Positions 1 through 64,000 of a DNA stretch of 64,000 nucleotides are shown piece after piece. How positions within the stretch are numbered: the first letter of the stretch is position 1; every line of letters begins with the position of its first letter. The translations under genes were made by a program, and so were the position numbers. Source of the stretch: Anthoceros angustus. Its lineage: Eukaryota; Plantae; Anthocerotophyta. Location of the stretch: the NCBI GenBank assembly GCA_010909165.1, contig MU008178.1:508369-572368 (forward strand), in the 5' to 3' direction. Under the pieces are notes generated by a model that searched no databases, had not been told where the DNA came from, and saw only the letters and a list, made by a program, of their open reading frames with translations.

Positions 1-931
1 CCTTCTACTCCCCTAGCTTCACCCGCATGCACGTAGGGATGGTGCTAAGGAGGGCGCCGCCGGGCGCCCAGCTCACCCGCGGCAGAGGAGAAGAGCCACC
101 GTGGTAGTAGCTCGGGAGGGGTTGTGGAATAAGATCGTGGTCGGGGAATAAGATCTGTGGTTGGACATGTCGGGAGGTAGTAGTAGTTGAGTAGATAGGT
201 AAGAGGAGTGATGGCGGAGTGAGTCCTCACTTAGGCGAAGGTCGATGGCGATAGAAGTTAGCGTCTCTTGGCACAAACCATTCCCTTGGGAGCGAATCCT
301 AGGCCTACACGACATTGAGGGTGAATGTGGACCTCACGGTGTCCCTGCTCACACCTCCACATAACGAGCAAAATGTCGTCTTCCTTTGAGGAGAAGAAGG
401 ATGTGCGCCGCATGTGAGGGATAGGGAGATTCACCAGAGCTAGAGGAGCAGCCTCTAGGACAACTGCCTCAAGCTCAAGAGGAAGAGGAGAAGAGCCAGC
501 TGCTGAAGCAGCTCAGCCACGGAGGAGGCCCGGCCGTCCACGAGGAACAACAAGAGCTGCCCTTGCAACTAGGGCAGAGAGCGCGAGGGCTATGGAAGCC
601 CCACCACGTCCACGACCTGCTGCACTGCTTCCTCAGCCTGCTATAGTCAGCAGAATTCCAATTGAGCAGCAGCTAGATGAGGATCTTCCCATGTTCTCTA
701 GCTATGGTCCGGTGGCTATGTGGGACAAGAGCGCTGTGAAGCCCGAAGTCCCTCCTAGGTTCCCAAGATGGAGCCTTCGCAGAGATACAAGAATTGTAGG
801 CCTGGGTACACTTGTGAAACCTAATTCCCCTTTGTGGTACAGGTGTGTCATGTCCTCAATTGTCATGAAGCGTATCAAGGTGCGCGAAATTGGCGAGTTC
901 CAAGGTCATGTGATCAGCACCTATCGTAAAA

Positions 932-3224
932 CATCATAATTTTTGAAGGGGGTGAATAATCTCAAAGGGGGTTTTCCGTAAATAATCTCGATTTTTGATG
1001 GGCCCTAAAACAACGTTTTTAAGGCATTCCGGAAAACATCTCTGAAAAAAAGGGTGTCACCCACTAAAGTTCCTACTTTCCATCCAAAGAATGTTTCCGA
1101 ATGGTGGTTGCAAACTCGAACCTATGGGATTAATGCAAAGTAGGAACGTAAGGAAGGCCGCTCGCCGAAGGGACGATCAGAATTCGCTTTTTGGGAGGAA
1201 AATGTGGTTTAGTAAGGACACAACAAAAGCCACGGACAAGGTATTTCCAAAACAAGAATATCCGGAACCGACGCATAACATTCACTCTGGGACCCGGGAC
1301 AAACCGTGATTTCGCCACTCATCACCGTAGTTCAATCCTTCGTCATCACTTGGTCCACTTCTCCAAAGATTGTCATCACTATCTTCGCACTTTGACTCGC
1401 AGTATGAAGCGCAACTCGCAGAGCTTATCCCTTATCGCTTTTTGTCCACGCATACACATGTTTCCGTATGCTCAACACAAACCCATAATACGATGATGCT
1501 ATCACAAACACCTCCTGTATGTTTTGGGTAATGGACCTTATTCCCTTTTTTCCTCGGCATCATACCAGATGGGTTGGCACTCTGACGGACTATGAATTCC
1601 TACACATATCTCCCTTCGCATCCGTGGTGCTCGGTCCGATACCTGGATAAGAAAGTGAGGTCGTGGTGCATCTAGTCACACAATGACTCTCCCAATCCGA
1701 ATGGCACATTATGCGTGTCCATAGTGCACCGCAAACATCCCTTCAAGATTTCCATTATGTCCCCATTCATCCGCCGCCATTCCACTATTGCCTTCCGGCA
1801 TTTTGATATGCCCCAAGTACATATCACGCGTGGAGGTCCCTCAATAATGCCTCATCTAGCAAAGCTTCATCCGGCACTTGAAGTGGTCAGTCAGATGATC
1901 CACTTCGCACGTGAAAACCACTTTCAAGGACGAGCACTAGCCCAATGTTATTCTCCACAATGATAGCAATCTCCTTCCGTCCACCCAAAAGGCTTCCCAC
2001 CACTTGTACTCTTCAATACCACCTATGGACGCAAATCTTTTAACCCTTCCGCAAATGGGCCACACCTTCCATCGGTGATAGGATACCGTTCCTTCTACTC
2101 CCCTAGCTTCACCCGCATGCACCGTAGGATGGTGCTAAGGGAGGCGCCACGGCCGGCGCCCCCAACATGCCCCGCCATGGATGCCGGCCGGCCCGGTGCC
2201 TCCCCTAGCACACCGCCCATGGGCGCCGGCCGCCGCCCTCCCCAACACGCCCGCCGCCCATGGGCGCCGGCCGGCCGGCCGGCACCCTCCCCTAGCATAC
2301 CCTACCCTACCCATGGGCGCCAGCCGGCCAGCGCCCTCCCCATGGGCTCCTCATAGGCTGTCTTTAAGAAAATAAATATTTAGCGGCTCAAGAGTTTTGC
2401 AACTTGGGATGGTTAGTCAAGTGCTTGGGAAAAAGGTCTAGTAATGAATAGGTTCCAGGTTTAAAACTCATATCTTTTGAATAACTCAACTTTGTTGATT
2501 TTGAGAATGCTTGCATGGGCGCATGGGCAACTAACTTTGTTCATTTTAAGGACGCTGGCATTGCCTTAAAGCCCCAGTGGTTGCATTGAGTGCCAGAAGG
2601 TTGAAGACCACGATTGGCGAGCTTTTGGATGAGGGTCAGCAGACCCTAAATGTTGTGTGGCAGTCGACACTGTCCGAAGCTGAGCCCAAGAATTATACTA
2701 ATGAATATGAGCAAGCATTGGAGGAGAATGACAGCTTTGACGCAAAGGATATGGACCGCCTTCGAAATTTGGTGGTGGTCCTTGACTCAGTATCGGGGCA
2801 AGGCATAGACGAGTCGCTCGACCGCACTCTTGAATGACTATTGTCGATGCTAATGACCACTTCCTCCTTTAGCAGTTGTTTGTTGCAATGTTCTCACGAC
2901 CACTGAAATGAGACTCCCGCTAGTACAGGATTGTTTTCATTGTGTTCCACCACTTGAAAGTAAAAGTTTTCGGTTGTAATAAACATATGAAAATGGCAGC
3001 CCTCTATGCATTCTACAAAAGCAGACGGGCCACACCCTCGTGCTCTAGTTCAGGAGTGTAGACTTGAAAGTGCGTCTTTTATCAAAGGTATGGGCTCAGA
3101 AAGGGTGTGCGCATTATCAAAGTAGGGCAGATATGCTGTTCTAGGAAGGGTGTACATCGTGACAAGTGGGTGTTGTCTCGATCGAAGGGGGTTACTATAT
3201 TCCCCCCCTTCAAAAATTATCATG
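932..3224. mobile_element. Non-autonomous terminal-inverted-repeat element, copy 1 (~2.3 kb)
   Basis: The left end CATCATAATTTTTGAAGGGGGTGAATA (932) and right end TTCCCCCCCTTCAAAAATTATCATG (3224) are inverted repeats. The left ~380 bp, a middle block (~1310-1440), the GC-rich block and the right ~875 bp all recur in 5848-9641. No intact transposase ORF. Confidence 0.75.
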
Positions 3225-6200
3225 TTTAGACTTCCAGGTCTAAAGGGCTTCCCATCTCGTAGGAGTATTTGATGCCTCTGTTGGCTGTCCTCTTTAGATA
3301 CCTAAAGACTCCCTTAACACAACTCCAATGTTCCTGTCCAGGGTTTTCCAGATATTGAGATAGAACACTCGTTGCGTAAGCTACCTCTGGCCTAGTTGCG
3401 TTAGCAGCATAGATCAGTTTCCCTACTACTTGTCTATATGGCACATTTGCCATCTGATCCTTCTCACTGTGTGTGGTAGGTGACATACTCTTACTGAGTT
3501 TCAAACCAGTGGGAAGGGGAGTAGCAACGACCTTGGCATCTTTCAAACCGAATTGCTCAGCACTATCAAGTAAATATCTAGGTTGTGTCAAAGTGATCAC
3601 CTTGGTAAGCCTGCTCCTCTGAATATGGATTCCAAGGCAACTCTGAAGTGGACCTAGGTTTGACATTTTGAATTTTGTGGCCAGGAGATCTGTGATCTTA
3701 TCGATATAAGGCTGACTGTTGCTGCGGAGTATTAGATCGTCGACATAAACAACTAAGTAACATGTGACATCTCCATTAATATATATGTAGAGACTACCAT
3801 CAGCTCTACTCTTAGTGAATCCAAGAGCCAGCAGTTCTGTGTCCAGCTCAACATTCCACTTTAATGTTGATTGCTTAAGTCCATACAAGCATTTTATCAG
3901 CTTTCAGGCATAGTCTTCTTTGCCCTTAACCTTGTAGCCAGGAGGTTATTGCATATAAATCTCAGATCAGCCTTCATCTGTAGCCGGCTTTAACATCGAA
4001 CATCCGGTTCGTAATCTTGTCTGGCCACAGGCTGCGAGATGGTGCGAAGGGTAGCAAGCTTGACGACTAGAGCAAAGGTCTCGAAGTAATCAAGTCCTGG
4101 AACTTGGGAGAATCGTCTTGCAACAAGTCGGGCCTTGTATCTATCGAAGGTACCGTCGGCCTTAACCTTTAGCTTAAATACCCATTTACATGACACCATT
4201 TTTCTGCCTGGTGGAAGTTTGGCTAACTCCCATGTGCCGTTCTCTATCAGGGATTCATACTCAAATTGGATTGCCTTCTCCCACTCTTTGTGGTCAGGTC
4301 TGCTAAGGGCTTCCTGAAGTGATTGTGACTCAACAGGATCTAGTGACATAGCAGAATTGACCTGAACATGTGAAGAGGTGGGTCTGAAGTCTGGAGCTTG
4401 ATAATAATCTGGAGCTCGTCGTTCCCGAGTTGGATAACAACTTACAAGCTCTGGAGCCTGGTCAGTATCAGAATCACTGTTTTCATCATCAGGTGAGTCT
4501 TCAGCATCATCTGAATTTGGCTCATTGATTTGAGGAGGTTGCTGCTGTAGATCATTTGCATTTTCGAGTCCTGCATTTTCTATGCCTACGGCCTGCTCAT
4601 GTTGTTGCTGTGCTTCCCCCCCAGCAGCAGCAATCTCTTCAAGAGTGAAGTCTTCAAAGACAGTAACATCAGGGAGTGCAGACTCGCGTAGATCGTCCTC
4701 TAGAGCGGAAGTAGCTCCCATTGTGTGCCAGAACCGTCCTTCATCAAAGGTAACACTACGTGAGTAAACGACTTGAGCACGAGAAACATCATACAATTTA
4801 TATGCCTTGATGCCCTCTGTATAGCCAATCATAAGAAGCTTCTTGGATTTTGCAGACAGCTTCTTCCTCTTCTCCTTGGGAATAAAGGCATAGGCGATGC
4901 ATCCAAAAGTTCGAAGGTGGTGGAGAGAAGGCTTGCGGCAGAAGAAAGCTTCATATGGAGTCTGTCCCTCAACAGCAATAGTTGGCAGCCTATTTAGAAG
5001 GTAGACATATGTCATAAGGGCTTTAGCCCAATAGGGAAGTGGTAGGGAAGCATGATGTAGCAGGGAGGAAACCATCTCCTGCAGAGTTAGATTCAAATGT
5101 TCAGCTACAGCATTTTGCTATGGCGTATAAACCACTGTAAGTTGCCTGCCAATTCCCTCTTCTGCACAATATGCCTGAAACTCATGTGATGTGTAGTCCT
5201 TGAAGTAAGAGAAGCATTCACTTTTGGCTTTCAGAATATAACCAATGACAAATCTTGTCTTCTCATCTGTGAATGTGAGGAAATACCGACCACCTCCAAG
5301 AGAGGGCTGTGAGAGAGGCCCACATATGTCAGTGTGTACCAGTTCAAGAACTTCGGAAGCTCGATGTGGAGTTCTGTTCTTGAAGGCTACCTGGTGACGC
5401 TTGGAGAGCACACAGGCTTCACACAAAGGTAAGGATGGTAGTGGCCCAATCTTTCCATCATAATATAGGTCACTAGTAGCTAGCTTCTGTAGCTTGGCAC
5501 TGTGAGGGTGACCTAGGCGTGCATGCCATAACTTAACCTTCTCAACTTGTTTTGCAGATACTTTTGAAGTTTGAGAGGCTAGATGGGTCTGGGCTACACC
5601 AATATTTGTGTGCGAGTGGAGCAAATCATGATCTGATGATCCATAGACTAGTATTTTTCGATGATCAAATGCATCGATAATTCTGCATTCTGTTGGAGTG
5701 AACAGGATGTGACTGTTGTTATCCATGTTAAGCTTCCTAACAGAGATGAGATTTCTAGTCATTTCAGGGACGTAATAGACATCTGTGAGAGACAGTGTGA
5801 TCCCTGAAGGAACTGGAATTTTCACTGTGCCCATTCTTGGACTCCAAGATAATTTTTGAAGGGGGTGAATAATCTTGAAGGGGGTTTTCCGCAAATAATC
5901 TCTGAAGGGGGTTTTTGATGGGCCCTAAAACAGCATTTTGAAGGCATTGCGAAAAACAGCTTCGAAAAAAAGTGTGTCACCCAGTAAAGTTACTACTTTC
6001 CATCCAACAATGTTTGTATCGAATGGTGGTCGCAAACTCGAATCTAGGGGAATAATGCAGAGTAGGAACGGTGAGGAAGGCCGTTCCTGCCGCGAAGGGA
6101 CGACTGGAAACTCATTTTTGGGGGAAAAATGTGGTTTTGTTATGACACCACAAAAGCCACGGAAAGGGTATTTCCCTAACACAGTAACATCAGCAACCAG

Positions 6201-6492
6201 ACTTACAACATTAACTCTGAGACCCCGGGAAAAAACGAGATTTCAGTGTCACTGTGGAGTGCCAAATCCGATGTCCGTACTCCTGGTGACTTGTTTTAGG
6301 CTTGTTTTGTTTTTTTCGGGTCGTTACTGTTAAGAGGATAGGGAGGAGTTAGCCAATAAGGCCGTTTTGGCCAGATTGTACTTAGAGTGCAATCCCTAAA
6401 CCCTAGGTCCTTTAGGGCGCGAACAGGTCCGACGGGTGCTGGACTGGTCCGTCGGGATGGGGTGATCCGGCGAAGGGGAAGATATGGTCCGT

Positions 6493-6760
6493 TGGAGCGG
6501 CGTTCGACGGAGTGAGTCCGGCCGAGCGGCGTTTGACGACGGAGTGAGTCCGGCCGAGCGGCGTTTGACGGAGTGAGTCCGGCCGAGCGGCGTTCGACGG
6601 AGTGAGTCCGGTCGAGCGGCGTTCGGAATAAGTCCGGCCGGCGTTCGGAGTAAGTCCGGCCGAGCGGCGTTGACGGAGTGAGTCCGGCGGCGTTGACGGA
6701 GTGAGTCCGGTCGGCGGCGTTCGGAGTAAGTCCGGCCGGCGGCGTTCGGCAAGTAAGTCG
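6493..6760 (+). repeat. Degenerate ~26-32-bp tandem repeat (GGAGTGAGTCCGGCCGAGCGGCGTTTGAC)
   Basis: About nine adjacent units are visible, with no unique spacers. Confidence 0.85.
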
Positions 6761-7110
6761 GTCGGCGGTTACCACGATCCGAGGTTAAGGTACATAGGCG
6801 GGGTTAGGTTAGGGTATGGGGGTATATAGGAAGGCTCAAGGCCCAAGACGGGAGACTATCCGGGTACCATCTTGGCCTCCGTGTGCTCGCCTTGTGCTCG
6901 AGGCGGAGTGAGTTCCTCCACACCGTGGAGGATTAATTGGTGGTAGAGGATGTGTTTAGAGCTCGGTGACGAGCTCCGCTAACACGCTTGATGGGGTGCG
7001 GGCAGACGGACTGAGCTCGGGAGGTGCTCGCGGGTGATTTCGGGTGCGAGACTAACCTTGGAGGCTGGAGCGGAGGCTGGAGTTGCAGGTGAAGTCACTT
7101 CTTTAACGGC

Positions 7111-7295
7111 GTGAAGCGGTCGGAGGGATTAGGAGGCGCTTGGGGTGACTGGGCGGAAGCCATCCTTGGGGTCACTGAACGGAGGTCAGGGGTTGCAGTG
7201 CAAAGCTACTTCTCAGCGACGTGAAGCGGTCGGAGGGATTAGGAGGCGCTTGGGGTGACTGGGCGGAAGCCATCCTTGGGGTCACTGAACGGAGG
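7111..7295 (+). repeat. 75-bp identical direct repeat, 110-bp period
   Basis: GTGAAGCGGTCGGAGGGATT...GAACGGAGG occurs at 7111-7185 and 7221-7295. Confidence 0.9.
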
Positions 7296-10200
7296 CTGGA
7301 GTTGCAGTGCAGCTACTTCAATGTAACGGGTGGAAGGGGCAAAGGCGGCACAGTGTGAATACATCGCGTGTTGGTGTTGTGACTACCACCGGTGATGGAC
7401 AAGAGAGGAGGTCGCGTTGCGGCGTGTGGGTTGAGGCTGGATGTGGTCGAGACGGTTGAGGAGTCTTTGGGCCGCTAGAGTCGTGATCGACGGAGGAGCA
7501 GCGTCGCTAAACTGTTCGATGGTCTTGGGAAACGGCGGGGTTTGTTGGAAGGTCCGGTCGGCGGCGTTGTGAGTGAGTCCGGCGAGTTGTGGAGGGTCAC
7601 ACACTTAGGGTTGTGGAGCCGCCGGACCCAACATGATGAAGTCCGTTCAGGCGATAGGTTGTAGAGCTCAGGCAGAATAAGCACGAGACCATTCCCTTGG
7701 GAACGGACTCCTTACTACAACGACACGGGATTGTGCGCGCCCGGCTGGCCGTCAGCGAAAGTCGCGCCACATTCAGTCATCCCCAGAGTTCAATCCTTCG
7801 TCATCACTTGGTCCAGCTTCTCCTGCATTGTCATCACTATCTTTAGCGGCACTTTGACTCGCAGGTTGTATGAAGCCACGCAACTCGCAGAGCTTATCCC
7901 TTATCGCTTTTGTCCACCATACAGATGTTTGGGAGGTACCTCTACACTCGGCCAGGATCGGCTCAATTTCTTTACATTTGCTTCTAAGGTTAGCCTTCAT
8001 TCCAAGGTTGCTTCTAAGGTTAGCCTACTGAATTTTCGATGGAAGTGCCACGAGGGGTGCGTGGAATGGAGGCCACAATGGCACGCGGAGGAGGCGCCGG
8101 CGGCCGCCTCCCCTATCCGCGCACCACCCGTCGGGGTTTACGGTGGTGCGCGGAGGGATGGCGCCGGCCGGCGCCCGCCCCGCACCACCGTAGGCCCACC
8201 TAACGGAGGCGCCGGCCGGCGCCCGCCAGGCGCCAAGACCACCCGCTTGCCCACCCTATGGGTGGTTCACAGGAGGCGCCCGCCGGCACCCTCCCTCCAC
8301 GCGCCACTCGTCGGTGGGCCTACGGTGGTGCGCGGAGGGATGGCGGCCGCCGGCCGCCTCCCTTAGCACCACCCATCGGCTGGTGGGTGGAGCTGAGGCC
8401 GGCCGGCCGGCGCCTCCCCTAGCACCACCCGTTTGCCCATGGGCGCCGGCCGGCGCGCCCTCCCCAGCCATGGGCGCCGGCCGGCGCCCGCCCTCCAACA
8501 CGCCCGCCGCCCATGGGCGGCCGGCTTTCCCCTAGCACACCTATCCATGGGCACCGGCCGGCGCCCTCCCCTAGCACCACCCATGCCGGCCGGCCGCCGC
8601 CCTCCCCTAGCCTTGCCCATGGGCGCCCGCCACTAACACGCCCGCCTCCCTTGGGCTGCCCGGCCCCGCCCGCCCAACACGCCATGCCTTGCCCATGGGC
8701 GGGAGGCGGCCGGCCGCCCTCCAACACGCCATGCCTTGCCCATGGGCGGCCGGCCGGCGCCCGCCTCCTCATAGGCTGTCTTTAAGAAAATGAATATTTA
8801 GCGGCTCAATAGATTTGTAACTTGGGACCATTGGTCAAGTGTTTGGGAGAAAGGTGTAGTAATGAATAGGTTCCATGTTCAAAACCCATATTTTCTTAAT
8901 AACTCAACTTTGTTGATTTTAAGGATGCTTGCATGGGCGCATGGGCGCATGGGCAACTAACTTTGTTCATTTTAAGGACGCTGGCATTGCCTTAAAGCCC
9001 AAGTGGTTGCATTGAGTGCCAGAAGGTTGAAGACCACGACTAGCGACCTTTTGGATGAGGGTCAGCAGACCCTAGATGCTGTGTGGCAGTCGACACCGTC
9101 GGACGCTAGGCCCAAGAATGATACTATTGAAGACGAGCAAGCAATGGAGGAGAATGACAACTTTGAGGCGGACGATATGGACCGCCTCCGTACTTGACTC
9201 AGTTTCGGCGCAAGGCATGGATGAGTCGCCAGGCCGCACTCTTCAATGGCTATTGTCGATGCTGATGACCACTTCCTGCTTTAGCAGTTGTTTGTTGCAA
9301 TGTTCTCACGACCACTGAAATGAGACTCCCGCTAGTACAGGATTGTTTTCATTGTGTTCCACCACTTGAAAGTAAAAGTTTTCGGTAGTAATAAACATAT
9401 GAAAATGGCAGCCCTCTATGCATTCTACTAAAACGCAAACGGGCGCACACCCTACTGTGCTCCAGTTCTCGGGTATAGACTTGAAAGTGCATCTTTTATC
9501 AAAGGTATGGGCTCAGAAAGGGTGTGCGCATTATCAAAGTAGGGCAGATATGCTGTTCTAGGAAAGGTGTTCTTCGTGATAAGGGGGTGCTGTCTCGACC
9601 GAAGGGGGTTACTATATTCCCCCCCTTCAAAAATTATCATGTTGGAGACACAAGTGATCTATCGTCACCCAGGTAAACGAACTGATCTTTAGCGGGTTTG
9701 TATGTGACGAATGCATTCCTATCGAAACAAATGTGCGCTATTGCACCAGTATCAAGGTACCACTCATGAAATGGTTTACCTTGTATGTTTGTTGACAAAT
9801 AGGTGGGATTAGCAAGGGGATGAACAAACTCCCTGGTCCCTACAGTCAGGGCAGCAGGAGAAGATTGCTTCTTTACAACAACGTGTGTCTCAGAAGTGGA
9901 ATTGCTCTCCTTGCGAGGTATTCTGGCTTGCTTCTTACGACACTCACTTTCCCAATGACCTGGAATTTGGCACCAGTGGCATTTTCCAGTCTTCTTGGTT
10001 TTCTTCTGTGAAGGTGCTCGCTGTGAGCTTCCACCACTTGGGGCATTCTGTTTGCCTCTGAAGTTAGGTTTTCCACCTTTTCCTCGATTTGCGGTGTAGA
10101 GAGCCTGCTGCTTGCCACCATGCCTGTTAGATCCCTTTGTACCTTCTTCCTGGAGAAGAGCTCCCACTAACTCCGAAAATGTTGTTTTAGGGAGTTCAAC

Positions 10201-10960
10201 TTTTGCAGCCTTTGCAAGTTTTGTGGCCTTGAGCTATGAGGCGTTGAAGGAGGTCACAAAATGTGACCATGACTCTGGAAGAGAAAGCAGGAAGTACATC
10301 ATCAGTGCTTCATCCTTGAGGCTTTTCTTGGAGGCACTTTCCAGCTTAGAGACAAGTGTCCTAAAGTTTCCAAGGTGTTTGTCAACTAAATCTCCATCTC
10401 TCATTTTGCAATTCTGGAGATTGCGAAGAGCTATCATTTGGCTGGTGATGTTGGTGCCTGCATATAAGTCCTGAAATCGAGACCATATGTCTGCTGAAGT
10501 GTCACATCCAGAGCTCTGCCTCAGCATGTTAGAGGTAAGCCCACTCCGGATTAGGTACATGGCAGCTTCATGCTTCATGTTTCTGTTTTTCAGCAGTTGA
10601 AGGGGCAGAATCAGGAGGTTCTGTTTCAGGAAACTTTTCCTCCCCAGTGGCCACTTTCCACAACTTTTTATTTTGTAGGGCTCCCTGCATCCTCATGACC
10701 CAGATGTCAAAGTCTATTCCCCCAAACCTGTCTTTTTCTTTGAAACCATCTCCACCCATACTGGATGAAGAGTCAGCCATTGTAGGAGGATTTTAATGAG
10801 TCCTGCCTAGTGTGTTGATTCTGTGGCTATTTAGCTAATGCTAAAATGCCTGTTTGACCTAACCTGTGTAGGCCAAAAGCAGGGCTACTAGTTTTAAAGA
10901 CAAGGGGCACCTAAGATGCTACTGTTACATCAAAGGTGGGCTGCACAGTGCAGCCGATTT

Positions 10961-11719
10961 CTATAGAGGATTAGCAGGGTTAGCAGGTCTGTCATTTACA
11001 TGAAGCATTGCAGACTGCTGTGCCTGGTTTCTGGTTATTCTGTTATTCCTACTCTCCCACCTATTGTATGCATAGGTTGAACATGAAGGACAGGAATTTG
11101 GGCTATCGAATTTAATGATTTTGTTTGTTTTGCTAACAAGCTTGCATGTAGTTCCTTTGTGAACTGGATGTGTTAGTAATTCAGGCTTCAGCAAAGCTAG
11201 CAATTTAAAATCGATATGCAAAATCTGTTCCTTCAGGTCTAGGACATCAACTCCAACGGAAGCAATTCTCTGTTTAGTATTGTTGTATCTCCTGTCCACG
11301 CTTCTCTGATGTGCTTCAATTCTTTCAGTTAGATCACTTACAACATTATGTGGTGCTGTGTGTATAGTGATGAAACCTCTGAGATTTCCATTCCCGTCGA
11401 AGGCACGTTGAACGCGAACTTCAGGCAGATTGTTGGGGTTCCTGGCAGGCGGAGTGAAGACCAGATGTCTTTCGTTGGGGTAGAGAGTTTTGATTATTGT
11501 ATTGAAGGACTCCCTTAGTTCAGTGGCTTGCATAGGCTCGTTTCGATTGCGAACTGTCCATTCCCAAGCTGCTTCGTGTAGTTGTTCTGCAACTGTAGCC
11601 CTAGCGGGTGCGCCCTAATCAGCTTGAGGCAGATTTGATCTCCGACGGGCTAGCCATTGTGGCACTCATGTATCGGGGCGTAGTTGCCACTGATTAGGGG
11701 CCTCCTGGTTGTTGGCCAT
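10961..11719 (-). pseudogene. Decayed 252-codon accessory ORF between the Copia PBS and gag
   Basis: The ATG at 11719 is in frame with the 190-aa ORF 10961-11533. Only two in-frame stops interrupt it (TGA 11666-68, TAG 11615-17), each one base from TGG. It contains a coiled-coil-like segment and a CPSC motif. Confidence 0.7.
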
Positions 11720-12053
11720 TCATTTGGCCTTGTTTTGTATTATTAGAATGCATAAGTATGCATTCAAATGTTCAATTAGCAGATTTTTCTATAGAGTGCC
11801 TGCAGATCAGGCAGTTGTCCTAGTGTATCTCCATCAAATTTTTCTGGAAAAAATCTGGCAGAGTTACACTAGAATTGCTACCTTGATTTGCTAGGTTCTA
11901 TACAATAAAGAGCAGAAAAAGCAATACAAAACATTTTCTTGATGTATATCTTGTGTTCTTGATTTAATTTCTATTTCTAATTAAGAAACAACAAGCATAT
12001 ACAAAATGCACAATTCTATGTGCATCCCCTAGGATGCAATCTACATCAGAAGT

Positions 12054-12065
12054 GCTCTGATACCA
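12054..12065 (-). other. Primer binding site (initiator tRNA-Met) of the Copia element
   Basis: Exact TGGTATCAGAGC on the minus strand next to the LTR. Confidence 0.9.
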
Positions 12066-12329
12066 TAACGAGATATAGGATAAATGTAGATCAATTACCA
12101 ATTAAGTAATTATATATATCATTGAGTATCAAGAAACGCTTAAGTGCTTATGTATGAAAAGACACTATCTAAAACTAAAAAGACATAACTGTTGGCTAAG
12201 GGTTGTAACCCTAATGAACGGGTACTTCATATATTATTATTTCTGCTACCCTTATAATCGCACATATAATTAATGCTGACCTAATTCACGGATATGCTCA
12301 ACACTATCCTTTAATACTGATGCTTTTGT

Positions 12330-13503
12330 CGGTCTTCCATTTCGTCACTTAGGCGGCTCACCTTTCATTGGACTCTCTCCGGCACCTGCACCAGCCAGTT
12401 GGCTTCCTCGAGCTCTTTCATCAGTTGGTTAATCTCCAACTTCCTTCCCCGACACAGGGTCTCCGTCGCCCGAAGACTCAACTGTAGGCGGTCCACCTCC
12501 TACTCTAGGGCCCCAATCTTGCCCTGTAGGGCCTCATTCTTCTGCTCCGTCACCCAAAGCTTCACGTTCAGGACCCCCTTCTCTGCCAACGCGAACTGTC
12601 AAGCTTCCTCTACCTCCTAATTTTTGGTTCGGAAGTCCGTAAGTTTTACCAGTCTCGTTCAGGTGAGTGGTCCGTTAGTTTTACCAGTCTCTCCAGCATC
12701 TTGTTCAGGTGTGTGGTCCGGGACTCAAGGGCTCATGGTCTCTACGTAGGTTAGAGACCTCCTGCTCCAACTCATGCAGCCGGGATTTGGCCGCTTCGGC
12801 CTATTCCCGTAGTCGGTTCTTGTCTCGGCGGTAATACTCTCGATCCGCCAAGTTCTTCTCTTCCTTCTCCGTACCTGCCTTCAGCTGTGCCTCCAAGGCC
12901 TCCCGTTCCCTTTGCCGAGTGGACTTGGCATCCTTCCTAGCCTCCTCAGCAACCCTGCTAGCGGCCTCTTCTGCCTTGAGAGCTTCCTCTGCCGTCCGTT
13001 GTGCTCGGCCCAACTCTTGGCTCAAGGCCTCTACCCGGTCCTTGGCTTTCTGTGTCTGCTCCAGCTGTTCACATAGCTACAGGATCTTAGCTCGGTTCTG
13101 AAAAGTGGACCTCGCGTCCCGCTTCGCCAACCAGTGCTTCTCTTCCTCCACCCGCGCCGGGGTTCCGCCTTCTTCCTGGCTGCTTAGGCAGCCTCAACAA
13201 CCATGGCCGCCAATATCTGGTGGGCTCCCTCCACTCCTGTCGTTGGCGAATTTCCTTTAGAACCCTCCGCAGGAGGTGGCATCTCTTGGTGTGCCAAACC
13301 GCCCTACGAAGCTGGTCCGGTGTTGTCACTCTGGCCTCTAAGAGGAGGCCCAGGTCCTGGCTGTCCGGCGCTGGCCCTTCCACTTCCTTGGCCCTTTTGG
13401 TGGCCAATTCTTTCTCTACTCTTCGTCTCTTGGGGTCCGGCGAGGGTGAAGGGGTCCGGGAGCTAGCTCGCTTTCCCCTCAGGAGCGCATGCCGGAATAC
13501 CAA
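12330..13503 (-). pseudogene. Degenerate coiled-coil, charged ORF fragments, probably TE-associated
   Basis: Broken E/K/R/A-rich frames (13087-13503, 12801-13025) lie between two TE remnants; no domain recognised. Confidence 0.35.
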
Positions 13504-13519
13504 AAGGTGATTAATCCCC

Positions 13520-14346
13520 CAAGTGGTCCACCTTGGTCAGCATGTTTCAGTGGACGATGACCTTTGCCACGGCCCTGACTCGCCGGTTCTTCAGGTCCGA
13601 CATCAGCCATTTGTTGGAGGACCTCTGCGCATCCACTCTCAGGAGCACTGCCTTAGCACCCTCGAGCTTCTCCGAGCCCCTAAGCAATTCTGGGACTACT
13701 TTTCCTCGCTTCCCAAGTTTGGGCTCTGGGGGCTTCAGGCATCCCTCTTGGAGAAACAGTACGGGTAGGCGCAGCTGGCCCTCCTCCGGGATTCCTCCAT
13801 TTCTAGGCCAACTCGGGCTCGTCTCCGTTCTTGCTCGGGGAAGGGGGCAGGTTCTTAGCTCCTGGCTCGACCCAGTATTTCAGGCGTTCTACATCGCATC
13901 AGCAACTTTTTCCACTGCGATGGAAAGCTTTCACCTGGGCTTGGTCCATCCTCTAGCTTGCTCTCTTTCAACTTGCAGCTACGGGGCCCCTCTTAATGAC
14001 TTTGGGACGCACTTGGCTCGTTGTCCGCGGGTGGGCAGCATATCGCTACGCATGACGTCGTCTGAGACGTCATGTTCTCTATTGCTAGGGAAGGCGGGTT
14101 CCTTCCATTTAAAGAGCGCCCTTACACCTTGCTCAACAATGGGATTTCGCTTAGGGCTGATCTTTTTTTGACCCGAGGGGATCAGGTTTTGGTTGCTGAT
14201 GTGTTGTAACCAATTCCATCCAGGACAGTGTTTGCGAACATGTTATTCTTAACCCTCTAGGTTGGGTGGCGAAGGGATGCACGACGGCTAAGTCCACACA
14301 AGGACGGGAGAAGGGGGCCCCATGCATCAAAAAAAGAAAAAACCTG
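13520..14346 (+). mobile_element. Degenerate 3' fragment of a CRE/NeSL-type (restriction-like endonuclease) non-LTR retrotransposon
   Basis: Zinc-knuckle-like CS.GAPLNDFGTHLARC followed by HDVV, then RADLFLT..VLVADVVVTN..DSV..HVILNP across frameshifts. It is homologous to 53145-53290 and ends in an A-rich run. Confidence 0.7.
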
Positions 14347-14715
14347 GAAAATTCCATCCCATAGCACCAACCGCCAAAAAACGCGTCCGCCTAGTGATTT
14401 GGATAAAAACCTAACCGCTAGCCACCGCCGGAAATGCGATGTGGGCACGAACCGGACGCGCCGCCAGCGAGCCAGCGGTTTCGCATGCGGCCCCTTGTTT
14501 GCATGCGGCCCCTTGTTTGCATGCCGGCGGACACAGGAAGACCAGCGGGGCACCCGGATGCCGATGGGAACACCCGCTGGGGACACGACCGACGATACCG
14601 AGCCTCGACCCGCCTCGGCGGCCGGCGGTAACCCTGCCCACGCGCCACCCGCACCCCATGCTTCGCGCCGCGGCCGGTCCTCCGCCTGACCGCGCTCCTC
14701 CACAGTGCTCCTCCA

Positions 14716-14815
14716 CAAGGGCAAGGGCAAGGGCAAGGGCAAGGGCAAGGGCAAGGGCAAGGGCAAGGGCAAGGGCAAGGGCAAGGGCAAGGGCAAGGGC
14801 AAGGGCAAGGGCAAG
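14716..14815 (+). repeat. (CAAGGG)16 hexanucleotide microsatellite
   Basis: Perfect array, read directly. Confidence 0.97.
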
Positions 14816-15579
14816 CACTTCCATAGTGCATTTCAAGTAAGAGATGTGGACCGACTTGAGAGAGGGCAGCCCACCAACAACCTCGACGGCAAGATAAATA
14901 CTACGCTTCGAGGAAGGAGAAGGTTACATGATGGCGGATGAGCACGGCAAGCCAGGAAAAATGGCCAGGTGACATGGGCTGGAGCGCTGGCTTCCCCCGA
15001 GGCATGAAGTTCCGATGTTCCGATTGAAAAAGTTTAAAGTGAAAAAGAAGCGTGGCGTGGCATGGGGCCTGGGGCCTGGGCCACACAAATAATATAAGGG
15101 CAGATTTGCAGATAAGATGAAAGGGTCCCTACCCTAGAGTGGCGGAGGGAGGAGATGACAAAATGCGTTTGTCCGCAACTTGTCCGAAACGCGGATGGCC
15201 GGGGAGGCCTGTGTGTTGTGGTAGCGGAAAATGAGGCCGCACAAATAGCGCCTCCTCATCACACGCTCCTGGCCCCTGGCCCTGGACGCGAGACGCGGGA
15301 CGCGGGACGCGGGACGCGGAGAGGCCCAGAGGGGCGGTGGGTGGGCACTGGCAGCGCTGGCAACTGCCAGTACTCGCCGAGGCAAGGCGACGCGATGGTG
15401 CGGCGAAATGAGCGCAGGCTGCCGGGAGCAAAGGAGCAAAGGGCGGACTGGCCACTGGCCGCTACATATATCATAAGCCGACCGCTCCCCGCTCGTATGA
15501 TTATCCCCCCGGAAACCGGAAAATGGTGGCACGCGCGGGCCGGAGGGGAGGGAATTATGCTGGTACGGCCGGGCGTGGG

Positions 15580-18500
15580 GGAACGGGGACGGGGACGGAA
15601 CGGGAACGGGAACGGGAACGGGCTCCACTCACTTTGGCCGCCTCTAACCTGTTCCTGACAGCCTGTCCCTGTTTCGTGTGCGGACGCTATCCGTTACCCG
15701 TAACTGGTCAGTGGCGCGGACCGCGGATGGAGACCAGACATGAGACATGAGACGGGCACGGGCAAGAAAAAGAAAAAGAGGGAGTTGGGAGGCGGATTTT
15801 GTGTGGCCTGCCTGCCTGCAGCCTGCCACCTCCCGGCCCGGCTCGGCCCCTGCCATATTTTTTATCTGGACACTTCATAAGCCTGTTCTGTTCGGCCCGG
15901 GTATCTGGTCCCGGCGCCCAGCTTCAGCTTCAGCTTCAGCTTGTCCGGCGTCCGGCCGAATAATTTTCTTGGCCCACCTGGGAAGGTGGAACGGGACGGG
16001 GACGGCGACGGGGACCCCGGGGACGCGTGCCCCGTTCCAACGCTAAACCTAGTGCTCGTGGCGTGAATCGAGTGGGCCGTCAGTGGGCAATAGCGCCGTG
16101 AGCCTTAAATGATGCTTGTCTGCTCCAGGCCGGGCCAATGTGCCCACCTGCTCCCCACTGCTCCTGCACTCGATTCATCACTGTTTACCGTAGCTACATT
16201 ATCGTACATCCCCAACACCGTATGCTGTACTGTATTACATACGTACGTATGATGGATGCGTATCGTATGAATGTACAATGTACATGTGTATGTATGTACA
16301 TTGGAGAAGGAAGGGAAGGGAAGGGAAGGTAAGGGAAGGGCCCTGGAGTGGGTGGGGCAGGTGGGACCCGGCCCAGCTTGTCGGTCCCGCGCATGCTGCT
16401 ACCCTTCACGTGGGCACCTGGATTATTCATTGCCTTGCGGCCCTTGCCTTGCCTTGCATTGCCCGCCCCGGTCAAGCCAATCGATTCGCACCTTCTTCCA
16501 ATTCACGTTGTTGCTGATGAAGGAGGCGACCGCTTTTGGGCCGCATGGAAATTGGACATTTGGACAGGCCAAGGCATCTTCTCTTTCCCGCACCCTCCCT
16601 TTGACAAGTCTTAGGGCTTTCAAGTTCATGAGGCAGCGGCAACGGCAACCCAAGAGGCACAGGCAGGTAATGGATCCTTTGCTCCCCTGGCTGGCGGTAG
16701 CATTCAACTTTCTTGCCATGGAAAATGTCCCATGGGCCATGCTCAAGAAAGGAAGCATTTAGGATTTAGCATTTAGGATTTAGGATTTAGGATTTAGCAT
16801 TTTGTATTTAGCATTTTGCATTGAGATGTGGACGAATCAATCAAGTACAAGTCACCAGGTCTCGGGTATTAGGTATCTTCGAGGGAAGACTAGGTATCTA
16901 TTGAGTGTGTTTGCGACTACGTGCCTCAAGTACTCTTATTCAGCCCTTAAGTGTAGGTTCTTTATCGCTCATCTACTTGGGACAGTTCCCGTCTCTTCCC
17001 TGCCCTTCCAATTCCTATAACACACGACTATTCGAGGTAAACGATAAGGCAAGTTATGGAAAGATGGCTTTGCAGTTGGAGAGGGCCGAAAGAGTGAAAA
17101 AGGATAGCCCCGTCCCCGGGGCCCGGGGCCCGGGGTCCGGGGGGTCCCTGGAAGAGCGGTCAGCAACCATCCAGATTCCCCTCCTCCTCCGCCTCCTGGT
17201 CAGGCGTCAGGCGGCTGCTGCCCGGACCAAGCGTAGCATAGCATACCATCGCGAGAGCTAGCATTCGCTCACAAGCTGGACCACTTTGTGATCAAAGGCT
17301 GGGCGCTGGACTGCCATGCCCGGGAGCCTGGGCTCGCCACGCGGCCGCACCACAGTCAAGTCAAGAGCAGCAGCAGCAGCACCTTGCGTTGCTGAGCTAT
17401 ACAACTATATACATATCTCTTGTACCAACTGTATGTACACTGTACACTACCAACCTACCTGCTACCTCCTCCTCCTCCTCCTCCAGGAGTCCAGCTGCAG
17501 CTGCAGCTGCAGCTGCCAAGGCCCAGCCCTGGGCTGCGAGCTGCGAGCCGCGAGGGAATCAATTCTTGGAGCGTATCAATTCACCTGCTGCGGATCGCCT
17601 TCAACTTCTGACGCTGTCAGTGGACTAGTCTACTCTTATTATCGCTGCTTTGGACCTTTGGACGCTAGCCATAGCGGCAACAATTCCATGTGCCTTACGC
17701 CTGCTGCAGCCTTGCACTAGGCTGCACCACCACTGCCAGCCCAGCTGCTGCTCTTCAGACCCGGCAGGAGGGCAGAAGGCAGGAGGCAGGAGGCAGGAGG
17801 CAGGAGACAGGAGGCAGGAGGCAGGAGGCAGGAGGGCAGGAGGCACAAGTCGGAGTAGGACGTGGCTCTTCACAGCCCTCTCTCTCGCAGCCTGCAACCC
17901 AGGGATTTCACCATTGCCCCTTCCCTTTACACATCTCTACTTTCTTTCAAGGGGGATCCATGCGCCCACGCTCATTGCTCCCCCGGGTGGACGGTGGACC
18001 GGGCAAACCCACCACTAATGCAAGTACAGATTCCCATCATACACCAATCAACACACTCCACCCTGTCCACACTGTCCTGCGCTGCACACACCCACCGGTC
18101 CAAACTTCCCAGTACCCACAGTCAGCTCAACACTCCACTCCACTCCACATTCCAAATCTGCAATTTCACCTTCCATCTTCTCCTGCTGAGAGTCACCTCC
18201 TGCCACATTCAAAGCAACCCTATGCCTGCTTCCGTCACTGTGTCAAGCAAATTGCTTGGACTTGGAGAGCTGTGCTGAGCTGGGCCCCTTTTCGGTTTCC
18301 TCGCCAGCCCTACTTTTTCTACCTTGCCGGTGCAGTCCCGAAACCGAAACCGAATCCGAATCCGAATCCCAATCCCAATCCCAATCCGCACAAGCTTCCC
18401 ACCGCAATTCCTTAACACCCAATCGCCCATGGGCTTTGGTCGCATACATTCTGGTCAGCCCTTGCTGCCCATGTGCACTAATCATCGTCGTCTTGAACTC

Positions 18501-19630
18501 CATATATTAATGTATTGCCCAGCATGTATGGTGTCCATGGCTGGGGGCCCTGTGCTGGGCTAGGCCTGCACACCACCACCGCCTTGGAATTTTCTCAAAT
18601 CAATGTCAGGCCTGGAGCCTGCGAGACTGCGATCGAACACCCAAAGCACTGCTCCGCTCCTCCAGGCAGCCAGGGCGACAGTGGTGAGACTGTGGACACT
18701 GTCACAAGCCAGTGCCACAGCAGACCAGACCATCTGGGCGTGACCAGACCAGACCGTTTGGTGCCAGACAAACATTCCGCTGTGCAGCCCAGCAGCTCAG
18801 CACTCCAAATGCTCCATTTCCTCACATTCCTCTCGCTGTTTACTCAGCAAAATGTTTCAATCGACAGATGTTTCACCTCCCGTTGCATTTCCCTCCCTCC
18901 TTCCATCCATCCATCCATCCATCCCACATACGTTTCACCTCCCTGCCCTTCTCTCTACACTTGTGTACATGCATAGATGCACAATGTTGCTGACTACATG
19001 GTACGCACAACACGGGTGGGCGCCAGTGGAGGTTCCAAGAAATATCGCCCGTCGGCTGGACCCAGGTGGCAAGATCACCAAACTACATACATACCATGAC
19101 ATACAAACTTGGTAACTCGAGCAGAGCAGATCGTTCCCGTGTCCTGAAGATATGGAGCTTGCTTGCTTCAGCAGTTGAGGTTGCATGCAAGCTTTGCTCG
19201 AGTTGGCTTTTCAACATCGATTCCCGGGGTGTCCAGTCTAGACCAGAGGCCAGCAGGCAGCCCACAATCCAGAACATCTGCCAGCCGTTGCCAGCGATTG
19301 ATCTCTCGGGGCCTGGCCGGCCCATATGTACATCTATACCACTTGTTTTACTATACAACACAACTGTAGTCTTCCGGTCTGTGCCTGCACCTGCGCGGTG
19401 TGGCCCCCAGGCGTCTGACATACACACACACCAAACCAAAAAAGAAGAGAGAGAGATAGAAAGAAGCGTGCGAGCCCCAGCCCCGCGGACTAGGAGAAAA
19501 GAGCAGCAATACCCAGCTTCCTCCTTTCCTCCCTCGTTTGTGTGCGAACTTGGCAATCCAGCGATCCAGTGATCCAGCGACCCAGCCATCCCAGCCAGCC
19601 CAGCCAGCCCAGCCCGCCCAGCCATCCCCG
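15580..19630. repeat. Microsatellite-dense intergenic region
   Basis: (GGGAAC)n ~15590, (CAGCTT)4 ~15920, (GGAAG)n ~16305, (ATTTAGG/C)6 16757-16798, (CCT)n ~17465, (CTGCAG)n ~17495, (GGCAGGA)n 17763-17845, (G/CAATCC)n ~18350-18388, (CCAT)n ~18900, (CCAGC)n ~19585-19625. Confidence 0.85.
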
Positions 19631-22050
19631 GTGTCGAAGGAGCTCTGAATCATCATGCGCTTGCCGCGGCTTCTCCATTCACCATGTCGATCAGCTCCTT
19701 CACCCGTCCTGGCTCGGTCTTGCTGGCACAGCTGCAGCTGCAGGTGCTGCTCCTGAGCGGCCTGTTGTTGTTGTTGCCTGCATCACAACCCACACGCCGG
19801 ATCCGCACACCGCTCTGATTCTGTAGCTGTAGCCTTAGCCTGTAGCCGGTAGCTGTACATAGGGGAGGGAGGGAGGCACCCCAATCTGTACAGAGATGGG
19901 GTAGTGCTTTGCTGTGTGTGGTGTACGTAGGGGAAATCGGGTCCAGAGTAGTGGGAGTAGCGGAATTGGTGCAGCCCAATTCCCCCCTTGCCGTCGTGCA
20001 ATGTGAGCCTGCAGCCATGAGCCTAACTTTTCCGTTGCCACAGCTGCATCCGCGCACGATGCTGGGGGCCAGGACCAGGGCCTGTCCGTCGCTCCAATTC
20101 CGAGTAGCCTTGCGTGTTTTGTAGATACTGTCAGCACCATGGTGTCGTGGGGTTGAGTCGGGGTACACACACAGGTTGTTGGGCTCGCTGCCACTGCTTG
20201 CTTTGTACCAGGGTACCTGCAGCCTGCTCGATTCGTGTTCACACACCGTTAGCGTGTCGGAGAATGCAGTGAGCTTCTCCCTTCTGCTTCGGGATCCAAA
20301 GTCTCCACTGGTCAAACCTGCATTGAATATCTTGCGCCAGCTGCTGTTTTGGGCGGGGATCCTGAGGCGAACTCTGTCTCAGACCTGAATGATGTATGAA
20401 CAATTGACGTCTGTTTGGTGTCCGTGAGGGGAGGATCTCCATGTTGCCCCGTCCTCATCAGCCTGCTGCTCAGACTGCCAGCGCCGCATTGCCTCCCAGA
20501 TTCCCACCTGTTCCAGCGATCCAGCCTCACCACTGACACTCAGTCGGGACAGCTGTGTGTTGTCGGGGAAGGGGAGGCCTGCCCATGGTGCACTCCCTTC
20601 TAATTAGCTCCGGCCGTGCTTGCTTGCAATTGCCACACAATTTCATTCATGGCCCGCGGGGAGGCACTCCAGGAACCGCTGTGCAGCTATGACGGCGGGA
20701 TCTTCTTCTTGTAGAGCGCCTGCACTGAGTTTCAGAGGTGAGCATTCTCCTTCCCAGTTCACAGGAGAAGGAATGAGCTCCTCTCTTTCGATTTCAAGGA
20801 TTCCATGGATCACAATCAGTTTGAACAGTGCTACGTAGGCCGCAATTCGAAGCAACAGTGAGACAGTCTTTAGATTTCAAACACGCCACAGTGACCATTT
20901 GCCACAGTGTCCGGACCTCCTTTCTCTGGCTTCCTTCCTTCAATTTCTACTGTTCCATCTCTGACTGTTGCTCCAGATGAATCATTCCTGCTCTTTGCGC
21001 AAGTTTGAAATGTTCAGCTTCTGATGAATGTAACGTTCTCGTTTGCGGTGGCACAGAGGGCCGTGAATGCTGCAGTATGTTGGCGCCACCCGGTTGAGTT
21101 CATGACGGATCCAGACAAGTTCGGGGAGTGCGCACAACTATTGCCCCGGTGCATGTACTGTACATAAAGAGATGTCGGGTTTTTGCTTGCAGCTGCAGCG
21201 CTCACGGGATGGAGGATCTCACATAAGGTAGACTGAGGCGTATGTATATCTTCTTAGCTATGGACGCTCTTCTTGCAACACAGGGCAGCTCTGGACTCGA
21301 AAGACATCAAGATTGTTGGTCGGCAGTGCTTAACATGGGTGCTTGGTGGTAACTCCTTCAAAGCGGATTTCGTTATTCTGGTCAGAGGCCGCAGCAGCAT
21401 TTCACCAGCTGCAAAGCAAACACCATACGGACTACTACGCAAGATTCCAGCAGCTGACATCAATATGTTCGAGTCTGACAGTGACTTCTGAGAGACGTGT
21501 TGCAGTCACTTTCTGCAAGTATACATTGGGATACAAGCTTTTGGCAGCCTTTCAAGCTTCACGTTCGAGGCTATTGAGCAAATTCAGTGCATCATCCGAG
21601 CCAGCTCAGATCGATCAGGGCCTGTACTGTTTCCGTTCTTGTAGGTGGGGTGCAAGAGTCAGCAGTCTGGGGTGCATCTATGGATAAACTATCAGCTTCA
21701 GGCGTGGATGGAGGAGACAGCATATGGCTTCCATAGCAGCCGCAGAACATGACATTCTTCGAGGCAGTTGTGGGGCACCACCCTGGGCCTGTGTGTTCTG
21801 TGCAGTAAGGACACCCCAGAAACTTGCACACTAGCCAATACAGCCTGCTTGTCTTGTGACTTGGAAGCGTGTGAAGACCTGGCAAGCAAGCTTTAAAAGA
21901 GAGAGACTGACTTCACCTTCGTGAACCGCACTGATCTGAATCAGCTGCCGTCTGTTGCGCTGCAGAGGGTCATTGTGATTGCGGGTGTCGAGAGATAATT
22001 TGCTCATTAACGAGCCTTACCTGTGCAGATCATTCCAGGCTCTCGGACCA

Positions 22051-24320
22051 ATGCTGAATTGCAACTCGCAGAGAGCGGAAGGACTGCAGGAGGCTTTCTT
22101 CTCACCAGCTGACAGGATACAAGGTAGCTTCATAAGTCAGTTGTTGGTGCCCTCCGTGGTGGATACTCTGGAGAGCAGCAATTCGCGCCAGGAGATCCAG
22201 TCTCAAGACCTTCAGAAACCTGGCTCCATCCATCTGCAAGGGTTCGAAGATCACAGCTTGTTCGGAGCGAATACCCACAGCATGGGCAGCCTTGATCTGC
22301 TGACAGGCTCTTCCGGGATGTCGATGGCCATGGATCCTGGTGACATGAAGTTTACAGATATGGACACTTGGAACTCACTTGGACCAGGGCCTTCGATGCC
22401 ATCCATCACCTACAGGAGCCTGCTCGCATCTTCCGGCTTAATGGATCACAGCTCCATGGATTACGGCCATCATTCAGGAAGCTTGGAGCAGGTGACATGT
22501 ACAGCGATGCAGAGTCCTATGTATGAACGGAGCACCCGAATGGACAGCTGCAGGGAATCCGACAGCTCACTCTCCAGCCAGAGCCAGAGCTTCCACAGCA
22601 GCCTGTTACCTCCAGTAAGTATCAACTCAAATCTATCGAGGAACACGGCGCTGCAGGGGGGAGGTACTGGTGCAGGATCTGGAGGACTTGCTCTTCCCAT
22701 CCGGAAGGGAATCAGTTTTGATGCTGGGCTTGGTCTAAATATTCACCACCCACGTTTTGACTACAATGTAGGACAACAATTCATGAACATGGAAACTCCG
22801 ACGTTCATGAACCATAGCATGGAGAGTCAGATACATTTAGGAACACCAATATCGCTCGATCAAGCCGTCCTTTGTGGCCTGCCAATCAATGCCTACAATG
22901 TCGGAGGGGCCGGCATGAGACTGCCGACGGAGCACCAGGGCCTCACACACTTTGCTCAGATTCTTCCGTCCAAGGCTCTGAAGTCTTCACCTGTGCAGTT
23001 CACAGCTCCCCAGAATTTCCTATTTGGCAGCAACTTGACCGCAGCACCGACAGGATTGAAACTTCCAGCTCTGAACTTTAAGTGCAATCCTCCCAAACTG
23101 GAGCAGCTTAGCCCAAAGCTGTTCGACGGCTACACAGCCTCCCAACAGAGCAGTGTCTGTGATGGGAGGCCCCCCAAGAAAGAGAGGCACTCAGAGACTT
23201 ACATCAGCTTTCGGGGGACCAAGAATGTGGTAAGCTTGCCTGCAATATCAGTTGCGTATCAGCTCACTGCATTCCTCAATAAGTCTTCTGGCTCTAATGA
23301 TGTTCTGTTGTGCACATGTGCCTACAGGTAGATGATCATGCAGAATCAACAGGGCCTATCGATCTCTTCACGAAGAATATTAATGTCATGGCCGGATCTC
23401 CTGGCATTGGGTCATTGTCCAGTGAACAGAGCACTCACACGTCGACCTCGCCGGATTCTGTTTCCAAACGGCCAAGGCTACATGACCAGGCTCCTGCTGC
23501 TGCAAATCTGCCTTTTAAGGTAGGCGGGATGGGACCCAGCTTTTCTTTCCCAATGGTGAGCTCTGAAAGTCTCAGCACTGAAACCTTGTTTGTACTTCCA
23601 GGTGCGGAAAGAGAAACTAGGAGAGAAAATAACAGCTCTACAACAGCTCGTGTCTCCGTTTGGAAAGGTTAGTCAGGCATCAACTCTGAAACTGTTCCAC
23701 GGAAGAGGAAGTGCTTCCCTCTCCATGAGATGATCCTAAAGTTTTGGTCAGGCTCTCCTGCACAGATCAGATGGGTGAACGATCTTGTAACCGCTTGTGG
23801 CACTTGCTATAACAGACGGACACAGCCTCAGTTTTGTTGGAAGCGATCGGTTACATCAAGTTTCTTCAGGACCAAGTGCAGGTAATCAACGGTGAACGTT
23901 CGAGTCACCAATTGGAATTTTTCTTGTTTCCGACTGTCCACTAAAAATCTGCACATGGCCACGCATGCCTGTCAGCTGACATGATTCCTCTGACATGAAA
24001 CAGCTTCTCAGTACGCCATATATGAAGAACGTGTGCATCCCCACCAGTACACATGTAAGGAAATCGATATCACTAGCCCTTTCGTCATAGGTCGTCCTCG
24101 TTTGACTGGGCTCTTGTCCCTTGTAAGCTCACGTGGTGGGCGTTTGAAACAGGACATCAAGCAGCAATGGGCCACGGACAACGTCAAGACTGGAGGAGAA
24201 GCTGACTTAAGCGATCTGAGAAGCAAGGGGTTGTGTCTCATACCGATTTCCACGATCCGCGTAGCTAACGACAATGGGGCAGACTACTGGACCCCAACCA
24301 TCGGAGGCAGCTCCCGATGA
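22051..24320 (+). CDS. bHLH transcription factor, subfamily X (bHLH112/123-like)
   Basis: Exons ..-23229, 23328-23519, 23602-23667 (VRKEKLGEKITALQQLVSPFGK), 23816-23881 (TDTASVLLEAIGYIKFLQDQVQ), 24004-24054 (LSTPYM), 24153-24320 (DLRSKGLCLIP, ADYWTP). All have GT-AG introns in phase. The start is uncertain: an in-frame upstream exon 21724-21804 spliced to 22039 is possible. Confidence 0.9.
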
Positions 24321-25037
24321 TCCCGAGAGCTCACGAGCATCACCGATCATGGGTCATCCGTCTCTCTTACACCATCGTTCCTTCATTGACAGATGCTTTG
24401 TACACAGAGGGGTGGAACAGATCTCATACGCCACGTACTAGCTTTCAAGGCAAAGTCTCCGACGAGCTAGACTATGGATGCATGGAGCCCACAACAAGTG
24501 CAAGCAGCCGAGGTGAACATGCGCCATGGCAGTTAGGTGATGCATTTTCTGGTTTTGTTGCTAGCCGACGGACAATCTCACGAGCAACATGACGTAGCAG
24601 AGGGTGCAGTACTAGGTACTTTGTAACAATATTAACTCTGGGCAAGAATGCCCGCTCTAGACTTGAAATAAGCAAAGCTTCATGAGTCCTTCGTTGATAA
24701 CCAGATTGTTCTTCCATACAGGATTGTAGTCATATTCAGTGGCATGCAGAAACAAATTAATGCTTGCAGCCTTAGGAAAAATGAATAAGAAGTCAGATTC
24801 TCTGGCATGGGACAAAGTGTCCGGCGCTTGGTTTCCAGTGCACACAAATGCAGCTGCCATGTGGTGAAAAGAATCTGCAGATCGGGAATTTTAAACAAGA
24901 TTGGTGCCGGTGATGGTCCACCTTTCCTTGCCCTTTTCCATGCATGCAACAGAAAGGAGAATTTATCGAAGCTGGTGTGCACGAGCTAACTTGTCAATGA
25001 AGAGCTCACCAGCTACAGAGATCTCCAGAAAGAGTGT

Positions 25038-27229
25038 TCAAGTGGCCAATGTGGCGTGGTAGGAAGAAGGCAAGATGGGTCTCTCTCTCCTTGGCTGTCC
25101 CATTTTGGCTTTGGCATATCTTACCCGACGTCAAGGAGATAAACAGACAAGAAGTTGACCAAAGCGATGCGATTCCTTTCTGTCAGGACGACCGAGCAAG
25201 GATACTCAAGACGGATACCACCCTTATCGGATGATGGCAAGTAACTGTTCTGCAGCTGTGTAAGAGCTTGTGTTGAGCACCCCACATCCTTCAAGACCAC
25301 CACCGGCATAAGTTGCGATACAGGAACCTGGCATGAATATCAAATGGACGACCATCATAGCTATTTTGGTCACCTGAAATTCAACGAAAGCTACTGGTAA
25401 ACCCCCCTTCATCTGCATCTTGATCTTCCGAAAGCCTGGAAATCTGCAGGCCAACGCGTTATCATCTACTCTGTAAGTCAGCTCATGCCTTTTCACAGAA
25501 GTGATAGCGTATTTTAACCATACCTTGCGAGCATGTAAGATAGCTCTTCTTCAGTACAGGTTGAGCCTAGATTAGCAACGAACAAAGTGGAACATGGTGG
25601 ATTGCTACCTGCAGCTGGTGGAGGAGGCATGAGCGAGGAAACCTGCACGATGGCCAAATGGTTAAAACTCTTTTTTTTTTTAATTTGGAATTCAAAAATA
25701 AGTTCAAGTGCAACCAAGTTGTACCATGTTCGACAACGCATCCTGTCCAGCATACGCCGAAGGTATTATCATGTTAGAGGGACTGGAACATAACAAGACA
25801 ATATGTTCAATATCACATAGACATATAGATTAAACCATTTCATACAAAAACATAGAAACTTTAAAACCACCATAAGGACTTGGAAGCTGAAAGTGTGGTC
25901 ACTTGTGCTAGTGCTTATGTTGACCTTTGTGGGGGTGGAAACCCAGGAATGTCGTTGCAAACTGAATGCACAAGCCCATGCATGTGCATAGTGCCGCCGA
26001 CCCCTGTGGGTGTGAAAAGAGTGCAACATATACTAGGTGAGCTGATCTGGGAGTGCATGTGACATGTGGTCCAACTAACTTTGACCCAAATATATACAAT
26101 TCCTTATATCAATAAATGCAATAAGGTTATTGTTAAAACAAGAATAATTAGGCTGACAATTTCAACATCGTGAACTGAAAGCTTGAATGTATAAGAAGAA
26201 AAAAAACCATTTCTTTTTACTACATAGTCATAACAATTATAATAACCTGATGGTGTTTCCGAATAGATGTTGCTCGCGGCAATTGGACTTCTATACTTCT
26301 TGTCATTGAATATTTCATCAATAACATCTACCATGCAATCATCATTTCACATATTATCAAAATCCATCGGTAAATCAATTTCTATATCTTTTACTGTGTT
26401 GTTCTTTCTACCTGTTCGTGGTCGTTTTGTTCTGGAATTTGCTCGTGCAAGTTCTATGTGAAGAGTTCCTCCAGATTGAGGATCGAATTTCATCCCCTGC
26501 AATATCATAATAGTGATAAAATTATACAATAATATATATAATGATCACAAGCATTTACAAGCAATTGGAGATTGGATATGTAAGCACTATTTCTTTAATG
26601 TTTTCGATAACCAACATAAAATCATCGCGTATGGCTCACATGAAGCTTCTGTTTAGCTGCTAGGGCGCAAGCTTGATCACAAAAAACGGCAAACGCTACA
26701 ATCTGGAAACAATATGATAGTGGAGCTCGGAATCACAAACGACCTGTTTGATGATGATTTTCTCAAGACGTTCAAAAATATGTGCTCATTCATGTTTTGT
26801 ACAGCTCGCTAGGGAAACCATCCTATCCCCAGATAGATTCGTGTGACCTGTTGCTGCAGCCTGTGCGGAAGGGAATTCTGACCCGTAGTATTGTGATTTC
26901 GTGTATGAGCTTGGGACCATGTCCAGAAAATGAAAGCGGAATTCCCAGCTATGAAGCTACAGCCATTTGTTTCTATCTACATGGGACTGTGCACACGAAG
27001 TTTGGTACCAGCTAATCTTATCCCCCGAGAACAGTGCAGAATTTGGGTCCAAATCTATGGCACAGAATTTGGGAATCGTGCAAGAGCAAACCTGGTATCC
27101 ACGGCCGGAATACTTCAGTTGACAAGACTCGTACCCTGCATGTGAACGAAACAGATTGTAGATTTCCCTTTCCTTGACGTCATCTGGAAGTCCTGACAAG
27201 AACAATGTCTTCACTTCCTCCTCCCCCAT
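25038..27229 (-). CDS. Two-RRM RNA-binding protein (RBPMS/couch-potato-like plant family)
   Basis: RRM1 KTLFLSGLPDDVKEREIYNLF / IVAFAVF / GMKFDPQSGGTLHIELARAN; RRM2 NPPCSTLFVANLG / GLPVAFVEFQD / GGIRLEYAKAKMG. Multi-exon, stop at 25038; the start could be as far up as 27328. Confidence 0.88.
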
Positions 27230-27882
27230 ATCGTAATAGCACCTCACAGGGTTCTGGTGCTCAGCATCAAGCTCAAAGAAATCATATCTTGGTGTAATAA
27301 GGAGGCAGAAGCCAGACGTTGGCGGCAAGTTATGAGAGCCTTAATCCTGCTGAGTCGGACAACTTGTGGTAGTAGCCCGCCACTTAAGAATGTACTGCAA
27401 GCAACAGAGCTCTCAGCAGATTGTGGGTCCTCTCCGGCTTACCTTGCGCCCGAGATGCAAGCTTCCCGAATCTTCGAGGACACAGCATCTGTGGCAGAAT
27501 TAGGGTAACCCTTGGTGAAGCCTCCTTCACAGTGGAAGGAGGCGGTTACTTCAGTCTCTCTAACAGCGGTCCTGGGAACTTCTGCCGGCGCCACCAGACT
27601 CTCTACCGTAACAGCTTCCAGTTCGGCTGAAGAGCGAAGCGTCGGCAGAAGCAGCGCTAGGAAGGGGGAGGCTAACGCATGTCCTCTTAGGACTGTTGTG
27701 TGGACACGGCAGTTTCCTTTAAGGGGACCCATTGAAGACTGTCGTGGTGAGTGCGGTATTCATATCTTGGTTGTGTCGGTGAGCTACCGACTGTGAGGTC
27801 CGCTTTCTTGAATTTTGCTTCCATGGTCACCGAGCTCACCTTGCGCTGCATCACACCAGAGAAAGGGAGACGGTTGAGCAGG

Positions 27883-30800
27883 ATGCAGATTTTTGTGAAG
27901 GCCTTGTCTGGGAGAACGTTGGTTGTGTCTTGCATCAGCGGTCTCACGACAGTGGGCGCTTTGAAGGATGAGATTGAGGAGCGGGAGGGAGTGCCTGTAG
28001 GTTTGCAGAGGTTGCTCTTCTCCTCGAAGCTACTGGCGGACGAGTCTAGGGGGTTGTCGGAGTATGGAGTTGAGTCGGGATCCAGCCTCAGTCTGTTACT
28101 GCCCTTGGTGGGAGGGATGCAGGCACCTGTGCCCCCTAAACCTAGGCTTGATTTCTTGAATACCAGACCACCAGCGAATTATGTGGCTGGGTTGGGAAGA
28201 GGAGCAACAGGTTTCACCACTAGGTCTGATATTGGTCCTGCCAGGGCAGCTCCTGACCTGCCTGATCGGGCTGCGACGACGATCGGGGGTGCAGGTGTTG
28301 CGCCCGGTGGAGCAGGGAGAGGGAGGGGAAAAGGTGGGGCGGGAGAGGACGATGAGGAGGAGGCAGAGGAGAAAGGGTACGATGAGAACCAGAAGTTTGA
28401 TGAGTTTGAAGGAAACGACATGGGATTGTTTGCAACGGGAGAGTATGACGAAGACGACAAGGAAGCAGATGCTGTCTGGGAGAGTATTGACAAGCGTATG
28501 GACTCGAGGAGGAAGGACAGGAGAGAAGCTCTTGTCAAGAAAGAGATTGAGAAGTACAGGGCCTCCAACCCTAAGATCACTGAGCAGTTTGCTGACCTTA
28601 AGAGGAAGCTGGTGACGCTTACACCAGATGAGTGGGAGAGCATACCTGAGATAGGGGATTATTCTCTGAGAAACAAAAGGAAACGCTTCTTAAGCTATAT
28701 ACCTGTGCCGGATACTCTTCTGGAGAAGGCAAAGCAAGAGCAAGAGCATGTCACTGCACTGGATCCTCGTAGTAAAGCAGCAGGTGGTGCTGAGACACCT
28801 TGGGGCCAGACCCCTGTCACTGATCTCACTGCAGTTGGAGAGGGCAGGGGTACAGTGCTGACAATCAAGCTGGACCGCCTGTCAGATTCTGTCAGTGGAT
28901 TGACCGTGGTTGACCCCAAAGGCTACCTAACAGATCTGAAGAGCTTGAAGGTCTCTAGTGATGCAGAGATCTCAGATATCAAGAAGGCCCGTTTGCTCTT
29001 GAAGTCAGTCATCAACACAAATCCAAAGCATGCACCAGGCTGGATTGCTGCAGCACGTCTGGAGGAGGTTGCAGCGAAATTGCAGGCAGCAAGAGCATTC
29101 ATCCAAAAGGGTTGTGAAGAGTGCCCCCAGAATGAGGATGTCTGGCTGGAAAACTGCAGATTGGCACCCCCTGATCAGGCTAAAGCCGTTCTAGCACAGG
29201 GGGTGAAGGCTCGACCCAATTCTGTCAAATTGTGGATGCAGGCGGCAAAGTTGGAGCATGACGATGCGAGCAAGAGCAGGGTTTTGCGCAAGGCTTTAGA
29301 GCACATACCAGACTCTGTCCGTTTGTGGAAGGCTGTTGTGGAGCTAGCAAATGAAGAAGATGCTCGGACACTGCTCTCTCGTGCTGTGGAATGCTGCCCA
29401 CTACATGTGGAGCTGTGGTTGGCCCTTGCACGTCTGGAAACATATGAAAATGCCAAGAAGGTGTTGAACAAGGCTAGAGAAACCTTGCCCAAGGACCCAA
29501 CGATTTGGATCACTGCTGCAAAACTGGAGGAGGCTCAGGGAAATGCTGCTATGGTTGGGAAAATACTGGAAAGAGCCATTCGCTCTCTGCAAAAGGAGGC
29601 TGTTGTTATTGACAGAGAAGCATGGATGAAGGAAGCAGAAGCTGCTGAGCGAGCAGGTTCAGTAGCTACTTGCCAGGCTATCATAAAATCCACAATCGGG
29701 ATCAACGTGGATGAAGAGGACCGGAAGAGGACCTGGGTCGCTGATGCAGATGAGTGCAAGAAGAGGGGCTCAATTGAGACTGCAAGAGCGATTTACGCCC
29801 ACACCCTCACTGTTTTTCCTGGAAAGAAAGGTGTGTGGCTCAAAGCTGCCCAGCTGGAGAAAAGCTATGGGACTAGGGATTCTCTGGATTCTTTGTTAAG
29901 AAGAGCAGTAACATATTGCCCTCAGGCTGAAGTCCTTTGGCTTATGGGTGCAAAAGAGAAGTGGCTGGCTGGTGATGTTCCAGCAGCTAGGGCCATCCTG
30001 GAGGAAGCATTCAAGGCCATTTCAAATTCTGAGGAGATTGTATTGGCTGCTTTCAAATTGGAGTTTGAAAATCATGAGCCCAAGAGAGCAAGGATCCTTT
30101 TGGCAAAGGCAAGGGAAACGGGGACAGAGAGAGTGTGGATGAAGTCCGCAATTGTAGAGAGGGAGCTGGGTAATCCTGAAGAGGAAAAATCTCTTTTGGA
30201 AGAGGGATTGAAGCGTTTCCCCAACTTCCACAAACTTTGGTTGATGCTTGGTCAACTTGAGGAACGCCTAGGGAGACCAGAGGCTGCAAAGGATGTTTAT
30301 GAACGAGCACTTCGAAACTGTCCGAACAGCGTACCACTGTGGTTGAGCGCTGCACAATTGGAAGAAAAAATGGGGGGGCTGAGCAGAGCCAGAGCTGTCT
30401 TGAACATGGCAAGGAAGAAGAATCCCAGCACTCCTGAGCTGTGGTTAGCAGCTATTCGGGCAGAGGCTAGGGCTCCCAAGAACAAGAAAGAGGCTGAAGT
30501 GCTGATGGCCAAGGCTTTGCAAGATTGCCCAACAAGTGGGCTTCTTTGGGCTGAGGCAGTTGAGATGGCCCCACGGCAGCAGAAGAAGACCAAAGGTGTG
30601 GATGCCCTGAAGAAGTGCGACAATGACCCTTATGTGCTGGCTGCGGTTGCCAAAGTCTTTTGGCATGACAGAAAAGTCGACAAGGCAAGAGGTTGGTGGA
30701 ACCGAGCAGTCACTTTGGCTCCTGATATTGGTGACTTCTGGGCACAGTTCTACAAGTTTGAGCTGCAGCATGGTGGTGAAGACCAGCAGCAGGATGTCCT

Positions 30801-30954
30801 TAAGAGATGTGTGGCAACAGAACCAAGACATGGAGAGAAATGGACCCGCATCTCGAAAGCTGTGGAAAATGCGCATCAGCCTGTTGAAGCTATTTTGAAA
30901 AAAGTGGTGGTGGCGCTAGGCAAGGAAGAAGGGGTTGTGGGGAGTACAGTTTGA
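27883..30954 (+). CDS. STA1: U5 snRNP splicing factor PRP6/STA1 with N-terminal ubiquitin-like domain (intronless)
   Basis: UBL MQIFVKALSGRT..QRLLFSSK, then PANYVAGLGRGATGFTTRSDIGPAR, many HAT/TPR repeats and C-terminal AEPRHGEKW-like ATEPRHGEKW. Confidence 0.96.
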   Translation: MQIFVKALSGRTLVVSCISGLTTVGALKDEIEEREGVPVGLQRLLFSSKLLADESRGLSEYGVESGSSLSLLLPLVGGMQAPVPPKPRLDFLNTRPPANYVAGLGRGATGFTTRSDIGPARAAPDLPDRAATTIGGAGVAPGGAGRGRGKGGAGEDDEEEAEEKGYDENQKFDEFEGNDMGLFATGEYDEDDKEADAVWESIDKRMDSRRKDRREALVKKEIEKYRASNPKITEQFADLKRKLVTLTPDEWESIPEIGDYSLRNKRKRFLSYIPVPDTLLEKAKQEQEHVTALDPRSKAAGGAETPWGQTPVTDLTAVGEGRGTVLTIKLDRLSDSVSGLTVVDPKGYLTDLKSLKVSSDAEISDIKKARLLLKSVINTNPKHAPGWIAAARLEEVAAKLQAARAFIQKGCEECPQNEDVWLENCRLAPPDQAKAVLAQGVKARPNSVKLWMQAAKLEHDDASKSRVLRKALEHIPDSVRLWKAVVELANEEDARTLLSRAVECCPLHVELWLALARLETYENAKKVLNKARETLPKDPTIWITAAKLEEAQGNAAMVGKILERAIRSLQKEAVVIDREAWMKEAEAAERAGSVATCQAIIKSTIGINVDEEDRKRTWVADADECKKRGSIETARAIYAHTLTVFPGKKGVWLKAAQLEKSYGTRDSLDSLLRRAVTYCPQAEVLWLMGAKEKWLAGDVPAARAILEEAFKAISNSEEIVLAAFKLEFENHEPKRARILLAKARETGTERVWMKSAIVERELGNPEEEKSLLEEGLKRFPNFHKLWLMLGQLEERLGRPEAAKDVYERALRNCPNSVPLWLSAAQLEEKMGGLSRARAVLNMARKKNPSTPELWLAAIRAEARAPKNKKEAEVLMAKALQDCPTSGLLWAEAVEMAPRQQKKTKGVDALKKCDNDPYVLAAVAKVFWHDRKVDKARGWWNRAVTLAPDIGDFWAQFYKFELQHGGEDQQQDVLKRCVATEPRHGEKWTRISKAVENAHQPVEAILKKVVVALGKEEGVVGSTV

Positions 30955-31880
30955 AGGACTGGTCTCAGGTGCAAGTTTCGATGCAGGTCTACAGTTTGAG
31001 AGCAGTTTTGCGACGTGCTCAGCTAGGGGCATTCGGTGTATGTACAGGGCTGGTCAATAGTGAGACGCCATTTATTATTACCTCATCAGACCTCTCTGAG
31101 AATCAGCAGGTCATTATCACGATGCTCCAATGTCACTCAAATGTCCATTGTAGTACTGCATGAATACTCATTTGTGTTGGTGAATTTTGTGTCAAAGTTT
31201 TGACCCTGGGAATGTGGATACCTACAGATTCAGACCAAACGGGAGTACAGCACGGACCACAGGTTTGACCTGGTGCTCTCTGATTTTTGTGCATCCCCTA
31301 CCAGCTTGATGCTGCCATTCCCTGATCAGGGAGTGGCAGCACCAAGTTTCCTAACTCGTGATTGAAAATTATACTAATCCTTGATCGCTGTTTAGATCAA
31401 TGTGGCACTGCACCGTTGTACTGTAGTGTGTGAAGTTTCGTCAGAATACCTACTGTTTGAGTACACTCATCAGCGCACATCAAGTCACAAATTGTCACAG
31501 GGACTTCAGTGATTCAGTGTCTCTGTTCGAAGAAGGCCTCGTCTTGTTCCACAGATCCACGGTGATGAGCACTGTTGAGCTCGTATGCCGATCCAGTTTC
31601 GCCAAGTTGCGGAGAAGCTGCTGCCCCAGACTCGAGAACAAGCGCAGCGGACAAGTGCGAAGAGCGGTTCCTGGGAAGACGGTGCTCAATGTCTTTTGAA
31701 GCAAACTCAATCAACACAATCCAGGGGACAGATATATGCCACGCGCTGGAGTATTATTCCTTCTCCAGACTTATTTTCACACTGACGGAAGGCAAAAGGA
31801 ATTCTTCACAGAAGTCGCTAATATTGTGCACTAGTAGCAGAGTAGCGATGTCCCAACGACCATGATCCACTGTTTGTAAA

Positions 31881-32971
31881 TCAAAAATCGAGGACGAGGT
31901 CCTTCCCAGGGATACAACGTGATGCATCGTTCTTCTGGAGATTGGGGCCGTTGTAAGGGTATAGAGTCTTTCTCAACGCCTGAACGTGTTCCAGTCCAAC
32001 GTTGAGAGCTGTTGCCAGAGCTCGATCCGGCAACTCAAAAAGAGCTCCTGCTGCGCTCTGCACGCACCAAACAAACAAGTGTCAATTCAAATGAGCCGAC
32101 AGCGGTCATCCAACACAGACGCTGGAGTCTGGAATGTCGAACGTCTGACAGGGATTTCAAAGCTGCTTACAAGTGTTCCCGGATTTTCGCTGTTCAGAGA
32201 GGAGAGGAACTTTGCGGGTTGGGTTCCCACGTTCAGCTCGTAGTGGAGCAAGCCCCGGGGAAACACCGTCACATCTCCTGGGTGTAGAATGTCGATGTGA
32301 CTTACACCTGTCGATAACCATGACAAGCAGCAGTAAGCAGGCCGTTACAGTTACAATCGCTCGACAATGTGCAACAGTGCAACAGGAGCTCACCTTTGGT
32401 GTCCACGAATCCTACTTGCAGAGGTCCTCCACTTAACAGAGTGAGCATTTCTGAGGCCCGGGGATGAGTATGCGGCAGGTTTATTCCACAAGGCACCATT
32501 TGAAAGCGGACGATGGTGATACCTTGGCCCCTGCTCACAATCAAGTGCACCCGTGCATATATGCGCACATTAGCAGACGGGCCACTTTATTCAAGTTCGA
32601 GGACTGCTTGAAGCTTGCATGCAGACTCTGTCGAGAAGATTTACTTACTTCATTGCAGGGAAGATTGTGGGGTTCAAAGCCGATCGCCTTCCACCTGGCC
32701 CCTGAGACACATCTCCTTTCCTCACGAAATTTCTGAACGTGAACGAATCCACGTCAGCGCCCTCAGTACTGTTGTTCTGGTGGGTGTGGAATCCGAGTTT
32801 GCCAGGGCCCTCGAAGCTGAAGTCCAGTCTGGTGGAGTCTGCGCTGGAGACTCCTAGAATGGGGAGATCCTGCACCGGGTCCGGGTCCGCTGCCTGGACC
32901 CTGACGCCGCCCAGGCACAGCAGGCCCAGAAGCAGCACCGCATGCAGAAGCTGGTGTCTGGCTTTCGCCAT
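31881..32971 (-). CDS. Germin-like (cupin) protein with signal peptide, 4 exons
   Basis: Hydrophobic leader then ADPDPVQD; germin box 1 GINLPHTHPRASE; box 2 FPRGLLHYELN; final exon 32078-31881. Confidence 0.9.
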
Positions 32972-34067
32972 GTTTATCCTTGAAATCACGCCCTCACCCG
33001 CGACGTCGCCCACAAACGATCGACGTAACGTTGGACTGGTCAGCAGCTCAGTTGCAAGCACAGATACCCCTCCTTGCTCGAGCACGACTGTGTAGTCTGT
33101 AGTCCGTGTGCGATGTCTCTGCGATGAGCACTGCGTATGTCTGCTGCCCCAATGCCTGTGGCCGCCACCGGCTGCCCCGTTTGTACATGTGGGTCTCGAG
33201 GGATTCCCCCACTGCTGGTGCCAACGAGCGGTCAGCCAAGGTCTTGCCAGCAGCCAGCGGGGATCGTGATCCACACGGGCCCGCCCGCTCCCCGCTCGGG
33301 ACCGGGAGGTGCATGGAAGATTCAGATAGCGGGAATCGCACACTCATGTCACAGACACAACGGGAACCAGCAGCAGGAAGCCAAGCCGCGGCCGGCAATC
33401 CATGTTCAACCGACTGAAATCCCCGCAAACCCACACTGCCAGGGTGGGGCCGGGCTGCCAATGCGACCAGGTTCCCTGCTCAGAGCAGCCCGCTGCCCTC
33501 CAAGTGGCACCCTTTCCCCGATCTGCCATTTTCCAGCCTGTGCCTGCAAATAGTTTCCGTCTCCACAAAATTTGTCCTGTCCCTGCGACGTTGCCCTTGT
33601 TGCAGCCAGTCTCGCCACAGCCTCGCTCTTGGCTTCACAACGGCATCAAAGGCCTCACTCATCATCCAGACTACTTGCTCTTTTCATGGTATATACGTAT
33701 ATCTCTCCTATTTGTCGCACATCAGGACCATTGCTCTTTACTGCTGGCTCCGTCGTGCACTGAAGGCATCATCAGCGTGGGTATTCCACTGTGCTGGATT
33801 GCAGGGAAATGCTTCTACGCTAGCAGAGAGACGAAAAAGCACACGATTTAGGGCAGCAAAGGGAGAATTCCAGAGGCCGTCACTGTTGGAGGCACATAAT
33901 CAGAACGTTCGACCTTCTCTCTTTCACTCCTCCTCATCACGGAAGACACAAAAAAGACAAGCTCGAAAGTTGTTCTCGGTATATAATGGTACATCCTCAC
34001 ATGTCTCAAAAACTGGTGGCATCGCTCAAGTGGTGCCATTACCTTCGAATCGCTAAGTCTGTTATGC

Positions 34068-34601
34068 ATGTGTTCCTCAGTATTTGCAGATAGGCTAAAT
34101 TTCAGGGGCATTGGAAGTCGAGCATCCACCCCTGCAACCTCAGTTGAAGAGAAGGAAAATGAAAGGCTGATAAAAGAGTTTTACAATGCTCTCGGAAGAG
34201 GTGATGTTTCGGCCATGCAAAGTCTCCTGCCTGCTGAAATTGACTGGTGGTTTCATGGCCCCCCAGCCCACCAACATATGAAATCTCTTCTCACAGGACA
34301 GGCTAGTTTTTCCTCCTTTTCCTTTAGACCACTTGACATTTCAGTCATTCAAAACAAGGCTTTCGTAGAAGGAGCTGGTAGAGCTAGGTTTTCTTCTTGG
34401 GTTCACATTTGGACTTTCAAAGGCGGTTTACTTTGCGAGCTAAGAGAATATTTTAATACAGCGATTTTGGTGTTAAGCCATGAACCTTCTACAGCTACAG
34501 CTGGAGTAATTGGTCCTCATAAGGAGCCTAAAACGTCATGGCAGAATAGTCTATCAAAGCTTAGAGATTCTTCTCTTCCTGGGATTTTGCTTACAATTTA
34601 A
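34068..34601 (+). CDS. Wound-induced WI12/Wun1-like (SnoaL/NTF2-fold) protein
   Basis: FYNALGRGD..LLPAEIDWWFHGPPAHQHMKSLLTG, WVHIWT, LREYFNT and C-terminal SLPGILLTI are family hallmarks. Confidence 0.88.
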   Translation: MCSSVFADRLNFRGIGSRASTPATSVEEKENERLIKEFYNALGRGDVSAMQSLLPAEIDWWFHGPPAHQHMKSLLTGQASFSSFSFRPLDISVIQNKAFVEGAGRARFSSWVHIWTFKGGLLCELREYFNTAILVLSHEPSTATAGVIGPHKEPKTSWQNSLSKLRDSSLPGILLTI

Positions 34602-34909
34602 TAACTTTCAAGTAAGTATTAGTTATAAATAAGCTATCAACAACAAGTTTCTATGTCTCTTACTGGCACTGACAAGTTTCATTTATGATGTTGTGCTTCA
34701 GTTTGACCATGTTAGGAACTACATGTAATAATCATGTGTGTTTATAGTAATGGATGCAAAGAAAAAGACTAGTAGAGGTTATATGGTTCCAAATTTTGGT
34801 GCTTCTGCTAAAAAAACTGGTATCATTTAGCTTCATTGAAACTAAATCTTTTCCAAAAATACAAATTCAAACTTAAACAAGTGGAAAAGTTAGTTTGGAT
34901 GTGTGTGTC

Positions 34910-36007
34910 TTATGTGAAGATGTTCCTCCTTTAGAAGATCTCTCTTGGAGATTTAGAAATCTAACTTCGACTAAAGCTTCGCAAGGTATATTGAGCTAGG
35001 AATAACTTTGTATTTCTATATTGCCTATTTAAAGTGATAGTATAATTATTAGAATTAAATAGTTAGTAACAATTTATGAGTTTTCATAGCAGATTCATTT
35101 TCAGCATTTGGTTCAACTTTACCATCACCTCGTCTACAAGCTCATCAAGGTCATACATCTTCAACTTGATCAAATTAAGAATAAATTTATTAGTTACATA
35201 CAAATATTACAAAAGTGATTAAGTTTTGTCATCAATAGAAACTCCAAGTACTAGTGTTATTCGAGACAAACTTTCACAAGAAAAGTCCGATCATAGCATA
35301 ACACCCCGCAGCCGCTGTCAAGATAAGGTATCTCTCACATATTCCACTTTACCTAAGGCAACAAACAAAGATGTCTCATCTCCAAGACCCTTAAAGCGAG
35401 GATTTTTAAATAATAAACCAAGCAACTCAAACGTACTATCAACTCCAAGAAGCAAAGATGATCAAACTCTTCCATTCCTAAGAGGGAAGCAGACAAAGAA
35501 AAACGATATTCCTGGTATATTTAAATCTTTCTTAAGTATGTGTCTAGTAAAATTTACTCATAATCATGTATGTATTTCAATGTTCAATATCACACTTTTT
35601 AGGTTCTTTTCACCTTTTTCAATGTGCAGATTTTTTACGCATAGGACAAAATGATAAAATGATGAACTTCAAGAAAGATCTAATTAGTAAGATGATAATA
35701 TTTATTCAATTATTTAATTGGATATAATATAAATCTAATACATATATTTCTAACAGGTATATTGAAACCAACACAAGAACTTGTCGAAGAAGTGATGCAA
35801 AACAATGATATAAAAGATGGACTCGAAGATCGTGAGATTATGTGTGCCGTGGAAGATATTGCTATGAATCCAAATGCATACAATAAATACAAAAACAATC
35901 CTAAGATAATAAGATTTTATTCTCGAATGGGTAAATTGATGGAAAGTAGAATGCAAAAACATGAGAAGCTTGAGGACCATCCTGAAAGTGAAATTCTTTT
36001 ACATTGA
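34910..36007 (+). CDS. STI1/DP-domain protein of unknown function (AT-rich, multi-exon)
   Basis: EDVPPLEDLS (34916). An exon ends IPG at donor 35515 and splices in phase to 35757, giving LKPTQELVEEVMQN..GLED..AVEDIAMNPNAYNKYKNNPKI (STI1-like). LKRGFL motif upstream. Start not located. Confidence 0.55.
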
Positions 36008-36349
36008 TGTACGATAAGTAGTAAATTCTTAAGCATCACTAGTATGATTAAAAAGTATAACAGATCAGAACTTCTTCCAGCATTTCTAGAGGTGGTTAGG
36101 TTTAGGTAGGTTGTAACATTTGAATTAAAGATCATAATAGGCTCTATAGTATACAATCTATTATGAATACTACTAACACTAATTTCATGATATTAATGGA
36201 CCGATTAGTTTTCTTCTTTAATAATTCATAGAATCATAAAATGTTACCAAATGTGTAACTCACCGCACCTTCCCCGGCCTTCCCCGGCAGGTAGGTGTAG
36301 TTTGGACCAGTTTACACTTTTTCAGTGTCGTTGAGAGAGCAGCAAGAAG

Positions 36350-38118
36350 ATGAGCAATGGCTCCTACGGTTGCAACGAAATCCCGCCACAGACATTCTCC
36401 AAGACGTGCTGTGGTTGGTTGCCCTCATTGCGAAGTTCTGTGCATGCTACACGACGTTCAGCTGAGCAGGTTAACCGCAAGCTATATACTTTCCCGCAGG
36501 AGCCGGTTGAAAGGCCTCATCAGAAGCGCAAAGAGCTTGTACCAGCAGAGCAGGAAACTCTTGTGAAGTACTGCACGAAGTATGCTAAACATCAAGCAAG
36601 CGGAGGATTCTTCGAGGTCTCCATGATGATCATTTCGGAAATTGCAGTTGATGTTAACTTCTCTCAATAGTTTGATGCTGTTGATCCTAGAGTCTTCTCT
36701 GAAACAGAAGTTACCGCCAAGCGCTCTAGCAGATATTCAAAACAAGCGACAGGTAAGGGCTTATCTGTTGCAGCCAGCTCATTCCAAATGAACTAATGTT
36801 ATGGCATCGAGAAAGAATGGGCTGGCCCCAAACCTTGCTTGGTCAACAGGCAACGATGTAACCTTCAAAAATATGTAGGCCAGTGAAAGAGTTTCAAGTG
36901 TATGGAAAGCTGCTCTTGAAAAGGAAAGAGTAGTCGTAAGAATCAGAGAAGACCAGAAGAGACGGAGGTTAATGACCACCCTTAAGACCAGACTCGCGTT
37001 CCTGAATATTCCACAAGCTGGAACAAATTCAAATAGTCCCCATGCTTGCAGAATGCTGCGTCAGGAAAGCGAAAGGAAGATTAAGGAAACCGCAGAGAGG
37101 CAGCGCATTCGGGAAATGCAGCAGGAAGCTATAGAGAAGCACCTGCAAAAGGTGGCCAGCTTGGTACGATTTGGATCCTCCTCTGAGACTGATGGGACGT
37201 GAAGGTCGGTACTACTCCGACCCTCCTCATAGAAGATTGGTGCATTCCATGGATACAGAGGGAAAAGAAGGACTGTCTGGAGGGAAAAGGTCGCACACGA
37301 GGAAAAGCAAGGCGAGTTCTCAGTTTGTTGCCAGTACGACTCCCAGAGTAGGACGATCATGAATCCAAAAAGACGCGACTGGTGCCCCATGCAGGTGTAG
37401 GGAGGCTGTAGCAGTGTCTCCAGGACAGACACATGAGACGCAGAAAAGCAAGAAAACGGGACACACAGCTTGCCAGTACAGACACTGTACCTTCAGCTGC
37501 AGTACTTTTCTTTACAACCGAGACACCATATGTATCACCATTCAAGATTTCGAGAGTAATCATTGACAATGGTCCGCCGCAGGAAGATGCTTGTGAACAT
37601 AAGCCGAAAACTCCACCACCAGCCTCCTGGTTTCATGCAGAATCCCATGGAAGTCATAAAAGAACAGCTACAATACACTGCTGCGATGGTAAGCTGCAGC
37701 GTTCCAGCATCATCAGGGAGACCTGACTGTGCCCTTCCCTAACCAACTGCATGTCATACGTGCAGATGGAGAGGAGACGACATCTGGCCGAGATTAATCG
37801 GAGCCTCGAGACAACCAGGTTGGTATGCTACGTGCAAGATGAGTTGTGCACTTCTGACGAGCACCAAAAACCTGCTTTGCTACATGTTGGCACAGGTACA
37901 GAGCTGCCCTGCGGTCGATCCGGTTGGAAAAGATGCAACAGAAGATACTACTACCTCCCTTGTGCAACTGTGGGCATGATGTCAGCCCCTTCAACCCAGC
38001 ATACATCCGTAGTTGCAATAAAACCTGCCACCTCCATCAGAACCTGCCTGAATACAAGCGTCTCCTCACAGCTGCACTAGAGTCCCTGGTAGAAGAAATG
38101 AACAGCAAGCAGCCATGA
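36350..38118 (+). CDS. CCDC15-like centriolar coiled-coil protein
   Basis: Phase-compatible exons 36879-36967, 37052-37151, 37766-37818, 37896-38118 give LEKERV..EDQKRRRRML.. and RYRAALRSIRLEKMQQKILLPPLCNCG..CNKTCHLHQN..YKRLL. This matches the recalled CCDC15 C-terminus (RYVEALR..LPPLCCCG..CANNC..YTRAL). 5' exons uncertain. Confidence 0.7.
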
Positions 38119-38398
38119 CATGTCTCCGTATCGGGTACTTCACATCAGAGATGCTTGATTGATGCAACAAAAGTGGCCCCTCTCTTGGCACAGGGCCTTA
38201 CATGCGTTGTTAGAGTTGAGAGTCAGAACAGTGAGTACACACAATTGAGTTCTCTAGTGCTTCCTTGCAGCCTTCCTGTAATTGCGCTCCCAGTTTCCTT
38301 GTGTCAAGACCTGTATGCAAGCGGGGTGAGCTGTGTTTGTTGCCTTGCTCTCTAGGGATGCTGCAGCTTAGAGCAGGAATGAAGGCGGGCAGCAACCT

Positions 38399-38824
38399 TC
38401 ATGGGGAAGACACAGGAAGCGGGCGAGGCTCCTGCACAGAGGCTGTGGCAGGCGGCGGCGGCGGCGGGTACGAGGTGCCCCCGCCCCCGCGCACACGAGC
38501 TTCCGGCGTGCCAGTCAAGGTCTCCCCGCGCAGAGCAGCCACATAGCGGTCCTCCGTGTTCTCCTTGCGCTCAATCTCCTGCAAGAGCTGGCCCAGCCGC
38601 TGGTTGTTGAGGCGGCCCACAGCCAGAGAATCTTCCCTGCCGCGCTTCAGCAGCTCCTGCTCCAGCTCCAGCTTGTTGCGCTGGGTGGCGCGCATGGTGG
38701 CGTCCCCCACCACCCATGGCACCACCACGCATGCCGTGCCGAATGCCAGGAAGAAGCCGGTGGAGGACTTGCTGTTGGCCACCACCCATCGCCACCATCT
38801 GCTCTTCTCGTACAGGAAGGACAT
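38399..38824 (-). CDS. Conserved small plant membrane protein (At1g05205-like), function unknown
   Basis: Single-exon 141 aa with a hydrophobic segment FFLAFGTACVVVPWVVG, LNNQRLGQLLQEI and EDRYVAALRGETLT. Confidence 0.75.
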   Translation of the reverse strand: MSFLYEKSRWWRWVVANSKSSTGFFLAFGTACVVVPWVVGDATMRATQRNKLELEQELLKRGREDSLAVGRLNNQRLGQLLQEIERKENTEDRYVAALRGETLTGTPEARVRGGGGTSYPPPPPPATASVQEPRPLPVSSP

Positions 38825-38976
38825 GCTCGCCGGTAGTGTCGGTGCTCCGCTCTCAGGAAAGCCCGGGACTGTTAGGGTTCAGGACGCTGGTCCGTTTATG
38901 CCCACCATGTCCGAGACAGTCCCTCAGCATCTGCAACACCAGCAGCCTCAGCCTGCGCGGAGCAGGAGCAGTTGCC

Positions 38977-40128
38977 ATGGCCAGGAAGGTGACGCACGTG
39001 ATCCTGGACCTGGACGGCACGCTCCTGGACACGGAGAGGCTGGTGGAGGAGGTGTACGAGGCGATCGTGAAGCAGGAATTCGGCAAGGACTGGGATAGCA
39101 GCAGGGGATCGGAGGACCGGCTGGGCAAGCGGCCGCTGGAATCCGTGGAGAGCCTGATTGCGGTCTACGGGCTGCCGTGCACCCCGGAGCAGATGCTGAG
39201 GAGGAGGACGGAGCTGCTGGAGCCGAAGCTGAGGCAGGCTGCAGCTCTCCCGGGCGCAGAGAGGCTCCTCCGGCACCTGGCAGGGCACGGCGTGCCGGTG
39301 GCCCTGGCATCCAGCTCGGCTCTGAGCAGCATTCGGCTCAAGCTGGGCTCGCAGCCGGGGTGGCAGGATCTCCTGCCCGTGGTGGTTGCAGGGGAGGAGG
39401 TGGAGAGGGGGAAGCCCGCCCCTGACATCTTCCTGGAAGCAGCCAGGCGGCTGGGAGCGGCTCCTGCTTCCTGCCTGGTGATCGAGGATGCACCGGCAGG
39501 GGTGGCGGGGGCCAAGGCTGCGGGGATGGAGGTGGTTGCCGTGCCTTCCCTTCCGACCAAGGCAGCCAGGCCGCTGTACGCGGGAGCCGACCATGTGCTG
39601 AGCTCGCTCCTGGATCTGGAGCTGGAGAATTGGGGGCTGCCTCCGTTCCGCGACTGGATCGGGAGAGCCCTGCCCATCCAGCCTTGGCGCGTGGGTGGGC
39701 CCGTGATCAAGGGGTATGGCAGGGGATCGAAGGTGCTCGGGATTCCTACTGCCAACCTCCCCACTGCAGCGTTTTCAGGGAAATTGTCCGAGCAGGTGTG
39801 CGGGGTGTACCTCGGCTGGGCTGGGCTGGCCGACAGGGGGGTGTTCAAGATGGTCATGAGCGTTGGCTGGAATCCTTACTTCGACAACGTAGACAAGACC
39901 GTGGAGCCTTGGTTGTTGCATGAATTTCCCGAGGATTTCTACGGGGAAGAGCTCCGCCTTGTTGTCGTCGGCTACATTCGGCCGGAGGCCAATTTCCCAT
40001 CGTTGGAAGCCCTGATCCAACGGATTCGTGAGGATGGTAGCATTGCTGAAGCGGCCCTCGACCTTGCCCCCTTTTCCGACTTCAGGCACGATCTCTATTT
40101 GACAACACCTCTGGCTCCATTGGAATGA
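38977..40128 (+). CDS. FHY: Bifunctional HAD-type FMN hydrolase / riboflavin kinase (intronless)
   Basis: HAD motifs ILDLDGTLLDTE, GKPAPDIF, VIEDA; kinase motifs GYGRGSKVLGIPTAN, SVGWNPYFDN, VEPWLLHEFPEDFYGE, GYIRPEANF. Confidence 0.95.
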   Translation: MARKVTHVILDLDGTLLDTERLVEEVYEAIVKQEFGKDWDSSRGSEDRLGKRPLESVESLIAVYGLPCTPEQMLRRRTELLEPKLRQAAALPGAERLLRHLAGHGVPVALASSSALSSIRLKLGSQPGWQDLLPVVVAGEEVERGKPAPDIFLEAARRLGAAPASCLVIEDAPAGVAGAKAAGMEVVAVPSLPTKAARPLYAGADHVLSSLLDLELENWGLPPFRDWIGRALPIQPWRVGGPVIKGYGRGSKVLGIPTANLPTAAFSGKLSEQVCGVYLGWAGLADRGVFKMVMSVGWNPYFDNVDKTVEPWLLHEFPEDFYGEELRLVVVGYIRPEANFPSLEALIQRIREDGSIAEAALDLAPFSDFRHDLYLTTPLAPLE

Positions 40129-40366
40129 CAATCTGTCCATTCATCCACTGACTGTACCATGAGCTCCCCGATCAGCCACCGGGCACCTGCTGCCTCCTCT
40201 AATCAACAAACCTGCACCCAGCTCTATCAAACAATGGAAGCCTGATGACTGTCGCCGAATCAGCACCTTCTGAAATTCTTTGTACCTGCCAAGATTATTG
40301 TTTTGGCTACCATTTTTCAATGCCACGCTTTCATTTTACTGTACAGATCCTCCAGTAATTTGTAGC

Positions 40367-42422
40367 TCAAGGAATTGTAATCTCTGCACACGGAAGTGTA
40401 TGATGAATGGCTTTGTTGCCGGCTGTCTCCCTAAAAATGAATTAATCTAAGACTTTACCATTACCTATAAGTTATCCAGGAATAAAATAGAGTTCCCAAC
40501 GCTAAGCTCGTTGAGGCGCTTCTTGCATAATATACTTGTGTATTGATATCTCCTAAAGCTTTTAGATAAATATGTCCACCAAACTTAGTAATCCAAGCTT
40601 CAATAATAAATGTCGCACACAAAACTACAAGATTAAACAGAATATTCTAAAATATTATTATAATAAAATATTTAATTTAAGATTGTATATTTTAAAATAA
40701 TATCCCTATAATTGAGAAATTTACCACAATTTAACAAGGCTCTGCAATACATAGTTTGTTTTAATGAAGTCAAAAGCCAACACAAAATTCCAGCTACAAA
40801 ATAGAAGGCAAGAGCTCGCACAATTCTGGTGTCTGCTATCAATATATTGTGCAGTGAGAAAAGATGATCTAGAGACTGAAATACAGCTCCTTGTTTGTGG
40901 ATAAATTGCATCTGTAAACATATGTTGAAAATATTAGAAAACTCAAATTCTATAAGTTGATGATATTGCCCAACTTTAACTTTTATATTACTCTTCGTAG
41001 CCTAGGAACAACAAGAAATTATTTGAAGCATTTTAGAACCTGAGCATCCAACATAGCTTGTGAGCCTTCTGCCAACCTTTGATGCATTTTATCAAGCTCA
41101 CTTTGCCAAGCTAGAAATTCTTCACGATGTTTTTTTGCCTCTTCTGCTAGAGCTTCTAGAGAATTCTTGCTCTCTTCCATCGCATTCAATTGAATATTTT
41201 GAACATTGCTTAATTCTGCTATAGTTATTCCTTGACCACTTAGAAGCGATGCTTGATGTTGTAAATTTTCTACCACAACACTTGAAATACTGGAGGTTTT
41301 ATCTTGTAAAGACGTCAACTCAGAATTCAAAGTTGCTCCAAGCATTGCTTGTTGTTTTGCTAATCGCAATTGAAGTTCAGAAACGTCCTATACAATAAAT
41401 ATAAGAAGTCGCATCAATCCAGTCATATATGAAGTGATATTAAATTACAAAATTATTCAAATTATTATAGATTGAATTTAACCAAAATCTAAGGAGAGCG
41501 ATGATAAATATATGATACTATCAATAAAATAACTTAAAAAATACCTCAATTTGATGGTGAGCTTCTTTTGTCATTGAATTTAAGTTCTTAAGACCACTCT
41601 CAAATATGTGCTGCAAATTCTTATTGTCTTTTTGCATTTGTTGCTGATTATTTAACATTTTATCAGTTTGTTCTAAAATATCAATGGCTCTTTCACTCAT
41701 TTTTGAGAGCCTATCCTCCATCCAATGTGATGTATGCTTTAGATCGTTTATAACGCGATCTGTTTCATATCTAAAGGACTCTGCCCTGGAGTATGTAGAT
41801 TATTTAATGCATTACACATATGTATGGATAAATTTTATGTTGTTCGTGATAAAATCTATCAATTAAAATTTAAATATCTATTTAGAAGATTTTCTTACTG
41901 AAGATGGTTGCACATTGAGGAAGCTTCTACAAAGAATGATGAATAAATGGAGTGAATGTGGTCCTCAAGATCACTAGTACATCGAACAATATCCATATCT
42001 TCAGGGCAAGGCTTTGCTTCACGCCCAGATACTATCAAAAAGCAATTGGTCAGGTCCATTGCGAAGCGAGATCTTTGAATATCATTAAGTAATACTTCTG
42101 CGCATTTATCTCCTAGATTTTCATAAGCTACATTCCAACATGTATGTTCTTTGGATTTATCTCGAATCTTAGCTGCAAAACTTTTTGCTTTATCTTTATC
42201 ATAAAGTACAATAGCAGTGCTTGAATCAAATAGTGGTATAGTTGGTAATTTGGTTGGGGGTTTATTTGGAGGCTTTTGTTTTCCCCAACCCCAAAAGCTT
42301 ATCATCACACTTACTGCCACTACTTGTGAGGGTATTTGATGAGTCAAAAACATAATAAAAATGATAAATAAACATTGAAATTTGATTGTCTTCATAGGTA
42401 AAAAATTTAGTATCTTATACAT
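40367..42422 (-). CDS. GEX1: GAMETE EXPRESSED 1-like nuclear-fusion membrane protein (AT-rich, multi-exon)
   Basis: Signal peptide, then the Cys-rich GEX1/Brambleberry domain (CWNVAYENL..CAEV..RSRFAMDLTNCF..SGR..CP..CTSDL..FFVEASSMCNHLQ). Coiled-coil exons (41521-41721, 41019-41390) and C-terminal TM segments (RALAFYFVAGILCWLLTS; LFYSWITYR). 3' end approximate. Confidence 0.85.
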
Positions 42423-42730
42423 AAGCTTTTATGCTCCCTCCTTCATCTTAACCTTGCATTGAGAATTATGAGGAACAAGAAATAAGTTGAAGCACTTGAG
42501 TATAGAGCGAACTCTTTTCCAAATCTTGTAGTGCCATTCTTTCATCTTGATATGCTTCAATATCGAAGCTCAAGATTTAACATCCGGTGGAAATATTATC
42601 CAGTGATTTGACCTTACATCTCCAGAGTACAGTCCTTTCAAATGCTAATTTTAATACTGTGATATATTATTAAACTAAAAAATAATTTCTAATACACCTA
42701 TGAGTCTATGTACGGTAATCAGTACTTGAT

Positions 42731-44748
42731 TTAACCTCCTTTCATTCTCACAAACGTGAACCGATGAACAAGGTCTAAGCAACCATAGAGACGAAAGGCA
42801 GAAAATGCTCTCGTCAGCCCAAACGTCTTGAGCCTGATAGGCGTGCTCCCTTCTTTAGTTGCCCCAGCAGGGTATTCGTCTCGTGAGGGTATGCAGTTTC
42901 TACAAAAGGTCCTGCATGAATGCACAATGTATGTGAGTCTTTCCTTGATACTAGAAGTCCCCAGCTACGGCACCAACACCAGAATACCACCAGTTGCTAA
43001 GATTCTCCCGATGAGAACAGTGGCCCGTTTTCTTTGTCTACGACAGGTTGCCGACGCTATATTTGGTGCAGCCATGAGAACCCAGGGTGTCAGAGAACAA
43101 GCTAAACGAAGCTGAATTTTGAAGTTGATAATAGCAAGAACTGAGTAAATTCTCACCAGGAGTAGGATATCGCACAAACAGGTAGCCAGCTGCCAAACAT
43201 GTCAAACAACCTGCAAAAAAGTCACATACGGCCATCTTTTGTGTTTCTTTACCACTGTGGGACGGTCTCAGCCAGACAGAGAACTGTGGAGACACATCCC
43301 TAGTTCTACAGATCCTGAGAAAAGATGCAAGAGAGATCCCCAGCATGAGTCACATCAAATGGCCGACATGTAAGTTTCTCACCAAGCAGCAAGGCGTATC
43401 CTCGGCAGTGATCCATATAGCTGCATGGATAGCCACATAGTGAAGGTGCAGATTTTCTGTACGCTCTTCATACAACTCCCTTGCTGGACCCTTACCTGCT
43501 GCACAGCAAAAACTCCTTACGGACGAAGAGAAGGTCACTCAGATTTTGCATTGTCACAAAGCCTTACCAGTAACAATATATCGAGTGAGTATAGCTTCTT
43601 CCGGACATAGTGCTCTCCTTTGCTGACGAGCTGAGCAACATGATGGTCAGACCTAAGAGCAGCTCCCAACCGGATGCTGCAATCCAGGTGGGTGTCCTGT
43701 AGAACAGGCCAAAGTCCAGACTGCCATGCAAGTTGAACAGAGGATTCCCGTAACGCACAATCCAGCGGAGCAGAGTCCAAGTTTTCGAATGCCCAATCCT
43801 GCTGAGCTCCTGCTGCACTACTCTGGTCACACAGAAGTGCGCATCACCTTTCCTTCCGAAAGTACTTCTCATACCTGCAGACCACTGCAGTCAGTGAGAA
43901 GCAGAACCTGCAGTCATTGGTTCGGTACCAGGAGTATGCATTTTGGAATCGCTAGCCGTGGATTTTCACCACAGCATGTCTCGGTCCAAGATTCAAACCA
44001 AGAAGTATGTACTCGAAATTGTGCCACTCAATAATCAAGGCTGATTCTTGGATCCGGCAAGCCCATCTCACCACCATGAGCATAGGAATAAAAGCTTATG
44101 GTGTCTGCCCAAACACTCATGCAGTCATGTAAAAGGAGCGAGGTTCAGATAGTCAGGTAGATATGCAGAGTTCAGGAAACCCCTCACCACATACGATCAC
44201 CCATGGACCTTACCTGAACCAGAGGAAGTCAGGGGACGGCATTCGTCGGGAGAGAAGGTTTGTGAATGGCATGGAGACCGAGTGCCGACCAATCCGTTGG
44301 CAATGGCGCACTCTGCAGCAAGATTCGTCAACTTCCTTGCTTGAAGACATTCTCCACAGCCCTTGCGATCAAATTCCTTATCATATGATGGGAGTGAATC
44401 CTTGGGTGATTCAGTACTGCAAATGAGGATCTCTTCCTGATTCCAGAACCTCCAAGTATCAGAATGTAGCCAAGAAAACAAATGCACCCAACGGCTTAAG
44501 GTAGTCAAAGAATTTTCACCAGGAATCCCACCACATCAACCTTCAGGCCAGCACGATATTGAACAAAAGCTGGTCAGAACAACGTTTTCAACTCTTGGAG
44601 TTCAAAACTCGGAATGTATGTAGATATCATCAGCCGGTGAAAGGGCGGGATGCTGCATGCGGGGACTGCGGCAGAAATCGCCTAGCACGACCACAGATGC
44701 CCTCTTCCGTATGTCTTCCCCCGCTGCCAGCCCGAAGAGCCCTCTCAT
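42731..44748 (-). pseudogene. ALG1: ALG1 (chitobiosyldiphosphodolichol beta-1,4-mannosyltransferase) non-processed pseudogene
   Basis: KRASVVVLGDFCRSPRMQ, GLKVDVVGF, LIIEWHNFEYILLGL, AHFCVT, GKGPARELYEERTENL..AEDTP, GSVELGMCLHSSLSG*D, DMFGSWLPVCAISYS are in ALG1 order. In-frame stops and frameshifts are present and introns are retained. Confidence 0.85.
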
Positions 44749-44893
44749 CCTCACACCGAGAATGAGGTTTTCCCTCTTCCGTGTGCAACCTCAGAAGCTG
44801 ACTCTGGACAATATTATTGAATCAGACTAGACAAGGCTGGTAGGACAAAGTCCGATTTTATCGCTGGAGAGGGTGCTCTCAGCCGTTGTGACA

Positions 44894-46989
44894 ATGCAGG
44901 TGGTTCATGCCGTATCGCTGGAGAGGTTATGTCAGTCTCGGATGCTTGGTGGTGATGGGGGCCTGAACTTACCAGCTACACTGAGCAGAGTGTACCCAGG
45001 CTGCCAAGACTACAGCGATGTGGGACTTTCAACTGCCTCTACCTCACAGAGCAGAGCATTTCCCATCTGCCGACAATATCGAAGGGGTCACATCTTCTCC
45101 ACTTCTTGGCTACAAGTACGGTCTTCGTCCAGTAGAGCTAATGTGGTGGCCAATTCTCGGCGGAAGGAGAATGGGTCGGACAAGGAGAATGCTTTCGCAG
45201 GAGACAGTCCCCTGGCAAAGGAGGAGGTTATGCTAATATTTTACCAGCTTGAGATTGAGAGACGCCTCCAGGTATGAGCTGGGGATGCTAGCAATGCAGC
45301 TCTTTAGTCCCTCTCAACACATGCCTGGTGCGTAAAACGCCCCGTGTAACTTCGGGGGTTTTCTTTGCTCTTGCAGCGGGCATTAAATCAAGACCAATAT
45401 GAGACAGCACAGAACCTGCGGGAGAAAATTGTAGAGGTCTGTCACATTTCCACCGTGTTGTCTGTACAGAAGCTGGTGTACGAGAAATGTACACTGGCCT
45501 TTCTCGGCGACCAGAACTTGTTCTAGCGCATGACATTGGTTTGTCGACCAGTTTGAGCAGATTGTGGCTCGGCAAAAGCAGGAGAAAATGGGGTCTCTGT
45601 CCCCGAAGGAGGAGGAGCAAGATACCTCCATCAGGCTTTTGCAGCTCAGGTAGTAACTCAGGCTACCTAGGTGTCCAGGGCCATGCGAAACTATGAAGGA
45701 GACGCAAGCTGGTGCTTAGAGAAACTCATAGGGATGTCTTGCATCTGTTGGCGGGGCTGATTATCTTTCACCTTATCTGGGATTTGCTGACTGATGATGT
45801 GGGTGTCTCGCATAGGGCATCTGATGCATGCATGTCAATGTGCACAGCAGGTGTTTTCACAGTTTCATGTTGTCTTCATAGAACGGAGCTACAAAAGACT
45901 ATTGAGCAGGAAGATTATCCTGGTGCTGCACGTCTACGTGACAAAATTGCCGAGCTTGAGGTGTGGCTGTTTGTTTCATAGTTTTGTCCAGTTGAGAAAT
46001 TCAGGCTAATCCAGCGTGTTATCAATAAGCTTCCCAAGAGAGGTGCTTTCTTTGTGGTTTTTCTCTCAACTGGAGTCTGTAGCACCTTGATGCTGCCTGG
46101 GCACCATCATCCTTCACTGCCAGTTTTTTGATGAATTTGTTGCAGGCAGAAGCACTTGTTGCGTCTGCAAAGGCAAGAATATACGAGAACATCAAGTATG
46201 CCTTTCGACTGGGTCAGAAGATACGACACACGAAGTTTGGTAAGCTGCAGCCACTCCATGACAAGGGTATAGCCAAGCAGGTGGGCTGAACATGATCGGA
46301 CTTTGAAGTTAAGTGAATCTGTTTTCAACGTGGGTCGTTGAAACGTGTTCAGGCTTCAGGGGTGTCATTTGTGGGATGGATCCTGTATGTTTTGAGTCTG
46401 CGGAGTGGATCGAAGAAAACGGTATTGAACGGCTCCCTGGTGGGGTGAATCAGCCGTTTTATCAGGTAACCTTGTGTACAGAAATGGAGTAGGTCAGGGC
46501 GGACGGTGGCAGTCAACCATCTCAAAACTCCCCTTCGCTGCTTCTAAGTACCAATATCCGCTCACTGTGCAGGTGCTAGTAGATGTTCAAGCCAATCCAT
46601 CTGTTCTGGTTGCGTACGGTGAGTGCTATACTCGTCAAAACACCTCACTCAGTTTGCTGGTCTGGGTTTGTTTTACGGAGCGTTGGTATGTGTGTGGTGC
46701 AGTGGCTGAGGAGAGTCTCATACAACCATCTGAACCTGACCTGGTAGGGAGATCACACTGTGTGTATGTGACCATTGAGCAAAACTTCCTTCTCATGGCC
46801 ATCTGAACTCCATATTTGCAGGAACGTTTCGACCACCCATACACCTACTACCTGTTTTATGGTGTCGATGCTGCTGGGGACTTCATTCCCGTAAGACAAT
46901 TGCGGGAGAAATATAATGCTCCCAGGCATGAAATCCCCTGGGAAGGCGACGAGAGCAGTCCTGGCGGAGATGGCATTGATTCTATGTAG
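44894..46989 (+). CDS. CLPF: Plastid Clp protease adaptor ClpF (UVR + YccV-like domains)
   Basis: Transit-like N-terminus; IFYQLEIERRLQ/RALNQDQYETAQNLREKI; EDYPGAARLRDKIAELE; YAFRLGQKIRHTKFG/FRGVICGMDPVC; QPFYQVLVDV; FDHPYTYYLFYG. Stop at 46989. Confidence 0.9.
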
Positions 46990-47341
46990 CTCTGAGCATT
47001 TGGGTAGTCACTGTGCATTTGGGTAGCATTTTTGTAGACCTCATTCTGCGCAGACACTGCCTTTTATGACAATGACAATTTCGTAATTAAGACCTCCTCC
47101 GTGATAGTGGAAATGTTCTGATGTACAAGACCGTTTTCCCGTGTTTCCATCTTCCCAAGTTGACTGACTTGACCATGTTTCTCCTGCGACGCGCCCTATC
47201 GACATGAAGGATACAGTTGCAAATTAGCTAAGAGGGCCACAGCACACTCGCTTGGTGTTGAAGGCGACCGACCCATTTTCGGAGACGCTGCCGGTGTCGA
47301 TCGAGTAGGAATGGCACCTTCGTGGACCCAATGAAAACACC

Positions 47342-48809
47342 ATGGACCCTCGACAACTGAAGAAGGACGCTAGGATCGTGAGCACGTTGTGGGATTTTAC
47401 GAATTTCGAGCCGGTGTATGGGCAAGCTCAGGGACAGCATCTGGACACGCCTTTGCCCTACGCTTTGTTGCCTTTCATCTTCTCACTCAAGGCAATCGAC
47501 TCAACGCACCTGCGGTTCCTGGCCACGGATTTCCACTCCAACACATGGCATGCTATAAGGACGGTGCAGCAGCTTGAAGAATTGGTGAGCCTCATCCTGA
47601 ATTCCTGAATTCCCGTATTCCCGTGTCTCTGGCGTTTGCTTCCTTCTGACGGGGCAATTCTGTCGCTCGTTGTGGTGGGATTCTGCAGAAAGCGGAGGTG
47701 GAGATGGCTGGCTCCATGCATGAATTTCTCGCTTATTTTCGAGAGGCATTTTCATCGGAGAACGTGAAGATTTCCCTTGGAGGAGCTTCCAGCGCAGTTG
47801 GTGGCCATGGTGCTTTCTCAACCACTCACTCGCAGTATAGGTGATTTTACGGGAGATGTTGACTCCACACGGTTGCAGTTGTGTTTGTGGGTGCAAATTC
47901 AGCCAAGGCTGTGGCACAGAAGACCAAAGCATCCATCAAGATATCTGTGCCACTCACCAAGTTCGGGGGCCCTTCAGCCAAGGATGCAATGGGGTTCATC
48001 GTCGAGGACCTCTACCAAGCTTTCCGGAGTCAATCACTTGCACTATCAGCAGGTCAGTAAATCCTGTCATCGGAACCAGTGTCTGTTGAAATTACCACTT
48101 CGCAAAACAAGGCTCTGCTTTTGACACACAATCCCTTGGCTGTGTTGTGTTAGTCAGAAAGGAAACGTGCAACGGCCTTGTCAACCGCCTTAGCACTCGA
48201 AAGAGTAAAGACTCGGTCTAGACCATCTTGCACTTCACCGCCTCCTACATTGTTCCTCTAGATTAATAAAACCCACCTTGACAAGATCATGGCTATGTCA
48301 TTTGTCATGCAGGAAAATGGTGAAAGCTTCCAGGAAGACTTTGAAACCACTTACACGAGCAAGCGAAGAAAGTTGTCCTCTTCTCAGTTTGCATCCACTT
48401 CCTCTCAAACCACCGTCCAGACAACCGCAGCTTCCGACCACAGTTTGTCTGTGAGCCCGCAAGCTCCTGCTGGTATATGCACTCCATATCTTGACCGTAC
48501 ATGGTGATGACTTAACCCAGTTTGTACTGAATGATTGTAGTTATTTCATTTCAGGGGAACGGGTGCCAGAAGAAGTCCCTACGACTCGGCACTATGTTCG
48601 TCTGTCTGCTTCGTCTCGAAAGTAAGCGGTTGTGTTTTCTGCTTTGCTCGACATGCCAGCCTGCTGGACTCTAGAGAAGAATTTCATGTCTTCCTCACAA
48701 GTCCACAACCCCTTGCGCTGTGACAGCTACTAATACTCCCTCTTTCTCTGTTATGAACAGAGCCAAGCAAAAAGAACGTGGGCAGGTTCCGGATGGAGGA
48801 AACGTGTAA
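47342..48809 (+). CDS. PAXX: Plant PAXX/XLF-like non-homologous end-joining factor (At5g64010-like)
   Basis: NFEPVYG..FLATDFHSNTW..QQLEEL / GSMHEFLAYF..SSENVKISL / AKAVAQKTKASIKISVPLTK..DLYQAF, coiled-coil, and a basic C-terminal tail (RKAKQKERGQVPD). Spliced model with GT-AG sites. Confidence 0.72.
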
Positions 48810-49113
48810 TCGTCTTCCAAATTGTTTGTACTTTGTAGTGTCACTCGAACTGATGGATGTCTCCTCCAATGGATGACGTGCATTAGGCAGTCGACTAGCT
48901 CTCTTTAAGGGTTAAGAAGCTTTAGGCATGGAGCATGGATTAGGGTGGTTGCTAAATCTGTTGAAAATTAAACAGAGCAACATCTATTTTTTATCAGAAG
49001 GATTGGTTATCAACTTATCTGATGTGGTTAACCCAGCCCGCCGAAAGAGTGAAGGGCGAGCCTCATCCACTTCTTCTGTGTCCAGCCTCCCGGCATTCGC
49101 AGCAGCAACAGCG

Positions 49114-49610
49114 ATGGCTATGGCGATGGCCCTAACATCGGCAATGGGCGCACTCTCCGTTTCAGCAAAGTCCGTGGCAGTGGCGCCGAGCAGCAGCCGG
49201 TGTGGTTTGCGTTCGTCCTTCACAGCCCCAGCTTCGGTCTCCTCCTTCTCCTCTTCCTCTTTCGCAGGTGCCTCCTCTTTTCCACCGTTTTCAGGCTCCT
49301 TTTGGCTTTGGTGATCCATGTGCCTTGCTGCTTGATGCACATTTGGTGGCTGCTACCAGGCCTCTCGCTCAGGCCATTCGTGTCGCAAAGGCTGGTGCTG
49401 CCTATCAGACGCTCCTTGGTGGTGCGGGCGAAGAGGCCCAGTTTGGGTTGCACCAAGCGGTCCCGCTCTCGCAAGTCCCGAGCTAGAGTTTCCGGATTCC
49501 GTGCCAGGATACAGACTCCCACTGGACGCAATGTACTGAGGCGCAGGCGTGCCAAGGGCCGCCATGTTTTGGTTCCTGCCTCCAACCCAAACAGTGGCAA
49601 GCTGGCTTAG
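49114..49610 (+). CDS. RPL34: Plastid 50S ribosomal protein L34, 2 exons (intron 49268-49359)
   Basis: Ser/Ala-rich transit peptide, then [42 protein letters not shown]. Confidence 0.92.
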
Positions 49611-49836
49611 TCGATGAGGTTTCCTGTTAGCTGTGTAGGCGTTCAATCCTCATACCCGTAGGGTGACTCCATCAGGTGCCTGTAACTGCTCGAATTCGAG
49701 CAACCCTGAAATGCTCAAGCTACTTGGTGAGATGTGTTTATTCACAGGTTTGTATATTTTGCGGCATGGCATGTGAAGTTAGTGAGCAGATTCTTCAGAC
49801 GCAGAGAGACTCGGAGACAGCCACACGGGTTCTGAA

Positions 49837-51000
49837 TCATGTCACTATGAGGGACTCTATTATCTGAAAGTGCTTCTGCAAACTTGGCTGGTCTTGAGGG
49901 AAGTACCATCTCTCTGAAACTTGCAATTTTCCATGGCCGTATTTATCTGCAGAATCCTTCAAGAGCGTGATGCACCGATCTTTTTCCATAGCAATCCATC
50001 GCCTCCTCTGATCCTTCCATGATCGTGGAGTCCCATGTAAGGTTATGTGCAGGCCCTTAGGCATGGTGCTTGCGGCCTTGGCTACTGTTTCCAGAACCTG
50101 AGCATCAGTCTGGTAAGCACCTCTGCAGTTGAGACCCACATCCACATAGTGCACCTCCTCGATGCTGTTGAGGAATTCCCCCACTGTTGAAGGCAGCAAC
50201 TGCTCCCCGGAATCGGATGTAAGCGAGGGACTGCTGGTCAGTTGTGAGGTGGGGGCATGGTCTCTTGCATAAGCGAGCTCTGCAAGCAGCTGGTTAAGAA
50301 CGACTCCACCCTTGCTGAATCCGAACAGGACAGTGCGAGGAGGCTTTCCCTCCTGTGTCACAGCTTGGGCATCCTCCGCAGTCGCAGACTGCTGTGCTGG
50401 CATTCCCCGGTTCAACTCTGCTTTAACCTGAAGCAAACAGCCGTAGGTTTTTTTTTGGTAAGCACAAGATGGTGGAGCCCGAGTGTATCGCAAGCGGTAC
50501 TGCAGCAAACACACACCTGTGCAAGACAATCCATCTGCAGAGAGAGCAGTCCGGTGGCTGCTGGAAACCCTTCAGGCCAGTAGCCGATGGGATCACCCGA
50601 CGCCGTCAAGGCCGGCATGAGGTTGTCATAACACCCAAAGACATTGCGAAAGTAGTGAGACGGCTCTACCACCCACGCATTCACCGTAGGACCCAGTTTG
50701 GAAACGAGAATGGCTGCGATGTTGTCAAGCTGAGACAGCCGATCGATTACGCCATCGCCAGTGTTTTCGACCTTGTCCCCCACGAGGAAGATGGCGTTGC
50801 TGGCAGGCACCTGCAGTTACCATCAGAGCTAAGTTATCTGCCTGGCCCAGTGGTGCACACGAAGCTTTAACCAAACGCCAGGGGCTTAGACAGCTGACAA
50901 GGAGAGAGGCCCTTGATGGTGCGCAGCAAAGCGAGGCCATGACTCTGCTGCGGCTGTTGTTGCAGTATGCGTGCAGCAAGCCCTTCCATCGCTCGCCCAT
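49837..51000 (-). CDS. UPF0565/C2orf69-like protein
   Basis: ASNAIFLVGD, NAWVVEPSHY..GCYDNL, TVLFGFSKGGVVLNQLLAE, HYVDVGLN, LHGTPRSW, SLQKHFQIIE; multi-exon. Confidence 0.85.
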
Positions 51001-51576
51001 GTTGTCGCTGTGTCGTGCTTGCGCCGTGTCACAACACTTACAAAAGCAAACAAACAGCATAAACCCTCGCTAATTTATGTTCAAGAGAGATTATTAACAA
51101 ACTTTCATTCTTCGGACATGCTTCTGACACTAACTTCCGCTCTACATCTCAGCAAGGCAACAAAACGACCAACAAACCCCAGTCTTCGATCCTCAAGCCG
51201 CTCCAGCCTTAGACATGCCATGCCCTTTTGTGTGGGAACGTGAGCATAGAAAGCCCTGATTAGGACTTGTTAGATACTTTTCCCTCCAAGTGGCATGGCT
51301 AATGCAATGTGTGACGTTGCGACGTACAGGAGTGCGGACAAAGGGGCAGGCTGCTGTGCATATGTTGCTCCGCCGTGATACTTGCATAGATTCAAGCCTA
51401 ACAAGCGCTTGCAACTGGGACCACTACGGGTTACAGTGTGTACAAAGACGGTGAGCAAATGCCGATTCTCCCAAGTTAGATCCGCCTTGAGGGAGGCGGA
51501 GACGGCTGAATGTATGAGATGCTCACGCACGTCAACTAAGATACCCAGACGCTGGAGGCGAGGGGAGTTGTGTCCA

Positions 51577-51700
51577 TGGCCACGTTGGCTACACCTAGAT
51601 GTCGTGAACCTACATGCCATGCATAGCAGGGCCTTCCTGTGCCCTAGCTCCCTCTCTCTTCGCCGTGAGAACCCGCGACCTGGCAACCGGGGCGACGGGG
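51577..51700 (-). repeat. ~120-bp diverged repeat, inverted partner of 53819-53931
   Basis: Collinear blocks GGCTAC.CCT, ATGTCG, ATGCCATGC, TCTCTCTT and AACCCGCGACC.GGCAACCGGGG (22/23 identical) match the reverse complement of 53819-53931. Confidence 0.75.
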
Positions 51701-51788
51701 AGCTAATTCAAGTTTTTATTTTTGTTTTTTATCTAATTAATTAATTGATTGGTTATCTACCAAGTTTCGCAGCCGAACTATAGCGTTG

Positions 51789-53420
51789 TTTTTTTTTTTC
51801 CATGCATAGTAAAAGCATGTAAGAGAAGTGAGGGGATAAGGGATGGAGAGGGGTGAAGGGAAGGAAGGAAGTAGGCTACACTAGTTTTCGTTGTCTCTTA
51901 CAACTATCTCCCTAACTTTCTAAACCCGAATCTCAAGCTCTCCTTAATCCCAAGCTCTCCTTCGAAATCGAAACATCAAAACACAAACGAAGTGAAAAAA
52001 AGAGAAACGTGGAGACTTTATAAAAAGAACGAGATGGGAAATCCCATCTACCCCGAGGCGAAAGGGGACAACCCACGACGGGGCACCAAGCCAAGGGGGG
52101 CGTGCCCTCGCACTAATCTACCCTGTAACCCCAAACCGCCCCCAAGATGTCGTCGTCCAAGATAGGGAAGGGCCTACTTACCATTGGTGCCGCCGATGCC
52201 GCATCTCCAGCACTCGTGATCGTCCTAAACATGGCGCTGGCCAACACCCTTTGAAGGGCAATGGAAACCCGTTGCCTGAAGTAAGGTAATTTTAAAGGTT
52301 TAGGGTTTTGCGGCAATTGATCTTCTAGGTTTAGGGTTTCACAAATTTAGAGTTGCATAGGTTTAGAGTTTTTACATTGCTACCCCTTCCTCCTCACGTT
52401 CGGCGGCTCTCTTTTGGGGGTCTTTCTGAAATTGTCTATGATCACCTCCGTGACTACTCCTCTCCTGAGGATTCTTCTAGTGGTTTTTCAGAGCTCCTTA
52501 TCTTGGTGGCGGCTGTGGCGCGGGATGAGTCCCGCCATCGGATTTCATGGGTGGTAGGGGCTAACAGGCTTTTGGCTATGAAGAAGCCCACACCGAGGGT
52601 GCGTCTTATCGCCGTGGGAGAGGTGTTCCTACGTCTTATTAGCCATAGCATTGCCTTCTAGCTCAGGGAGCAATTCCGGGCTCATCTTAGCTCGCATCAA
52701 TCGGGCATCGCCATCTCGGGGGGCTGCGAGACGGTGAGTTTTTGATCCGAGGCGGTTCTCTAGTTACATCCAGATTGGGTTGCCCTTCAAGTCGATGTTG
52801 AGAATGCTTTCAACACTGTATCCAGGGCAGCCATCTTCCAAGAACTTAAAACACGGGCGGGCAAATGGCAAGTCTTATTCCTTTTGTTCGCTCTTTCTGC
52901 GGCTCCCCGTCTAACCTGTATTATCAGCACGGCCCCTCAGTGGAGGGGATCTCCGTGCATGACTCCGCGATAGGAACCAAGCAGAGGCATCCCTTGGGGG
53001 GAGCTCTCTTTGTTATGGCGCATTTTAGGGCCCTGTCCATAACTGCCTCCTTAGTGTGGGAGTGCCTCTTTCCGTCGGTGGCCAACGACACCTACATCCT
53101 TGGGCCGGTGGACAAAGTCAAAGATGCTTTCGACCTCTTCTCCTTGGACGTGGTTATCTCTGACCCAACCAGAGATTCTGTTAGCGACCATGTCATCATC
53201 AACCCTCCAAGTTGGGTGGCGGAAGGGAGTGCGACTAAGAAAATTTACAAGTACAGGCCCATGCAACAAGGTCACATTTTGATCCCCCATTTTGATCCCC
53301 CTTGCCATTGAAACCCATGGGCCCTTGGGTAAGGTTTTTTCTCGTTTTATCAAAGAGTGCGCAACGGCCTACCACAACAACAGGGGCAGGGTTAGCCTCC
53401 CCCTTTTCGAACCTGGCTCA
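51789..53420. mobile_element. CRE/NeSL-type RLE non-LTR retrotransposon remnant with internal inversion
   Basis: Plus strand: RT (RLIAVGEVFLRL, QVDVENAFNTVSR, HPLGG, VANDTYILG), then RLE region (DVVISDP..K.YKY..PLAIETHGPLG). Minus strand: the terminal YFRQRVSIALQR ORF end (52285-52113), 3' UTR and an A11 tail (T11 at 51789-51799). Confidence 0.8.
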
Positions 53421-53818
53421 CCGCCAACCACGCTGCCATGACCCTCTTGACCCTGATATTGCGCCATCCCTAATAATGCAGCATGGAAGACATGATGATG
53501 AAGATGAGAAAAAATAGAGCATACGAAATGGAAAGAGCATGGTCACCAAGCGTTACCAAACTTTTAAACTTCCACTCAATCTTTTTATCCACATGCACCC
53601 ATATTCTACAATCGAAACATCATCTCATGGACAGCGTCACTCGCCTGTGTGTGTGACCCGCCGCACCCTCGAGGGCGGCGCCTGCCGCTGGCGCCTCAGG
53701 GCGGCGTGTGGAGCAGCCCATGGACATGCTTTTGAAAGTAGTTTTGCGCTCCTGTGAAAGGAAGGACGAGAGTATTCGCCGGAGCGAGTGCCGTTACAAT
53801 CCGAAACCTGGATTACTT

Positions 53819-53931
53819 TCCCGCCGTCCCCGGTTGCCCGGTCGCGGGTTTCACACCACAAAGAGAGATGGCACGAGCATGGCATATAGGCGAAGCGACA
53901 TTTAGAAATTCAGGCGTAGCCGGGCCGGCCA
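53819..53931 (+). repeat. ~115-bp diverged repeat, inverted partner of 51577-51700
   Basis: See alignment evidence for 51577-51700. Confidence 0.75.
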
Positions 53932-54474
53932 CGTTTACCATGGTATGAGTGAAGTTCCGCAAATAAAACGACTGTTCCAGATTTTTTGCGACTCTGACTT
54001 TGTACAATTGTGCATCCCCGAGAGCGCATTTGCAGGCAGAGAATCCAACACTAGAGGTAACGCGCGCATCAGCTCCAGGCCCGGTTTGTCGCCTTGAGGC
54101 CTCCCAGAAATTACCGACAGGATGCGCTTTGACATCTGGAAGGGGCCCGGGGCGTAGGAAGAAGAAGACTGCAGCCACAGATTCTTGCATAACAGTGGGG
54201 GCTGGGTACAACGAGACCGACACGATTTCCGCTACTGGCATCTTCTTCTCCCAACTTGTGGCTTCGCTGCATGACTGTAGCTGCACCGCAGCTACATATA
54301 AGCCAAAAACCCAGCAGCCGCGATCCAGCCTGTCTGTCCTGATGAATGAGCCCTGGCTCGGAGCTTGAGGAGAGGTGGCGAGGAAGAAGCGGGACGCATG
54401 AAAATCTGAGCCCTGCCGCAGCACTTGGCTGCTGCGTATGCTGAATCTCATCTCATCGACAGCTTGCTGCAGCC

Positions 54475-54864
54475 ATGGAGGTGTCGCCCAGAACGCTGCT
54501 GCGTGGACCCGGAGGGCTGGTGCCTTCCATGTCACCACGCTCCAGCAGCGGCAGCAGCGCGTCCTCGAGCCCCTGCAGCTCGTCCGGGAGCCCACGGGTG
54601 GGATGTGCCGACGGGCTGGCCATGGGCTTCTCCGGGAACGGGATCGTGTCGAGCGAGTCGCCCCGTAGCATACTCACGCAGAGGACGAGCCCGGGCGCGG
54701 GGGAGGGCTGCGGACCCGATCCTTGGTCTCCCGCCTTGGTGAAGGCCATCTCGGCCCCTCCCTCTCGCCCTCGCAACTCCAACCCCCGTCTGAATTTGCC
54801 CGCGCCCACCAAACCGGCGCCTGCGATCACAGTCGCTCCTCCTGCTACTGCTCCTGCTCCTGCA

Positions 54865-54909
<45 letters not shown>

Positions 54910-57900
54910 CCTCGGCGCAGAGAGGATGAACGAGTGCTGGACCCGGCGCAAGGTAATCGCTGTTTCTGAAGAAAGGTTGAAGCTTGCGAGCATTGATCAC
55001 GACCCCATGACGGTCCGATGTACGTCTACCCTGAAGCTCATGACGTGCAGTGTCGATTTGTCGGTTGCCTTCAGAATCAGAGCCCCAGGAGCGCAGGGCG
55101 GACATCGATAAGATGCCGGGGGAGTCGAGCGCTTTCTGGGATTACCAGTTCCTGTTCAAGTCGCAGCGGCAGGAGGTGCCGACGCCTATCCGGCTGGCGC
55201 TGGTGCAGGGGAGCCTCCCGCAGGATCTGGCGGGGGATTATTATTTGTGCGGCCCTGGAATTTTTACCGACGACCACGGTTCCTGCATCCACCCGCTCGA
55301 CGGCCACGGCTACCTTAGGAAATTCAGCTTCCGAGATAGGGCAGCTGAGTATTCGGCCAGGTTGGCGCTTCAACCAGTTCCGATCCATTTGCCCCTCTTC
55401 GCCAGTGTCCAGATGCTGCTGCAGATGATCCTCAGCCACATCATGAGGAGTGCTGTGGGCTGATGGTGGTGGAGCTGTGGCCATGGCAGGTACATCGACA
55501 CGGAGGCTAAAATGTCGGAATACGACACATGTAGCGATGAGTGGAAGTTCGTCTACAGAGGGCCCTTCTCCGTGCTCAAGGGAGGATCGCGTTTGGGGAA
55601 CACCAAGGTGATGAAGAACACGGCCAACACCAGCGTGCTCAAGTGGGGAGGCAAGCTCATGTGCTTCTGGGAAGGCGGCGAGCCTTACGAAGTGCATCCC
55701 ACCTCCTTGGACACCGTCGGCTTGTTCAGGTAACACAACATTTGCGTACATCCAGCACGTGACACAGACCGGGTTAGCACCTATGTTGTTGCTCACCATG
55801 GGCCTGCAATCCTGGCAGCATCACTTCCAACTTTGGGAACAAAATTGTCACCTCCAAATCTGCCCACCACTCTGTGAACTCTGAGGAATCGGACCACCCC
55901 GTGGAAAGACTGAAGCGGGTTGCGGGAGAAGTGCAACGGCTTTGGAACAATTCCATGACTCCTCAGCAGATCGCCGTTGCCCTCCACATCGCCGGAGTTT
56001 CTTTCACAGCCAAAATGTTGCAGCCCATACTGAACGGTAGGGGCAAGGGCGTCCACCAGCTTCACTGTCACCAGTGCCACATCCGTTTTTTGTCCTCACG
56101 GGTGCATCCACTTAGAGTCTTGTGCGCCATCCAGCGTCCATTTTCGTCCGCATCCACCTCGAGTTTCTGCCCTGGCGTGCACCCATCTTACCCGTTCACA
56201 GCTGTATGTAGCAGTGCTTGACAATTACCACGGCCGCCGCTTGCAGGGATGTATGCCATGCCTGTGGAGAGGACCCTGGCTCATGTCAAGGTGGACACCA
56301 AGAAACAACGCCTTATTCTCATCACCTGCCGGGCAGAAGACATGATTCTGCCCATCAGCACCTTCACCATTTACGGTAAACATTTGCTGGGAGTCCTCGC
56401 TCCTTGTGCTAATGATCACCTCGGTTTTTGCTGTCATATGGTGATCAATCACTGATCAGTGGTGTGGCCTGCTGTATCCCATGACTGCAGAGTTCAACAC
56501 CGAACTGGAATTGCAGCAGAGAAAGGAGTTCGTGTTGCCGGAACAGCTCATGATCCACGATTGGGGCCTCACAGACAACTACTACATCCTTGTTGCAAAT
56601 CGGGTCCGGATGTCTCCAGCTGGTAAGAGCAACCCCACCGGCCCGATCCAAGTTACAGTCACAGCATGCACATTGGACATCATGTGCTGACGTGATGGTC
56701 GTCTGCATCCAGGCTCTGTGGGTGCACTGCTGGGAGTTTCCCCCATGATCGCCGCCCTCAGCATGGACGACTCTCTGCCTCACACTCCCATGTTCCTACT
56801 GCCGAGGGCGGATGAAGCCAAGGACAGCAGCAAAGCATCTCGGGACTGGAGCGTCCCCATCAAAATCCCGAAGCAGTACTGGCTGCTGCATACAGCAAAC
56901 AGCTACGAGGAAGTGGACGAACAAGGCAACCTCCGTGTTGTCTTGGACGGCTCCGTCTGCTCCTACAAGTGGTTCTCCTTGAACCACATGTTCGGTGAGT
57001 CTCTCAATCTTGAGCAGCCGCACACTTTGCTTTGTGATCAATCACCAATGTTTCAAAATTCTCGACTCTCATACATGTGTCTTGCGCTGTGCCCGCAGGC
57101 TACAACTGGCAAAATCGGCGGCTGGACCCTGCCATGATGAACGGCACCACGCAAGGTGAAATTGCACCAGCCCACATGTGCCGGATCTCGGTGGCTGTCC
57201 ATTCATCCGCCGTAGCCTCGAACACATCTGCAGAAAGACAGCAGCACAGAGTTCCTGCCAGTCCTGCCTACTTCCCCCGCTACCCTCTTTCCCCCAGCCT
57301 CAAAGGCCACACACAAGAACGCTTCCAACCTGCTGTCAGCTTCTCCTTCGCCAATCTGACTCCCATCCCCGAGCACCCAAAGCCCGACAGATTACCATTG
57401 TTCCTCAAACCCGCTCCTGCCCCACGCAAACCAGTAGAGCTGCAAAACTTCACAATAAGCCCCCTCCCCTCCTGCGACTTCCCGACCATCAACCCCCACG
57501 TCGCCGGCCACAAGCACAAGTTCGTCTATGTGGCGGCATCCTCAGGCCACCGCTCGGAGCTGCGCAACTTCCCCTTCGACTCCATCCTCAAGCTGGACGG
57601 GCCGGACGGGAAGATGGTGTCCTGGTGGGCAGGAGACCGCACCTTCGTGGGTGAGCCGGTGTTCGTGCCCAGGCAAGGCTGCGTCACGGATCCCACCAAC
57701 CCCTACTTCAAGGAAGACGATGGCTATCTCCTATTGGTCCAGGTGCGAGCCATCACACAGCTGCCCATTCCTCCAGTAAGCTCAGCCATGGCCTCTCACT
57801 AACTGCTCTCGGCTTGCATGCTTGCAGTACGCAGCAGGTGAAAAGACATGCTACCTGGTCATCCTGGATGCCCAGCGGATAGGCAAGAGAGACCCCATCG

Positions 57901-57971
57901 TTGCTCGACTTCGAGTCCCCAAAGCCTACGCCTTCCCTATGGGGTTCCATGGTTTCTGGGAGGACGCATAA
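54475..57971 (+). CDS. CCD7: Carotenoid cleavage dioxygenase 7 (MAX3/D17-like, strigolactone pathway)
   Basis: SAFWDYQFLFKSQR, YYLCGPGIFTDDHGS.IHPLDGHGYLR, KVMKNTANTSVLKWGG, WEGGEPY, LMIHDW..TDNYYIL, WLLHTAN, FPTIN, GEPVFVP, EDDGYLL, FPMGFHGFW. Multi-exon; exon 1 is a transit-like region with a (PA)n tract. Confidence 0.93.
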
Positions 57972-58298
57972 TCAAACAGGTGCATCCCAGGAAGCCCTTG
58001 ATCATCAAATAGAAGCATTTGGCATGTAGATACAAACTGTGAACAGCAACATGTTCCTTTTTGTCGCTGATCTCGCACACCACTGTTTCCATGTACATAT
58101 TAGGTACATCCTCTTGGGCACCGATTCTTGCTCGCGAGACGATACACATGCAAGCTTTTGTTGGTTTTGCAGTGGACGGTTTGTACTGCACAAGAAGCCA
58201 ATGTGCACATGCCAGCTTGTCAAGTTGGTGGTATTGACAGGTCATGTCGAATATCTAGTATCGCAAGTGATACATTTATGTAACCAAAAACAGTATGA

Positions 58299-59599
<1,301 letters not shown>

Positions 59600-59935
59600 G
59601 TGACTGAGGAGGACTTGAGCATGCGGCAAGTGCTTAATGTCCATGTCGGATTATGAACGGAGTTTACTTGAGAAGGCTTGGCCTGCAAGCTCACGGTTCT
59701 TTTGCCTGGTTTCGTTGCTCGGGTGTTTTTTCTAGGGATAGCTGAAGCAGACTTTCACCTAGCTTTGCTAGTCCTGTGTTTGGGGTCTCTATGGAGGGGG
59801 CGTTTGGACAATATTTATGGCTCATCCTCAGTTGTGCTGGAATTTGATTTGCTAGTTTGTGACTGGCTTGTGATATTTTCTCTGCACCTGCATATCTCCG
59901 TGGTTCACGTTTATCTGCTGTCACTAATCAAAATC

Positions 59936-60046
59936 GGCACCAGGGGTGCTTGTTCTGGTTCAGCACTACTCTAGTGCTGTGCTAAGATCAGGCTGAGAGA
60001 GTCCCTTCGTACCTGAACAGGTTAATACCTGCGTAGGGAGCGTGCC
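59936..60046 (+). promoter_or_regulatory. TPP (thiamine pyrophosphate) riboswitch aptamer in the THI1 3' UTR
   Basis: GGCAC-CAGGGGTGC..[P3]..GCTGAGAGAGTCCCTTCGTACCTGAACAGGTTAATACCTGCGTAGGGAGC-GTGCC. P1 GGCAC/GTGCC, P2 AGGGG/TCCCT, conserved UGAGA (59994-98), P5 CAGGT/ACCTG with a TAAT loop, and a P3 hairpin CAGCACTA/TAGTGCTG. Matches the plant THIC-type consensus. Confidence 0.96.
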
Positions 60047-61332
60047 TATTTGTGGTTGTCTTTTTGTATGTGCATCAGGGGAAGATGAAGCGTTGCCCGA
60101 GGGCTTCAAGTGACAACGCTGTGAGCTTGTGGCATCCAGTGAGATGAGCTATTATCTCGACAGAGCAGGTAAGTTGCCTCCTCCTCCAAAAAGCACGATT
60201 TTTCCGGGAAGGTTTTGAACGTATGATCGACGGCAAAGTTCTAGGTTAAGTTTAGGCTTCAGGCTTGACGTCAAGCAACTTAGGGCGACGTGAGTCCATG
60301 CATGTCTTCTTGCCAACTTGCTTCCTCCTGGTGAAGGAGCAACCTCGTTGAAACCTCGTTGGAAGGTAAGACCTTCAAAGAACTTAGCCTCCTGACTATC
60401 TCTGTTCTGGGGTTGCTTTGCGTTTGCACATGCAGCAGTGACCGTTATTCTAACTTTTAAGACCTTGTGCGCTGGATTGTAGCTTCAGTCATGTCTTCCT
60501 TCCGGTAGAACCTCAGAATGACAGGCTCTCCACGAGTCTGCATTTGTTTGATACGCTGTGTTGTTACATCTGGATTGCAAGTCTAGCGAAGGCCCTGATC
60601 AGAAAACTAGAGTGCTTCTGTACACCTCGGTATCGAGGTTCTCCTGGTTTGAAGTGGCTGTCCATTTTGTTGGTCGTGTCTAGGTTTTGAACATTTCCTT
60701 GGAGTGTTTTGCACTGAGTCTGGCAGGTTAGGCGTAAAGTACGAAACTTGTCCTGGTAGACCTCTGTACGTTGGTCGATAGGTCGATACCTCAAGGGTGT
60801 AAAAGCCGTTGGGTGGATGATCGACCCAGCATCCACCGTGGATGCTGTGGAGTTTAGGGTCGGTACGTAGTCTCGACAAGTTTCTCGGTTTTGAAAGGAA
60901 CGTAGGAGGTTGTGAAATTTGTATTCCGTCAGAATGGCATGTGGCTTGTGTGTGAAGCTGTGGGTTCTGTCGATTGGGATGACGGGATGACAGTATTACA
61001 GGATGATGGGAGTCGTGTCGCCTCTTAGCTCAGTATCCCGTGCGCTGAATCATTTCTCAACTACCTTATAAATTTACTAAATGGAGATCAGTGTCCCAAG
61101 AGCGTCCAATAATTCATTGACATGTGAGGTGGTTAGCGGTTGTCACCGGTGATGGTCGGTAGAGTTAGAATTGCACGTGTCATGCCGTGCCCCCTCTCGC
61201 GTCTGGCCAAGCAGTCTCTCTCCTACATTGACGGCGAGGATGTGTATGAACTTACTTTCTTGAGGGGGCGACATGAATGATATTGGCATAATTTTGAGTT
61301 TTAGTGTCGTGATGTCGATACATATGAGTCTT

Positions 61333-61575
61333 TGGCCAATGGCTGATACATAGGACTCTATGGCCAATGGCTGACACATAGAACTCTATGGCCAATGGCT
61401 GATACATAGGACTCTGTGGCCAATGGCTGACACATAGGACTCTGTGGCCAATGGCTGATACACAGGACTCTGTGGCCAATGGCTGGTACACAGGACTCTG
61501 TGGCCAATGGCTGATACACAGGACTCTGTGGTCAATGGCTGATACACAGGACTCTGTAGCCAATAGCTGATACAT
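61333..61575 (+). repeat. 28-bp minisatellite (TGGCCAATGGCTGATACACAGGACTCTG), about 9 copies
   Basis: Units start at 61333, 61361, 61389, 61417, 61445, 61473, 61501, 61529, 61557; no spacers. Confidence 0.95.
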
Positions 61576-64000
61576 GTGGGCAATGGTAACTCCATAGGGT
61601 CCTCGTAGGTACTCCTTAGGCTGTGATTCTCTATATATCCACGCGCTATGTGTTGATGAGAGACATAAATTATTAAACATGTTCGTGTAGTTCATCATCA
61701 ATTCACTATTTCTTCTAGATTGATAGTTTGTTACTTTAAGATAGTTAGTTGTTGTATTTAACCAGAAGCGGGAATGTGTAACAATCTTGGGACCTATGAC
61801 CCTTCAATGTTTTCACAGGTTAATTAAATTATCCCTAAGATGTGTTGAAGTAACATCCCTTTTTTACGAGGTGGGGTAAGCACGTAGTGAGAAGCAGGAA
61901 TACCACCAGCTACCAGTCCTCTTGTAGCCTCATCCTTCACTGAGTAGCAGGTAAAGAGTTAAAAGAGCAATACCACCAGACTTCAATATTTGCCCTCCAA
62001 GTAGCCCTGTCCTCTAATGGGATGCAAGCACAGAATTACAAGAGCAACACCTCTAGATATCAGCTCTAGCCTCCAATAGTCCCGCCCTTAAATGGGGTAA
62101 CCTCTAGCTAGCATGTACAACAAGGAGCCCCGTTTCAAAACTTGCACTCTTACTGAAAGTCAGCAAGAACACGAAAAGTTAAGAAGAACATTAAAAGCCA
62201 TGTTGATTAGAATACCAAAAGCCAATGAGAATCTGAAGTACAGACAGAGGTCTCTACCTTCGCCGAAGGTAGGCACATTGATCTCCGTCAGGTACTCTAA
62301 TCTCCGTTTTCCTCCTCACAACTTCACTTTAAGCACATTGGTATACTCGGTTCCCTCTTGGTTCCCAAGTCCTTGTATGCCCCCTTTAGGTTCCCAAATC
62401 CTACATGCTCCTTTTAGGTTCATGCTCCTTTTAGGTTCCCAAGTTATATTCTCGAAAGAGTATAGTCCAAGTGCTAGGATATTTTCTTTAGAGCTCATAA
62501 CATCTTTTATATAGGAAGGTTTACTTTATTTTAAGTAATTATTTAAATTAACATGTTTTTGTTAAACCTTAAGTTAAGTTTCACTACCTCTAACCACCTA
62601 ATTTCTAACTTAGACTTAGGGATGTATCTCTCTTATGGCTTTTTTATATATTTATTTATTTAATCTTATTTTTAAACATTATATATAATTTTGTCTCAAT
62701 TGGTAGTGTGCAGCACTAATTGGTTTTGAAAGTATTTTGTCAATGCCTTGCTATGATCACGTCATTAGTTCATGCTTTACTCTACCCAGATTTTGATAGA
62801 TTTTTTGAGTAAATTAAACCAACTAAGCTCACAATAGCTATTGTGTAGTGTTCTTGGGTTTACAATTGTTTCTGTTGAGACACAAGGATAAAACACATCT
62901 AGTATAAGATGTAGTGCCAATTTATCTTGGCCCATTTAGGCATCGACACAAAATACAATTCAGCAGCGAACAAGACTTTGCCCTCAACAATGCGGGCCTG
63001 AACAAATAAGGAGACCCCCAAGCCTTTTTGCCCATACTCTTCGAACAAAATAAGGAGAGTCCTAAGTTGTTTACCCACTAGATGCAAGAAAAGTATGAAT
63101 TACTTACACATTATGGTAGCCTTAGACTACATCTAAATTGTTATTAATTTATCATGGTGGCTTTACGTGCTTTCAACTCCAAAAATACCCAACTCACTCT
63201 AATTGAGCCTTTTGGCTCTTTTGTATGATTGTGCTTTATTTCTGTATACCATTTTTTTCAGGTTAAGGTACCTTATGCGGGAAAATGATGTATACACTTA
63301 TTGTATGATAATTTTTCATGTTAAGGTCTCCCTTTGTGGAAAAATAATTGAAAACGCTTGACCAATATATTTGGTTGAAAGCAGGAGAATCTTTAAATTA
63401 AACTCGAAAAACCTCTCAAAGAACAACGTCATTCTATGTGGATGTGTTGTTCGAATATGTGGAATCGAATTTGATCCATTGTGGGGTTAATTCATTGATT
63501 GAGAGATTGGGGGGTTGCTCGTAATTTAACATGTTATACATTACATAAGCCTACCTTGGTAATGGTGACTTCTCTTACCTCTGACTTCTCTTGTCAATTT
63601 GATATGCTTATGAACCGGGGTCATTTATCATGTATTGTCCACTCGTTTTGTTTTTCATAGTTCAATTGATTGTGAATTTAATTTAAAGTAGCTTCGTAAG
63701 GCTTTACAACAAATTGCCTTGATGGCTTTTTACAACACTCATAAGGCCGTACAGCAAGCAGCCTCGTAGGTTTTTTTACTGTAGGCGGCCCCGTGGGGCA
63801 TTGTACAAAAAGTGGCCCTACAGGGATTTTTACAAAAGATGGGCCTAGTAATCCCTCTACAATAGAGGATGGATAGTATCCCATCCCAGCAGTAATCTGT
63901 CTCAAGGGTACTTGATCGCGGAGTTCCAAGAGAAGAAGAAGAAGAAGAATGTGTAACTCTCCTAAGGACGGAATTCTGGCATGGTATTGATAAAAGACGG

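Follow-up and report, generated by a model that had tools for sequence, protein, structure and literature searches.

The 64-kb stretch of hornwort DNA analysed here (the window) carries a THI1/THI4 thiazole synthase gene of two coding exons and, past its stop codon on the same strand, an aptamer of the TPP riboswitch class with a long insertion in P3 (Table 1). The two coding exons were searched as separate queries. Exon 1 matches the Pfam family Thi4 (E 6e-110), and its protein shows up to 94% identity to THI1 of bryophytes and ferns; the translation of exon 2 is homologous to the C-termini of three plant proteins (P0001, P0007 and P0028). A protein search for near hornwort relatives of THI1 returned nothing closer than a match of 94% identity over 84% of the query. 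The catalytic cysteine reported in a first-pass annotation of this DNA was found in the exon 1 translation, in the motif QSCMDP.

The transcribed structure of the region was read from a single alignment of assembled contigs, rather than raw reads, onto the window. Run X1 is RNA-like; its contigs are identical to the window and stem from the same organism. Runs X2 and X16 represent two related organisms. X1 contigs skip three GT..AG introns (57743-57827, 57980-58103 and 59352-59437), and the donors verified in this way are all weak (GTGCGA, GTGCAT and GTAATC). The last of the three is the THI1 coding intron. The upstream neighbour of THI1 is a carotenoid cleavage dioxygenase of the RPE65 family with its stop codon at 57969-71, and the intron at 57980-58103 lies in its 3'UTR, starting 8 nt past the stop; it is removed in X1 and retained in the contigs of the relatives (X2 and X16). 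On the other side, no coding gene is evident 3' of the aptamer up to position 64000.

Table 1. Features of the THI1 locus in window coordinates; a slash within a motif, here and in the text, marks an actual or potential splice point.
Feature	Start	End	Strand	Basis or remark
THI1/THI4 thiazole synthase coding exon 1	58449	59351	+	301 codons; SCMDP catalytic Cys motif inside
THI1 coding intron, GT..AG	59352	59437	+	absent from RNA-derived contigs of runs X1, X2 and X16
THI1 coding exon 2	59438	59599	+	TGA stop at 59597-59599
3'UTR spacer, stop to aptamer	59600	59931	+	transcribed; two relatives ~93-94% alike, indel-free across 59600-59826
Branch-point-like CTAAT	59924	59928	+	A 16 nt before the P2 AG
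TPP riboswitch aptamer RF00059 with long P3 insertion	59932	60057	+	Rfam cmscan
P2-start AG, CCAG/GGGTGC, candidate THIC-type 3' splice site	59942	59943	+	bases 1-2 of the P2 5' strand (cmscan)
AG abutting GCTGAGA, ATCAG/GCTGAGA, candidate THI1-type 3' splice site	59990	59991	+	homologous AG is the acceptor in L003/L001 and P0007
Pyrimidine-rich tract ending CAG/G, acceptor-like candidate	60058	60078	+	directly 3' of aptamer; AG at 60077-78
Long transcribed 3' extension past aptamer	60058	61280	+	X1 contig record 3
Donor-like CAG/GTAAGT	60166	60174	+	GT at 60169; unspliced in X1 contig; stretch unalignable with relatives
Acceptor-like CTGAC, pyrimidine tract and TGCAG	60391	60435	+	similarity to relatives resumes at 60379; plausible partner for the 60169 donor

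The aptamer is the sole Rfam match in the window. It scores 65.0 bits against a gathering score of 54.3 (E 1.7e-10) and aligns untruncated to model positions 1-105 of 105, which bears out the earlier report of a complete aptamer after the THI1 stop. The distance from the stop is 332 nt to the start of the Rfam match and 337 nt to the start of P1. The cmscan alignment contains the conserved core, namely the CUGAGA junction, the pyrophosphate arm (ACCUGA..CAGG..UAAUACCUGCG..AGGGA) and helices P1-P5. The match is well beyond chance and, judged from its primary sequence and predicted helices, the element is a genuine representative of the TPP-sensing RNA class; the small splice-like motifs around it are, taken singly, within chance. 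Folding of 59590-60090 was uninformative (z +0.43).

The X1, X2 and X16 contigs run from the THI1 coding sequence through the aptamer, and the proposition, set out beforehand as one that would count against a riboswitch, that THI1 transcripts never include the aptamer therefore does not hold. Contig record 3 of X1 (2566 nt) enters the coding sequence at 58816, lacks the coding intron and continues unbroken from 59437 to 61280, extending a further ~185 nt into a tandem repeat of 28 nt. This repeat is an array of 9.2 copies with 92% matches (61317-61575), lies within the transcribed 3' extension of THI1 and is where the RNA contig ends. The spliced coding sequence of THI1 and an unspliced tail containing the aptamer are continuous in one contig, which makes the aptamer a part of the THI1 mRNA. 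Contigs of both relatives likewise span the coding sequence through the aptamer to 60075, at ~94% identity to the window; beyond that point they carry 409 letters of different sequence in place of 303 nt of the window, and the alignment resumes over 60379-60561 (in X2 as two pieces, 60379-60439 and 60494-60561). The unspliced THI1 form has a 3'UTR of at least 1.7 kb, and unspliced RNA with a very long 3'UTR predominates in all three species. No spliced 3'UTR isoform was found in the contigs of the hornwort or of its two relatives; this is weak evidence of absence, because contigs retain dominant forms only and drop minor isoforms. The first-pass annotation had described the splicing platform of the riboswitch as visible at this locus. 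That wording was too strong, as the contigs show no hornwort isoform spliced in its 3'UTR and the platform is deduced by homology.

The joint transcript also bears on what the aptamer serves. Control of a downstream gene is ruled out by the presence of the THI1 coding sequence and the aptamer on one RNA contig and by the lack of an evident coding gene up to 64000. A related reading takes the aptamer for a relic, conserved but without activity, or assigns it to a transcript of its own downstream of THI1. It could appeal to the fact that one contig spanning two genes is in itself no proof of one transcript. We regard this reading as very improbable: a contig joining the spliced coding sequence to the aptamer was obtained in each of three species, and, as set out below, the aptamer core has stayed nearly invariant from hornwort to lycophyte while its flanks diverge.

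For comparison, the THI1 loci of other plants were fetched via their proteins and scanned with Rfam. An aptamer lies 3' of the THI1 stop in five of the six other loci at the gathering score and also in L014, an mRNA contig. The aptamer-bearing loci are those of Sphagnum balticum (L004), a Sphagnum-like scaffold (L001), Riccia fluitans (L005), a liverwort-like contig (L002), Selaginella moellendorffii (L007) and L014; together with the window they make up the seven loci compared below. Rfam scans found no aptamer within reach of the Ceratodon gene (L006) or of the moss paralogue represented by L008-L013. This Ceratodon purpureus THI1 copy, which lacks the riboswitch, has a U1 snRNA gene 1.3 kb downstream (L006 5797-5955, 124 bits). 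Across the seven land-plant aptamers the core is invariant or nearly so and the pairs of P1, P2, P3, P4 and P5 are kept. The main variation is in P3, which is much longer in the window than in the other six. The hornwort element is thus orthologous to the THI1 riboswitches of mosses, liverworts and a lycophyte. The C-terminus of the Adiantum protein P0009 resembles a read-through of the aptamer, as far as can be told from the protein sequence; P0009 was left out of the comparison.

Three acceptor-type signals accompany these aptamers. The first-pass annotation had placed a branch-point-like CACTAAT at 59922-28 and an AG at 59942-43 inside P2, and both are there. A CTRAY motif with its A 15-16 nt before the P2 AG occurs at all seven THI1 loci, and the distance from it to the second AG, the one abutting GCUGAGA, ranges between 34 and 64 nt. 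A pyrimidine tract ending in YAG/G likewise lies 18-33 nt past P1 in seven of seven. Besides the two AGs listed in Table 1, the long P3 of the window contains three more.

Direct evidence for splicing within the aptamer comes from moss. The metatranscriptome mRNA L003, 93.5% identical to the genomic locus L001, lacks two introns in its 3'UTR. The first runs from CAT/GTAAGT, 14 nt past the stop, to ...AAAAGCAG/GCTGAGA, its acceptor AG abutting GCUGAGA, and its removal takes out the 5' strands of P1 and P2 and the whole of P3. The second starts 55 nt past the aptamer. The acceptor of L003 is also that of P0007, the annotated model of Riccia fluitans, whose donor GT overlaps the stop codon. Splicing in this model, which is 403 aa long, takes out its own stop, and the reading frame goes on across the 3' half of the aptamer (...SATA/LRENPQYLIRIIPAKGEC...; L005 4175-4330); the resulting C-terminus may be a genuine variant that depends on the riboswitch, or else an artefact of annotation. 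The claim that splicing goes to the P2 AG therefore stands only in part: it agrees with the branch-like spacing at all seven loci and with the THIC-type acceptor, but the moss mRNA and the Riccia model splice before GCUGAGA. The fixed branch spacing favours the P2 AG and the observed transcripts favour the AG before GCUGAGA, and both may be used.

On the donor side the hornwort differs from its counterparts. A donor of the GTAAGT/GTATGT type is found between stop and aptamer in all six other loci, and none is found in the hornwort within 59600..59931. The hornwort has a weak donor candidate, TGA/GTGACT, with its GT at 59600-01 directly past the stop, a placement analogous to that of the moss and liverwort donors. 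The lack of a consensus donor is not decisive, because the three verified donors of the window are also weak and TGA/GTGACT may suffice. As for the consensus donor proposed downstream of the aptamer, CAG/GT is indeed present at 60166-70, but the X1 contig, from the same organism, reads straight through the site, and the sequence around it cannot be aligned with the relatives.

The P4-P5 arm was searched for complementary partners in the hornwort 3'UTR, with shuffled UTRs as the reference. The segment CCTGTGTTTGGGGT at 59773-86, which had been put forward as a sequestered 5' splice region, has the sequence given for it, yet its pairing with P4-P5 reaches only -10.5 kcal/mol, and the GTs within it are poor donors (GTGTTT and GTCTCT). 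The best upstream duplex of 24 nt with P4-P5 has -19.3 kcal/mol and lies at 59785, where 39% of the shuffled UTRs match or beat it; the best downstream duplex, at the 60169 donor, has -17.8 and is matched by 57% of shuffles. Neither the duplex searches nor the searches for contiguous helices, both compared with shuffles, found a P4-P5-complementary segment beyond chance in the hornwort UTR. A duplexfold of the whole UTR gave long duplexes without meaning. The minimum free energy and centroid folds both contain a helix of 10 bp between 59590-59599, the last THI1 codons and the stop, and 59988-59997, the acceptor and GCUGAG; it was rejected as a candidate, with 28% of shuffles giving one as good and none of the other loci sharing it. 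In the moss L001, a donor-like CAG/GTATAT pairs over 12 bp with the 3' strand of P4-P5 (ATACCTGCGAAG; 5395-5406 with 5600-5611), and 6% of shuffles match this. The moss pairing resembles THIC-style masking, yet the L003 mRNA used the stop-proximal donor.

Taken together, it is probable that the window element is the THI1 TPP riboswitch of non-seed land plants, present here in a hornwort, and that TPP thereby exerts negative feedback on THI1: processing of the 3'UTR would depend on TPP and involve a 3' splice site internal to the aptamer. With TPP at ordinary levels, the 3'UTR would be left unspliced. As TPP rises, folding of the aptamer would change how a 3'UTR intron is used, one that ends at a 3' splice site within the aptamer, either at CCAG/G (59942-43), as in THIC, or at CAG/GCUGAGA (59990-91), as in THI1 of moss and liverwort. 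The resulting mRNAs, with long and spliced 3'UTRs, would be expressed poorly or degraded. Splicing in the hornwort itself, the donor and acceptor that it would use, its dependence on TPP and its effect on mRNA stability are all expected rather than observed features of this scheme. That the unspliced form predominates in three species grown under ordinary conditions fits a state of low TPP with the intron retained. The logic of THIC, in which the intron-retained form is short and stable, is not evident here, because the unspliced 3'UTR is already at least 1.7 kb long.

How the switch would act on splicing can be read in several ways. The platform proposed in the first-pass annotation has a donor within 59773-86 masked by P4-P5 at low TPP, splicing to the P2 AG by way of CACTAAT at high TPP, and an additional intron from the 60169 donor that strengthens NMD. 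Parts of it have counterparts elsewhere: the branch-like motif keeps its 15-16 nt to the P2 AG in seven of seven loci, THIC uses the P2 AG as an acceptor (PMC5853225), a second downstream intron in the 3'UTR is real in the moss L003 and annotated in Riccia, and an acceptor-like site that could serve the 60169 donor exists at 60391-60435. The masking step fares worse, given a duplex of -10.5 kcal/mol where 39% of shuffled UTRs equal or exceed even the best upstream one, and given the poor donor GTs in the segment; the 60169 donor is unspliced in X1 in a stretch without alignable relatives, and THI1 transcripts elsewhere use the other AG. As a whole, this platform is distinctly unlikely.

A different proposal does without THIC-style masking of a 5' splice site. 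TPP-dependent folding would instead hide or expose the branch-like motif, the two internal AGs and the distal pyrimidine-AG, or would steer 3'-end processing and stability without any splicing. The hornwort UTR has neither a consensus donor nor a P4-P5 complement, the three acceptor-type signals are all conserved across at least five lineages, and three species have as their main RNA an unspliced form with a very long 3'UTR, all of which agrees with this proposal; a fungal TPP riboswitch with a different, long-range pairing is also on record (PMC3597705). However, the weak TGA/GTGACT may suffice as a donor when the verified donors GTGCGA, GTGCAT and GTAATC are weak too, and moss L001 does have its 12-bp donor-like complement of P4-P5. 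On balance it is unlikely. A further reading might be entertained, doubtfully, in which THI1 has a platform of its own, distinct from that of THIC: splicing at the AG before GCUGAGA would destroy the aptamer, the branch site 15-16 nt from the P2 AG and the distal pyrimidine-AG would frame the region, and control in the hornwort would be exerted through choice of the 3' splice site or through 3' end formation and not through masking of a 5' splice site. The preferred reading, negative feedback by TPP-dependent 3'UTR processing with a 3' splice site inside the aptamer, holds the acceptor to either internal AG.

Passages in PMC3665906, PMC10226581, PMC4260697 and PMC11521341, citing Bocobza et al. 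(2007), state that THI1 of 'ancient plant taxa', or non-seed plants, carries a TPP riboswitch in its 3'UTR that was lost in seed plants. Because papers already state this, the window element is a new example of a known switch. A literature search linking hornworts to a THI1 TPP riboswitch found no paper. Its assignment to the THI1 riboswitch class of early-diverging land plants, as the first-pass annotation had it, agrees both with the Rfam scans of the other loci and with PMC3665906, PMC10226581 and PMC11521341. It shares with the THI1 riboswitches of non-seed plants the gene, a position in the 3'UTR 120-340 nt past the stop and a near-identical core, and with the moss, liverwort and lycophyte loci also the flanking branch-like and pyrimidine-AG motifs. 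It differs from the other THI1 riboswitches in belonging to the hornwort lineage, in its much longer P3, in having no consensus upstream donor and in having the longest spacer of the seven loci.

The mechanism of the 3'UTR riboswitch of plant THIC is described in passages of PMC10226581 and PMC5853225 (Wachter et al., 2007; Bocobza et al., 2007). [quoted passage not shown] The hornwort element resembles THIC in having a 3'UTR aptamer with a candidate internal 3' splice site, with CCAG/GGGUGC present, and long 3'UTR forms. It lies in a different gene, however, and no P4-P5-complementary 5' splice site is detectable in the window; unlike the 7-nt loss in THIC, splicing of THI1 homologues before GCUGAGA removes P1-P3. 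The association of a eukaryotic TPP aptamer with alternative splicing of a thiamine biosynthesis gene, a probable one in the hornwort, is shared with THI4 and THIC of Chlamydomonas and Volvox and with NMT1, THI4 and NCU01977 of fungi (PMC3597705, PMC11521341). Unlike that of the window, these riboswitches lie in 5'UTRs or in introns of the coding region and act via upstream ORFs, premature stops or long-range pairing, the last described for a fungal TPP riboswitch as a different mechanism (PMC3597705).

The hornwort element leaves the general picture unchanged and adds testable details for a poorly studied switch: an acceptor in THI1 unlike that of THIC, two conserved flanking motifs that resemble splice signals, and a hornwort copy without an obvious donor. 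These are relevant to riboswitch mechanism in eukaryotes and to the engineering of thiamine content. With this locus, a hornwort would join the lineages in which riboswitches on both THI1 and THIC still govern thiamine synthesis. This supports the view that such dual control is an ancestral trait of land plants that seed plants have lost; the THIC member of the pair may be represented by a second aptamer transcript in X1. That transcript, contig record 4 (3307 nt), matches the window only in the aptamer core at 59989-60047, with 2 mismatches in 59 nt, and is probably the THIC riboswitch of this genome, encoded elsewhere. Its aptamer is followed by a pyrimidine tract of its own and CCAG/G.
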